A stretch of 64,000 bases of DNA from Candidatus Sericytochromatia bacterium. Its GTDB lineage: Bacteria > Cyanobacteriota > Sericytochromatia > S15B-MN24 > JAQBPE01. This document shows positions 1 through 64,000 of this stretch, in pieces. Below the pieces are notes generated by a model. That model did not search any database, was not told the origin of the DNA, and saw only the letters and a list, made by a program, of their open reading frames with translations. Position numbers and translations under genes: made by a program. The number at the start of each line of letters is the position of its first letter. Positions within the stretch are counted from its first letter, which is position 1. The stretch lies in contig JBBAPZ010000004.1 in the NCBI GenBank assembly GCA_040400605.1, forward strand, positions 158,353 to 222,352, written 5' to 3'.

Positions 1-1
1 T

Positions 2-409
2 TATGTCGGCGCCACCGAATATATGGAGTGGCCGTTTGACTCCCTTGAGTTTGTGTGGCGTGTACGCGTGCAGCTGCGGCACTGCGTGCGTTCAGCAGAC
101 GAAACAAAGAGCCTACAATGCCCACCTTACCGTCTGGAAGTATCCACGCGTCTGATTTACGTGGCAGACCGCGCCATTACCCTGACACCATCCGAGTTCA
201 ACCTCGCTTGGGTGCTGATCAGCCGTTTCAATCAATGGGTAACGACGGAGCACTTGCTGCTTGACGCGTTAAAGCGTCCTCGTGATGCACGGTCGCTGGC
301 TTTGCTGCACACGCACATTCGCAATCTGCGCAAAAAATTGGAGACAGATCCCCATCAACCCCAGATTCTGCTTGCTACCAACGGTGCCTACCAATGGCGC
401 ACCGTCTGA
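2..409 (+). CDS. OmpR/PhoB-type response regulator, 5'-truncated (end of receiver plus winged-helix DNA-binding domain)
   Basis: Frame is open from base 2 (YVGATEYMEWPF, resembling GADDYxxKPF). C-terminus has LTPSEFNLAWVL...HIRNLRKKLETDPHQPQIL...GAYQW, typical of Trans_reg_C. Confidence 0.8.
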   Translation, partial: YVGATEYMEWPFDSLEFVWRVRVQLRHCVRSADETKSLQCPPYRLEVSTRLIYVADRAITLTPSEFNLAWVLISRFNQWVTTEHLLLDALKRPRDARSLALLHTHIRNLRKKLETDPHQPQILLATNGAYQWRTV

Positions 410-410
410 C

Positions 411-662
411 TCATACCATCGCAGGCTCCCATAATCGCAGCGCATAACGTTTGATGCACTGGGCGTCTGGCACACGCTCCGTTTCAATGGCCGTACAGAT
501 GTACTTGCCTTCAAGCCCCTCGCTGATGCGCGCACGCTGTGCACCTAGCAAATTGCCTACATTCAGCTGTGGATCCTCATCCACCTCCTGAACCAAACCA
601 TCCGAAAATACCAGTAAATACCGCCACGCTTTCAGCATGCCAAGCTCCTTTTTTCTCGTCAT
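411..662 (-). CDS. small hypothetical protein (83 aa)
   Basis: Protein-like ORF MTRKKELGMLKAWRYLLVF..., convergent with the regulator. Start placed at ATG 662; the ORF extends to 710. No recognisable motif. Confidence 0.45.
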   Translation of the reverse strand: MTRKKELGMLKAWRYLLVFSDGLVQEVDEDPQLNVGNLLGAQRARISEGLEGKYICTAIETERVPDAQCIKRYALRLWEPAMV

Positions 663-950
663 TATGCTGCGCGCTGCGGTCCAAACCGACATACAAACAG
701 GAGACGCCAAGACGCGTTTGCCGACATTCGGCCCCTAATTGTCTTTACTCCCGAAGACCACTCGACATCGTTGCGGTTGCCCGAACGTAAACGCCGGGTG
801 TCCGGCTGAGGCGCTTGCAAGGATGAATGATTGTCTCCGAGGGTAAGAATTGGTATCCGTGATTGTTGTCAAGGTCGCGATGCAGCAACTGAAGAGCATC
901 GGAATGGGATGCAATATCGCGTCTGGGTTTTGGGGATAGAACGGTTACTG

Positions 951-1048
951 TACGGCGACGCATCGGTTGTTGCTCAAAACATTAGACACTGACTTGCTTT
1001 TATGCTGACCAACAGCCAAAACTGATCACCAATCCGCACGTTTCTGTT
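951..1048 (+). repeat. dispersed intergenic repeat, copy A
   Basis: tacggcgacgcatcggttgttgCTCAAAACATtagacactgac...accAACAGCCAAAActgATCACCAATC aligns by eye with 18035-18143 and 28518-28638. Confidence 0.7.
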
Positions 1049-1268
1049 TAACGGAAAAGGGTCTGAAAAACCGCTTGGATGTTTTTTGGGGGCACTTCGC
1101 CTGCAAGCCGACCCACATGATTTTGTAGGCAGAATGTTTTTGAATAAGAAGACGATGAGTTGGTTTCCAGGAATTTTCCCCCAGGTTGTTGAATGCGCGT
1201 GATTGTGCGGTATAACGAGCGGTCTGAAGCCGCGGTTGCAGGCGCCAGATGCGAAGGACGTCGTGCCG

Positions 1269-3248
1269 TTACACGTCTGAGTAGCTGTCGGAATCCTGAC
1301 GACTTTCGCTGCCTGGTTCGGTGCGGGCCCACGCCTGGTCGCGCTGCCTGAATCCTTGGGACCACTGGTCAAACCACACGCCAGGTCCTTTTGGCAAGGT
1401 ATCGTCATCCAGACGAACGACATCAACGCCGATTTCCGAACTGAGTTGCACGCGCAGGTTTTCACTCAAGACGGCATCGCGCCCGGTGGTAATAAAAATC
1501 GTGTTTAGTCTCCGGCTTTTGCCATATTCGGGTAAAACCTCCAACAACGAGCCGGGTAAGACTTTTAAACTCAAAATGAAATCACGGGAATCATAGAATT
1601 CTTCAATCTGTTGGGAAATCAGTCGTTCGAGGCCTTCAGACAGACGGGCAGGCCCGGCGCTTTGTTCTTCGGCGTGGAACAATAAAATCTCAATGTTCTC
1701 ACCGAACTTTTTTAACAGGTAACTGATCTCGGTAACCAGGCGGGTCGCATTCGAGCCACTGGTACAAATCACGTACGTGGGAAGATCCGGTAAATTTTCC
1801 ATTTTGCGGTACTTGCCCAGCCCCAAGCGCAAGTCTGGCAGTTGCACCATCCGGGTCTCGACCTGTCCGAGGCGATAAAAAGCCATAAGCAAAAGTACCG
1901 CCAAGAACAACTGCAGTCCTAAACCCCTTGCCTCGTGTGCGGTGATAATCAAAACGCCCTGCGCGAAAATCAGAAGGATTGCACCCAGTAACGGCGCCCA
2001 CGGCAGCGTGACGTGGCGAATCTTAAAGGTCCACGTGTTGATGTAGGGCGCTCGTGCGATTTTGACGGGCTGATGCAAACGCAGCAGAAGCACGCCGGCG
2101 CAATAAAAAATCATGACCCCCAAAAACGCAATCCCATAGACCTCACCGAGGCGATCGACACTGCCGGGAAACGCGACCAACATCACCACACACAGTGCCA
2201 TAAAGGGTAAAACGGCCAAGGGATAACCTTGCAAAGCCGGTCTCCAGTCTGTCCAACGCTGCAACACCAGAGCGGGCAAGTTTCCTTGCTTGCCCATGGT
2301 GGTGATCAAACCGGTCGCGCCGGCAAAGGCTGTATTGACTGCGGCAAAGAGCGTCAAACACGCATTGGTGACCAAAAGATACAGCATCGGCGTGCCTCCT
2401 TCCAGAACGGCGACACCCGATAAAAACGCGTCTTTATATTTGACGACATCGGCATCCGACAGCAAAACAATGCACAACAAGGACGAAATGGGTCCCGTAA
2501 AGCTGACGAGTATCACAATGGTTGTATAAATGCGGCGAATCGACAGCCAACGGGGTTCCGCAATCTCCTCGATAATTTGCGCCGCGGATTCAAAACCCGT
2601 AATTCCCAAAAAAGCGGCAGCAAATGCCATGACCACCGCATGGGGAGCCAGTGCACCAAAGCCTTCCGTCAAACGTTCCCAATGAGCCCCTTGGGTAAAA
2701 GCCAGGAACAAACCATACACATCCATGCCAATCAGGGTCACGAAATGAAACGCTGCGATGGCAAAGGTTAACTTGGTGGATTCGCGCAAGCCAAATACGT
2801 TCAGAATCGCGAACCCAACGATCGGAACTGCCGCAACCAATGCGATTTGCCAGTTGCTCCAAACGGTGTGACCGAGAATGGGCAAGGTGCTGAGGTATTT
2901 GGCCCCGGACAATGCACTGACCACTGCGGTAGCCAGGTAAGACAATATCGTCATGGAGCCCACAATCAACGCGGTGCGACGACCGATGGTCTGCAAGACC
3001 ATCGTGTAAGCGCCGCCGTTGAGAGGGCTGACTGCGCAACCTTCCTGGTAGGTCAACTTGAACAACCACATGGCCGAACAGACAAAGGTAATGAAAAATG
3101 GAGCCGCACCGCCAACCAATGGATATAAAATGCCCGTGCTGTAAAAAACGGACGTTCCGATGTCCGCGCCCACCAAGCCGGCAGCAAGCCACCAGGTCAA
3201 AGCGGGTGCGTGCGCAGGGCGGGATTGTTGCAGTTGAGCCGTACTCAC
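1269..3248 (-). CDS. APC-family permease with C-terminal cytoplasmic domain (KimA-like, probable K+/cation transporter)
   Basis: About 12 TM segments. GADIGTSVFY, NGGAYT and AFLGITGFESAAQ are APC/KimA-like motifs. Soluble C-terminal domain. Start overlaps the trkA stop. Confidence 0.8.
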   Translation of the reverse strand: MSTAQLQQSRPAHAPALTWWLAAGLVGADIGTSVFYSTGILYPLVGGAAPFFITFVCSAMWLFKLTYQEGCAVSPLNGGAYTMVLQTIGRRTALIVGSMTILSYLATAVVSALSGAKYLSTLPILGHTVWSNWQIALVAAVPIVGFAILNVFGLRESTKLTFAIAAFHFVTLIGMDVYGLFLAFTQGAHWERLTEGFGALAPHAVVMAFAAAFLGITGFESAAQIIEEIAEPRWLSIRRIYTTIVILVSFTGPISSLLCIVLLSDADVVKYKDAFLSGVAVLEGGTPMLYLLVTNACLTLFAAVNTAFAGATGLITTMGKQGNLPALVLQRWTDWRPALQGYPLAVLPFMALCVVMLVAFPGSVDRLGEVYGIAFLGVMIFYCAGVLLLRLHQPVKIARAPYINTWTFKIRHVTLPWAPLLGAILLIFAQGVLIITAHEARGLGLQLFLAVLLLMAFYRLGQVETRMVQLPDLRLGLGKYRKMENLPDLPTYVICTSGSNATRLVTEISYLLKKFGENIEILLFHAEEQSAGPARLSEGLERLISQQIEEFYDSRDFILSLKVLPGSLLEVLPEYGKSRRLNTIFITTGRDAVLSENLRVQLSSEIGVDVVRLDDDTLPKGPGVWFDQWSQGFRQRDQAWARTEPGSESRQDSDSYSDV

Positions 3249-3910
3249 GCCTTGACTCCCACGAGCACCGCGCGGAGTTCGGCTTCGTTGCTGCGCAAGG
3301 TGATCGCGAAGACCTCATCGGCGGGCAACAGCACCGTGTTCCCATCTGGTACGACGAGTTCGCCCGCGCGCCAAATGGCAGCAATCAGGGAATCTTTGGG
3401 CAGGTCCAGTTTTCGGATGGGTAAACCGACCACTGGTGCGTCTTGTCTGAGATCAACTTCAACGACAGACATCCGTTCATGCCATGTGAAGAGGGTCATC
3501 GCCTCGTGGGGAATGATTTCATACTCAATGGCACGGGACACCAACGATGTCACACTGATCACCAGGTCGACTCCCGCCAACCGAAACAACTCTTCATTGC
3601 GCGGATCATTGACCCGTGCCAAGGTGCGTCTGACATTGAACAGATACTTGGCCATCTTGCAGATCATGTAATTGTCCTGGTCCCGCCCAGCGACCGCCAC
3701 GATGACATCGGCCCGACTGATTCCCGCGCGCAACAGTAACTCCGGATTCGTTGCATCACCCGCAATGACTGACACTTCCTCGTACTCTCGATACACCGCC
3801 TCGCATACGCGTCGATCCCGTTCAATCAACGCCACTTCGTGCTGCTGTTCAAGCAATGCCCGAATGAGGTGTAAACCAATTTTGCCGCCACCTGCAATAA
3901 TAATGAACAT
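3245..3910 (-). CDS. trkA: TrkA-family potassium uptake regulatory protein (RCK_N + RCK_C)
   Basis: IIIAGGGKIG NAD-binding motif, GDATNPELLLRAGI, ARVNDPRNEELF, and C-terminal LPKDSLIAAIWRAGELVVPDG. Confidence 0.92.
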   Translation of the reverse strand: MFIIIAGGGKIGLHLIRALLEQQHEVALIERDRRVCEAVYREYEEVSVIAGDATNPELLLRAGISRADVIVAVAGRDQDNYMICKMAKYLFNVRRTLARVNDPRNEELFRLAGVDLVISVTSLVSRAIEYEIIPHEAMTLFTWHERMSVVEVDLRQDAPVVGLPIRKLDLPKDSLIAAIWRAGELVVPDGNTVLLPADEVFAITLRSNEAELRAVLVGVKA

Positions 3911-3949
3911 GCAGTCTCCCTGCGCACTTTCTGGTACCCAAAAACCCGG

Positions 3950-4354
3950 TCAAAGCTTCAACTCCAACGCACGCTCCAACGCAAGCGTTCCCTCGACAAT
4001 CGGGCTGATGACCTCGAACCCTTCTTCACGATACAAATTGGCCAGTCGCGGTTCATCCACACGTACGACAATGCGCGGCACGTTAAAGATTCGGCGCGCG
4101 ACATCAGCGGCCATCATATTTGTGCTTTCATCGCGAGCGACCGCTGCGAGCGCGACAGCCCGCTCGATGCCGGCACGTTTAAGCACATCATTGTCAATTT
4201 CCATGCCCTCGATGGTGCGCCCTTTAAAGTCGCGGGGCAAGTTCAAGTCAAAGTTGCGGCGCTCATGATCCACCACGACCACTTCCTGACCCGCTGCGGC
4301 CAGTTTGATGGCGAGACTGCCCCCTAGCCGTCCGCATCCGATGATCAATACCAT
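3950..4354 (-). CDS. TrkA-family protein, RCK_N domain only
   Basis: LIIGCGRLG, LKRAGIERA, DESTNMMA. 134 aa, with no RCK_C domain. Confidence 0.88.
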   Translation of the reverse strand: MVLIIGCGRLGGSLAIKLAAAGQEVVVVDHERRNFDLNLPRDFKGRTIEGMEIDNDVLKRAGIERAVALAAVARDESTNMMAADVARRIFNVPRIVVRVDEPRLANLYREEGFEVISPIVEGTLALERALELKL

Positions 4355-4465
4355 TGCGCCTTACCTCTTCCGCGCCAAGTGCCTGTCAGAACAAACTTCC
4401 GCTCACCTGGCCCCAAGTCACACACTATACTCCTGCGCCGCACCGCTAAGCAAGCAATCCCATTT

Positions 4466-5695
4466 CTAGTTAAGTATGCCAACCATTGCAGCACTCAAGC
4501 ACGACGCGAGCGCGCCTGCCAACATCGCGCGCGGACCCAAACGTGCGAGATCCCGCCGACGCTCAGGGGCCATTTGCCCAATGCCGCCGACGTTTTGTGC
4601 GACAGACGACACATTCGCAAAACCACACAACGCAAAGGTCGCCAACATCGCGCCACGTTCACCGATCTTTCCGTCGCGCAAGGCCTCGGACAGTTGGGCA
4701 TATGACACAAACTCATTCAGAACCAACTTCTGCCCGATTAAATGCCCAACCATCCAAGCATCTGCATAGGGCACCCCAATCAAAAACGCGAGGGGAAAGA
4801 ACAACACGCCAAGGATCGCTTCCAGGCTTAGCGCCGTTACACCCACGTAACTTCCAACCCACGCGATGCCACCATTCACCATCGCGACAAGCGAAATGAA
4901 CGCCAACAGCATCGCAGCGACCGCCAACGCCAATTGCAGACCGTCTTGCGCCCCCTTTGCCGCCGCTTCGATCAGCGACGACTCTCGACGCGTCAGTTCA
5001 AAGTGAACATGACCCACCGTTTGCGAGGCCTCGGTCTCCGGCACAATCATTTTGGCCATGACCAACCCGGCGGGCGCTCCCATCAGCGAAGCAGCCAGCA
5101 AGTGCGGAGCCCAATTTTCACCCAACATGCCAATGTAGGCTGCCATAACCCCACCCGCGATGGTGGCCATGCCACCCGTCATCAGTGCCATCAGTTCCGA
5201 TCGCGTCATCCCTGAGATGTAAGGTCTGACAAGCAAAGGACCTTCAACCTGCCCCACAAACACACAGGCCGCGGCAGACAAACTTTCAGCACCGGATACG
5301 CCGAGTGTCCTTGCCATCAGCCACGCCATCGCGCCAACCAGGCGCTGAATCAGCCCCAAATGGTACAAAACCCCAATAACGGCAGCCATAAAAACAATTG
5401 TCGGCAAAACCTGAAACGCAAAGATAAAGCCAAAGGACGGCACATCTTCAACCAATTTTCCAAAAACAAATTGCGACCCAACCTTGGAGAAGTCCAACAA
5501 GCGTGTGATACCTCGCCCCAACCACTGAAACAATGCTTGACCGGCACGCGTGTTCAAAATAAAAATTGCCAAGGTAAATTGCACACCGAGGCCCCATGCC
5601 ACCAAACGCCAGCGAATCGCTTGGCGATCCACCGATGCGACGTAAGCGATCGCCAAAATGATTGCAATCCCGGCAAGGCCTATAAGGTGCTGCAT
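4466..5695 (-). CDS. nupC: NupC/CNT-family nucleoside:cation symporter
   Basis: FAFQVLPTIVF, GAESLSAAACVFVGQ, GMATIAGGV, KLVLNEFV and FALCGFAN motifs. Confidence 0.95.
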   Translation of the reverse strand: MQHLIGLAGIAIILAIAYVASVDRQAIRWRLVAWGLGVQFTLAIFILNTRAGQALFQWLGRGITRLLDFSKVGSQFVFGKLVEDVPSFGFIFAFQVLPTIVFMAAVIGVLYHLGLIQRLVGAMAWLMARTLGVSGAESLSAAACVFVGQVEGPLLVRPYISGMTRSELMALMTGGMATIAGGVMAAYIGMLGENWAPHLLAASLMGAPAGLVMAKMIVPETEASQTVGHVHFELTRRESSLIEAAAKGAQDGLQLALAVAAMLLAFISLVAMVNGGIAWVGSYVGVTALSLEAILGVLFFPLAFLIGVPYADAWMVGHLIGQKLVLNEFVSYAQLSEALRDGKIGERGAMLATFALCGFANVSSVAQNVGGIGQMAPERRRDLARLGPRAMLAGALASCLSAAMVGILN

Positions 5696-5720
5696 ACCAG
5701 TTTTAATCCCCTTTGCGGAC

Positions 5721-6965
5721 TCAGCTCAGCAAGCCCGCGATGGTGGCTGTCAAACATGACGCCAAGGCGCCGCCAAACATCGCACGCAGACCCAGTTGCG
5801 CCAGCTCGCTGCGCCGCTCTGGCGCGATGCCGCCGATACAACCGACGTTGATGGCAATCGAGCTAAAATTGGCAAAGCCACACAAAGCATAGGTTGCAAT
5901 GGTCGTGCCCATTGGGGTTAAACTCAAATTCGCCACTTTTCCGCCAATGATTTCAGATAGCCGGGCATAGGCGACAAATTCATTTAACACAATTTTTTGT
6001 CCAAGCAGCGCCCCAACCGTCTGGACATCCACCCAAGGCACACCCATCAAAAAGACCAAGGGCGCAAATGCAAAGCCAAGCAACTTCTCCAACGACAAAC
6101 CACCCCAGCCCAAAGATGCACCAAACAGCCCGATGCCGGCATTTAACATTGCCAGAAGCGATATGAATGCAATCAGCATCGCGCCCACAATGAGCGCCAG
6201 GTGTAGGCCATCTTGTGCACCTTTTGCGGCGGCTTCAATCAACGATGACTCTTGACGTTCGATGGTGAGATCAACCACGCCCGCGGTCTCCGGGAGTGCT
6301 GTCTCCGGTAATAGCATTTTTGCCATCACCAAGCCCGCCGGCGCCCCCATGATCGATGCCGCCAGCAAGTGCGGTGCCCAGTCACTTCCCAGCATTCCGA
6401 TATACGCCGCCATCACGGAGCCCGCGATGGTTGCCATGCCACTGGTCATAATGGTGTTCAATTCGGAGCGCGTCATCCCCTGAATGTAAGGTTTAATCAA
6501 CAAAGGTGCTTCGGATTGACCGACAAAAACCGTACCCACCGCATTCAGACTTTCGGCCCCGGACGTCTTCATCGTTCGCACCATCAACCGCGCGGTCCAT
6601 GTCACAACCAACTGCATGATACCGACGTGGTAAGCAATGCCCATCAAGCTGCCCACAAAAATGATGGCGGGCAGGACCTGAAAACAAAAAATGAACCCAA
6701 ACCGGTCCATTTTGGTCACGAGGTCGCCAAACACAAAGGTACTGCCCTGTTTCGAAAAATCGAGCAGGGTGGTTACCGCTGCCCCCATCCATTCGAAGCA
6801 CTGCCGACCAAAGGGCAGTTTGAGTATGAACAAGGCCAGTAACAACTGGAGGCCCAAGCCCCACAGGACCAGTCGCCAGTTGATGTGACGGCGGTCCGTT
6901 GAAAAGGTCCACGCGATCGCCAAGATGGCCCCGATACCAAGCAGACCAATCCAGTTTTCAGGCAT
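5721..6965 (-). CDS. nupC: NupC/CNT-family nucleoside:cation symporter (tandem paralog)
   Basis: FCFQVLPAIIF, GAESL...FVGQSEAPL, GMATIAGSV, KIVLNEFVAY, YALCGFANFSS. Start at ATG 6965 (ORF extends to 6971). Confidence 0.95.
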   Translation of the reverse strand: MPENWIGLLGIGAILAIAWTFSTDRRHINWRLVLWGLGLQLLLALFILKLPFGRQCFEWMGAAVTTLLDFSKQGSTFVFGDLVTKMDRFGFIFCFQVLPAIIFVGSLMGIAYHVGIMQLVVTWTARLMVRTMKTSGAESLNAVGTVFVGQSEAPLLIKPYIQGMTRSELNTIMTSGMATIAGSVMAAYIGMLGSDWAPHLLAASIMGAPAGLVMAKMLLPETALPETAGVVDLTIERQESSLIEAAAKGAQDGLHLALIVGAMLIAFISLLAMLNAGIGLFGASLGWGGLSLEKLLGFAFAPLVFLMGVPWVDVQTVGALLGQKIVLNEFVAYARLSEIIGGKVANLSLTPMGTTIATYALCGFANFSSIAINVGCIGGIAPERRSELAQLGLRAMFGGALASCLTATIAGLLS

Positions 6966-7070
6966 AACCAACGCTTTCAGGTATCAATCGCGGATATCAT
7001 GGCTGTATGAACGACACGGGCGTTATTCTAGGTGCAGCGCCGAACAAAAGCAAGCGACCGAACCAGACCG

Positions 7071-7754
7071 TCACGACGCAGCAGCGGTCTCGCCTTTGCG
7101 ATGGCGCCAGAGTTCGATCATCATCGGCGCGATGGAAATGGCGATGACAGCTAAAATCACCAGTTTGAAATTGGATTTGACGAACGGCAAGCCGCCAAAA
7201 TAATAACCTGCAAAGACGAACAGGCTGATCCACAACCCGCCACCCAGGATCGAAAACATCAAAAAACGACGATAACTCATGCGGCCAACGCCCGCCACAA
7301 ACGGTGCAAAGGTTCGCACAATCGGGACAAAGCGCGCAATAACCAGTGTCTTTGCGCCGTAGCGCTCAAAATACGCATGCGTCTTGTCCAGATGCGACCG
7401 CCTGAAATAACGGTTTTTTTCCGCAGAAAAAACTTTTGGACCCACCTTTCGCCCAATCATGTAGTTCAGATTGTCGCCCAAAACAGCCGCACACCACAGC
7501 AACAGCCACAACCCCACGACATTGAATGGCAAGGACGCGCACAAAGCGCCCGCCGCGAACAGCAACGAATCACCGGGCAAAAGGGGCGTTACAACCAAGC
7601 CAGTTTCACAAAAAATGATCCCGAACAAAATGACGTAAGTCAAACTGCCGTATTGCCCCGCCAGGTCGATTAAATGCCTGTCCACGTGGATGAAGAGATC
7701 AACCCAGGTCTTTAAAACGTCCAACATGGTCTGATTCGCCCATTGCCCTCTCAA
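7071..7754 (-). CDS. dedA: DedA-family membrane protein
   Basis: FCETGLVVTPLLPGDSLLF, AVLGDNLNY, ARFVPIVRTFAPFVAG. The true start may be the downstream Met (MLDVLK). Confidence 0.95.
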   Translation of the reverse strand: MRGQWANQTMLDVLKTWVDLFIHVDRHLIDLAGQYGSLTYVILFGIIFCETGLVVTPLLPGDSLLFAAGALCASLPFNVVGLWLLLWCAAVLGDNLNYMIGRKVGPKVFSAEKNRYFRRSHLDKTHAYFERYGAKTLVIARFVPIVRTFAPFVAGVGRMSYRRFLMFSILGGGLWISLFVFAGYYFGGLPFVKSNFKLVILAVIAISIAPMMIELWRHRKGETAAAS

Positions 7755-7769
7755 AAAAACAGCGACACC

Positions 7770-8828
7770 TCAGGACTTTGAACGGGGCTCAGTCGCACTG
7801 CTGTTAGGTCGCGATTTGCGCCATACCGGTTCTGTGGGTGTTAATGGGTGCAAGAAAATCTTGATGCCGTTACGCATCAACACATCTTCCGTAAAGCGCT
7901 GCAGTTGCGCCTCATCAATGGCGTAAGCCCGATCCAGAAGCGGATTCAATTTGTGCAGGCTTGTTTTGACCTCACCGTGCAATCTGGCCAATTCGTCTGT
8001 CGTCAACGCCACTTTCGGCAGTGCTTCGAGCGCCGGTTTAGCCTTGGTCAGCAGTGCTGGCGCATGTTCACGTGCCGCTTGCGCGACCGCCCCAACATCA
8101 CGCAAGATGGCAGGTGATTGGTGCGCCAATTCTGCACTGAATCGATCCAGATTGGTGACACTGCGTCCCAGGGCGGCTTTATTCTGGCTTAGCAAAGTTG
8201 CACCATCTTGACTCACACTCGCCAGGTTTCGCCCGATTGTATCAATGTTTTTTCGATTGTTGCGCAAAATATCTTCCAGTTCATCCGCGATGGCCGCTGC
8301 ATTTCGAACCACCCCAGCCAGGCTTTCTTGTTCAGCGTCCAAGGTCTTGGCCAAGGTTCGCACAATGGTTGACACATCTTTGGGATTGACCTCGCGCAAC
8401 AATGGCGCTGCCGCAGCCAGCAAATCATCCACTTCGACACTCGCCCGGGTTGTCTCAATGACATCCCCTGTGGCCAACAGTGCCGCATCACGAGAACGCG
8501 GCCGAAGTTCAACATATTTCTCACCCAGCAAAGACTTTGCACGTATCACCGCCTCAACGTCCTTGCGAATCTGCGCCTCAGGCTTCAGATAAAGACTCAC
8601 CACGGCTTTGTCGTGCTCAACCGCCAAGCCCTCGACGTGGCCCACTTGTACCCCGGCTACACTGACAGCAGCCTGCTTGACGAGGCCAGAAGCATTGACA
8701 AAGGAAGCCTTGACCCGGACACCACCGCCGAAGGATATGTTGCCAACCATCAATGTCATGTAGGCCAATAAACCCGCAGATAGCAGAATGAAGCCGCCCA
8801 ACATCCACTCATTGCGATAACTTGCCAC
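7770..8828 (-). CDS. mlaD: MlaD/MCE-domain protein with helical C-terminal extension
   Basis: N-terminal TM, FVNASGL...VSVAGVQVG, SLLGEKYVEL. Lies downstream of mlaEEF. Confidence 0.9.
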   Translation of the reverse strand: MASYRNEWMLGGFILLSAGLLAYMTLMVGNISFGGGVRVKASFVNASGLVKQAAVSVAGVQVGHVEGLAVEHDKAVVSLYLKPEAQIRKDVEAVIRAKSLLGEKYVELRPRSRDAALLATGDVIETTRASVEVDDLLAAAAPLLREVNPKDVSTIVRTLAKTLDAEQESLAGVVRNAAAIADELEDILRNNRKNIDTIGRNLASVSQDGATLLSQNKAALGRSVTNLDRFSAELAHQSPAILRDVGAVAQAAREHAPALLTKAKPALEALPKVALTTDELARLHGEVKTSLHKLNPLLDRAYAIDEAQLQRFTEDVLMRNGIKIFLHPLTPTEPVWRKSRPNSSATEPRSKS

Positions 8829-8849
8829 GCCGTTGCCTTCCTGTCTGTC

Positions 8850-9596
8850 TCACACTACCTGAATGGGGCCATCCGCACTGCGCGAAAAGAACTGTTGCAA
8901 AATGGGGTTGTCTGAATGACGAATCGCACGTGCTTCGCCGTCGGCAATCAACTTGCTCTTATATAACATGGCGATGCGATCGGCAATCTGAAAAGTACCC
9001 TCCAGGTCGTGCGAAATGACTACAAACGTCAATCCCAATTCCCGTTGCATCTGCAAAATCAACTTGTCGATCGCATCACTCATCACCGGATCCAGCCCGG
9101 AATTGGGTTCGTCAAACAAAACTACCGCAGGCTCCAGTGCCAATGCTCGCGCGATCCCCACGCGCTTGCGCATGCCGCCTGACAGTTCCCCGGGAAATTT
9201 TTTCGCCGCACCCGGCAATCCCACCTGACTCAGTTTTCGCCGAACGACTTCCTTGATTTCCTGCGCCGTCTTGCGTGTATGCTGCTCCAACGGAAACGCA
9301 ATGTTCTCTTCAACGGTCATCGAATCGAATAAAGCCCCGTCCTGAAACAACATGCCAAATTTTTTTCGAACCTCAAACAGATCCGTTTCAGCCAGTGTCG
9401 TGATATCCTGCCCGTCTACCAAAATTTGACCTGCGTCCGGTTTCAATAAACCGACCAACAACTTGATGAAGACACTTTTGCCCGTTCCGGAGGGGCCAAT
9501 GATCACGGTTGTTTGCCCTTTGGGGATAACCAGACTGACATCGTCAAGCACCTTTTGTGCACCAAAAGACTTGGATACACGCCTGAATTCAATCAC
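8850..9596 (-). CDS. mlaF: MlaF/Mkl-type ABC ATPase
   Basis: GPSGTGKS, FQDGALFDSMTV, LSGGMRKRVG, LFDEPNSGLDP, ISHD. Confidence 0.95.
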   Translation of the reverse strand: MIEFRRVSKSFGAQKVLDDVSLVIPKGQTTVIIGPSGTGKSVFIKLLVGLLKPDAGQILVDGQDITTLAETDLFEVRKKFGMLFQDGALFDSMTVEENIAFPLEQHTRKTAQEIKEVVRRKLSQVGLPGAAKKFPGELSGGMRKRVGIARALALEPAVVLFDEPNSGLDPVMSDAIDKLILQMQRELGLTFVVISHDLEGTFQIADRIAMLYKSKLIADGEARAIRHSDNPILQQFFSRSADGPIQVV

Positions 9597-9635
9597 GGAT
9601 TGCCCTCCGGTTCGAATTGGTTGAACGCATTACCA

Positions 9636-10406
9636 TCAATACATCCACTCCGTCAGCACGTAATTCATCAATACCAAGGTGGTGCATCCAACGACTACAG
9701 CCAGGTTGATGGCGCGACTCACCCCCGCAGGGCCCGGCGCCGAATAATAGCCATAAAAACACGATACCATGCACACAATCAGCGCAAACACTTCGGCGCG
9801 CACGATACCCTTGTAAAGGTCAGATACCGTTAAAAATCGCACAACATCCGCCATGAAGACACCGGGGTTCAAGCCCAACTGGTAGACCGAGGCCAAAAAT
9901 CCGCCTCCGATGGCCGACACGATGGCAACCGCCAACAAGCCCGGCGTGACCAACAGGTGCGCGAGTACGCGTGGCACCACCAGATACCAATACGGGTTAA
10001 CGGCCATCACTTCGAGCGCATCAATTTGTTCTTTCACACGCATGGAAGCAATCGTCGCCGAAATCTCCGTCCCGGGTTTGGCGGCAAGAACCGCACCGAC
10101 AATGATCGGTGCCAGACCAATCACGGTGGACAATCCGACATATATTCCCAACATATCCTGCGCGCCGAACTGTTTGAAAATGGCGTGCCCCACCAATGCC
10201 AAATTGGCACCGATAAAAAACAGGATGCACGCCAAAATGCCAACCGTGTTCACGCCGATGCGCACACTTTGCTTGACCACTTCGCGCCATGAAGGCGATC
10301 GCCTGACGAACGCCCGCAACACCGTGACACAAAAAAAAGCCATTCGGCCAATCAGCGCCAATAAAACAACCATCGGATTCAACAGTGCATTGCTCATCTG
10401 ACCCAT
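9636..10406 (-). CDS. mlaE: MlaE-family ABC permease
   Basis: SMRVKEQIDALEVMAVNP...PRV and GPAGVSRA motifs. Start placed at ATG 10406, overlapping the upstream stop (alternative 10397). Confidence 0.9.
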   Translation of the reverse strand: MGQMSNALLNPMVVLLALIGRMAFFCVTVLRAFVRRSPSWREVVKQSVRIGVNTVGILACILFFIGANLALVGHAIFKQFGAQDMLGIYVGLSTVIGLAPIIVGAVLAAKPGTEISATIASMRVKEQIDALEVMAVNPYWYLVVPRVLAHLLVTPGLLAVAIVSAIGGGFLASVYQLGLNPGVFMADVVRFLTVSDLYKGIVRAEVFALIVCMVSCFYGYYSAPGPAGVSRAINLAVVVGCTTLVLMNYVLTEWMY

Positions 10407-11149
10407 CACGCGAAGACTTTCATGATCAATGTGGTCAAGCAGTAATTCAAAACCGCCACTGCAACGATGGACTGAACGACCGTGTTGTTGGCGGCTTGGC
10501 CCACCCCAACTGCCCCACCGCGGACATGATAACCGTAATAACACGCAATAAACGCGACGGCGCCACCGAAGACCACGCTTTTGAACAAGCCCGAATAAAT
10601 ATCCGTGATAGAGACGAAATTTAACAAATTGGCCACAAAAACACCGTAATTCTGCCCCTTCGCCAAGACTGCCACGCCCATGCCCCCTAGCATGCCAGCG
10701 ACCGTTGCGATGACACAGATAAATGGGCATACGAACGCCAACGCCAGCAACCGTGGCACAATCAGATATTTGATGGGATCCACCGACATCACGCCAAGTG
10801 CATCGATTTCCTCTTTGACCCGCATGGTGCCAACCTCACCTGCGATCGCCGATCCGGCCTGCGATGCGATCATAATCCCGGCCAAACTGGGCGCCAACTC
10901 ACGAATGATGCCTTGTGCCAACAAACTTGACAACAAACGCTCCGTGCCAAAAAGCGTCATCACCTTGAGTCCCATCAAAGCGGCAATCATGCCGGTTGGC
11001 ACCAGAATGGCCACAACCGGTATCACGCACTGATAGGCCACCCGATTGGCCGATCGCACGACCTCACGCGGATAAAACGGCGGCGACAACAAAGCCGACC
11101 CAATTTGTCCGGCAAAGTGCCACCCGTCTCGAAGTCTCGACCACTGCAC
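10406..11149 (-). CDS. mlaE: MlaE-family ABC permease
   Basis: IRELAP, GSAIAGEVGTMRVKEEIDAL, GGAVGVGQA. Confidence 0.93.
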   Translation of the reverse strand: MQWSRLRDGWHFAGQIGSALLSPPFYPREVVRSANRVAYQCVIPVVAILVPTGMIAALMGLKVMTLFGTERLLSSLLAQGIIRELAPSLAGIMIASQAGSAIAGEVGTMRVKEEIDALGVMSVDPIKYLIVPRLLALAFVCPFICVIATVAGMLGGMGVAVLAKGQNYGVFVANLLNFVSITDIYSGLFKSVVFGGAVAFIACYYGYHVRGGAVGVGQAANNTVVQSIVAVAVLNYCLTTLIMKVFA

Positions 11150-11420
11150 CCGTTAAACCCTCACCCACTTGAGACGCTACAGCTTGGCTCGCTTTGGCTG
11201 TTATACCCCATCTCAGGCGATCATGCATCGCCAAATCGCTACTGAAGGAGGTGTTCATTGGGGGAGTTGGGCAAGTCAGATTGTGACGATTGTTGGACAC
11301 ATAATCCAATCTAACCGAAGCGACTCGCCTGATTTTAAACGCTTCGCTCGGGAAAACCGGAATCATCCGCTGCTTTTACCGAAGCGTTTCACGCAGTTGT
11401 GGCTTGAACGGGCACGGATC

Positions 11421-13274
11421 TCAAGAATCTGTTTGTTCGCATTGGTTTGTTGCCGCTTCAAACGGCAGACCAAACAAACGCACCGTCGCTTGGCGCCCTT
11501 TTACCCGTACTTCGCCCAGATCCTCCGGTTCGAATGCGGTGCCGAGCAATTCCCGCGTTCGGCCGCTCAGAAGCACGTAACCCGGGTATTCCTTGGTTAG
11601 CCCTTCCAAACGCGAGGCGACGTTGATCGCATCCCCAATGACGCCAAATTCCATCTTTTTGGGTGATCCCAAATTGCCCACAACGGCATCACCGGTGTTG
11701 AGACCGATACCGATGTCGATTCGTGGAAAGCCTTGCGCTTGCCAAGCAGCACGACACTGCGCAAGCCGGGCCTGCATGCCAATCGCCGCGCGGGCCGCAC
11801 GATTCGCCCCCTCTTGTGGTGACAGGCGCTCGACATTGCCCCATACCGCGAGAATCGCATCGCCGATGTATTTGTCAATGCACCCGCCTGATTCCAGAAT
11901 GACATCGGCCATTTCGGTGAGATAAACGTTTAAAAAACGCACGACCTCTTCTGGGCTGTGTGCCTCGGATATCGTGGTAAAACTGCGAATGTCTGAAAAC
12001 AACACGGTCACCTCGCGCCGCTCTCCACCCAAATTTGGCAACATATCAGGGGATTTGAGGATGTGCTCCACAATCTGGCTGGATACGTAACGCTCGAAGG
12101 TTTGCCGCAACTCACGCCTGGCTGCCTCCGAACGCAAGAGGTGGATCACCAGGTTCCAAACGTAAACCGTCAGCAAAAGCCCCACCGGCGCGATAAAGTC
12201 GAACCACAAGCCAAAAGATGAGAACGCCACGGCGCTGAGCGTCACAACCAACGCAGCCAGGGTTAGACCAATCAACAAAGCGCTTCGAGGACGCAAGCTG
12301 GCAAACAATGGCCCAAGCAGCATCCCCAGTATCAGCAACACAGCGGCTTGACTTCGCAGCGGCAGTTCCCGAATGGGATCGTTGGCCAGTCGGGTGGCGA
12401 TCGCATTGGCATGTATCTCAACGCCCGGCATGTACGACGCCGCTCCCTCGCCCGTCACGGTCGCTGTATACGGTGTCGGATACAGGTCCTGTAACCGTGT
12501 CGAGGCCGCGCCCACCAACACCACCTGCCCCCTAAAAAGCGCCAGGCGCGCGTCGTGCCCTTGACGGATGGCATCCAATACGGCAGACAGTGACGCACTC
12601 GGGAAAGTTCCACCGGGTCCCCGGTAATGAATCAACCAAGGTGCCCAATCTTCACGCTTGGCAAGTGGAAACCCCTGTTTTTGGGCCAAGCGGGCGACCA
12701 CCTCATCAAACGATGGTTTCCAAACCATTTCCGTTGGCCGATCCGGCCGCACGCACGCAAAACGCCGCGCCATCCGATGAATGGCGCCATCCGCATCCAG
12801 TTGAAAATTGACAATCCCGCTCGCCGCCACCGCGTGCAAGCCGGGTGTCGGTTCTACCAAGCTATGGCTTGACATGCCTGCATGCCCCAGGGGCTGTATA
12901 TTGGCTGCCAATACCACGTGATTGGGATGACGCGTCAAGGCTCCAATCAAGCGCGCATCATCAGGCGTGGATTCTGCGAACGCAATGTCAAAGGCAACCA
13001 CGTGCGCGCCGGCACGCATCAAACCATCCACCAGCGAGGCGTAGGTCCGGCGCGGCAGCGGCCAACGCCCCAAATCTTCCAATGTCGCCTCATCGATGAG
13101 CACCAACGCAACGGGCGCACCCGGTGCAACCGGCCCCCGCCACTCATACAGCCAGTGATAACCCCACCACGAACTTCGGGCAAGCACACCCGTTGCAACC
13201 AAAGCAAGCCACACGGCGCCTATCACAAGCCCCGCGGCACCTGACCGGAGCCACGCACCGTTTAAGTGCCTCAT
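11421..13274 (-). CDS. CHASE2-domain class III adenylate/guanylate cyclase
   Basis: CHASE2 (IDEATL..LGRWPLPR, AFDIAF, DADG, PGVEIHA), 3 TM segments, then cyclase motifs VLFSDIRSFT, DKYIGD and IGDAINVASRLEG. Start ATG 13274 or TTG 13298. Confidence 0.93.
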   Translation of the reverse strand: MRHLNGAWLRSGAAGLVIGAVWLALVATGVLARSSWWGYHWLYEWRGPVAPGAPVALVLIDEATLEDLGRWPLPRRTYASLVDGLMRAGAHVVAFDIAFAESTPDDARLIGALTRHPNHVVLAANIQPLGHAGMSSHSLVEPTPGLHAVAASGIVNFQLDADGAIHRMARRFACVRPDRPTEMVWKPSFDEVVARLAQKQGFPLAKREDWAPWLIHYRGPGGTFPSASLSAVLDAIRQGHDARLALFRGQVVLVGAASTRLQDLYPTPYTATVTGEGAASYMPGVEIHANAIATRLANDPIRELPLRSQAAVLLILGMLLGPLFASLRPRSALLIGLTLAALVVTLSAVAFSSFGLWFDFIAPVGLLLTVYVWNLVIHLLRSEAARRELRQTFERYVSSQIVEHILKSPDMLPNLGGERREVTVLFSDIRSFTTISEAHSPEEVVRFLNVYLTEMADVILESGGCIDKYIGDAILAVWGNVERLSPQEGANRAARAAIGMQARLAQCRAAWQAQGFPRIDIGIGLNTGDAVVGNLGSPKKMEFGVIGDAINVASRLEGLTKEYPGYVLLSGRTRELLGTAFEPEDLGEVRVKGRQATVRLFGLPFEAATNQCEQTDS

Positions 13275-13294
13275 TACAGTTGACCCAGTATCGA

Positions 13295-14695
13295 TCAAGG
13301 CGTTGACGTGTTGCGCTGAGCCAAGCGGCTATGCCGCACGCCGTATGAAAAATAACAAACAATGCCGATGACTGACCAAATGGCGAACAGTTTCCACGTC
13401 TGTGGCGATAAACTAAGCATCATCCAACTGCACGAAAACACGGTGAAACCGGCCACCAGCGGCAGCAATGGCGAGCGAAAGCCACGCTTCAGTTCTGGCT
13501 CCTGAATGCGCAACAACCACACCCCGATCGCCACCACGATGAAAGCGGATAAAGTACCGATGTTGGTCATCTCCGCTATCTCATCCAGACGCAAAAATCC
13601 GGTGATGAGTGCAACCGCCACACCGTTGATCAGCGTGGCCAACCAAGGCGTGCAGAATCGGGGATGAACCTGACTGAACACCGACGGCAAGAGGCCATCA
13701 CGCGCCATCGCAAACCAGATGCGCGGCATGCCCATCATCAAGACCATGATGACACTGGTCAGCCCAAAAATTGCACCAAATGAAATGAGCGCGGACCACT
13801 TCGCCTCGCCGACCGCAGCGAGTGCGCGTGCCAGCGGCGCAGCATCATTCAGGACCGTGTAAGGCACCATGCCTGTCATAACCGCTGCCACCACGATGTA
13901 GAAAACCGTGCAGACAACCAGCGACATCAAGATTCCCAGCGGCAAGTCACGCTGGGGGTTGCGAGACTCTTCGGCTGTCGTCGCGACGGCATCAAAACCG
14001 ATGTACGCAAAAAAGATCAGCGCTCCCCCCGTGACCACGCCCTGAAACCCAAATGGCATAAAAGGTTGCCAATTGGCAGGCTGAACGTGCGGCAATGCGA
14101 CGAGGACAAAAAGCAGCAACACCCCAATCTTTAAGGCCACGAACGCGCTGTTGACCCGCACGCTTTCTCGGACGCCGATAACGAGCAACGCGGTGACCAC
14201 CAAGGCAATGATTGCAGCAGGCAAATTGACGTAACCGGGGTTCACGCTTTCAAGCGGGGAACGCGTCAGCGCATCGGGTAGTCCCAAATTCAACTGATGT
14301 AAAATCTTGTTAAGGTACCCGGACCATCCACTGGCCACGGCGGCACTGGCAACGGTATATTCCAACACCAAAAACCACCCGATCATCCATGCCGGAAACT
14401 CTCCCATTGTCGTGTAAGTGTAAGCGTAGGCACTGCCAGCAGCAGGAATCATCGAGGCCAGTTCCGCATAACACAAAGCGGCACACAGACACGCCAGACC
14501 GACCAACACGAACGACAGCATAATGCCGGGACCGGCCACTTGCGCACCTTTGCCAGCGATGACAAAAATGCCTGCGCCGATGATGGCCCCGATACCCAGA
14601 ATCGTGAGGTCAAAAGCCCCTAACGATCGTTTGAGCCCACTGTCTTGAGCACCATTACAATCAATGGGCTTGCGCTTGAACATTTGCTGCCACAT
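13295..14695 (-). CDS. APC-family amino acid permease (cationic amino acid transporter type)
   Basis: GIGAIIGAGIF, LCYAELAS, GSAYAY, FFAYIGFDAV, AEESRNPQRDLP. Start placed at MWQQMFKRK. Confidence 0.95.
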   Translation of the reverse strand: MWQQMFKRKPIDCNGAQDSGLKRSLGAFDLTILGIGAIIGAGIFVIAGKGAQVAGPGIMLSFVLVGLACLCAALCYAELASMIPAAGSAYAYTYTTMGEFPAWMIGWFLVLEYTVASAAVASGWSGYLNKILHQLNLGLPDALTRSPLESVNPGYVNLPAAIIALVVTALLVIGVRESVRVNSAFVALKIGVLLLFVLVALPHVQPANWQPFMPFGFQGVVTGGALIFFAYIGFDAVATTAEESRNPQRDLPLGILMSLVVCTVFYIVVAAVMTGMVPYTVLNDAAPLARALAAVGEAKWSALISFGAIFGLTSVIMVLMMGMPRIWFAMARDGLLPSVFSQVHPRFCTPWLATLINGVAVALITGFLRLDEIAEMTNIGTLSAFIVVAIGVWLLRIQEPELKRGFRSPLLPLVAGFTVFSCSWMMLSLSPQTWKLFAIWSVIGIVCYFSYGVRHSRLAQRNTSTP

Positions 14696-14848
14696 GCCTG
14701 TCAATCCTTTCCCCCGCCTGGCTGAACCCAAGTATTCTAACCGGTTCCTGCCGAGGCGTGTTAACGCGCGCAGCAATCTCACTGGCTGGCCACGTTATGT
14801 TATGATGGTGCAGCGTGTTGGTAGTGACAGACGCAAGAGGGTGTTTTT

Positions 14849-15265
14849 ATGGAACGCGATCGCCTGATTTATGAAACTGCCGTGCAATTGTCTGATGCTG
14901 CGGGGTTGGTGTCACGCTGCAGCAAGCCGTGTGTATTGGATGACTCGATGCGCAAGCGCCTCTTTGAGACGGCAGCAGTTTTACACGAATTCGGGCTCGC
15001 GCAGCGCGGCGCAAGCGGTGCCTGGCGATTGCAAGGGGTTGCCTTGACGCTTCAGGAACAGATGGGGGCTTTATGCAACCAGGCGGACTTGATAGAATGG
15101 ATTGGCAGAGCTGAAACCGCCTTGGCCATGCTTGCTCAAACGGAGCCTCATCCGAGCAATTTGGTCTGGCATCCCGCCCATTTGGCGTGGCTTGAGGAAT
15201 TTCTGCTTGATTGTTGCCATCATCTCTTGCGTGCAGTGGTCACGCAACGGCACGCCCCTCGCTGA
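14849..15265 (+). CDS. hypothetical protein (138 aa, probably helical)
   Basis: ATG preceded by GAGG. Fills the gap divergent from the permease. No motif recognised. Confidence 0.55.
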   Translation: MERDRLIYETAVQLSDAAGLVSRCSKPCVLDDSMRKRLFETAAVLHEFGLAQRGASGAWRLQGVALTLQEQMGALCNQADLIEWIGRAETALAMLAQTEPHPSNLVWHPAHLAWLEEFLLDCCHHLLRAVVTQRHAPR

Positions 15266-15282
15266 CCGGGAAGTGATTCAAA

Positions 15283-15633
15283 ATGCACGAACAAACGCCG
15301 CCCAACGATACCTTTGTGATACCGGAATCTGACGGCGCGCTTGAACAACCGGTGGTTGACACACCTATCGAGGGTGATGAACGGTTGCAACGCGCGTCGC
15401 GACCGTTTGAAAATGTCAAAGGCATTCATCCTGAGTTGTTGTGTCAATGTCCGGAGTGCGAGCCTGAACACGTCGAACTGCAGTGGTTTTCGCCTGAAGA
15501 GGTCCGTAAGCAGAAGGGTGATGCGATGCTCTATTGTCAGCGCAGCAGTCGCAAGTACTTTACGCCGATCCTTGACCTGAATCGTTGGCTGGCCAGTCGG
15601 GCACCTGTTAGCCGGCGTCGAACCAAGGACTGA
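15283..15633 (+). CDS. hypothetical protein with CxCxxC motif (possible Zn-binding)
   Basis: 17 nt after the previous ORF. Acidic N-terminus, then LLCQCPECEPEH...LYCQRSSRKYF. Confidence 0.65.
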   Translation: MHEQTPPNDTFVIPESDGALEQPVVDTPIEGDERLQRASRPFENVKGIHPELLCQCPECEPEHVELQWFSPEEVRKQKGDAMLYCQRSSRKYFTPILDLNRWLASRAPVSRRRTKD

Positions 15634-15634
15634 A

Positions 15635-17956
15635 TCACCCTTCGATCAGCACTTTGATCGGGCCACCGCTCTTGCTCATGACACGCGCGCTCGTCACGCC
15701 TGATGCTTGCACAAATTGAAGATCCAAGGTGCTGTCGCCCACTCGTAGACCGTTCAGGTTCAAGCGATTCAGCCAATTTGGCAGTGTTGGCTTTTTGATG
15801 ATCAACTGCCGCTTCGCGGCATCAGGACACAAACCCAAGATACTTTGCAACAGCAGAAAGCTCGCGCCTGACGCCCACGCTTGTGGTGCACAGGCGACTG
15901 GGTAGGGCACGGGCCGATCCAGTTCACCACTTCTTGGAAAGCCGCAGAACAGCTCGGGCAAGCGGTAATAGGGGAACTGAAGGGCCGCTTGATACAGCGA
16001 TTCCATGAGGCACAACGCCTCATAAACGTAACCGTGCTGGGAGAGGCCTTTTGCAATGAGACTGTTGTCGTGTGGCCAAACCGAGCCGTTGTGGTAAGAC
16101 AAGGGGTTATAGGGGGGCATCGCTGCACTCATGGTCCGGATGCCCCAACCGCTGAACATATCGGGGCCCAGCAATTGTGCAACAAGGGTACGCACGCGCT
16201 CCGGCGCGATAATACCGCTCCACAGGCAGTGTCCCACGTTGGAGCCAAGGGTTTTGATGGGGCGTTTGTTACCATCGAGTGCCAAGGCGTAAAAGTTGTG
16301 ATCTGGCAGCCAAAAGGTTTCATTAAAGGCTTGTTTGAGGGCCTCGGCTTCACGGAGCAGGCGATCGCCCATCACCCGCAGGTCCAATACGTCGCATAAT
16401 TCGGCCATGCGCCGCTTGGCATCATAAACGTACCCTTGGACTTCAATCACGGCGACCGGTGGTCGCGCGATCGCAAAGTCGGGCCCGATATTGCTCTTGA
16501 CTGAGTCTTTCCAGCAATGATTCAGCAAACCCAGTTTGGAACGCGTCGCATACTCCAAAAAACCATCGCCATCTTGATCCCCATAGGCATCAATCCACAT
16601 GAGTGCCTGTTCAATGGCTTCCCACAGTTCTTTGACGAATGCCAGATCACCCGTCCATCGGTAGGTCTCGGAGACCAGGATCAAAAACAACGGTGTGGCA
16701 TCGATGGTACCAAAGTAGGGTGAATGGGGCACCTCGCGCAGTTGTGCGAGTTCCCCGAAACGCACTTCATGCAAAATTTTGCCGGGTTCTTCGTCCCGAA
16801 AATCATCGAGGTTTCGACCTTGCCTGTGTGCCAGGTAACGCAAGGTGCCCTTGGCCAGTTCAGGGCCGAGCAACAAACTTTGATAGGCGGTGATCAATGC
16901 ATCTCGACCGAATGGACAGGCGTACCAAGGGATCCCTGCCATCACGTAGGGACCGGTATCCGGCAAAACGGCCGTCAAGCAGTCCAGATCCGTCAGGCTG
17001 CGCTGCAAGACCAGGTTGTAAATTTCGTTGTCACTCACCAGGTGGGTATACGTCTCGCGCCGGCGCGTCTGGTCACATGAAAGGCGCTGGCTCAAGGATC
17101 GAAACAAAGGTCTGGAAGCCTCTTGCGCTGCCACCTCCTCATCCCCCTGCAACGTCAACACCCAGAATTCAAGGGCTGCCTGCCCGCCTCCTGCACCCAC
17201 GTGAAGGCGAAACACCACTTCCGCGCCGGTAAAACCTGCTCCTTCCGCAATAACCAGCGTTTCAGGATTACGGTCAAACCCGATGCGTGTCTGTCGCAAG
17301 GCGCCGTCCAATCCCAGATAGCCCAAGACGACGCGCTGTGCGTCGAGAACGACGGGCTGAAACTCGCCCCGCTTGGGCCGTTGTCCGCCCCGGACTTCAA
17401 ACATGTCCGCAAAGTCAGCCGTGAACGTCAGTTTCAGCGACAAACTCAGCGGAAAAGGGTTGTAATTAACCAATACCAACCGCTCGCAGATACGTTCGGC
17501 AATCAAGCGACTGCATGATAAATGCAGGCTCTCCTGTGGAACCAAGGTACCGTCATCCAAAATCAAATGCCCGTTCATGAATTCAACCTGAGACAGGTAG
17601 TTCTTCTCGGTGGATGACGACAACAGGGTCAAATTCGAATGTTCCAGTTGCATCAACCAACCATTCAAATGGCGCGTATCTGACCGATACAGACCCGTGC
17701 CGCAATGACAATCGCGATACAGGCGACCGTCGAGATCCGATACCACAAACAACCAATCTTGCTTGATGACCTGTCGACCGTGACGACAAGATTCCAATAA
17801 CGCCGGCAAGCCGCCCTGCAAGAGCTTGTCCAGTCCGCCACCGGGGTCGTCCGCACGATGGCCCAAGCCGGCATCGTCAGAGCCTGTCGCGCCACTATCC
17901 ACACGCCAACCCTCCCGATCACCATCCGCATTTGCGCATCCTAATCGGGACTGCAA
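15635..17956 (-). CDS. amylo-alpha-1,6-glucosidase / glycogen-debranching family glycoside hydrolase
   Basis: GLYRSDTRHL, ADFADMFEVRG, AGIPWYACPFGRD, EEPGKILHE, WKDS, YHNGSVWPHD, RLPELFCG, PQAWA. Exact start uncertain. Confidence 0.92.
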   Translation of the reverse strand: MQSRLGCANADGDREGWRVDSGATGSDDAGLGHRADDPGGGLDKLLQGGLPALLESCRHGRQVIKQDWLFVVSDLDGRLYRDCHCGTGLYRSDTRHLNGWLMQLEHSNLTLLSSSTEKNYLSQVEFMNGHLILDDGTLVPQESLHLSCSRLIAERICERLVLVNYNPFPLSLSLKLTFTADFADMFEVRGGQRPKRGEFQPVVLDAQRVVLGYLGLDGALRQTRIGFDRNPETLVIAEGAGFTGAEVVFRLHVGAGGGQAALEFWVLTLQGDEEVAAQEASRPLFRSLSQRLSCDQTRRRETYTHLVSDNEIYNLVLQRSLTDLDCLTAVLPDTGPYVMAGIPWYACPFGRDALITAYQSLLLGPELAKGTLRYLAHRQGRNLDDFRDEEPGKILHEVRFGELAQLREVPHSPYFGTIDATPLFLILVSETYRWTGDLAFVKELWEAIEQALMWIDAYGDQDGDGFLEYATRSKLGLLNHCWKDSVKSNIGPDFAIARPPVAVIEVQGYVYDAKRRMAELCDVLDLRVMGDRLLREAEALKQAFNETFWLPDHNFYALALDGNKRPIKTLGSNVGHCLWSGIIAPERVRTLVAQLLGPDMFSGWGIRTMSAAMPPYNPLSYHNGSVWPHDNSLIAKGLSQHGYVYEALCLMESLYQAALQFPYYRLPELFCGFPRSGELDRPVPYPVACAPQAWASGASFLLLQSILGLCPDAAKRQLIIKKPTLPNWLNRLNLNGLRVGDSTLDLQFVQASGVTSARVMSKSGGPIKVLIEG

Positions 17957-18034
17957 TCATTTGACAACACTGGCTTTTATGCTCAGACACGCTCGAAGGC
18001 ACCAAGTCCGCTTGACCGCCCCTTGGTTTCAAAC

Positions 18035-18143
18035 CGCCATCCGGTGACACATCGGCTCTATTCAAAAATTGTGTGGCAAACTCAAAACATCAGGCCTAGA
18101 CGTGTTGCCCTTCACCAACAGCCAAAACTTGATCACCAATCAG
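18035..18143 (+). repeat. dispersed intergenic repeat, copy B
   Basis: cgccatccggtgacacatcggctctaTTCAAAaattgtgtggcaaaCTCAAAACATCAGG...accAACAGCCAAAActtgATCACCAATC. Confidence 0.7.
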
Positions 18144-18222
18144 CGCCTGCCAGCGTGGGTATACTGCAAACACCTTGCTCCGGTTGTTTGGGTGGTGGCT
18201 CGTCCCACAGTTGGTGCCCGTT

Positions 18223-19410
18223 TCAATCCGTGAGAAACGCTGTAAACACCTCGTTGGCAAGGGGCAAGCCCGCCGGGCTCAAGACCAGGTGTTCGCCACG
18301 CCATTCAAGCAAGCCGCGGTCGATGTAACGGGCAATGACGGAACCGTAGCGGGTTTGCAGTTCAATCCCGAAGCGCTGCGCAAAGCGGGAGGTGCTGACG
18401 CCTTCGCGTGTCATCCGCAGTCCCAAAAACATGACATCTTCCATTTCTTCATCCACGGACTGCGGCGCGGGTTGCTTGGGCGGATCCCCAGCCTGAATCG
18501 CTTGAACATACTGGGTGATGGTTGCCGGATTGGACCAACGAATGCGGTTAAGGTAGCTATGTGCGCCTGAACCCAAGCCCAGCCACGGTTCATTAAACCA
18601 GTACACCTGATTGTGCCGGCTTTCGTGACCTGGCAGCGCCCAGTTGGAGATTTCGTACTGGCAGTAGCCCTGGGCTGTCAGCATGTCGTGGGCGAGACCC
18701 GCCATCTCCTGTTCCAATTCATCGGTTGGCAGGTGCAAACGTCCCTGTCTTTGCCACGCTTCAAAAGGCGTGTGCGGTTCGACAATCAGGCTGTAGGCTG
18801 ACAGGTGGGGCACGCCCAAGGCGATCGCCCGTTCCAGCGTGGTACGCCACTGCGCAAGCGTCTGACCGGGCAGGCCATACATGAGGTCAATGCTGCCATT
18901 GGTAAAGCCAGCCTGCTGGAAAGCCGCCACCGCACGCGTGACATCCCCTGAGCGATGGATGCGCCCCAAGGTCTCAAGCAAGCCATCATCAAAGGACTGC
19001 ACCCCCAAACTGATCCGGTTGATGCCCATCAAGCGATACGCAGCCCAAGCACTCGTATCACTGCTGTCATGCAGGCGTTCATGACCCGGATTGGCCTCCA
19101 TCGTCACTTCGATGCCGTCCTCCCAGTCGAAACGCTCCCGTAAGGCATCCATGACGGCCTGCATCCATTCCTGCGGCAGATAAGAGGGGGTCCCGCCGCC
19201 CAGAAAAATGCTGCGCACTTTCAAACGAGGAGCCGCCAGAATCTCCTCCAGCAAGGCATCCTTGTAAGCAGCCATGAGATGATCCTGTCCCGCATAGGAC
19301 GGAAAATCACAGTAATGGCACTTTCGAGCACAGAATGGAAAGTGGACATAAAGGCCCACCGCCGGAAACAGCTCGGTGTGGTTCGGTACACTGGAAGCAG
19401 CAACAATCAT
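18223..19410 (-). CDS. hemW: radical SAM heme chaperone HemW (HemN-like)
   Basis: LYVHFPFCARKCHYCDF, GGGTPS, RISLGVQSF, YEISNWA, HNQVYW. Confidence 0.93.
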   Translation of the reverse strand: MIVAASSVPNHTELFPAVGLYVHFPFCARKCHYCDFPSYAGQDHLMAAYKDALLEEILAAPRLKVRSIFLGGGTPSYLPQEWMQAVMDALRERFDWEDGIEVTMEANPGHERLHDSSDTSAWAAYRLMGINRISLGVQSFDDGLLETLGRIHRSGDVTRAVAAFQQAGFTNGSIDLMYGLPGQTLAQWRTTLERAIALGVPHLSAYSLIVEPHTPFEAWQRQGRLHLPTDELEQEMAGLAHDMLTAQGYCQYEISNWALPGHESRHNQVYWFNEPWLGLGSGAHSYLNRIRWSNPATITQYVQAIQAGDPPKQPAPQSVDEEMEDVMFLGLRMTREGVSTSRFAQRFGIELQTRYGSVIARYIDRGLLEWRGEHLVLSPAGLPLANEVFTAFLTD

Positions 19411-19484
19411 GAAACCATTTTAACCCCTTTATGCCATCAAAGGGACGCCTGAATGCGATTCTGGCAACCCTTTGTCCCTAGTTG

Positions 19485-20429
19485 TCAGTACCTTCCCGGT
19501 GCAACCTCCTGCAATTCCACCAATGGCAAGAAATGCTGCACGTCTGCCAGGTGCGCGAGTTCGGTGCCGACGGCAGCGGCGCAGGCCGTGCCACTGGCAA
19601 TGCCCCAACGCAGGGCTTCTTCGAGTGCCGCGCCTTGGGTGTAACGGTGCAGAAACCCTGCTACGAGCGAATCACCGGCACCGACAGTTGATCGGGCCTC
19701 GATGCGGGGTGGGATGCCGACCCAGCGTGTTTGAGCAGTGGCTGCGATGACCGATTTGGCACCGTTGCTGAGGATGATCAACTCAACTTGTTTGGAAGCG
19801 AGAATCTCATCAAGAGCGCGGTGAACGGCAGCATCATCCGGCAAGGGCTGATTCACCATGCGTTGCAGTTCATGAAGGTTCGGTTTGATCATGAAGGGAT
19901 GGGCCTTGAGCCCTTCGCGCAGGGCCTCGCCGTCGGCGTCAAGCACCACGCGATCCTGGCGAAGGGTGGCTTCCTGGGCCAATTCGCGGTAAGCCCCCGC
20001 ACCCAGTCCAGGCGGAATGGAGCCTGAGAAGACGATCCACTCAAAGTTGTGAGTTTGGCCAGAAATCTTGCGTTTGAGCCGGTGGAATTCATCTTGTGAA
20101 ACGGTTGGACCACTGAGGCTGATTTTGGTCTGAACGCCGCTGCGGTTGGAAATGATGAGGTTTTCGCGCGTTTCGCCAGCAATCCAGTTAAAATCGCCTT
20201 GCAAGCCCTCATCTTGGAGGTAGCGGGCAATGCGCTCGCCCGTTGCACCGCCCAGAAAGCCGAAAAGGAGCGATCGCTCCGCAAACTCCCACAGCACCCG
20301 CGAGACATTCAAACCCTTGCCACCCGGGTCGAAGCGATGATCCAGCGCCCGATTGGTGTCATCCACCACCAGATCGTCCACATAAATGGTTTTATCCAGC
20401 GACGGATTCAATGTTACCGTGGCGATCAC
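19485..20429 (-). CDS. pfkB: 1-phosphofructokinase-family (PfkB) hexose kinase
   Basis: TVTLNPSLD, GGKGLNVS, IKPNLHEL, STVGAGDS. Start placed at GTG 20429. Confidence 0.92.
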   Translation of the reverse strand: MIATVTLNPSLDKTIYVDDLVVDDTNRALDHRFDPGGKGLNVSRVLWEFAERSLLFGFLGGATGERIARYLQDEGLQGDFNWIAGETRENLIISNRSGVQTKISLSGPTVSQDEFHRLKRKISGQTHNFEWIVFSGSIPPGLGAGAYRELAQEATLRQDRVVLDADGEALREGLKAHPFMIKPNLHELQRMVNQPLPDDAAVHRALDEILASKQVELIILSNGAKSVIAATAQTRWVGIPPRIEARSTVGAGDSLVAGFLHRYTQGAALEEALRWGIASGTACAAAVGTELAHLADVQHFLPLVELQEVAPGRY

Positions 20430-20676
20430 ACCACACCCCCTTTTTTGCCTCAGTCTTCGCCCACCCAATATACCCGCTCAGGCGAAACAAACGCATGGTC
20501 GATACACCCATTGTTTGACACGATTGACCTGCAGGCGTTCCAGGCAAAACCGGTGCCCTATGTATTCAAACAACGCCTGCAATGGTTCAGGTTCGTCTCA
20601 CGGTACTCACCTTTCATCAGAACACGTTCAAGGCTTTTTCATGATTTCACAACAACGTGCAATGCCTTTGTTCTGT

Positions 20677-20795
20677 CATCTAGTTTTGCGGATACGGTGA
20701 TTAGCTTTATCAGCGACATAGATGTTCCATGCGCCGTCAACCGCCACACTACAAGCGTGATTGAATCGCGCCGCAGCGCCCGTGCCATTGCACCG
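20677..20795 (-). pseudogene. isolated remnant of one NHL repeat
   Basis: My translation of the minus strand: [37 protein letters not shown], which matches the NHL repeat consensus. It is not part of a long ORF. Confidence 0.75.
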
Positions 20796-21101
20796 AAAAA
20801 AATGGTGGTCGATTGTTTAGTTCTGACAACCCGTTTTTTTAGAGACTCCGTCACGCCGCAGGTTGGTACCGAGTCGTGACATGATGCGCCAAGTTTCAAC
20901 CCGTGTTGTGAGGCTTGATTGTGAATTATTCACCGACGTCCGAGGCCTTCGTCTGCATCCTGCGGCAGTGATGATGATGTGTTATGGGTCGTGAGCAGAC
21001 AAACCACGCCTTGTCCACGGCAAGATGTTTGGTGACCACTAAACCTGGAGGAGTCTCCGACCACCCGCAGCTTGCGGGGCTTACGCTTGGAAATCCGTTT
21101 G

Positions 21102-23375
21102 TTAACGGGTGACGGCCCCGGGGTTGGCTGCTCCTTGCTCAGACTCGCCATGAACGCGCGCAAGTTCCGTGATGTGCCAAGCTGCCACCAAATAAGGATA
21201 TTTGGATTGACTGAATTCACCAGGAACCTGAAAGCCGAGGCGTAAAATCTGCTTCGCACGCGTGATGCCCACATACAGCAAACGCAAGCGCTCCGCCACC
21301 TGTTCAGCCGCTGCCACGGCAATGGGATCCGCCGCATCTGCCGATTCAGGCTGGGCCAGGCGTTTTAGAATATGCTCCACGAGCAGGAGGCGCTGATCAC
21401 TCACCCGCGCCTGCTTGAGCTCCCACGGGTAATGCCGGGACTGGTTCAATCCTGGCAACCAGACACAGTCAAACTCCAATCCTTTGGCGCTATGCAGTGT
21501 CATGATGCGAACCGGCAACGGCTCTGTTGCATCAGCATCCGGCTCATCGGTCGTTTCATCACGCGACACACGAAATATTCGTTGGGCACTGCCCTCAAAG
21601 TTGGTCATCGCCAACTCGGTAACAACGTCCTTGAGCCGATAGTCCGGATGTTGGTGCAACATCCGCCGAACCATCATGGCGATCGCCTCGGCCACACTCA
21701 GTTGATACGGGTCACGAAAATAGCAATCAGCCACCGCCGTGATGAGGTCAACCGGAGACAGATGCCGACGATGCAAGAGCACCCCCGCCTGCCTGACAAA
21801 CTCAAGCCATGCCGCCCACACACCGGGCTCACGTGGCCATTCGTATCCGGTTATCGGGTAAAGCACACCATCCGGGTTCAACAGTTTGCGCCAATCCACG
21901 CGCCGCTGCGTGATAAACACCAGTAGCGCGCCACGAAGGTCCTCCAGTTGCTTGTCCCAACGACTCAAGTGATGGATGCCTCGCCAGTAAGCCACAAACG
22001 CATCGACCAATGCCCGCCTGTAACCATCGGAGTCCGTGTCAATCGCCAAAAAACGCAGCACGTGCAGAACAACTTCCGCGCACACACGCACTTCTTCATT
22101 TGACGCACCATCGGCCACAACCGGCACATCAAGAGCCAGCAATGCCTTCCGGTATGATTCAACCTGCTCATGCGTCTGAACCAAAATGGCCTGCGACAAC
22201 GGACGACCATCTGGCCGGAAGGCCTGCGCCTGTGCGACCCCCTTGGCGATCGCCTGGATTTCATCATCCTTGGTCCCTTCAGTGGGCAACCACTTCACGG
22301 CGCCACGCCGCGACACGGGATTGGAACCATCTGCCGCCACTTCAATCAAATGTGCGCGAAATGCGTTTTGGCGCACATGCTCATCCGGGTGTGAACGCGC
22401 CACCAGCGTGACCAAACCGTTCGCAAGATCCAAAATCGACTGACAACTGCGCGACGACTCGGTCATCGAAATCATCGGCACCGTTTCACAAAATTCGCGA
22501 AAATAACGCGGATCATTCATCGTGAACGACGCATAAATCGATTGGTTGGCATCCCCAACCCGCACCAAATTGCCGTGGCGCGCCACGATCTGATCAATCA
22601 GGCGCTTCTGCCCAGGCGTTGAATCTTGCGCCTCATCCTCCAACACATAACGGTAACAATCCTGCAAACGCCCCAGCACGCCAGCGTCACGGCTCAGCAA
22701 TACATTCACCATCAAGACAAGTTCGTCATAATCCAAGGCACCCCGCCGCCGACGCTCCGCTTCATAGTGCGTGATCATGGCCGGCACCTCCGATAAACCG
22801 TGCTGGTTCAACGCCTCACACACCTCTACTTGAGACAGCATCAGATTCTTCATGACGGCCAACGCTTTAAGTGCCACCAGGCGTGAACGTTCCATCGCTT
22901 TTAATGTGGGGTCAATCGCCTCAGGAGCGTCCGCATCCAGGCCCGCACGCACGCGCCAGTCACGCCGATTGACCGGATCAGCCAGATACCCATTCAAAGC
23001 CTGCTGCAAAATTGCCTCGCGCTCGCGTTCCTGCAACACCTCGAAACCTGGTAGAAGCCCGATCCGCGCCCCATAGCGCGTCAACACCTCGTGGCAAAAG
23101 CTATGAATGGTCACAGCCTTGATACCATGTGATGGAATCCCATCCGCTTCGAGTGCACGGCGAATCCGTTCACGGATATTGGTTGCAGCCGACCGTGTGT
23201 AGGTAAGAATCAACAGTTGGCCAGGTCGTGCACCCAAGTCCTTGATGAGCCGTGTTGCAAGCATCACAAGCGCCGTCGTTTTACCCGCACCAGGCACCGC
23301 GGCAACCGCCAAGGCGCCCCCTGTATACTCAAGTATCGCTTGTTGTGCCCGTCGCGGCTGCATGGCCATCATCAC
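21102..23375 (-). CDS. UvrD/Rep (SF1A) ATP-dependent DNA helicase, AddA-like motor without nuclease domain
   Basis: All SF1 motifs present: AVPGAGKT, LTYTRSAA, TIHSFC, LEDEAQD, VGDANQSIY, ESSRS, TLHSAKGLEFD, RLLYVGITRAK. Confidence 0.93.
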   Translation of the reverse strand: MMMAMQPRRAQQAILEYTGGALAVAAVPGAGKTTALVMLATRLIKDLGARPGQLLILTYTRSAATNIRERIRRALEADGIPSHGIKAVTIHSFCHEVLTRYGARIGLLPGFEVLQEREREAILQQALNGYLADPVNRRDWRVRAGLDADAPEAIDPTLKAMERSRLVALKALAVMKNLMLSQVEVCEALNQHGLSEVPAMITHYEAERRRRGALDYDELVLMVNVLLSRDAGVLGRLQDCYRYVLEDEAQDSTPGQKRLIDQIVARHGNLVRVGDANQSIYASFTMNDPRYFREFCETVPMISMTESSRSCQSILDLANGLVTLVARSHPDEHVRQNAFRAHLIEVAADGSNPVSRRGAVKWLPTEGTKDDEIQAIAKGVAQAQAFRPDGRPLSQAILVQTHEQVESYRKALLALDVPVVADGASNEEVRVCAEVVLHVLRFLAIDTDSDGYRRALVDAFVAYWRGIHHLSRWDKQLEDLRGALLVFITQRRVDWRKLLNPDGVLYPITGYEWPREPGVWAAWLEFVRQAGVLLHRRHLSPVDLITAVADCYFRDPYQLSVAEAIAMMVRRMLHQHPDYRLKDVVTELAMTNFEGSAQRIFRVSRDETTDEPDADATEPLPVRIMTLHSAKGLEFDCVWLPGLNQSRHYPWELKQARVSDQRLLLVEHILKRLAQPESADAADPIAVAAAEQVAERLRLLYVGITRAKQILRLGFQVPGEFSQSKYPYLVAAWHITELARVHGESEQGAANPGAVTR

Positions 23376-23381
23376 CTCAAC

Positions 23382-24218
23382 TCACAACGAGACCGGCTCA
23401 TCGTCGAATTCGTACTCTGGTAACAACGCCAGGTAATCATCCGGGCCCACCTCGGGAACATCGTCGTCCGCTACCTGCTCTTCAATGCGCATGTCAGCCA
23501 GATGACACAACGAATAGAAACGACAAGGCGCAGGCTTTAAACACCGCTGACCCTGCTTGCCCGTCGGCTCGTATCCGGACCGCGCCATCGACGCCATTAC
23601 CCGCAGCAAATTCGACCGAACCCCCTCATGTCGCTCACTGTCATGCTGGATGACGACTTCCTGTCCGTGCTCAACATAGTAAAAGACCATTTTGATGGCC
23701 TCCGGTGCGATCGCCACCCCCCCGTTCAGCGCGCTACCCACCTCAGCCAAAACAAAAGGGTACAACAACGCTTGCCAATCATCTGCCAGAACGCGCGCAT
23801 CAGGTAACCGTTCACTCGTTTTCCAATCCACAATCACAAACTCGGAACCACGCTGAATCACGCGATCAAACGTCGCACGAACAACCATATCCCCCACCGA
23901 AGCGCTCAAGTGCAGCTCGGAATGGACAGGTCCGTCCAGCGCCGCATATGCACTGGCTCGATAACGTTCAAACCACCGCCGCAAATCCGGATCCGTACGC
24001 GCCAACGATCGCGGATCAAGCCCCAGCGCATGTTGGTGAATCAGGTGGTGCAATTGTGTGCCCAGAGACGTTCGCCGTTCGCTCAATTGCGGGTCCGTGC
24101 CTTGCGGCCCCGGCCAGGGCATCGGATGAATGTAAGTAAACGCGAACAGCCGCTCGCAACGATCCCACGCGCGCAAACCCGTCGCCGACAATACCAAGGC
24201 ATGCGATTCACCCGTCAC
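23382..24218 (-). CDS. stand-alone PD-(D/E)XK (RecB/AddB-type) nuclease, probably [4Fe-4S]
   Basis: LSATGL..W..C, GTQLHH, SE, FDRV, IVDWKT and QALLY motifs. C-terminal CLKPAPCRFYSLC followed by an acidic tail. Confidence 0.88.
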   Translation of the reverse strand: MTGESHALVLSATGLRAWDRCERLFAFTYIHPMPWPGPQGTDPQLSERRTSLGTQLHHLIHQHALGLDPRSLARTDPDLRRWFERYRASAYAALDGPVHSELHLSASVGDMVVRATFDRVIQRGSEFVIVDWKTSERLPDARVLADDWQALLYPFVLAEVGSALNGGVAIAPEAIKMVFYYVEHGQEVVIQHDSERHEGVRSNLLRVMASMARSGYEPTGKQGQRCLKPAPCRFYSLCHLADMRIEEQVADDDVPEVGPDDYLALLPEYEFDDEPVSL

Positions 24219-26353
24219 AGCGAGACCTCCGTGGCAGTCCCATTGGCGATCGCCCGGGTGGCGTGCGCAAACTCAGCGAACCAACCCAACAACTCACCCG
24301 ACAACTCCGCCCCATCCGACCCGTGATCGGATGCGAACACATCCAGCCCAACGCGACACTTCGACACGATTGCTCTCAGCGTACGTCCCAGTTTTAACGC
24401 CTGATCACGCTGATCATGGTCTTCTGTGTACATCCCTTCATCCCAATTGCGCGACAACACCCGCGGATTGATAAACTCGCGGATATCCGACTTCCACCAC
24501 AAAGGCGACGCCACATCCACCCACAATTGATGAGCGACTGGCGCGCCCTCTTCGGCATATTTGGCTGCCGTGTACAGCGTTACTGCCGCAGGCAAACTGC
24601 CACGCGGAATCAACGGACGTTCGGCCAGTTCTCCCGCATAAATGGATCGTAGAAAACGTTTGGGATCCCCCGCGCTGCCCTCCCCCAAAGCCGCCATCAA
24701 ATGACGATGGGTGCGCGCATTCTGGATCAATTGATCGATCTGCAACACATCCATCGCCACATCCGCTGACTTCAAGCTCCCAGCTTCCCCTTTCACGCCA
24801 TCCGGCGCCAAACCAAGCAGACATCGAGGGGCATACACCTGCGCGAATGCCTGCTCCAACAGCACATCCAATGGCGCTTCGCTTTCGCACATCTGCTTGA
24901 CCCACCCGTAAAGACCGTCATACGACGCCCGTCGGTTCTCAAGCAAACGCGGCCAATTCACCGTATCCGCGACGTTCAGTTGCCCATCCTGATAAACACC
25001 CCGCTGCACGTGCGGCGATTCCAAAGGATGCAGATTCAACAACGTTTCAAGCATCTCCGTGACATCCGCTTCTGGCGGCGGCATCTGCCATTGGGGGCGT
25101 GCCAGACGAACCAGCGTCGTCAACACCCGGACGGGCCGGTGATCCACCACACGATTCGTTCCAGTCAACACCCTTAAGGGCAAACCATCCTGGGCCAGCC
25201 CCTCGCGCAAATGCCAAAGTAACAAAGGGTCCACCATCGGCGCGATCACCACGATTTGCTGCGACGGAACACCCTGCGCCACCAGCGCGCGAACCCGTGC
25301 GATCAGTACATCGAACATCTGCACCCGCAACACACAAGACGGATGCAAACTTAAAATCGACCGTTTCCCACTCGGATTGACCGAAGCCGCCGCTTCATCC
25401 ACCGCCCGCGCATACAGGTAATCAGCAAGGCTCGCAGCCGGCAAAGCGGCTTCTGAAATCATCAAGTAACGTTCTTCAAAGCCCTGACTCAATGCCCGCG
25501 CACCCACCGGATCACCACCCAAATACTCCCGCAAGCCACCAAGCGGATTGCAAGCCACCAACACACTCCGTGCCTTTTTACTCACGTGATCAATCACCCG
25601 CAACGCGACCGGACAGCACTCTTCAAAATCATCCACCAAAACGTGCTGGGTATGCGCCGCCAAACGCTGCAAGTAACCACGATGATTCAGTAAAGCCAAC
25701 GTAAACAATTCGAGCTGCAAGGCATGATCCAACACCCGATAAGTCATGCAACGCGAGCGGTAAGCCGCAATCGCTTCAGCAATATACACATGGAATGCCT
25801 GCGACTGCGGCCCCGCATCATGACAGGCGTTTAAACGGGGCAACACCGTGTCATACGGCAGACCGTGCTCGATCACCCGCGCATACGCATCCAATACCTG
25901 GACCCGCCGCATCGCAGGCGCTGTAAAACTTTCGGCAAGAACATCGTGTTTTGGGTCAATCTCCGCGCAGCAATCAGACAAAATATGTTGCGCAGCCATC
26001 AAACCAATAAAAAACGGCCTCGCTTGCGGCGGTTTGCCTGGTAATACACCACTGCTTTCAACCAACGCCCAGTTTTGCATTAACTCTTGCCGAACCCACG
26101 AACGAAATGTCATCACGGTCGCGTTAACACCCCGGTGATTCCAATCGCGAATGACCTGTTGCCAATGCTGTACCGCCTGCTGGTTCGACACCCACACCAC
26201 TACGCCAGTTGGAAATTCTCCAGACTGTAACAACTGCCGAAAACGCATCAACAGCACGCCGGTCTTGCCACTGCCTGGCGGCCCGTTCAAAACCCTGGGA
26301 GGATGCGACAAATCAGTGCTCCACCCATCTAACACGCCGTCAGCCCCACTCAC
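24215..26353 (-). CDS. degenerate UvrD-like P-loop protein (AddB/RecC-like scaffold candidate)
   Basis: Walker A GPPGSGKT and TFRSW are present. Walker B is altered (VLVDDFEE). Motifs III, V and VI are not recognisable. Stop overlaps the nuclease start (GTGA). Confidence 0.75.
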   Translation of the reverse strand: MSGADGVLDGWSTDLSHPPRVLNGPPGSGKTGVLLMRFRQLLQSGEFPTGVVVWVSNQQAVQHWQQVIRDWNHRGVNATVMTFRSWVRQELMQNWALVESSGVLPGKPPQARPFFIGLMAAQHILSDCCAEIDPKHDVLAESFTAPAMRRVQVLDAYARVIEHGLPYDTVLPRLNACHDAGPQSQAFHVYIAEAIAAYRSRCMTYRVLDHALQLELFTLALLNHRGYLQRLAAHTQHVLVDDFEECCPVALRVIDHVSKKARSVLVACNPLGGLREYLGGDPVGARALSQGFEERYLMISEAALPAASLADYLYARAVDEAAASVNPSGKRSILSLHPSCVLRVQMFDVLIARVRALVAQGVPSQQIVVIAPMVDPLLLWHLREGLAQDGLPLRVLTGTNRVVDHRPVRVLTTLVRLARPQWQMPPPEADVTEMLETLLNLHPLESPHVQRGVYQDGQLNVADTVNWPRLLENRRASYDGLYGWVKQMCESEAPLDVLLEQAFAQVYAPRCLLGLAPDGVKGEAGSLKSADVAMDVLQIDQLIQNARTHRHLMAALGEGSAGDPKRFLRSIYAGELAERPLIPRGSLPAAVTLYTAAKYAEEGAPVAHQLWVDVASPLWWKSDIREFINPRVLSRNWDEGMYTEDHDQRDQALKLGRTLRAIVSKCRVGLDVFASDHGSDGAELSGELLGWFAEFAHATRAIANGTATEVSL

Positions 26354-26440
26354 GGTCGCACCGCCGCCCCAACTCTGAGCGCTACCCCGACAACCTGCCC
26401 AAGCGACCCGGTACGGAGGAAAAAGCCTGCTCTAAAAACC

Positions 26441-28186
26441 TCACCCATGCCCATGCCCTCCACCAAACGATGGCGACGCGGCAAGGTGTCTGGCCTGGGC
26501 CGGCAAGATATGCTCGGCACGAAGCCGTAATAAAGTAGCGCCACTAAAAAAATCCGTTGCCCGTTCCAGATGAAACAACACATCAACCCGCTCCGGCAGA
26601 GGCGCCAAATGTCCCTTGAACCACCCCACCAACTCAAGATCATGTCGCACCTTGCCGAATAAATGCCCCTTTTGAACACGCACGGCATCAATCGCCACAT
26701 TCTCAAGTGCCAGCAATGGACGCGGATTCTCTTGACCGTGCGGCTCCAGCAACTCCAACGCATCCATCAGCGCCGAATCAATCTCATCAACCGTGACAAC
26801 TGCTGCAACAATCGGCAAGGCAGTCCCCACGCGCCAGCCAGTCTGATTCAATGCATCATTGAGACAATCGCGAAACGCATCAAGATGATGTTTCTCCACC
26901 GCACAGCCAGCCGCCTGCGCATGCCCACCCCAACGGGTCATCAGTGCATCCGCATGCGACAGCAAGCCGACGAGATCAACACCCTTCGGCGCCCGCGCAG
27001 AGCCGCGGTACAATTCCGGTTCGTGTTCTTCTTGCCCCAATAACACCACCGGCCGCCCAAAGTCTTGCAAGACTTTGCCCGCAACCAAACCCACCAAGCC
27101 GTGATGCCAACCGACACCATCCAACACGATGAAGGGGTACCGTTCAGGTGGCATTTCGCGTTCAATACGCCCCCGCACCTCCTCATACAACGCCTTGGTA
27201 ACGTCCTTGCGGGTCGCGTTCAACTGGACCAGATGTGCTGCCCGTCGCTCCGCAAACTGGCGGTCATCCGTCACCAACAATTCATAGGCCAGGGCCGGGT
27301 GTTCCAAACGTCCCGCAGCGTTCACCATCGGTGCGATCACAAAACCGAGATCCTGCGCCGTCACGTGACGCACCGGGTACTTGGGATTCGCGGCATTGTG
27401 CGCATCAAGCAAAGCCTGGGCACCCACCCGTTTATGATTCAGATTCCAGCGTTTCAACCCCAGATGCACCAACGCACGGTTGTAGTCCGTGAGCGGGACC
27501 ATGTCACCCAGTGTACCGATGCAAGCCAGGTCCAACAATTGCCCCGCACGGCGCAGATCGTGGTCACTCAGCACCACACACAGCATCAAGGCCACGCCTG
27601 CTCCCGAAAGCGCTGCGTATTCCGGAAAATCAACCTTGGGGTGAACCAGGGCCAACGCATCAGGCAAGTCGCCTTTGGCACTGTGATGGTCCGTCACAAT
27701 CAGATCAATGCCGTGCGCACGACACGCACGCGCCGCCTCCACCGCCGTAATGCCATTGTCTGTGGTGACAATGAGCGTGGTGCCTGCCGCAGCCAGTTCC
27801 GGAATCACCGAAGCGTTGAGTCCGTAGCCTTCCTTGAAACGACTGGGCAAAAACACGTGTGAATCCAACTGCATGCCCACTTTAAAGTACCGTTGCAGAA
27901 TACTCGCGCCACTCACCCCATCCGCATCGTAATCTCCGTAAATGACCACCCGTTCGTCGGCCGCCTGGGCCTCTCGCAAGCGCTGCACGGCTTTAATCAT
28001 ATGGGGCGAAGGCTTGAACGCCGCCATCCAGCCAAGATCACCCCTGGCATACAACCAACGCTGCGCATCCTCCGCGCAGTTGGCACCCATCTGCGCGAGG
28101 ACTTGCCCCAAAATCCGCGGCAACTGCAAGCGCCGCGAGATGTCGCGCGCCGCGCGCTCGTTCGTTTCTGCGAGTATCCAACCCAT
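26441..28186 (-). CDS. recJ: single-stranded-DNA-specific exonuclease RecJ
   Basis: YGDYDADG, TTDNG, TDHH, GTLGDMVPL, NAAGRL, WHHGLVGLVA, RGSAR, GGHAQAAG. Confidence 0.95.
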   Translation of the reverse strand: MGWILAETNERAARDISRRLQLPRILGQVLAQMGANCAEDAQRWLYARGDLGWMAAFKPSPHMIKAVQRLREAQAADERVVIYGDYDADGVSGASILQRYFKVGMQLDSHVFLPSRFKEGYGLNASVIPELAAAGTTLIVTTDNGITAVEAARACRAHGIDLIVTDHHSAKGDLPDALALVHPKVDFPEYAALSGAGVALMLCVVLSDHDLRRAGQLLDLACIGTLGDMVPLTDYNRALVHLGLKRWNLNHKRVGAQALLDAHNAANPKYPVRHVTAQDLGFVIAPMVNAAGRLEHPALAYELLVTDDRQFAERRAAHLVQLNATRKDVTKALYEEVRGRIEREMPPERYPFIVLDGVGWHHGLVGLVAGKVLQDFGRPVVLLGQEEHEPELYRGSARAPKGVDLVGLLSHADALMTRWGGHAQAAGCAVEKHHLDAFRDCLNDALNQTGWRVGTALPIVAAVVTVDEIDSALMDALELLEPHGQENPRPLLALENVAIDAVRVQKGHLFGKVRHDLELVGWFKGHLAPLPERVDVLFHLERATDFFSGATLLRLRAEHILPAQARHLAASPSFGGGHGHG

Positions 28187-28517
28187 GGTAGCCCCTCGTT
28201 TTGTGTCACAGCCTTTGTAGTTTAACAGGGATCATGTGGTGCTTGGGTTGGTGGGATAAAAGCGACCGGCAAGATACCAGTTAACTGGCAAATAACACCA
28301 TTTTTCGTTATCACTGGGCACTCATCATTAAGCGACACACAAAATGGTCAGCCAAACACAGAGCGTGGTCCAGACGTGACGAAAAAAACGCCCCTTTTCC
28401 ACCCTTATCGCACAAACAGCGTGTCGGCGTCTATCTCACGACACGCTGATAACCTGGTTCTCGATGGCGTTGAAGTCAAACAATCAAGCAACAGCACAAA
28501 AATTACCATTCAAAGTA

Positions 28518-28638
28518 ACGCGATACAGGGACGCAAAGGTTTTGTTCAAAGCTTGTCTTGTAACCTCAAAACATCAGGCACTGACTCGCTGTTTTTGAAT
28601 AGCAGCCAAAATTTGACCACCAGTCAATGCATTTCTGT
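28518..28638 (+). repeat. dispersed intergenic repeat, copy C
   Basis: cgcgatacagggacgcaaaggttttgTTCAAAgcttgtcttgtaacCTCAAAACATCAGGcactgac...agCAGCCAAAAtttgACCACCAGTC...tttctgt. Confidence 0.7.
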
Positions 28639-29800
28639 ACCGTTGATAGTGATGGGCCGGATTCGGGCATTACCCGTATCTGCAACATATATGGCACCGG
28701 AGGTATCGACAGCCACGCCAACAGGGTCTATCATACCGCGCCGCCGTTCCAGAATCATCAACATAACCCGGAGCCAAACCGGCTAAGGTGCTAACACGAC
28801 CCTCGGGCGTGATTTTTCTGATTCGGTGGTTGTCAGTGTCAGTCAAATCGTTGTTGCCGTCGTTGTCCAACGCCAATTTTGTAGGGGAGTTAAACTGAGC
28901 CATGGCGCCGATATCGTCTGCATCACCTTCGACAGCCCCAGCGACTGTCGTTACCTCGACAGAGGGAAGAGGTTGTGACGCAGTCGCGTTGGGCAATACA
29001 CTTTGGGATAGCTGCGCAGATTTTGAGCGATCGCTTCCATACCTTCCGATACCTTGGACACGTCATCAGCCAACAACTTCAGATCTTTCTCGAGTTGCCG
29101 TTCGTTTAAACGATTAACGGGCATCATCAGGTGTCAATGCTCGCGCAACGTCCACTACCAGTTGTTGATAAGCGGATTCGTTCAAACGCCCCCAAAGACC
29201 CTGAGCCGTTTGCTTCAATTGCGTCAGCGCAAGCGTGCGCGCATCGGACACCGTCGTATCGGTCTCCGATGCTGCCAATACCGAAACCTGAATTTTTCCT
29301 TTGGCCGTTAGTCGCGATGCAACAACTGTATGGGTCAGTCCGACAGGACCCTCCTGTGATGCGATAGCGTCCGGATGCATCCGTATTAACAGGCTTGATG
29401 GCCTCAAATACTTTTCCTGAAGCACAATCGGCATACCAGCCAATGGTTGCTCTTCAAAAGGCTGTGCGACATCGCTCGCCTGTAACAATGCGCTTCCTAT
29501 CGCGTTCCTATCTTGGAATCCACACGCGTTATCTGTAATCAGTCTACTCGCGTTGTTGGCAGTCAAGGCACCCCCAGTCTGAGTCACCAAACTGCTTTGC
29601 AGGAGCACGTGATCTTTCAGCGTCATCACTGGTAAGCGTTTCGGATCTGTATTGAATGTCGGCCGTGCAACAAGTCCTTCGTTATCAGTTACAACAGAAC
29701 CGAGCGGTGAGGTACCCACGCACGCTGGAAGTGCCAACAAAGCAACCGTAATCAGCCAATGATAGCAACGGTTTGACCTCACTATCGGCACACCGCACAC
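28624..29800 (-). pseudogene. disrupted lipoprotein with C-terminal NHL repeats
   Basis: N-part has a lipobox-like LALPAC and stops at 29114, with further in-frame stops after it. 28996-28720 encodes NHL repeats (AQFNSPTKLALD...DNHRIRKITPEGRVSTLAG). After a frameshift near 28720 it continues PVGVAVDTSGAIYVADTGNARIR...*. Confidence 0.75.
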
Positions 29801-30018
29801 CCTCCCATGACGAGCATCACGGTCATCAGTTACTCCGTGGAATCGATGACAAAACGGGGGTCAATTTCAACGTTCAGGCTAACCTACTGCGCGGGCATTA
29901 TGACCCCAAAGGTGCCTTGCAAGCGTGTCACCGGCCGCTGCGCAACTAAAACATCCCTCGAATGTACGTGGTTATTTTCGACGGCTTTGTTACGCTGGGT
30001 GGCATGGGGGGGCGTAAG

Positions 30019-31155
30019 ATGAATGGTACGTGGCGTGTGGGGCGGGTGATGGGCATTCCCATCGAGATTGCGCCGTCGTGGTTGATTATCGCCTTTTTGC
30101 TGAGCAGCGGCTTAGCGCTGGAAGTGTTCCCGGCGTGGCAGGCCGATCTCGCCGGTTACCCCGCCTGGATCTGTGGCGTTGCAACCAGTTTGGTTTTTTT
30201 TGCGTGCCTGCTCGGTCACGAGTTGGCCCACGCATGGGTAGCCAAGCGTTTTGGCCAACCTGTCAGGCGTATCACGCTGTTCATTTTTGGCGGCGTGGCG
30301 GAAGCCAGCCAAGAGATGCGCTCACCGCGTGAAGAATTATGCATCGCGATTGCTGGGCCTGCGAGCAGCCTTGGTTTTGCCTTGGTGTTTTTTGTGCTTG
30401 CCATCCTGGCGCATCAACTGGCTGGTCCGCCGGCGTTAGGTGCTGTCTTGGATTGGCTCGCACTCATCAATACGTCTTTGGCAGTGTTTAATCTCGTGCC
30501 GGGATTTCCCCTTGATGGGGGGCGCGTGTTACGCGCAATCCTGTGGGCGCGCACTGGGGATCTGGAATGGTCCACGCGTGTGGCGGCGACTGGTGGTGAA
30601 TGGTTTGGCTGGGGGTTGATCTTTCTGGGCTTGACGCGTTTGTTTGCGGGGTCGATCATCACGGGTGTGTGGCTGATGATGATCGGATGGCTGATTGGAC
30701 AATGCGCCCGCGGCGTCCAACTGGACCAAGGGATCAAAAAAGCGTTGTCCGGGCTAAAGGTCAAGGACCTGATGAGCACGCCCGTGATGGTCCTGGGTGC
30801 CCACACGCGTTTGCAAGAAGCCATCGAAAGTCATTTTTTGAAGCGTCCTTATGGCAGTTACCCTGTGGTGGATGGCGCCCGTGTCGTCGGTATCCTGGAC
30901 CGGGCGCAGGTTCGTGCGCTGAGTCCTGAACAATGGCGTGTGCTTGAGGCGGTTGATGTGATGCAGCCCATCGATGGCGCCGAACGCCTGACGCCAGACC
31001 AATCCGCTGCTGATGCGATGACACGATTTGACAATGTGGGCGCCAGTCGCCTGCCAGTAATGCAAAACAATGAACTGGTCGGTTATCTGAGCCTCAACGA
31101 TATCGCCCGTCAGGTGATGTGGCTGGATCGCAGCGCCCGCGTCCAAAAAAATTGA
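30019..31155 (+). CDS. site-2 protease (peptidase M50) with tandem CBS domains
   Basis: HELAH, FIFGGVA, IAIAGP, NLVPGFPLDGGR, then CBS segments (VKDLMS, YPVVD, LPVM). Start placed at ATG 30019. Confidence 0.95.
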   Translation: MNGTWRVGRVMGIPIEIAPSWLIIAFLLSSGLALEVFPAWQADLAGYPAWICGVATSLVFFACLLGHELAHAWVAKRFGQPVRRITLFIFGGVAEASQEMRSPREELCIAIAGPASSLGFALVFFVLAILAHQLAGPPALGAVLDWLALINTSLAVFNLVPGFPLDGGRVLRAILWARTGDLEWSTRVAATGGEWFGWGLIFLGLTRLFAGSIITGVWLMMIGWLIGQCARGVQLDQGIKKALSGLKVKDLMSTPVMVLGAHTRLQEAIESHFLKRPYGSYPVVDGARVVGILDRAQVRALSPEQWRVLEAVDVMQPIDGAERLTPDQSAADAMTRFDNVGASRLPVMQNNELVGYLSLNDIARQVMWLDRSARVQKN

Positions 31156-31439
31156 TACGATACCCCATCCAGAAATCTGCCTGGTCCGTGGCAATGGCAA
31201 AAATGCCACACGAAGTGACTTGGTAACGGGAGGGTCTTCATCAACCACCAAAGACATTTCCAGCAATGGGATGGTTTCAACGGGCATCTGTCGGATTCGC
31301 TGATGATTCGTCGCAACAATACAGGTTGTAGCAGTTGGAATCGGACTTGTTACCCTTGCGCCTGGCGTCTGAGCAGCGAATCTGATCGTTTCTTCCAACG
31401 ACGTTTGAGCGCTGACCGATGGGGGTAATTTGTTCCTTG

Positions 31440-31637
31440 ATGAGTGCGCGTGATGAACAACGAAAGCGGTGGGGTGATACCATCGAATCGAATCCGGAGG
31501 ATTCAGACGATGGCTCGGTGTTCAAGTCGGACATTGAGGATGATTATCATTGCCCCAACTGTGCATATCTGACCAATCCTGGCAATCCAGGGACCGGTTT
31601 TTGGGCGTGTCAGAATCGTTGTATCCGAACGCTGTAA
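31440..31637 (+). CDS. small acidic protein with possible Zn ribbon
   Basis: 65 aa, acidic N-half, then HCPNC...WACQNRC. Confidence 0.45.
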   Translation: MSARDEQRKRWGDTIESNPEDSDDGSVFKSDIEDDYHCPNCAYLTNPGNPGTGFWACQNRCIRTL

Positions 31638-31708
31638 CGCGCACGGCGTTTGTCTTGCGTTCAAGGTGCCAGAAACGGTTTTGCGCAGTTGGGGCAAGGT
31701 TGACCGGC

Positions 31709-32776
31709 TTAGGGTTTGCCGCCTTTGTCAGTGTCTTCCGGGAGGTTAAATTCGGTTTGCACCTGAATGGTGCCGCCCGAGAAGGCTTCGAACACTTCCG
31801 TGTCGGTGTGGAAGATGGCTTTGCTTGCGGTGAGCCAGTCGCCGCTTGCTTGCTGAATGCGAACCTGGTCGGTCATGGTGATGATGTTGTTCGCATCTGA
31901 GAAGACTGCTTTTCGGCTGGTTGCGACCTTGCCTTTTTGTTCGACCCGAACGACTTTGCCGGTCGCGACCGCGTCGTTGGTGCGTTGATTGATGACCATG
32001 CGATCAGCCGTGATGACGGCTTGTTCCCGCAAGGCTTCATCACGAGTGTCATCTGGCGGATCATTTTTGACGATATCTTCATCAATCAACCACTGGCCAT
32101 CCATCTGTAGCAACTTGACATTGCCATCCAGCGTGATCGTATCCGCTGCCTGATTCAAAAAGGCTTGGTCGCCATACACCTTTTTCTTGTCATTCACCAC
32201 AACGACCTGATCACGGAACAGCGCATCTTTTTTCTCGGTCCAGTATTCCAGGTGCTCAGCCGTAATCAACGTGTCAACCTTTTTAACGGCCGCCTGAACT
32301 TTGTCCTTGCTGGCAGAGCCATTCGACTTCGCTTTGGGATCCTTCGAACGCAAAAATCGCACCTTACCATCCGCGAGTAAACGTTTTTCACGATGAAAAT
32401 TAACCATGCGCTGTGACCACAGTTGCGACTTGGGCTCGGATTTTTTTTGTTGAACCAAATGTACCGGTTGATTCATGTAAGAAACCTTTTTGGCCTGATC
32501 GAACTGTAACTCACTGGTTAAAATGCGTGTGTGCGACTGTAGAATCTCGACGTTGCCATTGGCCAGCGCCAGCTTGGCTTTGCGATCGTACTTCATATAA
32601 TCCGCACGAATCTGCAAACGTTCTTTCGTGCCGCCGCCAGCTTTTGTCGCAGCAGGCGGTTTGGGCGGAGGAGGCACGACAGGTGCCGCACTCGCGATGT
32701 CAACGAGCGATACCAGCATCGCCATAAGACTGGTTAAAGTGCCGTACGCGACACGATAGGCGAAACCGCTCATCAT
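31709..32776 (-). CDS. LptA/OstA-family protein with several beta-jellyroll repeats
   Basis: Signal peptide, then repeated IRADYMKYD/ITAEHLEY/ITADRMVI...GNV-like segments. Coupled to lptC. Confidence 0.8.
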   Translation of the reverse strand: MMSGFAYRVAYGTLTSLMAMLVSLVDIASAAPVVPPPPKPPAATKAGGGTKERLQIRADYMKYDRKAKLALANGNVEILQSHTRILTSELQFDQAKKVSYMNQPVHLVQQKKSEPKSQLWSQRMVNFHREKRLLADGKVRFLRSKDPKAKSNGSASKDKVQAAVKKVDTLITAEHLEYWTEKKDALFRDQVVVVNDKKKVYGDQAFLNQAADTITLDGNVKLLQMDGQWLIDEDIVKNDPPDDTRDEALREQAVITADRMVINQRTNDAVATGKVVRVEQKGKVATSRKAVFSDANNIITMTDQVRIQQASGDWLTASKAIFHTDTEVFEAFSGGTIQVQTEFNLPEDTDKGGKP

Positions 32777-33402
32777 AGCCGATCCCCTTCCTCCAGATCG
32801 GTAGAGACGTGTACGTGGCCCTTCAGTTCAAAAACCTCCGCTTCCGTGTTGGCTTCAATCGCGTCAGCACGAATGCGCGTCTTGTCGTTAGTGACAATCA
32901 ATGTCTTTTGCGGCATCATCAAACGCTTTTCACGACTCTGGTATTCAAGCCGCGCCGTGGTGATGCGATCGCGATCATCCGTCACGATCACCACATTGCC
33001 TTCCATCGTCAAGCCTTCCGTGACGGTGTCATAGGTGGCTTTGTCGGACTCCCAATCAACGGTACGACGGGTCTCTGAGTTGTCGGGTTGTTCAGACTTC
33101 CAGTCCTTCAAGTTGAAGAAACGGCCCTTCGGCCGCGACTCAAAATAGGTAAAACGGCTATCTTGACTCAGTTTCACAGTTTTGCTTTCAATGGTCCAGC
33201 GCTTATGCCCCTTTTCGCGACCCTGCATAACGACATCCGCAAACTGAATGTCAATGTTTTGGGTTAACTGTACTGTTGGTGGCAAAATGGCATCGGGTGT
33301 TCCGGGCGGGCGACGGGAAATCGTATACCACGTGACGACACAGACGACGACCAGCAGCAGATAAATGGGCCAGGCACCCACACGCGGAAAGCGCAAATTC
33401 AT
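32773..33402 (-). CDS. lptC: LPS export periplasmic protein LptC
   Basis: N-terminal TM, WTIES, MEGNVVI, ITTARLEY, LKGHVHV. Lies between lnt and the lptA-like gene. Confidence 0.75.
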   Translation of the reverse strand: MNLRFPRVGAWPIYLLLVVVCVVTWYTISRRPPGTPDAILPPTVQLTQNIDIQFADVVMQGREKGHKRWTIESKTVKLSQDSRFTYFESRPKGRFFNLKDWKSEQPDNSETRRTVDWESDKATYDTVTEGLTMEGNVVIVTDDRDRITTARLEYQSREKRLMMPQKTLIVTNDKTRIRADAIEANTEAEVFELKGHVHVSTDLEEGDRL

Positions 33403-34985
33403 GGCCCCGATTCACCCCGCTTCTGCGTCCGCCATCCTTGCAATAGCAACAGCATCAATAATCCGAGGCATATCGGAGACAACCAGTCTCCCCACAGCAC
33501 AAAAAGACTGTGACTGCTCATCTTGGCTACTCGCCCATTCAAAACCACTTCCTGGTACAGAGGGGTTGCCGCCAGCACTCGACCGTGGGCATCAATGATG
33601 CTACTAATGCCGGTGGTTGCTGCGCGACAAATCCAGCGGCGATTTTCAATTGCCCGCAACACCGCATGGGCATTCAACACGCGCGGTGCAACGGTGTCTT
33701 TGTACCACGCGTCGTTGGTGACGAGAACGATCAACTCGGCGCCAGCGCGCACCGCGGGGCGAATCGCATCCGGGAAAATGCCGTCGTAGCAAACCCCGGA
33801 GCCAACCTTGGCAAAAGGAAACTCAAACACCTTTGGTGCAACACCGGGGTAAAAATCAAGCCCGACGATGTTCATTTGCATCAAAAAATTTGGCATCCAT
33901 TGTCTAAATGGCACATACTCCCCATAAGGAACCAAATGCCGTTTGTAATCGAATCCCATCAGACGGCCGCCGTCGTCGATCGCCGCCACGGCATTGAACA
34001 GTTTGATGTTCGGCTGTCGCCCTTCCCAATCCATCGTGCCAAACATCATCGACCGCTGCGTGTCGCGTGCCCTGTTTTCAAGACGGGCCAGCGTTGACGG
34101 CTCATTGCGCAGATAAGTCGGAACTGCCGTCTCTGGCCAAATGGTCAATCCTGGGCCGAGGGCTGATTGACTCAAGCGTTCATAGCGTTCCAACGCGCGG
34201 GTAATGCGTTCCGGCCCTTGCAGCCACTTTTCAGAACCCGCCAGGTTGCCCTGCACAAGCTGCACATCAATGGTTGCCGCGGGCAAGGGTTGCATCAGAC
34301 GCCAGGCACCATAACCAAGGTTGAGCATCGCGAGTGCGGAAGCGATCCATAACGGACGACTGCGCCATAGTTCTTTGCCATGCGTATGAATCGCCAATGC
34401 CAGCGCCGCGTTGAAACCCACCAGCAAGCCAGCGAACGGGAAGGGGCCAACGAGGTCCAGGATTTGAACCGGCAGCAGCCACCGGGTCTGTGTGAGGGCA
34501 AGGTTGCTCCAGGTAAAACCGAAGGGGCCAAGGCTGATCAACCATTCAAACACCACCCACGCCAGTGCGAGCATCAGCACCGTCACACCATCCCGTTTCG
34601 GCCGGACTTTAAAATAAACCCCAATCACCAACCCAACACCCAATAACTGCAACAGCATCAACGCCGTGGCGCCGGCGTACGCAAACGTTACTACACCCAG
34701 GCTGGACAACTCCGAAAAGCCTAGCCAGGTTAACGGATGCATCGCCATAAACCAGTACAGCAAGGTGAGAAAAAACCCTGCTCCCATCCATGCGAACCGT
34801 GCGCAAACCCCGCGGATGGTTCGTACTGGCCACAGTGCGTAGAAAAAAGGCACCCAGGCAACCCACGCGAGAATCGTCCAATCGAAGCCAGGAAAAGATA
34901 GCGCCATCACAACGCCGCTCACCATCACCACGAGGTTTTGAATTCTTGAATCGAGCGGGTTGACCGGAAACGCCAGGCGTGACAT
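33399..34985 (-). CDS. lnt: apolipoprotein N-acyltransferase
   Basis: VQGN, WPETA, YKRHLVPYGEY, CYDGIF, TNDAWY, RAIEN, TGIS. Confidence 0.95.
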   Translation of the reverse strand: MSRLAFPVNPLDSRIQNLVVMVSGVVMALSFPGFDWTILAWVAWVPFFYALWPVRTIRGVCARFAWMGAGFFLTLLYWFMAMHPLTWLGFSELSSLGVVTFAYAGATALMLLQLLGVGLVIGVYFKVRPKRDGVTVLMLALAWVVFEWLISLGPFGFTWSNLALTQTRWLLPVQILDLVGPFPFAGLLVGFNAALALAIHTHGKELWRSRPLWIASALAMLNLGYGAWRLMQPLPAATIDVQLVQGNLAGSEKWLQGPERITRALERYERLSQSALGPGLTIWPETAVPTYLRNEPSTLARLENRARDTQRSMMFGTMDWEGRQPNIKLFNAVAAIDDGGRLMGFDYKRHLVPYGEYVPFRQWMPNFLMQMNIVGLDFYPGVAPKVFEFPFAKVGSGVCYDGIFPDAIRPAVRAGAELIVLVTNDAWYKDTVAPRVLNAHAVLRAIENRRWICRAATTGISSIIDAHGRVLAATPLYQEVVLNGRVAKMSSHSLFVLWGDWLSPICLGLLMLLLLQGWRTQKRGESGP

Positions 34986-35183
34986 CGCTTTGGTGACGTC
35001 CTTACAGTATCGTTGGTCGCATCAAGCGGGTGTTGGCCTGTGTCAGCTACCGGGTTCGGTTACGGACAAAGGGCACAAGGACCCGTGGTTGCGCCGGAAA
35101 TAACGGGCTTTATTGTATCACAAAGGGGTCTTTGACCCGCGGGTTAATCGGCACGGTTTGAATGGGCATGTTAGGATGACAAT

Positions 35184-36263
35184 GTGCGTTTGACCATCCT
35201 TGATCGCTACATACTCACGGAATTGATTGGCCCGTTTATGATCGGGGTCTCCGGTTTCTTGGTGATGTTTACCCCCATCATCTTGATACCCCTCGCGGAC
35301 CTCATCATCCGCGCTGGTGCGTCTGTGAGCGATGCTGCGCAACTGTTGTTCTACAATTACCCATACCTGATGGTACTGGCGCTGCCAGTGGCCTTTTTGT
35401 TCGCCACCTTGCTCACAATCGGGCGGATGACCAAGGACTTTGAAATCATCGCCATGCGGTCGGCCGGCATGAGCCTGAAACGCATTGTGGCGCCCATCTT
35501 GCTTACCTCGCTCGTGCTATGCGCAGCGGCCTATTATCTTAACGAAACGGTTGTGCCCTATGCCAACAAACAAATCAACCTGACCGTGCAACGGATGACC
35601 AAATCCCTCGCCAGGCCGCCGATCAAGGAACACACATTTTTCCAGGGAACAGACGGTCGCTATTTTTACATCCGCGATGTCAAACCCAATGGTGTCATGA
35701 GTGGCGTATTTGTTTTTGACAAGACGCGTGAAGGATTGCCACAGGTGATTCATGCTGAGCGGGCACGTTGGATTGACAAGGTTTGGCGTTTCGAGTTCGG
35801 GACCCATTATCGTTATAACCGCGACGGCTTCATCGAGACGGAGGTGGCTTTCAAGACGATGGATATCCTGATTACGTTGAATGCCAACGAGATGATGCCC
35901 GCCGGACTGAACGCACAGGAAATGTCATCCAAGCAATTGGCTAGCCAGATCAAGGATTTGCGTAAAAGCGGCGCGGCCACGAACCAGGTGGAGGTGCAGT
36001 ATTACAAGAAGTGGGCCGTGTCTTTGATCAGCTTCTTCGCGGCCTTGCTTGCAGCGCCTCTTGGACTGATGTTCTCGCGGATGGGTGCTTACGTCGGAGT
36101 CGCTTTTTCCATCATTCTGGTGTTTGTCCATTACGTGACCATGCAAGTTACAGAAGCGATGGGTAACTATGGCAAGATTCCGCCATTTTTTGGTGCCTGG
36201 AGCAGCAACCTCATCTTTTTGGTCATCGGCGGTTTCCTGGTATGGCGACTGGATCGACGCTGA
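35184..36263 (+). CDS. LptF/LptG-family LPS export permease
   Basis: ILDRYIL, LPVAFLFATL...EIIAMRSAGMSL, periplasmic beta domain and 3 C-terminal TM segments. Confidence 0.92.
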   Translation: MRLTILDRYILTELIGPFMIGVSGFLVMFTPIILIPLADLIIRAGASVSDAAQLLFYNYPYLMVLALPVAFLFATLLTIGRMTKDFEIIAMRSAGMSLKRIVAPILLTSLVLCAAAYYLNETVVPYANKQINLTVQRMTKSLARPPIKEHTFFQGTDGRYFYIRDVKPNGVMSGVFVFDKTREGLPQVIHAERARWIDKVWRFEFGTHYRYNRDGFIETEVAFKTMDILITLNANEMMPAGLNAQEMSSKQLASQIKDLRKSGAATNQVEVQYYKKWAVSLISFFAALLAAPLGLMFSRMGAYVGVAFSIILVFVHYVTMQVTEAMGNYGKIPPFFGAWSSNLIFLVIGGFLVWRLDRR

Positions 36264-36508
36264 ATCTTGGAGGCTTTCTTTGCCATCTGATACCTCGGCG
36301 GAGATGGGCCAGCCAATCAACGCGTCGTCAAACGCCGGTTCATCGGACAAATCGAGGTTATTCAAGGTATGAGCGAAGACCATCGATCACAACCGCGTGA
36401 CAGCACGCGACAGCTATGTTTGACGGTCTTGGCGTTACGGTGGGTTGCGTATTGCAAGCACAAACAGGCGATAGGGCAGGTGACCCCACTGCTTGGCCAT
36501 TCAATCGC

Positions 36509-37765
36509 TTACGGTGTGATGATTTCACCCGTGGATGTCACGCTGCCATTTTTGATGGTCCAGATTTGGTAGTTACCGGAACTGACGTCACCACGTTCGT
36601 CGAAGTCGATGTTGCCCGCATAGCCATCGTAGTTGACGGTTTCTCCTGCGCGGAGAAGGCGCAAACCCTCAGCGATCGCTTCGGGACGAATGCGGGTGCC
36701 CGCGGGGCCCGATACCTCGCGCAATTTCATGCGGATGGCGTCGCGATCCGTGCTTTTCGCCGCCTCGATGGCCAGCGCGAACAACATCGTGGCATCGAAC
36801 GCCGCGGCTGCGCGAAAATTCGGTTGTTTGTTGAAACGCGCACGGTAGGTTTCAATGAATGCCGGATCGATTGCAGGTGCGGTGCCTTCTTTCCCTTCCA
36901 GCACGCGTGCGTCACCCACATTGTCCACCAACGACTGACTGTTCAGTCCATCCGAAAACAGCCAGGGAAGATCCAACCGGATACCCCCAAGCTGCCAATC
37001 GTTAATGATGCCGCTCCCTTCACCGGGATAACCAACCAAGACGACGGCATCCGGTTGAGCGGCCAAGGCCTGCGTCACAAAACTTTTGTAGGTGCTGTTA
37101 GGATTCGCGGCCTCCGGATAGGCAATCAAGTTGGCACTTGCCCCCGCGTTTTTTTCAAAGTTTTCTTTCAAGGTTCGCGACAGCCCATTGCCATACGTGC
37201 TGTCGACGTGAATGACGGCCAACTTTCGATAACCCTTTTTAAAGGCACGCGCCGCAAGCACCTTGCCTTGGAGCGCATCATTCGGAACCGTCCGAAAAAA
37301 ATAACCCTTTGAATCAACCTGCGTCGGATCCGTGAGCTCGGGCGCTGTCGCCGAGGGTGACATAAACACAATTTGATTGACGGCAGCCTGGTTCAGGATC
37401 ACCTCGCGGGAAATGCTGCTGGAATTGGGGCCAACGACTGCCACAACACCGGCGCCAAGCAACTTGTCACTCACCCGAACAGCCCCGGTTTTATCGGATT
37501 GGTCATCCGCGACAACAGGGTCCAATTGGCGCCCCAAAATGCCACCCGCCGCCTTGATGCGCGCAAGCGCGAGTTCCACACCCTCCAAGGTTGCCTGACC
37601 GGCACCCGTGCCAGAAAATGACGATAACACCCCCAGCTTGATGGCGTTGCTCGTTGTGGTCAAACGATTCGTCGGTTGCACAAAGGCACACGCACCCAGC
37701 AACGCCAAAGCAAGCGTCAAGCCCAAGGCTCGACAAGCTGTGGTGGCAGTTGAATCAAAATACAT
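36509..37765 (-). CDS. LivJ-type (branched-chain amino acid family) substrate-binding lipoprotein
   Basis: Lipobox LLGAC, AGGILGR, DDQS, GPNSS, SPSAT, FFRTVPND, YGNGL, FDERGD. Confidence 0.92.
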   Translation of the reverse strand: MYFDSTATTACRALGLTLALALLGACAFVQPTNRLTTTSNAIKLGVLSSFSGTGAGQATLEGVELALARIKAAGGILGRQLDPVVADDQSDKTGAVRVSDKLLGAGVVAVVGPNSSSISREVILNQAAVNQIVFMSPSATAPELTDPTQVDSKGYFFRTVPNDALQGKVLAARAFKKGYRKLAVIHVDSTYGNGLSRTLKENFEKNAGASANLIAYPEAANPNSTYKSFVTQALAAQPDAVVLVGYPGEGSGIINDWQLGGIRLDLPWLFSDGLNSQSLVDNVGDARVLEGKEGTAPAIDPAFIETYRARFNKQPNFRAAAAFDATMLFALAIEAAKSTDRDAIRMKLREVSGPAGTRIRPEAIAEGLRLLRAGETVNYDGYAGNIDFDERGDVSSGNYQIWTIKNGSVTSTGEIITP

Positions 37766-39890
37766 AGCCCATCCTCACCATCCAGGCTCTGCCGCGACCA
37801 GGATAATCAATGCCCCCGAAACCCGGTTGAGCATAGACCGCATCCAGTGCATTGCTCACTTTAAACTGTGCCATGAGCGGCCCCCAAGGCGTTTGCCATT
37901 CACGTCTGGACAACGTTGCGTCGATGAGACCATACCCAGGCAATTCATACGCGACACGTCCATTCGCATAATAATTGGTCTGCGTGGCTGGAATGGCTGT
38001 GACATAGCGCGCTTCCAGATAGGCGTGCAACGACCACAGGCCCAATGGCGCACCGATTCCGAGATTGAGGGTGCCTGTGGGATACGGCTCTCGCAAATTC
38101 AAGACATCCAGACCAATCACCGTGGCCTCCGCGGGGTTGATCACATTCGCTGCGGTCTGAATCGCAGCATTCAACGTTCCGTGCAGGATACCCGCACGCC
38201 ACTTGAGTTCGGATTCAAGGCCAATCGCATCCAACGCATTCTGGTTGACGGCTCGGGCATTGCCCGCTTCTGACACAAAACCGATTCTATCGGTCAAGCG
38301 CATCAAATAGGCATTGCAGATACATTCCAAAAAACGGCTGGGCTGCCAATAAAGCGCTGCCTCAACGGTTTGCGCGCGCTCGGGTTTTAACTGCTGATTG
38401 CCCAACACATCCCCAAAAATGAGCGATCGTGCAAACAACTGCTGTGGCGACGGCGCCATAAAGGACGAACCGTATAGCAGTTTGGCCACCAAACCTTGCG
38501 TCAGCGGGGTCACAAATCCCAAACGAGCGTTCCAAACGGGCCCGTACACGCTGTGATCGTCCAGACGCAAGCCAAGGGTCACATTCTGTTCATCAGTCGG
38601 GTGCCAGATGCCTTGGGTATAAAGGCCCAGGTTATTGAAAACGAGTGCATCACCCGCAGCACCAGCCGGTGTCTCTTCGCCTTGGCGATTCCCGCTGATG
38701 AATTGGTTGAAGTAACTCGGCAGGCGATGGAACGTCCGATTGAAGTCCGAACCAACCGTGATCGCATCGCGCGTGCCAAGTGCCATCGTCAACTCACCCG
38801 TGCCGTCAACCGCGGTGCTTGACATGTCGCGTCGCAACACGATGTCATCACGTCCAATGCCGACGCGATCCCCCGTTACCGGTTGCCCGTGCGACACAAT
38901 GACGCTCACTTGACTGCCCACCGACGGAAAAGGCTGACCACGCCACTGAGCCCGAAGCAGGCGGTTTTCCAGTACATGCCGGCTTTGATTGGTGAAAGGA
39001 CGACTATCTCGAAACTCCGCCACGCTATCCAGTCGCTGAAAGCTGCCGTCAAAAGCAATCTGTCCAAATGGCGTGGTCAATCGCCCCAGACGACCAAAAA
39101 TGCTCGCCGGGCTGGCAACATCATTGCGCGTCACGGCCCCGCTGGCAGCCCACCGCGAACTCAATGGACTGCCAGCGGGGGCTTGTAGTCCGCTTCGCTC
39201 GAATCGTGACAGTGCCGCTGCGACGACCCATTCGGCATCTTGTTCAGGATGGGTTTCACCATAGAGTAAACCCGACTCAAACTGCCCCTGATTCATGAAC
39301 TGACCACCCGTTGCACTCAATTGACCACCGGCAATATCGTCTCCGCGACGCGTGATGATGTTCACAACCCCTAAAAAGGCGTCAGCGCCATACAGCGCTG
39401 AACCTGGGCCGCGCACGACTTCGATGCGTTTGATGAGTTCCATCGGAACCAGCTCAGGGCCCAGAAAATGCGTCGCATCCGGGCGATAGGGTACCGGCAT
39501 GCCATCAATCATTATCTTGACGGAACGGCTCCAGGCCCGCTGGCCCCCAGGTATACCCCTCACACCCACATTGGGCAATACATAATCATCCACCAGGTAA
39601 AACCCTGGCAGCGCACGCAATGCCTCAGCCACCGAAAAGTAGCCGCGCTCACGAATCTCTTGCTCAGTAACCACTGAAACAACCGCTGGCGCTTCTTCCA
39701 GCGATTGGGAACGCTTGGTGGCCACTTCGACGTTAGTATGCAGCAATGCTTCCAGATCCAGCGCATCGCCCGCCGCCTCCGCCGGTATCGAATCAGCTGC
39801 TTCAGGTTCAGCCTGGACGACTGAACAGTTGATTGCCGTTAATCCAAACGGCAACAGGGCGGATATCAGGACACGTGTGGCAGCTATCAT
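37755..39890 (-). CDS. TonB-dependent receptor
   Basis: LEALL...VATKR...APAVVSV plug domain, IKRIEVVRGPGSALYG, LKPERA, terminal YVF. Start placed at ATG 39890 (ORF extends to 39989). Confidence 0.92.
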   Translation of the reverse strand: MIAATRVLISALLPFGLTAINCSVVQAEPEAADSIPAEAAGDALDLEALLHTNVEVATKRSQSLEEAPAVVSVVTEQEIRERGYFSVAEALRALPGFYLVDDYVLPNVGVRGIPGGQRAWSRSVKIMIDGMPVPYRPDATHFLGPELVPMELIKRIEVVRGPGSALYGADAFLGVVNIITRRGDDIAGGQLSATGGQFMNQGQFESGLLYGETHPEQDAEWVVAAALSRFERSGLQAPAGSPLSSRWAASGAVTRNDVASPASIFGRLGRLTTPFGQIAFDGSFQRLDSVAEFRDSRPFTNQSRHVLENRLLRAQWRGQPFPSVGSQVSVIVSHGQPVTGDRVGIGRDDIVLRRDMSSTAVDGTGELTMALGTRDAITVGSDFNRTFHRLPSYFNQFISGNRQGEETPAGAAGDALVFNNLGLYTQGIWHPTDEQNVTLGLRLDDHSVYGPVWNARLGFVTPLTQGLVAKLLYGSSFMAPSPQQLFARSLIFGDVLGNQQLKPERAQTVEAALYWQPSRFLECICNAYLMRLTDRIGFVSEAGNARAVNQNALDAIGLESELKWRAGILHGTLNAAIQTAANVINPAEATVIGLDVLNLREPYPTGTLNLGIGAPLGLWSLHAYLEARYVTAIPATQTNYYANGRVAYELPGYGLIDATLSRREWQTPWGPLMAQFKVSNALDAVYAQPGFGGIDYPGRGRAWMVRMGYVF

Positions 39891-39949
39891 GGCAATTGAT
39901 GGCAATATTCCCCGGTCAGGGACACATTTTTCAACAAAAGTGGTCGAAT

Positions 39950-41197
39950 TTAACCCCAACCTTGCCAGGCCCACGCGCTGATCCCCCATAGTTCAACGAG
40001 GATGCCCAAACAGGTTACAAGATAGAGTATTCGAGGCGGCGCCGTGCGTGCCGCATCTGCGATGACAACCATAAACAGTGGCCAGACATCCATAAAATAA
40101 CGGCACCCAAACTGCGTAAAACCGGACCAGTAGTAAAACAGATAGGGCGTAAATGCCAACACTGCTGCGAACATGAGCAAACGATTTTCCCAGGTGCGAA
40201 AAGACGCCCAAAACAAAAGCCATAACCCGGGGTACGACAGCCAGAGTGGTGGACCGTTTAAACTGGGGTCCAACCAACGGATCGCCCAACGTGAAGCACC
40301 ATCGGTTGCTCCGGGTGGCCAATGCCAAGTGACTGGCTTGGGCCAATGCCAAAAATAGTCACGGAGACGATCACCCAGATACGAGGGGCTGAAAATACCA
40401 TAAGGCGGATGGTCCTTCGCGATGAAACGGGCGTACCCATTGTCGAACCAATCATCAAAACGGAGGTAATTGTAAAGCCCATTGATGCCCATTACCCCGC
40501 CCGTCACCAAGCCGAAATCAAACAAGCGCCGCAGGCGATCGGGCCACACGCGATCGGGCGCGCCATCGGGTGCGGCACGCCACAACCAGTACAGAAAAAT
40601 TGGCATCGTTAGCACGCTCAACTGACGGGAAGAAATCGCAAGACCGAGATACAGCGCGACCAAAACACCACGTCGAGCGCCGAGACATTCTCGGATGGCC
40701 AAACTCAGACCTAGAATGGTCACAACGTGCATCAAAAACCAGGTCGTGCCAGGCCGACCGGCAGTGAACCATACCGGGGATCCCAGTGCCCAGAGCACAA
40801 GCAGCCAGACACGGAGTCGGGTGCTCAGTGCCAGGCGCTTCAGGATGCTCCACCAAATGTTCACGGTCAAGGCGCCAAGCGCCGCTGTCACCAAAGCCTG
40901 ATGGACTGATTGCCCCCAAATGGCCACCAACGGCAACATCAACAAGGCAGGCGCAAATCCGTAATTGAGGTAGGCCCGGCCTTCATGCCAGGCCAACTCG
41001 AAGTGTCCTGGTGGATCGACAAGGTGCAGACGACCGTTCAGAAACGCATCAGCCAGGTAAACGTGCGCATTGTAGGGTGTCACCCGCCAGCACCCTGATG
41101 CCGTGTAAATGGCAAAGGCCACCACGAAAAGGGCCAGGTGCACGCTGAAAGACCGCCAGGTTGTGGAGATGGCCCGCTCAGGCATCACACACGTCAC
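39950..41197 (-). CDS. polytopic membrane protein, putative GT-C (lipid-linked sugar) glycosyltransferase
   Basis: About 10 TM segments, LADAFLNGRL, YNYLRFDDWFDNGY, FGCRYFMD. Overlaps the upstream GT2 gene. Confidence 0.6.
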   Translation of the reverse strand: MTCVMPERAISTTWRSFSVHLALFVVAFAIYTASGCWRVTPYNAHVYLADAFLNGRLHLVDPPGHFELAWHEGRAYLNYGFAPALLMLPLVAIWGQSVHQALVTAALGALTVNIWWSILKRLALSTRLRVWLLVLWALGSPVWFTAGRPGTTWFLMHVVTILGLSLAIRECLGARRGVLVALYLGLAISSRQLSVLTMPIFLYWLWRAAPDGAPDRVWPDRLRRLFDFGLVTGGVMGINGLYNYLRFDDWFDNGYARFIAKDHPPYGIFSPSYLGDRLRDYFWHWPKPVTWHWPPGATDGASRWAIRWLDPSLNGPPLWLSYPGLWLLFWASFRTWENRLLMFAAVLAFTPYLFYYWSGFTQFGCRYFMDVWPLFMVVIADAARTAPPRILYLVTCLGILVELWGISAWAWQGWG

Positions 41198-41945
41198 GCT
41201 TCGTGCTCAAAGCCCCGGCAGGCCGCGCCTGCTCGAGACCATCAGGCCGCGGGAGGGGAGTCCGATCGAACCAACGGTAGTAGATCAGCACCCACAAGGC
41301 TTCGACGGCGTCTTTGAAGCCGATTTTTTTGCCTTCGCTGTAGGAACGACCGTGATAGCTGATCGGGACCTCATAAATCCGAAAGCCGGCACGTGCCAAC
41401 TTGACCGTTATCTCAGGCTCAAAGCCGAAACGCCGGGATTCAAGGGGCATCGCCTGAATCACTTCGCGTCGGAACATCTTGTAACAGGTTTCCATGTCAG
41501 TCAGGCTGATGTTGGTGACAATGTTGGACAGCACGGTCAAGACGCCATTACCGATTTGATGCCAATAATTGAGTGCGCGCCTCGGCCAGCCAATGAACCG
41601 CGAACCGTAAACCACATCCGCGATGCCATCCGCGATGGGCTGAATCAGGCGGGGCAAATCGCGCGGGTCGTATTCCAGGTCGGCATCCTGCACCACCACG
41701 ACGTCACCCGTCGCGAGCCGAAAACCTTGCTGCAGCGCGGCTCCTTTGCCTTGATTACGGGGCTGCAAGACAACCGTGTACTGCGTGGGATCAAGGGTCT
41801 GTAAAAAATCGCGCGTTCCGTCGGTTGAACCATCGTCCACCAGAATGAATTCGCAGGCAAAGGGCAAGGCACGAAGCTTATCGAGCACAGTCGCCAAGGT
41901 GCGGATTTCATTAAAGATGGGGACGACGATGGATACTTTCATCAT
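41178..41945 (-). CDS. glycosyltransferase family 2 (polyprenol-phosphate glycosyltransferase, DPM1-like)
   Basis: VPIFNE, VDDGSTDGT, NQGKGAA, QDADLEYDP, DMETCYK, FGFEPE, GKKI. Confidence 0.95.
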   Translation of the reverse strand: MMKVSIVVPIFNEIRTLATVLDKLRALPFACEFILVDDGSTDGTRDFLQTLDPTQYTVVLQPRNQGKGAALQQGFRLATGDVVVVQDADLEYDPRDLPRLIQPIADGIADVVYGSRFIGWPRRALNYWHQIGNGVLTVLSNIVTNISLTDMETCYKMFRREVIQAMPLESRRFGFEPEITVKLARAGFRIYEVPISYHGRSYSEGKKIGFKDAVEALWVLIYYRWFDRTPLPRPDGLEQARPAGALSTKRDVCDA

Positions 41946-42091
41946 GCGGCAGCAAATCCGTCTCGGTCATTGGTGTGTTTACAGTTAATGCAAAGGGGCT
42001 TGAAGCGGGTTGACTCGCGTGTCAGAATGGCTCAGTCTAACTGATTCTCGCTGATTTGTAACGTATGGCCCAATCGGGCGTGTGAGGCTGA

Positions 42092-43276
42092 ATGCTCAAG
42101 ACTGCAGAAGATGAGACTTTGTCACGGGACCTCGTCGCGTGGCGACGGCATTTTCATCGTCATCCGGAGTTGGGCTTCAAGGAACATGACACGGCGCGTT
42201 TCATTCTGGACACCTTGGCTGTGATCGGGGGTCTCGAAGTCACATATCCTGTCGCGGAAACCGGGATTGTCGCGCTTTTGCGTGGTGCCAAGCCGGGACC
42301 CACCTTGTTGGTGCGAGCGGACATGGATGCATTGCCCATCCACGAACTGAATGATGTGTCTTATCGTTCAACGCGGGATGGCGTGATGCACGCGTGTGGT
42401 CACGATGCTCATATGGCCATGCAGCTAGGGGCGATTCAGCAGTTGGTTGCGCGGCGCGCTGAGCTTGCGGGGCAGGTCAAGTTTGTTTTTCAACCTGCCG
42501 AGGAGGGGCCCGGTGGTGCGAAACCGATGATCGATGCGGGTGTCATGTTGAATCCGACGGTGGACGCGGCCATCGGGTTTCATATTTGGACGCCGTTACC
42601 TGTGGGAACGATCGGAATCACGGAGGGGCCGTGTATGGCGCACACGGACGAGTTTGAAATTAACATACAGGGCAAGGGTGGGCACGGGGCGGCGCCGCAT
42701 TTGTCCGTTGATTCCGTGGTGGTGGCGGCACACGTCGTTACGGCTTTGCAGTCGGTGGTGGCGCGCAACGTGGATCCGGTTGAGCGTGCTGTTGTGACGG
42801 TTGGCAAGGTTGAGGCGGGCGATCGCCACAACATCATCGCGCACAGTGCGCGAATGACAGGCACTGCGCGCTCGTTTGCCCCTGCGATTGCCGACTTGTT
42901 GCCGCAGCGCGTGGGGGCGATCGCCCACCACGTCTGCGAGGCCTTCGGCGCCCGCTGCCACCTCGATTACCGCAATGTCTATCCCGCCACGGTGAATGAT
43001 CCCGACATGTGCCGCCGGGTCTGGGCCTCCGCCGAAAAAGTCGTCGGCCCAAACAAAGTCGTTGCGGCGCCTGCCAGCATGGGTGGTGAAGACATGAGTT
43101 TTTTCCTGCAGGCGGTGCCGGGCTGCTACTTTTTTATCGGCGCAGCCAACCCGGAGAAAGGGGCCAACATGCCCCACCACCACCCGCAGTTCGCCATTGA
43201 TGAGGATGCGCTCGGCGTAGGCTGCGCGGTTATCACGCAGGCTGTCATTGATTTTTTGGCGAGCCCCGCACCATAA
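42092..43276 (+). CDS. M20D amidohydrolase
   Basis: HRHPELGF, RADMDAL, MHACGHD, FQPAEE, GGEDMS, HHP. Confidence 0.95.
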   Translation: MLKTAEDETLSRDLVAWRRHFHRHPELGFKEHDTARFILDTLAVIGGLEVTYPVAETGIVALLRGAKPGPTLLVRADMDALPIHELNDVSYRSTRDGVMHACGHDAHMAMQLGAIQQLVARRAELAGQVKFVFQPAEEGPGGAKPMIDAGVMLNPTVDAAIGFHIWTPLPVGTIGITEGPCMAHTDEFEINIQGKGGHGAAPHLSVDSVVVAAHVVTALQSVVARNVDPVERAVVTVGKVEAGDRHNIIAHSARMTGTARSFAPAIADLLPQRVGAIAHHVCEAFGARCHLDYRNVYPATVNDPDMCRRVWASAEKVVGPNKVVAAPASMGGEDMSFFLQAVPGCYFFIGAANPEKGANMPHHHPQFAIDEDALGVGCAVITQAVIDFLASPAP

Positions 43277-43458
43277 GCGGTCCATCCATCAAGTTCGCTG
43301 ATTGTTCGTTACACGTTTATTTTTAAGGTGTGGGCTATCTCGTTGAAAAGCGATTTTGCTGCCCTTGTGTTTTAGTCTGGTGGTTGCTGCCTGATCGGTG
43401 AAATTAATGGTGCGATAAGCGGCCTTCCGGTTAAAAAATTGACTTTCCGGTTCAGTTG

Positions 43459-44718
43459 TTATTGCCTGGTGGCCCAAGCGCTTTCGATGACCCAGCGTTG
43501 GGTTGTGAGTGCCTCTGCGCCCATCGGGCCCCAGGCATGCAGGCGACAGGTGCTGATGCCGATTTCGGCGCCGAGTCCGAGTTCGCCGCCGTCATTGAAG
43601 CGGGTACTGGTGTTCCACATGACGGCTGATGCCTGCACGTGGCGCTGGAAACGGCGTGCCGCGGTTTCATCCCGGGTGAGGATGGCTTCGGTGTGTCCGG
43701 AGCCCCATTGCTGGATGTAGGCGATCGCCTCGTCCACGCCGGTAACCAGCTGCATTGTGAGGTCCAGACTGAGCCATTCGTGCCCTTTGAAGGCATCCCC
43801 ATCCGGCTTGATGCGGGTATCAAGGGCGGAAAGTTCGGGTGAGCCATGGACAGTGACGCCAGCCTCGGTGAGGGCGTCCATCAGGGGGAGGAGAAGTGTG
43901 GGGGCGATCGCCCGGTCGATGAGCACCCCCTCGGTGGCGTTACACACACCCGGGCGCTGGGCCTTGGCGTTAAGAATGACGGAAATGGCCCGTGGCACGT
44001 CACAATCGGTGTGCACGTAGGTGTGGCAGACGCCTTGCGCGTGCGCGAGCACAGGGACGCGGGCCGCTGCCTGTACGGCATGAATCAGAGCCTCGCCGCC
44101 GCGGGGGATGAGCAGGTCGACCACGCCGACGGCACCCAGCATGGATTGAAACCACTGCCGCTCGGGGTCGTCGACGACCAGCACGGCGGATAGGGGTAAC
44201 TGGACGGCTGCGAGCGCGTTTTGGATCAAGGTGCCCAGGACTGCGGCGGTGCGGGCGATTTCCTTGCCCGGACGCAAGACGATGGCGTTGCCTGAAAAGA
44301 TGGCAAGGGCAGCGGCTTCGATGGTGACGTTGGGGCGGGCTTCGTAGATCATGGCGATGAGTCCGAGGGGCGAACGCACCCGATAGACGCGGATACCGGA
44401 GGGTTGCTCCCCGCGGTCCTCAATGGTTGCCAACGGGTCTGGCTGAGCGGCGATTGCCCGTGCGGCGTCGGCCATCTGCTGGATGCGCCCCGCATCAAGG
44501 CGCATCCGATCGTGTCGGGCTGCGTCCAGTCCACTGGCCGTCGCTTGCGCCAAATCGTCCGTGTTGGCTGTCAGGATCGCCGCTGTGGCCGCTTCAAGCT
44601 GTTCGGCCAGTGCCATAAGAAAGACCACGCGTACCGCACCGTCTGTCGCTGCCAGCGTCAGGCTGGCCTGTCGCGCGCGCTGCAGGCATTCCAGGTGGGC
44701 GCTTGTTACCGTGCTCAT
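43459..44718 (-). CDS. proA: gamma-glutamyl phosphate reductase (glutamate-5-semialdehyde dehydrogenase)
   Basis: YEARPNVT, IPRGG, GVCH, CNATE, SGHTEAI, NTSTRFNDG, EIGIST. ATG 44718 overlaps the upstream TGA. Confidence 0.95.
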   Translation of the reverse strand: MSTVTSAHLECLQRARQASLTLAATDGAVRVVFLMALAEQLEAATAAILTANTDDLAQATASGLDAARHDRMRLDAGRIQQMADAARAIAAQPDPLATIEDRGEQPSGIRVYRVRSPLGLIAMIYEARPNVTIEAAALAIFSGNAIVLRPGKEIARTAAVLGTLIQNALAAVQLPLSAVLVVDDPERQWFQSMLGAVGVVDLLIPRGGEALIHAVQAAARVPVLAHAQGVCHTYVHTDCDVPRAISVILNAKAQRPGVCNATEGVLIDRAIAPTLLLPLMDALTEAGVTVHGSPELSALDTRIKPDGDAFKGHEWLSLDLTMQLVTGVDEAIAYIQQWGSGHTEAILTRDETAARRFQRHVQASAVMWNTSTRFNDGGELGLGAEIGISTCRLHAWGPMGAEALTTQRWVIESAWATRQ

Positions 44719-47084
44719 CACTCGTGCCTCCTGTCGGATGGGATATCCTCGCCCCGTAGCCGCTGCCAAGCCGATCCGGCCGCACGCCACAGTCCTTGGG
44801 CCAGTGCACCGAGATCCACCTTATCGACGTTGGTGCGCACTTTGCTCAACAACTCTTGCCTGAGTGGTTGTCCACTGTCAGACAAAATGAATCCAACGGC
44901 AGGGAAGGCCAAGTCAAACACATTTAACTGCTTTTCTACCACCAGGTGACGCAGGGTGCGCCAGACGACTTCCACACGGCCATTTGCATTCGTTTGGTCC
45001 GCCTGCAGCCATATCACGAGCAAGCGCTGCCAACTTTGAGCTTCGGGGCGGGTGGCCAGGGTAAAAACCGTTTCAATCAACGGTGACAGGTTAAGGTGCG
45101 GGTGCGTGGCCGCCAAAGACAGCACCGTTGCAAAGTGCCCACTGAGCAGAGCGGAGCGGGCCAACAGGCGATCGCCCACCTTGAAAAACCATTCCGCACC
45201 AGCCGGGGTCTCCAAGAAATCGACAAACCACTCAAGGGCTGGTTGCCAGCGCAAATCCGGATGACCAAGTGCGATACCAAGTAAACGCGCCACGTCAGCC
45301 AACCCCGCATCACTGAGTTCACGACCCTCAAGCAACGCCCAAACGGCGCTTGGCGCGGCGCCTGGCGATCGTCGGCCCAAACGCGCCAGCAACCGAGATG
45401 TGTAATCAACGCCATCCGCGTGCGCGGCAAAGCGCAAAAACGGCAAAAACAGATCATCGAGTGTCCAGTTGGGATCCGCTTCCGCCAGCGCAATGTAGCG
45501 CGCGACCACCTCGGCATCCATGGCCACGCCACCGCCCCCGTCGAGACACACGAGCAAGCCCTCGCGAATCCGTTTTGCATCTGGTGATCCCAAGTACTGC
45601 AAAACGGCTTGCGCGACTTCACCGAAGCGAAATGAAGGTTCCCGCGTAGCCGCTCCAAACAGGCGCTGCAGACGTTCCGGTTTGAAACGCTCACCATCGA
45701 AAAGCTCATCGACGAGCTTGTCGCGAATTCGAGCTTTGGCATCGGTCAGCAGGATCTTCGCGGCGTAGGGCGCGGCAACCTCCAAAAATCGAAAATCAGG
45801 CCACAACTGATGGATGATGCCCTCCAACGTGATGATGGTGCGCAAGATGAACGCGATTTTTTCCGGGATGCGAAAGGGATATTCATACAACACCTCCGAT
45901 ACGGCGGTGAAAATTTCGCGCATGCTCATCCGTTGTCCGGTTTCACCGTATTGCGCTTCAAAAATGCGCTTGGCAACAGGGATCAAACGTTGCCGATCCA
46001 CGCGCGGGGACAGAAACTCAAGCGCGATGAAGTCATCCACCAAGGCTGCGTAATTGCGATGAACGGAATGTAAAAAGATGTCAACAATCTTTTCCTGCAT
46101 CCAGTCACTGAGCTCGCCAACCATCCCAAAGTCGATGTAGACCAAGGTGCCGTCACGCTCGACGAACAGATTGCCCGGATGAACATCCGCGTGAAAAAAA
46201 CCGTCCTCCAACAATTGTTTGATGGTTGCGCGTACCCCCACCCGCACCACATCCTGAAATGAAACGCCTGCTCCTTCGAGTGCGACCAAATCAGTGACCT
46301 TGAACCCATCCACGAAATCCATCGTCATCACCCGAGGCGTCGTCAAGGGCCAATGCACGCGCGGTGTGCGTACACCCGCAAAGGAAGCGAAAGCCTCAGC
46401 AAACCGCTCGGCGTGTTGCCCTTCAGCCGTGTAATCACACTGTTCCAGAAAGCTCGCGGCGAACTCGTCGATGATCGCGCCATATGGCATATGTCGCCCG
46501 CTCCAAGGCAAGCGTTCAATGAACCGCGCGACGCGGCGCATGATGGCCAAATCTAGCGCAACAACTGCCATGAGGCCCGGGCGTTGGACCTTGACCACGA
46601 CATCGGTACCGTCAGCCAGACGTGCCTTGTACACTTGTCCGATGCTGGCGGCAGCCAATGGGTAAGGATTGAACACCGCAAATACGTCGCTGATTGGTCG
46701 GCCCAGTTCCGTCTCAATAATCCTGTAGGCCACATCCGAATCAAAGGGCGGCACGCGATCCTGCAAGGAGGCCATCTCCTGCACATAAGGCAACGGCACG
46801 AGGTCGGGGCGGGTCGACAGCATCTGTCCAATTTTGACGAAAGTCGACCCCAACTCGATAAACCGCTCCTTCAGCCAGGAGGCGCGCCGCCGTTGGCGGC
46901 TTGCGCGACGTTCGCCCGCGTAGCGAGCATCCACCCAGAAACCGATGGCAAAACGGGTAAATATCCACACGAAACTTGCGGCGCGGCGGTAGCCGTTCAG
47001 GCCGCCAACTTGCGTGCGTGGTGCAAGGGCAAACGCTGCATCGATTGACGCGGTTGAGACAGAGGCGTTAGGTTTGCTTGACAC
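44718..47084 (-). CDS. ABC1/UbiB/AarF atypical kinase with long C-terminal extension
   Basis: LGSTFVKIGQMLSTRPD, AAASIGQVY, VKVQRP, FFHADVHPGN, IDFGMV, YEYPFRIP. Confidence 0.93.
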   Translation of the reverse strand: MSSKPNASVSTASIDAAFALAPRTQVGGLNGYRRAASFVWIFTRFAIGFWVDARYAGERRASRQRRRASWLKERFIELGSTFVKIGQMLSTRPDLVPLPYVQEMASLQDRVPPFDSDVAYRIIETELGRPISDVFAVFNPYPLAAASIGQVYKARLADGTDVVVKVQRPGLMAVVALDLAIMRRVARFIERLPWSGRHMPYGAIIDEFAASFLEQCDYTAEGQHAERFAEAFASFAGVRTPRVHWPLTTPRVMTMDFVDGFKVTDLVALEGAGVSFQDVVRVGVRATIKQLLEDGFFHADVHPGNLFVERDGTLVYIDFGMVGELSDWMQEKIVDIFLHSVHRNYAALVDDFIALEFLSPRVDRQRLIPVAKRIFEAQYGETGQRMSMREIFTAVSEVLYEYPFRIPEKIAFILRTIITLEGIIHQLWPDFRFLEVAAPYAAKILLTDAKARIRDKLVDELFDGERFKPERLQRLFGAATREPSFRFGEVAQAVLQYLGSPDAKRIREGLLVCLDGGGGVAMDAEVVARYIALAEADPNWTLDDLFLPFLRFAAHADGVDYTSRLLARLGRRSPGAAPSAVWALLEGRELSDAGLADVARLLGIALGHPDLRWQPALEWFVDFLETPAGAEWFFKVGDRLLARSALLSGHFATVLSLAATHPHLNLSPLIETVFTLATRPEAQSWQRLLVIWLQADQTNANGRVEVVWRTLRHLVVEKQLNVFDLAFPAVGFILSDSGQPLRQELLSKVRTNVDKVDLGALAQGLWRAAGSAWQRLRGEDIPSDRRHE

Positions 47085-47231
47085 TGCCCAATCATGGTCG
47101 ATTGAGCGGCGAAAGTCCAGTTGAAACCAGTCGAGCGTTTAATGCGTCGTACGATGCAAGCCATTGTGCACTCGCCAGTTTTAGCCCGCGTACGCTATAC
47201 TCGCCGTAGAAGGGTTGTCACGGTAACAGCG

Positions 47232-48557
47232 ATGATGGCAAGTAATTTTCGCAGGCGGGCGATCGTGTTCCTGGGTTCGCTAAAACTGGCGATAGCCCTT
47301 CTTTTGCTGATTGCAGCCGCATCCATCATCGGTACGCTGATTCCACAGGACCAAGGGCCCAGTGTTCTCGAAACCGCGAGTTTTCATCCGCGCCTGATCC
47401 AGTTCCTTCTCGCGATTAAGGCCTACGACGTGTACCACGCGGCGTGGTTCGTAGCCCTTCTCACAGCCCTCTTCGTCAACCTTGCCGTCTGCACTTGGCT
47501 GCGATTTCCACCGACTTGGCGCCGATATGGTTTGCAGTGGGTGGCACGCCCCAAGTCAACGGCCGAACAGGACCTTCTTCCCCTGCTTGGCGCACCCAAT
47601 GCCGTGCGGCTCGATATCTTGCGCAAGCGTGGTTTCCGTGTCAGCGAATACGCACCCCAGCAATATTTTGTTGAGAAAAACAAGTTTGTGCGCCTGGGTC
47701 CCACCTTGATTCACATCAGCCTTTTTGCCATCATGGCGGGCGCCATCTGGGGCGGTCTCAGCGGCGTCAACGCCAGCATCCCCATACAGGTGGGTGAATC
47801 CGTTCGAGCTGAAGATATCGTGCGGACCGCCCGGATTCGTGGTCCGCTCAGTCAACCTTTCGCGCCGTTTGAGCTCAAGCTGGATGCGTTTCGGATCGAC
47901 TTCCGACCAACGGGACAAGTCAAACAATACTACTCACGTGTGATGCTGACTGCGCCCGATGCGCAAACCCAGACGCGTCAAGTGTGGGTGAACGAACCGC
48001 TCATTTACCGGGGAGTTTATTTTTACCAGGCGTTTTGGGGAGTGGCAGCGTTAAGTTTGACGCGCAATGGGCAAACCGAGCGTCTGTCGATGACGCCAGC
48101 GAAGACGGGCGCGTATATGTCCTCGCCGTTCCTGGTGGGCGGCCAGGAGTTTTTGATCTTTTTACGCAGTTTGGAAGAGCCTGCTTTGCTGGTGTCCACC
48201 AAAAATTTCGAGGCCGTGGGGCAGTTGGTTCCCGGCATTGAGACATCCTTGGGTTCGGATCGGTTTGGGATTGACAGTTATCACCTCTATTCAGGATTTC
48301 AGGTCAAGCACGATCCTGGAATTCCCCTGGTTTATTTTGGGTGTGGTTTATTGGTGATGGGATTGTTGATGGTGCCGTTTCGTCATCGGGAATTGTGGAT
48401 CACCCAAGACGGTGACCATTGGGTGTTAATGGGACGAAGCCACAAAGGGCGTGTGATTCTCAAACGGGAAATGGCTCAACTCGCGCAGGTATGGAATGAT
48501 CACTGCATTCGCGGGGATGGTGGAGGCTTGAATGGTCGTGAATTGGCCGGAACTTGA
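47232..48557 (+). CDS. ccs1: cytochrome c biogenesis system II protein Ccs1/ResB
   Basis: LKLAIALL...IGTLIPQ, LAVC, GPTLIH, QYYS, VNEPL, YQA, DPGIPLVYFG. Start placed at ATG 47232. Confidence 0.92.
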   Translation: MMASNFRRRAIVFLGSLKLAIALLLLIAAASIIGTLIPQDQGPSVLETASFHPRLIQFLLAIKAYDVYHAAWFVALLTALFVNLAVCTWLRFPPTWRRYGLQWVARPKSTAEQDLLPLLGAPNAVRLDILRKRGFRVSEYAPQQYFVEKNKFVRLGPTLIHISLFAIMAGAIWGGLSGVNASIPIQVGESVRAEDIVRTARIRGPLSQPFAPFELKLDAFRIDFRPTGQVKQYYSRVMLTAPDAQTQTRQVWVNEPLIYRGVYFYQAFWGVAALSLTRNGQTERLSMTPAKTGAYMSSPFLVGGQEFLIFLRSLEEPALLVSTKNFEAVGQLVPGIETSLGSDRFGIDSYHLYSGFQVKHDPGIPLVYFGCGLLVMGLLMVPFRHRELWITQDGDHWVLMGRSHKGRVILKREMAQLAQVWNDHCIRGDGGGLNGRELAGT

Positions 48558-49410
48558 AACTTGGGGTGCCGTGACGGCGTGCTGGACAACCGGCCTTGCC
48601 TTCTTGGCCTTTCTATTTGCCTTGGTGCTGAAGCGTGGGGCAATGACCTGGGTCGGGCGCGGGCTCATGGGGGCCGGCTTGGTCGGCGCGCTTGTCACGC
48701 TGGTTGCTCGTGGGCTGGTTGCGCAACACGCGCCTTGGTCAAATCTATGGGAGAGCATGGTAACCCTGCTATTTTGGGTTTTGGTGTTTTACTTCGTGAC
48801 AGAGATTTGGTACCGCCCGCGACATTTTGGTTTGATTGCTTCTCCTTTGGCATTTCTGACGATTGCGTCGGCTTCGATGCTGCCGGCCGGATTCAAGGGT
48901 GCGGCGCCGTTAATGCCCGCGCTGCAAAGTTATTGGATCAAGATACACGTCGTGATCATCATCAGCAGTTATGCCGCGTTCACCATGGCTTTTGCGGCGG
49001 CTTTGGGCTATTTTTTCTTCCGATGGCGAGCGGGGTCACAGGCATTGGTGTCAGCCGGTGGTCCGGAGGTGTCGCACGCCGCGGATTTCAACGCGCAATT
49101 GGCGTTTTTTGATGAACTGACCTACCGGCTGATTTTGCTTGGTTTTCCCTTGTTAATGGTTGGCATCATCACTGGCGCGATGTGGGCCAACAATGCGTGG
49201 GGCACCTACTGGAGCTGGGATCCGAAGGAAACATGGTCGCTTATCACCTGGTTTGTGTACGCGGCATATCTTCACGCCCGAATCACGCACGACTGGGCTG
49301 GCGACAAAGCCTGCGGACTGGCGGTGCTTGGCTTCGTTGCGATGCTGATTACCTACATTGGAGTCAATTACCTGTCATCAGGCTTGCACTCGTACGGGTT
49401 CATCCGTTGA
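48532..49410 (+). CDS. ccsA: cytochrome c biogenesis system II protein CcsA/ResC
   Basis: PWSNLWES, PALQSYW..IH, GAMWANNAWGTYWSWDPKETW, GLHSYG. Confidence 0.96.
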   Translation: MVVNWPELETWGAVTACWTTGLAFLAFLFALVLKRGAMTWVGRGLMGAGLVGALVTLVARGLVAQHAPWSNLWESMVTLLFWVLVFYFVTEIWYRPRHFGLIASPLAFLTIASASMLPAGFKGAAPLMPALQSYWIKIHVVIIISSYAAFTMAFAAALGYFFFRWRAGSQALVSAGGPEVSHAADFNAQLAFFDELTYRLILLGFPLLMVGIITGAMWANNAWGTYWSWDPKETWSLITWFVYAAYLHARITHDWAGDKACGLAVLGFVAMLITYIGVNYLSSGLHSYGFIR

Positions 49411-50205
49411 ACCCTCGCGTGCAACCGCCCAGTAAGCGATGCGTTCGGTGTGCGGGCCAAGCTTTCCAAAACTGAAGCACGGGTAGGCTGCAATCAGGTC
49501 AAAGCCTGCAGCGTCAAGCCAAGATGCGATCGCCTCGGCGTCATAGCCCCTCGCCTGATGTCGAACCGTCACACGTCGATGGCTGCTGCCGCCTTCCTCC
49601 CGGATGTAATAGGTGGCCTCCAAGTGCGCCAAACCCGTTGCAGGCTCGTAGCGCGTGCGCCAAATGCGCGCATAGTCATCAGCAAGATAGCTGTCATGGC
49701 TTTTTCCCCATACCTGAGCCAATGCATAAGGCGTATTCACATCGAAAAAGAAGACCCCCCCGACGCGTAACTGCGCACGCACCGCCACGAACATCGCTTG
49801 AACATCCTGGACTCTCACAAGATGGTTCACGCTGTCAAAGTAACACGTGACGAGATCAAAACACCCAAGAGGCGCAGGATCTGTCATCAGCCGGTTATGC
49901 CACTGCACGGTGACACCCCAGTGCCGGGCCCGCGCACGAGCCCTTTCAAGCATCGCAGGCGATGCATCGGCGCCTGACAGTTCAAAACGACGCCTGGCAA
50001 GCGCGACAGCCGCGGCTCCTGTACCGCAGGCGAGATCCAGCACGCGCCGTGGCGTCATCCGGTGAATCGCCAAACACTCCATTAAATAAGCCGTCATCCG
50101 GAGACTGAAACGACTCTGTCCGCTTTGATCATACACCGCCGCGATCGCCTCGTAAAACGACCACGAATCATCGATTCCCCCACAAGCGGAACCATTTACC
50201 GCCAT
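49378..50205 (-). CDS. class I SAM-dependent methyltransferase
   Basis: VLDLACGTG, DASPAML, FDSVNHL, GGVFFFDVNT. Start placed at ATG 50205. Convergent overlap with ccsA. Confidence 0.9.
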   Translation of the reverse strand: MAVNGSACGGIDDSWSFYEAIAAVYDQSGQSRFSLRMTAYLMECLAIHRMTPRRVLDLACGTGAAAVALARRRFELSGADASPAMLERARARARHWGVTVQWHNRLMTDPAPLGCFDLVTCYFDSVNHLVRVQDVQAMFVAVRAQLRVGGVFFFDVNTPYALAQVWGKSHDSYLADDYARIWRTRYEPATGLAHLEATYYIREEGGSSHRRVTVRHQARGYDAEAIASWLDAAGFDLIAAYPCFSFGKLGPHTERIAYWAVAREGSTDEPVRVQA

Positions 50206-50462
50206 TAATACCTTCCTTGCTACGTATAATTCAACCATCTTTGGGTAAGAATTCTGCGGAATCCCCTGAGAATACGCAAGTTTTGAGGAAATACACCCGA
50301 TAATCACCTCGCTTGTTTGTTATGAAAAAATTAAATAATTGTAAAAAAAAATTAAAATTCATCCATTCACGCGCAAACGAGAGAAAGGATGCAAAAAACG
50401 AAGAATAATACCTGATTTTCGGGGAATATCGGGTTTGGAAGCAATGGGTTTCACCTCTTATC

Positions 50463-51587
50463 ATGGGGATGTTTACGTTGAAAGCAACATATCCAGCGGT
50501 GCAGGCTGTTGGATGGAGGAGGAAGGAATTGCCAAGTTTGATTTCTGACGAATTGACTCTGGACGGCGCGGGCGCTGCGGGCTTTGAGGACGTGAACATG
50601 CTACCGGATGCGGAACTCGTCGTTTTGCAGCGGCGTCCCAGCATCGAGCAGGATGAAGTTGAGGCGGTCGCGGGTGACCTGATTGATGAAGAGGGTGAGG
50701 AGAGCGGGCAGGTTCAGGCAGCTGCTGTGCCCAGCCCTGCACTTGAACAATCGGATGATTCAATCCGCATGTACCTGCAAGAGATTGGTAAAAAGCGGTT
50801 GATTACCCACGCGGAGGAATTGGAGTTCGCGCGGAAGATTGCGGGGGGTGGACCAGAGGGCGAGAAGGCCAAGCATCGCCTCGTGTCGGCGAATTTGCGG
50901 CTGGTGGTGAGCATTGCGCGCAAGCATTTGGGGCGTGGCCTGTCCTTTTTGGACTTGATCCAGGAAGGCAACATGGGTTTGATGCGTGCGGCGGAAAAAT
51001 ACGATTATCGCAAGGGCTACAAATTCAGCACGTATGCGACGTGGTGGATTCGTCAGGCGATTACCCGCGCCATTGCGGATCAAGGACGGACCATTCGGGT
51101 GCCTGTTCACATGGTGGAGACAATTAGCCGGGTCAAGAAGACCATTCGCTTGATGAGTCAACGTCTCGGACGCCAGCCGAACGAGGTGGAAGTTGCCGAC
51201 GAACTTCAGATTACGGTTGAAAAGCTGCGTGAGATCACCAAGGCGGACCAAGAACCAGTATCGCTCGAGACGCCCATCGGTAAGGAAGAGGATTCGCGCC
51301 TCGGTGACATCATCAAGGATCAGCACACGGCTTCCCCGCCTGCGACGGCCTTGCAACGGATGTTGTGTGAAGATGTGAACAACCTTTTGGAAACCCATTT
51401 GACGGATCGTGAACGTTACGTCGTCAGGCGTCGGTTTGGTTTGGATGGTGGACAGCAACGGACGTTGGAAGGCATTGGACATGACATGGGTGTCACGCGT
51501 GAACGGGTGCGACAGATTGAAGCGAAAGCACTAAACAAGCTGCGGATGTCGATGCAAAAGGAACAGTTGCGCGGTTATCTCAGTTAG
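50463..51587 (+). CDS. rpoD: RpoD/SigA-family sigma-70 factor
   Basis: [56 protein letters not shown]. Start uncertain; could be a group 2 paralog. Confidence 0.88.
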
Positions 51588-51607
51588 GACACGGTCCAGG
51601 ATAGGGT

Positions 51608-51643
51608 CCCGAGTGGGTTATCGCGTGACGGTGCCCACTCGGG
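51608..51643 (+). terminator. stem-loop after the sigma gene (possible terminator)
   Basis: Perfect 10-bp inverted repeat CCCGAGTGGG/CCCACTCGGG, 20 nt after the stop, followed by a weak T-rich tail. Confidence 0.55.
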
Positions 51644-52254
51644 CTGTTCGTTTGGCTGAACCCTTTCTTCCGAATCCGTGGGGAGTTTTTCGTCGTCAGT
51701 GCGTCGCTTTGCCTACTACGCGTTCTGACGCCACTGCGGCGTGCGTGCCGTGAACTATCTCGCCGTGCCTTGATTACCGGAGCTACCTGTTGTCAGGCAC
51801 GATACGGTGAATTTGACTCGCAGCAGTCTCCAGGCCGCGAGCTGATACGGATTTCATTTTTTTACAACGGTTTGTGGCACGGCACCACGATTGCGGGTCC
51901 TTTGTTTGTTAAAAATGCCGAAAACCCCTGCTTTTAGACGTTGGGATACCAGGCGTGCGGTGTGAACCGCGATATGTTCCGCAGATAAGACGTGTGTTTG
52001 CGCTGGCTGATTCCTTGTTCTATCAATGCACAATCACGGCTGCACATACTTTGAATGATCATTTCATATACACAAAAACAGCGCAAAAGCTTGAATTCAA
52101 GCGGTTCGGGTACATCATGCTTGGTGGTCCCTTGAAGCTGCAATTTTTTGAAATTTGTGTCGTTCATCACAGAATTCTGGTGAGTGGAATCATAATCTGT
52201 TAGACAGGGGTTTGGCGTGCTGAGGCAAATCCGCAGGTTGCAGGAGGAACGAAC

Positions 52255-53532
52255 GTGGAACGGCTTGTCGTTGAAGGTGGGCAAAGTTTTTCAGGCAGCG
52301 TGACCATCAGTGGCGCCAAGAATTCCGCACTCGCGCTGATTGCAGGGACTTTGCTGGCGGATGGTGTGACAATCTTGGGCAATGTTCCGCAGTTGTTGGA
52401 TGTGCGGGTTATTACGGATGTGTTGTCCTCGTTGGGTGCGCAGACGGAGTTGTTGCCCGGCGGGCAATTGCGTGTGGATGCGCGGGGTGTCAATCACTAC
52501 GAGGCGCCTTATGATTTGGTGACCAAAATGCGGGCGTCATTCTTTGTGTTGGGTCCCATTTTGGCGCGCACCGGTCGCGCGAAGATTCCACTTCCCGGTG
52601 GGTGTGCGATTGGGTCGCGGCCCGTTGACCTGCACTTGAAAGGCCTGCGTGCGTTGGGTGCTCAAGTGTACATCGAACACGGCTTTGTTGAAGCGGTGGC
52701 TGAGAAATTGTATGGCGCCAACATTTATTTGGATTACCCGAGTGTTGGCGCGACCGAAAACATCATGATGGCAGCTACTTTGGCTGATGGCATCACGGTG
52801 ATTGAGAACTGCGCACAAGAGCCGGAGGTGGTGGACCTCGCTGACATGCTGAATGCGATGGGTGCGCGGGTACGTGGTGCCGGTACGGAAACGATTGTGA
52901 TTGAGGGTGTGTCCCGCCTGCACGGTTGTGAGCATCGAGTCATTCCGGATCGCATCGAAGCTGGGACGTTTATGATGGGTGCTGCAATCACACGGGGAGA
53001 GCTGCGGTTGAATGGCGTGCGCCTGGACCACATGCAAGCGACCGTCAGCAAGTTGCAGGAGATGGGTGTCTTGATTCAGGCCGATGGGCCGGACGGTGTC
53101 ATCGTCAAGGGGCATTCGGAGTTGACCCCCGTTGACGTGCGGACCATGCCCTATCCTGGTTTTCCGACGGATTTGCAAGCGCCGATGATGGCGCTCCTCG
53201 CAACTGTCAAGGGTACCAGTATCATTACTGAAACAGTATTCGAGAACCGTTTTTTGCATGTGGATGAACTGTTACGGATGGGCGCTAACATCAAGACCGA
53301 GGGTAATGCGGCGGTGATTGTTGGTGTGGATCGCCTTTCGGGGGCGCCGGTCCAGGCGACGGATTTGCGAGCTGGTGCTGCGCTCTTGATTGCGGCCCTC
53401 ACTGCCGATGGTCAATCCAGCGTCGGTGCCTTGCATCATATCGACCGCGGCTATGAGGACATCGTCACCAAGTTTGCAGACGGCGGGGTTAATGTTAGCC
53501 GACTGGTGGCTTGCGACCCTTTACTGGTATAG
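52255..53532 (+). CDS. murA: UDP-N-acetylglucosamine 1-carboxyvinyltransferase
   Basis: GAKNSAL, MRASF, LPGGCAIGSRPVDLH, SVGATEN, PGFPTD, FENRF, TDLRAG. SD AGGAGG upstream. Confidence 0.97.
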   Translation: MERLVVEGGQSFSGSVTISGAKNSALALIAGTLLADGVTILGNVPQLLDVRVITDVLSSLGAQTELLPGGQLRVDARGVNHYEAPYDLVTKMRASFFVLGPILARTGRAKIPLPGGCAIGSRPVDLHLKGLRALGAQVYIEHGFVEAVAEKLYGANIYLDYPSVGATENIMMAATLADGITVIENCAQEPEVVDLADMLNAMGARVRGAGTETIVIEGVSRLHGCEHRVIPDRIEAGTFMMGAAITRGELRLNGVRLDHMQATVSKLQEMGVLIQADGPDGVIVKGHSELTPVDVRTMPYPGFPTDLQAPMMALLATVKGTSIITETVFENRFLHVDELLRMGANIKTEGNAAVIVGVDRLSGAPVQATDLRAGAALLIAALTADGQSSVGALHHIDRGYEDIVTKFADGGVNVSRLVACDPLLV

Positions 53533-53581
53533 GGTAAGCATTTCTCCGCCAGTGGGGCTTACCTTGGGTTTTACTCAGAAC

Positions 53582-55030
53582 ATGTTGCTGCCAGTCAGAG
53601 ACAGGTCGGAAGACGTTCGATGGGCGTGTCTTGCCGTTCGGGCGTCGTTATCGTTACTGATTTTGCTGATTGCTTCCTCGTTCAATTCTTCCAGCGTCGC
53701 GTCGGCGGCCGCAGCGGGATTGACTGTTCATCATACACGTGATGAGGCAGGCTATACCTTGCGGGTACCGCTTGCCCCAGAATCGCGTTGGCTGGAGCGC
53801 AGTTCCGCCAGCGCCTGGAACCTCCGCGTGGATGGTGTGAATCTGTTTTTGGATGACGCGGAACCGGATGGACGCCCAGGCGGCTTGCAGTGCGTCAATG
53901 ATGTGACCGGTTGTGAGCTGCGGATGCCTTGGCCCTATCGGTACGTGACGAAGGTTCAGCCCTCCGATGATGGTGGGACACTGCTTGTTCGCTTGGATGC
54001 CCGTTATCGTTTGGTTGAATCAGAGGTGTTGGCGCCTGAGATTGAGTATCGCTTGATCAAGATGGCAAACGGTCTCGATCCCGTCGTGGTTCACCAAGTC
54101 CTGGTGCGCGCCGTTCAAACGGCTTATCGCTTGAAACCGGCCTTGATGGACGGCCCTCATGATGCGTTGCAGCCGTTGGCACGGTTGGCTGCAAGCCATA
54201 GTGCACTGGTTGGAATCAACGCCGGCTATTTTGCCATGGGAAGTGCTTCACCGCTTGGTTTGTTGGTTCGCAATCGTCAGATTTTGGCGATGCCCTTGTT
54301 TGACCGCAGTGCCTTGCTCCTTGATGAATCGAACCGAGCCAGTATTGGGCACACCCAAGCAGCCTATCACCTCAAATTACCTCATGGCGAAAGCCTGGAC
54401 GTTGACGCGCTCAATCGTCTCCCCGGCCAGCATCAGTTAACGGTGATTGCCGAAGGACGTGCCGTCCCGCGTTTAACCGAATCCACGTGGGCGATGCTCA
54501 GGGATTCGCGTGGTGTCTTAACCCCACTGCAAACGGAGGGTCTATCAGTGCCGGCAGGTCATGTCTTGTTGCTTGCTACCGGGCAGTGTGCCGACTGGTT
54601 AAAGCGCCGGGTTCAGGCTGGCGATCGCCTGGATTTGGAAAACACTTTATTAACACAATGGCCAGCCATCGAACATGTCTTGGCCGCAGGCCCACGTTTG
54701 CTTGAAAATGGACAGGTAGCCATTTCCGGTGCGCGCGAACAGTTCAAGCCGGATGTCGTGTGGGGGCGCGCGCCACGCTCGGCCCTTGGAATACTGAAAG
54801 ACGGCTCGGTGCTGATTGTGAGTGTGGACGGACGCATGCCTGGAATCAGCCACGGGATGACCTTGGTGGAACTGGCCACCCATTTGCAGTCTGAAGGGGC
54901 GCTTGACGCATTGAATCTGGACGGCGGCGGTTCCACAACGTTGTATGTTCGAGATCGCGTCGTGAACCACCCCTCAGATGGAACGGAGCGGCCGATACAT
55001 AATGCTTTGCTGCTTGTGAAGGCCGATTGA
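53582..55030 (+). CDS. exported phosphodiester glycosidase (NAGPA-family) protein
   Basis: Signal-like N-terminus, GINAGYF, AGPRLL, PRSALG, VDGR, ALNLDGGGST, RPIHNAL. Start placed at ATG 53582. Confidence 0.88.
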   Translation: MLLPVRDRSEDVRWACLAVRASLSLLILLIASSFNSSSVASAAAAGLTVHHTRDEAGYTLRVPLAPESRWLERSSASAWNLRVDGVNLFLDDAEPDGRPGGLQCVNDVTGCELRMPWPYRYVTKVQPSDDGGTLLVRLDARYRLVESEVLAPEIEYRLIKMANGLDPVVVHQVLVRAVQTAYRLKPALMDGPHDALQPLARLAASHSALVGINAGYFAMGSASPLGLLVRNRQILAMPLFDRSALLLDESNRASIGHTQAAYHLKLPHGESLDVDALNRLPGQHQLTVIAEGRAVPRLTESTWAMLRDSRGVLTPLQTEGLSVPAGHVLLLATGQCADWLKRRVQAGDRLDLENTLLTQWPAIEHVLAAGPRLLENGQVAISGAREQFKPDVVWGRAPRSALGILKDGSVLIVSVDGRMPGISHGMTLVELATHLQSEGALDALNLDGGGSTTLYVRDRVVNHPSDGTERPIHNALLLVKAD

Positions 55031-55131
55031 ACCATCCGGGGACGTTCGATGATAAACTGCTGACGGTTTCTCGATCGCCTCAGCTGTCGCCTGTAACGCA
55101 GCACAAGCGTTAATCTGAAAAAAGGAACGCA

Positions 55132-55623
55132 ATGTCACAACCAATTGTCGCGACGCTTGGTTATTTATTGGATGAATCCAGCGATCGGGTGTTGTTGATT
55201 CATCGACATGGTCGTCGCGGTGACCCTCATCTTGGTAAATACAATGGTCTTGGGGGGAAGCTTGAGTCCGACGAATCGGTTCTGGAGTGTTTAGCCCGCG
55301 AATTCAAGGAAGAAGCGGGGATCCAGATTCTTGAACCGGAATTGCGCGGGGTGATTCACTGGCCTGGATTTGGTCAGGCTGGTGACGCTTGGCTCGGCTT
55401 CATTTTTTTAATCCGCGCGTGGGTTGGCGAACCGATGACGGTTAATCCCGAAGGAACATTGGCTTGGCATCCGGTAGGGGCATTGTTGTCGGGTAGGTTG
55501 CCGATTTGGGCGGGTGATCGGCACTTTTTACCACTGGTTTTTGACCGCAATCCGCGCCCTTTCGACGGCGTGATGCCTTATGAAAACGGCCAGCCGACTG
55601 GTTGGCGTTTTCAATGGATGTGA
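55132..55623 (+). CDS. NUDIX hydrolase (8-oxo-dGTP diphosphatase, MutX-like)
   Basis: Nudix box GLGGKLESDESVLECLAREFKEEAG, plus EGTLAW and WAGDRHF. Confidence 0.92.
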   Translation: MSQPIVATLGYLLDESSDRVLLIHRHGRRGDPHLGKYNGLGGKLESDESVLECLAREFKEEAGIQILEPELRGVIHWPGFGQAGDAWLGFIFLIRAWVGEPMTVNPEGTLAWHPVGALLSGRLPIWAGDRHFLPLVFDRNPRPFDGVMPYENGQPTGWRFQWM

Positions 55624-55642
55624 GCGTTCAAGAGCGTTGGAG

Positions 55643-56248
55643 TTATTTGGGCTTGACTTCAAGACGACCAGGCGTCAAGGTCAGGATAAATTCCGATGTG
55701 CCCATGCCTGATAGCATCGCTTTCGGCAACATGAACCCATCGGGATTCACCGACGCTAAAAACGCGTTAGGGCCGGCCACGCTATGTGGTACGACTTCCA
55801 GCGCATCATCCAGTTGCCGAATGCCCACTTGATTGACCGAATCAACAATGAGTTCGGCCTTTTTTACCAAGCCCGCACCAATGCGCATGCGACCGGATGC
55901 ATCGATCTTTCGCTCGATCACCTCTGAAGCGGACGCACCGATTTCCACCTTTGGCGCCACTGGTGTCGTGACTGCTTTGGGAACGGTTCTGGAAGCGACT
56001 GCATCATTGCTCGGCGTCGAATGATTGCCAGGTGCCGGTAAGCCACCTTGTCCTTCCAGTGCTTGAAGCGTTCCTTTCACTTGCGCGCGCACGATTTCCT
56101 TGGCCGCGTCACTTAAACCGACATAGGGTTTAAGCCAAGGGTGGGTTTTGCGATCCGGGTTTAGAATTGGGCCAAAAATCCAACCTTGTTTGGCCATGGC
56201 GACAAACCACGCTTGGTGGCTGGCGTCTGCGATCTTCTCAAGATCCAT
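55643..56248 (-). CDS. RyR-domain protein with unknown C-terminal domain
   Basis: IADASHQAW...QGWIFGP...KTHPWLKPY..L...KE matches the RyR repeat consensus. A Pro/Ala linker follows, then ERKIDASGRMRIG. Confidence 0.75.
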   Translation of the reverse strand: MDLEKIADASHQAWFVAMAKQGWIFGPILNPDRKTHPWLKPYVGLSDAAKEIVRAQVKGTLQALEGQGGLPAPGNHSTPSNDAVASRTVPKAVTTPVAPKVEIGASASEVIERKIDASGRMRIGAGLVKKAELIVDSVNQVGIRQLDDALEVVPHSVAGPNAFLASVNPDGFMLPKAMLSGMGTSEFILTLTPGRLEVKPK

Positions 56249-56795
56249 GTCAGGATTCCTTTTTCAATGTGACAACCGTCGCGTTCAGGATTCAGTTACC
56301 GTATCCCAGTTGTTCGGTGGGCACAGTGTACCCAATGCGCGATAAGTTTTCAGGGTTTGTGATCACCAAAGTGGCAAAAATTTCAGATAGCCTATCACGT
56401 GCAACGCGCCAGCGTTTTGTCAGTTTAAATGAGGGACCGGAGACCCTCGCCCGCCATGCGCCGATCCAAATGAGGGAATGGCTGAAAAGACACCTTGAAG
56501 ACCTCAAGTCGATGGCGCTTACAATGCTGTCCTCTCGTCACTTTCATCTCAAGCGCCAAACAGGCAGTTGCGAGAACCCTCAGTGGTCAGATGCCGGTCA
56601 ACGGGTTGCCCGGAGAACCATCAACCAGACCGATCGGGCTGAGCGATACCGGCATCACCACGCCGCAAAAACCACGCAATGGTGCTACCTACCGCCGAAT
56701 GCGACAAACATTTTACAAACACTCAGTCAATCTGATGGTTGGGTTGCCCCGGAAACAAATCCATCCGAGCCGAGCGGCGGAAAATCGGTTGGGCG

Positions 56796-57227
56796 TTACT
56801 CGCCGTGGGCCTCGGCCACCTGCAGCCGTTTATGGATATCAATCGCGGAACCTGGGTGCCAGATACCGTTTACATCCTGGGCGCCGATCACCAGTTCGGA
56901 CTTTTTGCGGCGTTTGGGGTTACCATCATGGGCAATCAACAACACCTGATAACGCCCCGGCGGAATCAGGCGCAAGGACGCGACGTAACGTGGGCGCTCT
57001 TTTGGCCCGCTTGCCGACTTGACGTACCCGTTTTCTTCCACGACAACTGGCTCCATCTCTACATGAATGAAGGGGAAGTCGCCAGCAATCACCCGCGCTT
57101 CGTGAGTTTTAACAATGTGGGACGCTTGATAACCCATTAATCCCAGTACCAGAATCATGCTGCCAAAACCCAGCACCAAGAGGGTGCGCGTTCGACGTTG
57201 CCCCGTTTTATTGTGCTGATGAGACAT
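56796..57227 (-). CDS. hypothetical membrane-anchored protein
   Basis: SD AAGGAG upstream, basic N-terminus, one TM segment, then a beta-rich region. Confidence 0.6.
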   Translation of the reverse strand: MSHQHNKTGQRRTRTLLVLGFGSMILVLGLMGYQASHIVKTHEARVIAGDFPFIHVEMEPVVVEENGYVKSASGPKERPRYVASLRLIPPGRYQVLLIAHDGNPKRRKKSELVIGAQDVNGIWHPGSAIDIHKRLQVAEAHGE

Positions 57228-57401
57228 GGCGAATGGAACTCCTTTGCATTCATTTTAATGGGCCTTCATCGTTCTGGCGAGTGACAGGTGGCGCTTGGCG
57301 CACTTTGAATCCGTGATACTATGTGAGCAGGGGTATTCGTGCGATGGGGCACGGTCAGGAATTCCGTGTCACGCGCAGATCCCGACAAAGGAGATTGGAT
57401 C

Positions 57402-58469
57402 GTGACAACGCGTACAGAGGCTTCTGCCAGCAGCTTGTCTGAGCAGATTTTGGTTCCTTCACTCACGCCGGAACGCAAGCGTGTCATTCATGAACGCATG
57501 GTGGTCAGTCGCATCGTGGATGAGGTGACCATCAAAATGAACCGTGCCGGCCAAGGGTACTTTTGGATTGGTGGCCCCGGTGAGGAAGCGTTTGGTGTCA
57601 GTTTGGGTTTGCAGGTCCAAAAAGGCCAAGGACCGCAATTTGATTATCTGCATCTGCATTATCGGAGCAATCCGATTCTGATGGCGATGGGTGCCGATCC
57701 TATCGATACCTTGAGACAGATGCGCTCAACGGCAACGGATCCTTACTCTGGTGGACGCAATTTCGTCAACCACTACGCCATTCACGCCTGGAACGTGGCG
57801 CCAGTGACGCCGACGATTGAGACGCAGTATGTGGTGGCACCAGGAACAGCCTGGATGCAAAAAAAGGCGGGGGGCACCGGTATCACGATCGTCAACGGTG
57901 GCGATGCGGGTACGGCGGAGGGTGATTTTGCATCGTGTCTCAACTGGTCCACGATGCCCGGTCGTGAATTGCCGATTCTAATCATTGTAAACCACAATCG
58001 ATACGGGATTTCGACGCCATCTGATACGGTGCAGAGTTCGCCGAATTTGGCTGAGCGCGCGCGACCCTATGGCATTGAAACCGCGGTCGTCGATGGTACT
58101 GATGTGTTAGCCAGTTGGGATGCCATTGCACGGGCGATGCATTATTGCCGCACGACGCGCAGACCCTATTGTCTACAGGCGGATGTAAGCCGCTTGCACG
58201 GGCATTCCAGTGCATCCGGGGCAAATCGGGTGGATGAAGTCGACCCAATTGAGAGTTTTGAATCGCATCTCATGGAGTCGGGGATCATGACGCAACAGGA
58301 TTGTGAAGCGGTTTGGGATTATTGGCGTTCGGAGTTGCGTGAAGGATTGAAGCGGGTACTTGATGAACCCTTGCCTGCCGCGTCGGATCGGGACAGATTC
58401 ATTTTTTATACCGGTGAGGCGCCCCCAAGAACGGAATGGGGTTTTAACTATACGCAAGGAGGGTTTTAA
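57402..58469 (+). CDS. TPP-dependent 2-oxoacid dehydrogenase E1 alpha subunit
   Basis: GPGEEA, LHYR, GGDAGTAEGDF...NHNRYGIS (TPP motif), RLHGHSS. GTG 57402 with SD AAGGAGA. Confidence 0.9.
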   Translation: MTTRTEASASSLSEQILVPSLTPERKRVIHERMVVSRIVDEVTIKMNRAGQGYFWIGGPGEEAFGVSLGLQVQKGQGPQFDYLHLHYRSNPILMAMGADPIDTLRQMRSTATDPYSGGRNFVNHYAIHAWNVAPVTPTIETQYVVAPGTAWMQKKAGGTGITIVNGGDAGTAEGDFASCLNWSTMPGRELPILIIVNHNRYGISTPSDTVQSSPNLAERARPYGIETAVVDGTDVLASWDAIARAMHYCRTTRRPYCLQADVSRLHGHSSASGANRVDEVDPIESFESHLMESGIMTQQDCEAVWDYWRSELREGLKRVLDEPLPAASDRDRFIFYTGEAPPRTEWGFNYTQGGF

Positions 58470-58472
58470 GCC

Positions 58473-59528
58473 ATGGCGACGTTGGCGCAGGCCATTCGCA
58501 TGGCCTTACATTATGGTGAAACGCATTTGGGTGTGACCGATGTGTTTGGTGAAGATGTTGGGCCGCCACTTGGGGGTGTGTTTACTGCCACGCAGGGGTT
58601 GCAGACTGCCTGGAATTCGCCGCTGGATGAGCGGGGGGTCATTGGCATGGCAATGGGCATTGCTTTGGCGGGGGGAAAGCCAGTTGCGGAGATACAGTTC
58701 GCTGATTACATCTTCAACACGATTGATTTACTGAAATTGGTTGGTAATTGCCACTGGTCGAGTTATGGACAGTATCATTTACCTTTGGTTGTCATGACGC
58801 CGGTCGGCGCGGGCATTCACGGCTCAATTTACCATTCTCATTCGTTTGAGAGCATGATGTCCCACGTTCCGGGCTGGAGAATCGTGTGTCCGTCGAATGC
58901 ACGGGATGCCTACGGCTTGATGATTGCAGCGATTAAAGAGCCTAATCCGGTGATGTATTTGAAACCCAAGGCGCTGATGCGCGCGGTGAGCGAGGACCTG
59001 ATTCCTGGGGAGCCGTCAGAGGCGGCGGTTTTGAATGAGATGATCAACGCGCCTTTGGGCGATCGCTCGTCTTGGCAACCCCGTTGGCCGGAAGGCCTCA
59101 CCGATTACACGGTGCCCATTGGCAGTGCGTGCGTGGTTCACCCGGGGGACGCGGTCACCGTGATTTCCTACGGCCGCATGTTACCTGTCTGTGTCAAGGT
59201 CGCTCAAACGTTGGCGCAAGAGGGGATCGTCGTTGAGGTGATCGATTTGCGGACGCTGTACCCGTTAGACCGTCCATCGCTGGCGGCATCCGTCCGCAAG
59301 ACCGGCCGTGTCGTCGTGGTCAACGAAGATACCGAGGTGACCAACTACGGGGAGCACGTGATTCGGTGCCTGCTCGATGATTGTTTCTATCACCTGGAAG
59401 CCAAACCGATTTTGTTGGCGGGCGCGGACGTCCCCGGTATCGGCCTTGCACCGACGCTAGAGGATTGCAGTGTTCCGCAGGCTGAGGACATCCGGGCTGC
59501 CATCACGGGGTTGCTCGCTGAACGCTAA
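58473..59528 (+). CDS. 2-oxoacid dehydrogenase E1 beta subunit
   Basis: GEDVG..GGVF..TQGL, SPLDE, AEIQFADY, YHSHS, VIDLRTLYPLD, SVRKTGR. Confidence 0.93.
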   Translation: MATLAQAIRMALHYGETHLGVTDVFGEDVGPPLGGVFTATQGLQTAWNSPLDERGVIGMAMGIALAGGKPVAEIQFADYIFNTIDLLKLVGNCHWSSYGQYHLPLVVMTPVGAGIHGSIYHSHSFESMMSHVPGWRIVCPSNARDAYGLMIAAIKEPNPVMYLKPKALMRAVSEDLIPGEPSEAAVLNEMINAPLGDRSSWQPRWPEGLTDYTVPIGSACVVHPGDAVTVISYGRMLPVCVKVAQTLAQEGIVVEVIDLRTLYPLDRPSLAASVRKTGRVVVVNEDTEVTNYGEHVIRCLLDDCFYHLEAKPILLAGADVPGIGLAPTLEDCSVPQAEDIRAAITGLLAER

Positions 59529-59681
59529 ATGGCGCCACATTGGTTGCTGGTCAGTTTTTGGTTGGGTCAATCGACGATGGTCTGGTAAAATCCTGTTTAA
59601 TTGATGGGTTGCCACGCAGGCGTCACGAATCGGTGCCAGAAGGACCGGTTGACGTGCGCGCGAGATGACAAGGAGGGCATC

Positions 59682-61973
59682 GTGCCACAAATCGAAACTA
59701 CACCCGCTTCGCTAAGACAGATTTACCAGCGGATGCAGGCAAACCTTGAAATCGTCCGCCAGCGTGTCAAACGACCGTTGACTTTGGCCGAGAAGGTTTT
59801 GTTCGGTCATCTCGATCGTGCCGATGATCAGGCACTCGAAGCCGGCAAAGCCTACCTGCAGCTTCGGCCGGATCGGGTGATCATGCAGGATGCCACAGCG
59901 CAGATGGCAATTTTGCAGTTTATGCAAGCCGGTGTTTTTCAGACGGCTGTACCGTCGACGGTGCATTGTGATCACTTGATTCAGGCTTATCAGGGGTCTG
60001 AAAAGGACACAGTCGCTGCCCGCGTTACCAACCAGGAAGTCTACGACTTTTTGGCGAGTGCCTGTGCCAAGTATGGCCTGGGTTTCTGGGGCCCCGGTTC
60101 TGGCATCATTCACCAGGTTGCGCTTGAAAACTATGCGGTACCCGGCACCTTGATGATTGGTTCCGACTCCCACACGCCCAACGCAGGCGGTCTTGGCATG
60201 GTGGCCATTGGAGTAGGTGGTGCGGATACCGTGGATGTGATGGCTGGTTTGCCGTGGGAGGTGCTACAACCACGTTTGATCGGCGTGAAGTTGACTGGTG
60301 AGCTGAGCGGTTGGGCGGCTCCCAAAGACATCATCTTGTGGGTTGCCGGCCAGTTGACTGTTAAAGGTGGCACGAATTGCATTGTGGAGTATTTTGGTCC
60401 AGGCGCCCATTCGCTGTCCGCAACGGGTAAAGCGACCATTTGTAACATGGGTGCCGAAATTGGTGCTACGTCGTCCATCTTTGCCTACGATGCGCACATG
60501 GCCACATACCTTGAGACGACGGAACGCGGCGATTTGTTGCCGGTGATTGAAGCGTTTCGCGATTTGCTGGTTTCGGATGCCGAAGTTGATGAAAACCCGC
60601 ACGCTTATTATCATCAAGTGCTTGAATTGGATTTATCGACCCTGGAACCGCACATTGTGGGCCCACACAGTCCCGACTTGGCAAGGCCGATTTCGCAATT
60701 GGCCGCTGATGCCGAGGCGCATGAGTATCCGTTGCGCGTGTCGGCTGCACTCATTGGCTCTTGCACCAACTCGAGCTATGAGGATTTGCATCGGGTCTCG
60801 CAGATCGCCCTGCAGGCCGCTGCGCATGGCTTGAAGTCAGCATCGTCGTTGTCGATTTCTCCCGGCAGCCAAGCTGTCTTTGAAACCTGTCATCGGGACG
60901 GCTTGGTGGACGCACTGGCCTCCGTCGGGGCGGGTGTGATGGCGAACGCCTGCGGACCGTGTATCGGTCAGTGGCGTCGCGATGAATTCAAAAAAGGCGA
61001 ACGCAACACCATCGTGACATCATTCAATCGCAATTTCCCGGGTCGAAACGATGCCAATCCCGAAACCTTCGCGTTCGTGGCAAGTCCTGAAATCACTTTG
61101 GCATTGGGTCTGGCGGGTACTTTGACGTTTAATCCCTTGCGCGATGAATTGGTGGGCGCTGATGGGCAGTCATTCCGCCTCACAGCTCCCGTCAAGGCGC
61201 CCGAGGTCCCGGAGCGTGGGTTCGTTGGTCGGCGTTTCGGCTACGTGGCGCCTGCTGCGGATCCACAAGGCGTGTCCGTGATTGTGGCACCTGATTCGGA
61301 GCGTCTGCAAATTCTGGAACCATTCGCTGCGATGCAGGAATCAAGCTTCCGGGATATGCCCGTACTCATCAAGACACGGGGCAAGACCACGACGGATCAC
61401 ATTTCACCGGCTGGTATGTGGTTGAAGTACCGCGGACATTTGGATCGCATTTCGGATAACATGCTCACTGGAGCAACCAACGCGTGGAGTGACGAACGCG
61501 GCACGACGCATCAGGTATTTTCCGGCGAGAAAAACCTGGAGGTCCCTGCTGTCGCCCGTCAGTACAAGGCGCAGGGTCGTACCTGGATCATTGTGGGCGA
61601 CGAGAACTACGGTGAAGGCAGCAGTCGTGAACACGCAGCCATGAGCCCTCGTTATCTGGGTTGCAAGGCTGTTGTTGTCCGTTCTTTTGCCCGCATTCAT
61701 GAGTCCAACCTCAAGAAACAGGGGGTTTTGCCGCTTACCTTCAAACAGGCAGCCGATTATGATCGGATCCTGGAGGGCGATGTGGTGAGCATCGAGAATC
61801 CGCGTGGACTGACGCCTGGTCAGTCCGTCACGATGACCGTGCGGCACCATGATGGCGCCATTGAAACCATTGAGTTGCTGCATACCATGAATGCCGAGCA
61901 AATTGCCTGGTTCCACGCAGGTGGCGCACTCAACATGATGCGCCAGAAGAAAGACGCACTGGCGGCACAGTAA
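59682..61973 (+). CDS. aconitate hydratase (mitochondrial-type)
   Basis: DRVIMQDATAQMA, HCDH, DSHTPNAGG, IGSCTNSSYED, ANACGPCIGQW, TTDHISPAG, YGEGSSREHAA. GTG with SD AGGAGG. Confidence 0.95.
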   Translation: MPQIETTPASLRQIYQRMQANLEIVRQRVKRPLTLAEKVLFGHLDRADDQALEAGKAYLQLRPDRVIMQDATAQMAILQFMQAGVFQTAVPSTVHCDHLIQAYQGSEKDTVAARVTNQEVYDFLASACAKYGLGFWGPGSGIIHQVALENYAVPGTLMIGSDSHTPNAGGLGMVAIGVGGADTVDVMAGLPWEVLQPRLIGVKLTGELSGWAAPKDIILWVAGQLTVKGGTNCIVEYFGPGAHSLSATGKATICNMGAEIGATSSIFAYDAHMATYLETTERGDLLPVIEAFRDLLVSDAEVDENPHAYYHQVLELDLSTLEPHIVGPHSPDLARPISQLAADAEAHEYPLRVSAALIGSCTNSSYEDLHRVSQIALQAAAHGLKSASSLSISPGSQAVFETCHRDGLVDALASVGAGVMANACGPCIGQWRRDEFKKGERNTIVTSFNRNFPGRNDANPETFAFVASPEITLALGLAGTLTFNPLRDELVGADGQSFRLTAPVKAPEVPERGFVGRRFGYVAPAADPQGVSVIVAPDSERLQILEPFAAMQESSFRDMPVLIKTRGKTTTDHISPAGMWLKYRGHLDRISDNMLTGATNAWSDERGTTHQVFSGEKNLEVPAVARQYKAQGRTWIIVGDENYGEGSSREHAAMSPRYLGCKAVVVRSFARIHESNLKKQGVLPLTFKQAADYDRILEGDVVSIENPRGLTPGQSVTMTVRHHDGAIETIELLHTMNAEQIAWFHAGGALNMMRQKKDALAAQ

Positions 61974-61981
61974 GTGCGTTA

Positions 61982-62019
61982 AAGCCGGGATGATCGGTAT
62001 CGGTCGACCATCCCGGCTT
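61982..62019 (+). terminator. stem-loop after aconitase (possible terminator)
   Basis: 11-bp inverted repeat AAGCCGGGATG/CATCCCGGCTT, 8 nt after the stop. Confidence 0.6.
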
Positions 62020-62247
62020 AAGCTCCGGGTACTTGGATAGTTCATAACACGAAGTCCTGAAATTAAGGTTCTAGCCCTTTCAACTGAAATTATCAATCAA
62101 ACAAACCCTTTTTGTTTGCAGGCCATCGATACGCAAACAAGCGTCGCAACAGCCGTCTAGGTGGCTCGGCTTAACACGTGTGCCGCGTGATTAGCGACCG
62201 GGTTTGATTGATGGAATCTCTGTGGATGTAATCGCGAGGCAGAGTCG

Positions 62248-62574
62248 GTGATGAGTTCTGGAATCGCCGTATTGGCAATGGTCGTCAGTCCAATTGCGGC
62301 CGTTTTGATGCTTTACGATTTACGCTGGATTGTTTTGAGTTTGCAGAGGCAGATCCTGCCGCCGTGGGGAACTTGGGTTCGAATCACCGCGGCGCTTTTT
62401 TGCCACATTGGGAGTTTCATCCTGTATCGTTACCTATCCATCTGGCCGGCTCAGACGCTGACTTTTTGGTTGCACATGACACTGGACCCGGGACTGAGTT
62501 TGTATGCAATTGGTCTGTGGGAGCTTTACACGCGTGCCGTGACACTCGACCGGTCCCGCTCTCGCTCATCGTGA
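62248..62574 (+). CDS. small hypothetical membrane protein
   Basis: 108 aa with about 3 hydrophobic segments. Confidence 0.55.
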   Translation: MMSSGIAVLAMVVSPIAAVLMLYDLRWIVLSLQRQILPPWGTWVRITAALFCHIGSFILYRYLSIWPAQTLTFWLHMTLDPGLSLYAIGLWELYTRAVTLDRSRSRSS

Positions 62575-63091
62575 GTAACTTGGCGCAGGCACCCGGTGCT
62601 TCTCCTAAGAAACAGTTTGGAAACCAGTTATCTGCCCTAGCAATGCACGATGATCGCTCCCACAAACCAACCGTGTCAAGACGTTATTGACATCTGCCTG
62701 ACTCACGTCGACGCACCTCACGATTGCCAGCATCATTTAACCAACAACGCAACCGCTAACTACTCGGTATTTCGAGAGTTCTTCATTTTCACGACCAGTT
62801 AAGCGATCGCCTAAAACGCCTTGTCGTATGATATGGCCGATGACGGGTTAAATTTACATTAATGAAGGCAAGAATTAGGGTTGAGTCACGATGGTAAGGT
62901 TGGCGTAACACGCGCAAAATGCGGGTCGAAAGCATTGTTATTCTATCGTGTCAGTACTGTTTGCCATTCGGGATAGAGTCCGTGGTGCTTGATTCTTTCC
63001 GTTTACTCACGGTGTTGATGTTAGGGTAGCAGGCAGTCACAAACGTGATGGTTTGTAAATTGTCGGGCTGGTTTTAATTGAGGACTGAGCA

Positions 63092-63640
63092 ATGAGTTCG
63101 TTTAAACTGGGAACACTTGGACAGGCGCCCTATCAGGCGACATTATCGGCGGACGACGGCAATGGTTGGCAGTTGAAAGGAAAAGGGGATGCGGCCCTTA
63201 AAAAGGCGTTAGAAGAAGCAGGAAAGAATTCGAGCGACGATATTGTTGTGATGGTAGGATCTGACGTGTATGCTGCCACATCCTCAGCCTTAAAAACCGT
63301 TTTCCCAAAAAACCCGCAGTATGGCAACTATGACACAGTTCGTTTTACAAACAAAGAAGGAGAAGTTTTGGAGGGAGTCGTGAAGGGAGGAGATCGCGAC
63401 GCATCCAGTGCAAGGGAACGAAAAAAAGCAGAAGAACAACAAAAAATCGATAGAAAGAAGTATACGCCTGCGTTTTTAGCGACTTCTTCTGTTTTCGTTG
63501 CATCTTTGATTACCGGGGCGAAACTCGCCGATAGAGGAGCTAATGGACCCTTGGTATTGTTGAACGTCGTTGTGAGCCTGGCATCAGGCTTGGCTGGATA
63601 TATTTTCTTGACCAAGGTGGACTCTAGGTTTAAGTCATGA
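63092..63640 (+). CDS. hypothetical protein with two C-terminal TM segments, AT-richer than neighbours
   Basis: SD GAGG, Lys-rich 182-aa ORF ending in two hydrophobic helices. Confidence 0.7.
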   Translation: MSSFKLGTLGQAPYQATLSADDGNGWQLKGKGDAALKKALEEAGKNSSDDIVVMVGSDVYAATSSALKTVFPKNPQYGNYDTVRFTNKEGEVLEGVVKGGDRDASSARERKKAEEQQKIDRKKYTPAFLATSSVFVASLITGAKLADRGANGPLVLLNVVVSLASGLAGYIFLTKVDSRFKS

Positions 63641-64000
63641 TGATAATGCGCTTGGGGCTATTCACGTTAACCGGGATATAAAGCCGCGCTTGTTCGGCCT
63701 CAAGCCAAACGGGTGGGCAGACATGGTTGCCGAGTCTGAATCCCTCGGTGTTGACTACGGCATGTCCGGTGGCCGTTTCGGTAGCAGTTGTCGGACACCT
63801 AGCAGTGATGATTTTTCAACGGAAACAAATCACCATCGCAGGGATTAAAGCAACATTCGATTCGTTTATGTTTCGAACACGTGTGGACCGAGCCTCAGCC
63901 TGCTGAGGTTGGCTACTTAGATGGCTCCACGCCCGCGCGTTTTAACTGTTCTACTGTGAGCCAATCGTTAAATAGTTGCCAGCCTTCGGTTGGCGTCGCG

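What the first reader, a model, noticed from the sequence alone, without database searches (positions are those of the whole stretch)
21102..28186. Candidate split AddAB/AdnAB-like end-resection system in one operon with RecJ
Seen: four co-directional, tightly packed genes. Order is recJ, a 712-aa UvrD-like protein with decayed motors, a 278-aa stand-alone PD-(D/E)XK nuclease (4-nt overlap), and an intact 757-aa SF1A helicase (6-nt gap) with no C-terminal nuclease. Established: AddAB, AdnAB and RecBC each pair an active SF1A motor with a second UvrD-fold subunit (inactive in AddB and RecC) and carry RecB-family nucleases fused to the C-terminus. RecJ is the 5'->3' ssDNA exonuclease of the RecFOR pathway. 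Inference: the same parts are present here as separate chains, with one nuclease instead of two, and RecJ could supply 5'-strand degradation. That would be a hybrid RecJ/AddAB-like resection machine that I cannot match to a named system. An anti-phage or anti-plasmid role is an alternative.
Basis: partly seen in the sequence, partly recalled or inferred. Interest (0 to 1): 0.82.

Follow-up and report, generated by a model that had tools for sequence, protein, structure and literature searches.

The report
Four-part DNA-end helicase-nuclease of cyanobacteria
A working DNA-unwinding motor, a motor-dead look-alike, a small iron-sulfur nuclease and RecJ form one conserved, undescribed module that probably chews DNA ends in most cyanobacteria, a group thought to lack the usual machines for this.

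Summary
Observation confirmed: recJ (J), motor-dead UvrD fold (B), RecB-type Fe-S nuclease (N), SF1A helicase (A). The set is conserved: B-A-N-J recurs in the host's class and in Chloroflexota, B-A-N in Latescibacterota. B, N and A are in 190, 184 and 181 of 201 phylum genomes; the 11 without B also lack N and A. One family fuses B and A (24 of 24 loci). New here: in Synechococcus elongatus the genes are scattered, yet the counterparts of B, A, N and a long RecJ are 4 of the 6 hits among 1,886 genes in a published plasmid-restriction screen, beside Argonaute (PMC10653904). Best reading (0.62): a split, one-nuclease relative of AdnAB/AddAB that degrades DNA ends with RecJ. Against a plain replacement: this genome also has an AddAB-like pair, S. 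elongatus mutants are not UV-sensitive, and the window's RecJ is a different lineage from the screen's. No complex or activity has been shown. The scan found this operon before on other DNA (8 notes seen); a word search found none citing that screen.

The parts
26441..28186 (-). J: RecJ 5'-3' ssDNA exonuclease, 581 aa, short form without the ~200-aa C-terminal extension of most operon RecJs; only RecJ found in this genome
24215..26353 (-). B: UvrD-fold protein, 712 aa, Walker A kept, motifs II, III, V, VI lost; counterpart of S. elongatus Synpcc7942_0992; databases call the family 'hypothetical' or 'recombinase family protein'
23382..24218 (-). N: stand-alone RecB-family PD-(D/E)XK nuclease, 278 aa, E101/D118/D131/K133, Q149-Y153, Cys 21/226/232/238 (1+3 Fe-S pattern); counterpart of Synpcc7942_2273 ('cas4')
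21102..23375 (-). A: SF1A helicase, 757 aa, ATPase motifs intact, no nuclease domain, distinct from the genome's PcrA; counterpart of Synpcc7942_2515 ('uvrD')

Best explanation
The four genes are one housekeeping module, a split relative of AdnAB/AddAB. Shown here by comparison: B, A and N are kept and lost together, are one operon with recJ in two phyla, and B and A are one chain in one family. Shown by others' genetics: the S. elongatus counterparts give the same phenotype in two screens. Inferred: A and B form a heterodimer that binds a DNA end; A is the only motor (3'-5', by family); B is the non-motor partner that holds the other strand, as RecC, AddB and AdnA do (recalled); N is the detached nuclease, most simply A's lost C-terminal domain (usual order A then N), and cuts unwound ssDNA; RecJ trims the 5' strand in place of the missing second nuclease. 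The output is degradation of free ends: resection at breaks or collapsed forks, destruction of incoming linear or plasmid DNA, and, where an Argonaute exists, guide supply. Which strand N cuts, and whether RecA is loaded, is unknown.
For: Co-occurrence: B 190, N 184, A 181 of 201 genomes; the 11 B-less genomes (four lineages) have neither A nor N. Gene order where 6.5 kb follow B: class 17 loci: BANJ 11, JBAN 1, BAN 1, B alone 4; other phyla 58 of 80 loci: BANJ 23, BAN 24, BA 6, B 5. Fusions: P0124, P0152, P0154, P0156; 24 of 24 f9 loci fetched, N directly after in 22; model of one natural fusion pTM 0.80 over 1200 residues with a low-confidence linker, no control run. B model: rmsd 4.1 A over 616 residues to AdnB, 5.1 to AddA, 5.9 to AddB. 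N profile: best solved relatives are the AdnB nuclease (E 2.4e-9), then entries 9iac/9iab and the AdnA nuclease. Genetics: 0992 +2.26, 2515 +2.39, 2273 +3.39, 0517 +2.24, ago +5.58 in the RSF1010 screen; the same four are among 12 genes whose loss raises natural transformation. Loss of addAB (with ppol) likewise raises transformation in T. thermophilus (PMC11143384 passages). All four transcripts rise modestly 2 h into UV (log2 0.57-1.66). 162 of 190 B-positive genomes show neither RecC nor the AddB-like gene with the queries used.
Against: No biochemistry exists. The module coexists with other machines: this genome has a two-nuclease AddAB-like pair, as do 17 more phylum genomes and 3 of 5 genomes from other phyla; 10 RecC genomes keep B. 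S. elongatus mutants show no UV fitness cost (all estimates within 0.07 of zero), though that strain also has an annotated AddA, itself without phenotype. The UV induction is under that paper's own threshold of 2. Free UvrD/PcrA chains give higher Z (28) than AdnB (24) for the B model. The window's RecJ is not of the RecJcy lineage: one clade of all operon RecJs plus RecJcy is rejected (p-AU 1e-42, quick tree), and Latescibacterota loci mostly lack an intact recJ. In 16 of 16 oxygenic loci B stands alone. No LexA-like box upstream of recJ.
Confidence: 0.62

Rival explanations
1. The module is mainly an innate barrier to foreign DNA (plasmids, transforming DNA), acting alone or as the guide generator for Argonaute; chromosome repair is secondary.
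For: The only mutant phenotypes found are better plasmid maintenance and better transformation, shared with ago; no UV cost; coexists with AddAB/RecBCD; N's profile matches entries 9iac/9iab, which I take to be the Argonaute partners ACE1.
Against: Near-universal and single-copy in the phylum, unlike typical defence genes; a Piwi domain is found in only 18 of 201 and not in this genome (a lower bound: the control missed the S. elongatus and T. thermophilus Argonautes); PADLOC gives only generic helicase and weak Cas4 matches; neighbours are housekeeping genes; GC 0.573 against 0.559 for the genome.
Confidence: 0.15
2. It works at stalled forks or ssDNA gaps rather than at free ends: A/B unwind nascent strands or clear proteins, N and RecJ degrade the flaps. 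This is close to the reading offered for uvrD and recJcy in PMC10653904.
For: RecJ is a gap/fork enzyme (established knowledge); RSF1010 replicates by strand displacement (recalled); A's motif III tail departs from the PcrA pattern; no Chi-like or RecA-loading feature was tested.
Against: Two UvrD folds with one dead, plus a RecB-type Fe-S nuclease, is the parts list of end-resection machines; B's domain arrangement fits AdnB/AddA/AddB better than free UvrD by rmsd; loss in the RecC-bearing family f25.
Confidence: 0.12
3. B-A-N is the machine; RecJ is a co-regulated neighbour and not a working part.
For: BAN without J in 24 of 58 loci of other phyla and in f9; different RecJ lineages fill the slot; the window's RecJ is the only one found in its genome and sits 87 nt upstream.
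Against: 0517, not the other RecJ, is a screen hit with the same effect size as 0992 and 2515; RecJcy groups with the Chloroflexota operon RecJs (98 and 93 SH-aLRT); N lies next to the long RecJ in oxygenic genomes G067 and G149.
Confidence: 0.06
4. The proteins act in one pathway but do not form a stable complex, or B has a separate ATP-sensing or regulatory role.
For: Genes are scattered in oxygenic cyanobacteria; B keeps GK[TS] in 110 of 134 family members.
Against: B-A fusions, in which B's Walker A has decayed further; confident packing in the fusion model.
Confidence: 0.05

Closest known systems
AdnAB (Mycobacterium smegmatis; PDB 6PPR, 6PPJ, 7SJR, 9NP6)
   Same: Two UvrD-fold subunits; B's profile hits AdnA (E 8e-17); B's model fits AdnB at 4.1 A over 616 residues; N's profile is closest to the AdnB nuclease.
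   Different: Neither A nor B carries a nuclease; one free nuclease instead of two fused; B has lost motifs II, III, V, VI; RecJ is linked.
AddAB (Bacillus subtilis; PDB 3U44, 4CEJ)
   Same: Active motor plus inactivated partner with a kept Walker A; 1+3 cysteine Fe-S nuclease; B's profile hits AddB (E 3.9e-9).
   Different: A scores 123 bits on TIGR02785 (cut-off 708), B matches no NCBIfam model; no fused nucleases; the genome has a separate AddAB-like pair.
RecBC(D)
   Same: One motor of SF1A type, one dead UvrD fold, one active nuclease (recalled for RecBC).
   Different: B does not match the RecC family PF04257; no RecD in the operon; nuclease is a free Fe-S type.
S. elongatus RSF1010-restriction hits uvrD, cas4, recJcy, Synpcc7942_0992 (PMC10653904)
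   Same: Same gene families by profile score, length and neighbours.
   Different: The paper treats them as separate genes and describes 0992 as having a PD-(D/E)XK-like domain; my model of the family shows a UvrD fold throughout. The window's RecJ is another lineage.
Unfused UvrD + Cas4-like operon of Clostridiales (PMC5704561)
   Same: One sentence notes such a pair in a non-defence context and suggests repair; B relatives are named Bacillota/Clostridiales.
   Different: I did not see the figure and did not test identity; no dead helicase or RecJ is mentioned in the passage.
APACE1 (Argonaute + ACE1; PMC12094033)
   Same: Free Fe-S Cas4-family ssDNA endonuclease of about 278 aa in cyanobacteria.
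   Different: ACE1 is encoded beside an Argonaute and has no helicase partner; N is encoded with two UvrD folds.

Membership tests
AddAB | Active SF1A motor subunit plus inactivated UvrD-fold subunit | tested here: met
   Motifs I and II in 46 of 46 A sequences; II in 2, III, V, VI in 0 of 134 B sequences
AddAB | Nuclease domain fused to the C-terminus of both subunits | tested here: not met
   No PDDEXK_1 in A or B; both end after the helicase fold
AddAB | Fe-S nuclease with one N-terminal and three C-terminal cysteines | tested here: met
   C21, C226, C232 invariant, C238 in 90% or more of 41; the cluster itself is inferred
AddAB | Curated family scores (TIGR02785, TIGR02784, TIGR02773, TIGR02786) | tested here: not met
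   A 123 and 119 bits against cut-offs 708 and 861; B no match
AddAB | Chi-regulated resection of duplex ends | not testable with these tools
   needs biochemistry
AdnAB | Two UvrD-like subunits, each with a fused RecB-type nuclease | tested here: not met
AdnAB | Heterodimer of the two helicase-fold chains | tested here: inconclusive
   Natural fusions and pTM 0.80 for one fusion without control; no direct test of the free chains
RecBCD | RecC-family subunit (PF04257) | tested here: not met
   No match in B or in the genome, 94.55% complete
RecBCD | RecD second motor in the locus | tested here: not met
   No such ORF in 14000-36000; not searched genome-wide
Gabija | GajA OLD-family nuclease beside the helicase | tested here: not met
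   PADLOC gives GajB helicase matches only, no GajA among the four proteins
APACE1 | Argonaute encoded with the nuclease | tested here: not met
   No Argonaute in the operon; none found genome-wide, but that search is insensitive
RecJ (TIGR00644) | DHH, DHHA1 and OB domains | tested here: met
   388.7 bits, just under the 396.9 cut-off

The most novel reading that the evidence does not exclude
This is a fourth class of bacterial end-resection machine, the ancestral and near-universal one of Cyanobacteriota (also in Chloroflexota, Latescibacterota and some Bacillota): motor, dead partner, free Fe-S nuclease and RecJ. It fills the gap left by the missing RecBCD/AddAB, was displaced by RecBCD in one picocyanobacteria-sized family, supplies guides to S. 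elongatus Argonaute, and is a main barrier to transformation and broad-host-range plasmids in cyanobacteria.
Probability: 0.45. Interest if true: 0.93.

Novelty: new variant of a known kind. Interest (0 to 1): 0.84.

Why it matters
PMC12094033 states that most cyanobacteria lack RecBCD and AddAB and that guide generation for Argonautes is unclear in such species (passages); PMC5101192 allows for repair genes not yet identified (passages). This module names four candidate genes, present in a model strain with mutants already in hand, so the question becomes directly testable. It also reinterprets four loose screen hits as one machine, and predicts that removing it eases genetic engineering of cyanobacteria beyond the ago deletion.

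Tried and rejected
Complex prediction of N against A gave no answer (score 0.00, controls not folded). Word-index homologue search found only 7 relatives of B; the full HMMER search found 507. The wide B alignment had no seed for a locus search; a 17-sequence subset worked. N alone found nothing useful among solved structures; its profile did. A recalled LexA-box pattern gave 23 matches against 28 expected, none upstream of recJ; no promoter consensus on the operon's strand. No RNA holder listed. My early guess that recJ is an accidental neighbour was wrong for the class. The idea that the window's RecJ is the direct orthologue of RecJcy was rejected. Strict replacement of AddAB/RecBCD was rejected. 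A mobile or defence-island origin found no support in neighbours or GC. A phylum-wide count in Chloroflexota was not run; five genomes were checked instead. Mutte et al. 2025 (Cell Rep) is not held; I saw only its reference line. PMC13663708 (passages) and 10.1101/072470 (passages) gave nothing on these genes. Nine literature searches listed no paper describing the four as one system; most subscription papers are outside the library.
Full report
OBSERVATION. B/N overlap by 4 nt, N/A are 6 nt apart, J/B are 87 nt apart. A contig of run X4 with 325 other letters is collinear over 21111-28204, so the order is real. The best named relative of B (47%) is labelled Candidatus Sericytochromatia; I infer a non-photosynthetic member of Cyanobacteriota.

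ANATOMY. A has the ATPase motifs of SF1A helicases (motif patterns recalled); motifs I and II are in 46 of 46 family members, which I selected by profile score. Its motif III tail is atypical (family consensus GDPNQAIxxTFT). It is not the housekeeping enzyme: the genome has a 760-aa PcrA and another UvrD elsewhere, and the A profile scores A 686 bits against 238 for PcrA. B keeps a Walker A (GK[TS] in 110 of 134) but DExQD occurs in 2 of 134 and motifs III, V, VI in none. Its model (pLDDT 91.9) is a complete UvrD fold: highest Z to free UvrD/PcrA (28, rmsd 9-11 A), lowest rmsd over about 615 residues to AdnB (4.1 A, Z 24.1), then AddA (5.1) and AddB (5.9). N has the RecB-type E, D, DxK and QxxxY residues and cysteines in a 1+3 pattern, the Fe-S arrangement described for AddB, AdnA and Cas4 in PMC12094033 (passages). 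Its profile finds the AdnB nuclease first (E 2.4e-9).

CONSERVATION. In 201 phylum genomes at least 90% complete, B was found in 190 (E 1e-15), N in 184 (1e-16) and A in 181 (1e-75); 175 hold all three. I set the N and A cut-offs after seeing scores in five genomes. The 11 genomes without B also lack N and A; six B-positive genomes miss the N cut-off and nine miss the A cut-off. Kin are not independent: 82 of the 201 are one family (f9), and the 11 losses fall in four lineages. In f9 (small genomes; I infer Vampirovibrionia) 24 of 24 loci fetched encode B and A as one chain of 1278-1315 aa, with N directly after in 22; other fusions are P0124, P0152, P0154, P0156. A model of residues 1-1200 of one fusion has pTM 0.80 with a low-confidence linker, which suggests that the halves pack; no control was run and solved AdnAB/AddAB structures may have shaped it.

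OTHER RESECTION MACHINES. RecC was found in 15 of 201: all 5 of family f25, which lacks the module, and 10 genomes that keep B. The window's genome has no RecC but has an AddAB-like pair of 867 and 1077 aa, each with a C-terminal nuclease, below the curated cut-offs. That AddB-like protein matches 18 of 201 genomes, all B-positive (one protein as query, so a lower bound). Thus 162 of 190 B-positive genomes showed neither. Of the B-less genomes, G012 has an AddAB-like pair, while G124, G146 and G129 had nothing over the cut-off. Of five genomes from other phyla, three have an AddAB-like pair and none RecC. The module is usually alone but is not a strict replacement.

LINK TO PUBLISHED GENETICS. 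PMC10653904 (section 8, passages and supplement rows) screened 1,886 S. elongatus PCC 7942 genes for RSF1010 maintenance; six losses helped: ago, cas4, uvrD, recJcy, rpoD2 and Synpcc7942_0992. I could not fetch the PCC 7942 proteins, so I matched them through genome G075, whose B protein lies in a 90% cluster of proteins named S. elongatus. There B follows cobU and a 1266-nt pxcA divergently at 73 nt, as 0992 does (665 codons against 656). The one strong A hit (449 bits, next 157) converges on argF, as 2515 does. The best N hit (118 bits, next 34) is 768 nt between folK and a chlD-like gene, as 2273 is. A 2328-nt recJ precedes a ctpB-like gene, as 0517 does. Fitness values: 2273 +3.39, 2515 +2.39, 0992 +2.26, 0517 +2.24, ago +5.58; the paralogue 1518 is -1.24 and the annotated AddA 1157 is -0.71. 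Three named genes among 6 of 1,886 has a chance of 1.8e-8, four 2.9e-11; I found the paper after defining the genes, and there were two RecJs to choose from. In PMC7125226 (passages and supplement rows) the same four are among 12 genes whose loss raises transformation (+1.11 to +2.68; 1157 is -0.58). In PMC9659335 (passages and supplement rows) none affects UV fitness, and all four transcripts rise at 2 h (log2 0.57-1.66, under the paper's threshold of 2; 1157 does not).

RECJ. Quick trees place RecJcy, including 0517, with the operon RecJs of Chloroflexota and Latescibacterota (98 with 55 rows, where the careful search did not finish; 93 with 33 rows after I dropped 22). The window's RecJ groups with other Sericytochromatia RecJs, and a single clade of all operon RecJs plus RecJcy is rejected (p-AU 1e-42; group named after the first tree). 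So the slot is conserved while the occupant changed. The window's RecJ is short and the only one found in its genome. In two of the oxygenic genomes checked, N still lies beside the long RecJ (G067, G149).

MECHANISM. Most likely (0.62) an A-B heterodimer loads on a DNA end, A translocates, N cuts unwound ssDNA and RecJ trims the 5' strand. Parts list, co-loss, fusion and shared phenotypes are shown; complex, substrate and polarity are inferred. The phenotypes fit known end-degrading machines: a ppol/addAB deletion raises transformation in T. thermophilus (PMC11143384, passages), and CbAgo guides need the break-repair machinery (10.1101/2020.03.01.971358, abstract). A role mainly against foreign DNA (0.15) or at forks and gaps (0.12) remains open. 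A Piwi domain was found in 18 of 201 genomes and not in this one (insensitive), so Argonaute service cannot be the general purpose. One result points the other way for a canonical system: deleting a plasmid-borne addAB in PCC 7002 lowered transformation (10.1101/2024.09.10.611283, passages).

WHAT IS KNOWN. It works like AdnAB/AddAB but fails membership: no fused nucleases, scores far below curated cut-offs. It is not RecBCD, Gabija or APACE1. PMC5704561 notes in one sentence an unfused UvrD plus Cas4-like operon in Clostridiales, possibly the A-N pair; untested. Nine searches listed no description of the four as one system; the library lacks most subscription papers and bioRxiv supplements were closed. 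Eight earlier notes of this scan describe the operon in other genomes; they are unchecked AI notes and not counted as support. A word search for the S. elongatus screen found no note, nor did a sequence search with B.

VERDICT. Real, conserved, undescribed as a system; a new variant of the helicase-nuclease resection machines. Interest 0.84, because it makes an open question about cyanobacteria testable with named genes in a model strain.

Noticed in passing
window 28520-28640: A dispersed intergenic repeat of about 120 bp, 70-87% alike, with close to 90 BLAST hits over the genome; one copy lies upstream of recJ, one near window 18034-18141, one just after a recA-like gene on contig C3.
   Followed up: partly
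L024:4140-9977 (G000:C21): AddAB-like pair (867 and 1077 aa, both with C-terminal nucleases), GC 0.603 against 0.559 for the genome, patchy in the phylum (18 of 201); may be acquired.
   Followed up: partly
L025 and L026 (G000:C24, C20): Two further solo PDDEXK_1 genes lie among phage-like replication genes (polymerase-, helicase-like); prophages or binned phage contigs (labels by eye).
   Followed up: no
L001:502-2389 (G000:C18): An encapsulin-like shell gene with a ferritin-like cargo gene near pcrA and a recO-like gene (labels recalled, not scanned).
   Followed up: no
P0022 (same layout suggested in L012): A B homologue with an N-terminal DUF4145 domain and coiled region, 1025 aa; may be a fusion or a mis-called start.
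   Followed up: no
L070:15056-16959, L071:5957-7861: In two Latescibacterota/Gemmatimonadota-labelled loci the gene after N is only weakly RecJ-like (36-119 bits), possibly a RecJ remnant.
   Followed up: no
L155:1414-2211 (G075): A second solo PD-(D/E)XK nuclease (265 aa) distinct from N.
   Followed up: no
genomes G124, G146, G129: No B, A, N, RecC or PDDEXK_1 match over the cut-off was found in these 98-99% complete genomes; how they process DNA ends is unexplained.
   Followed up: partly
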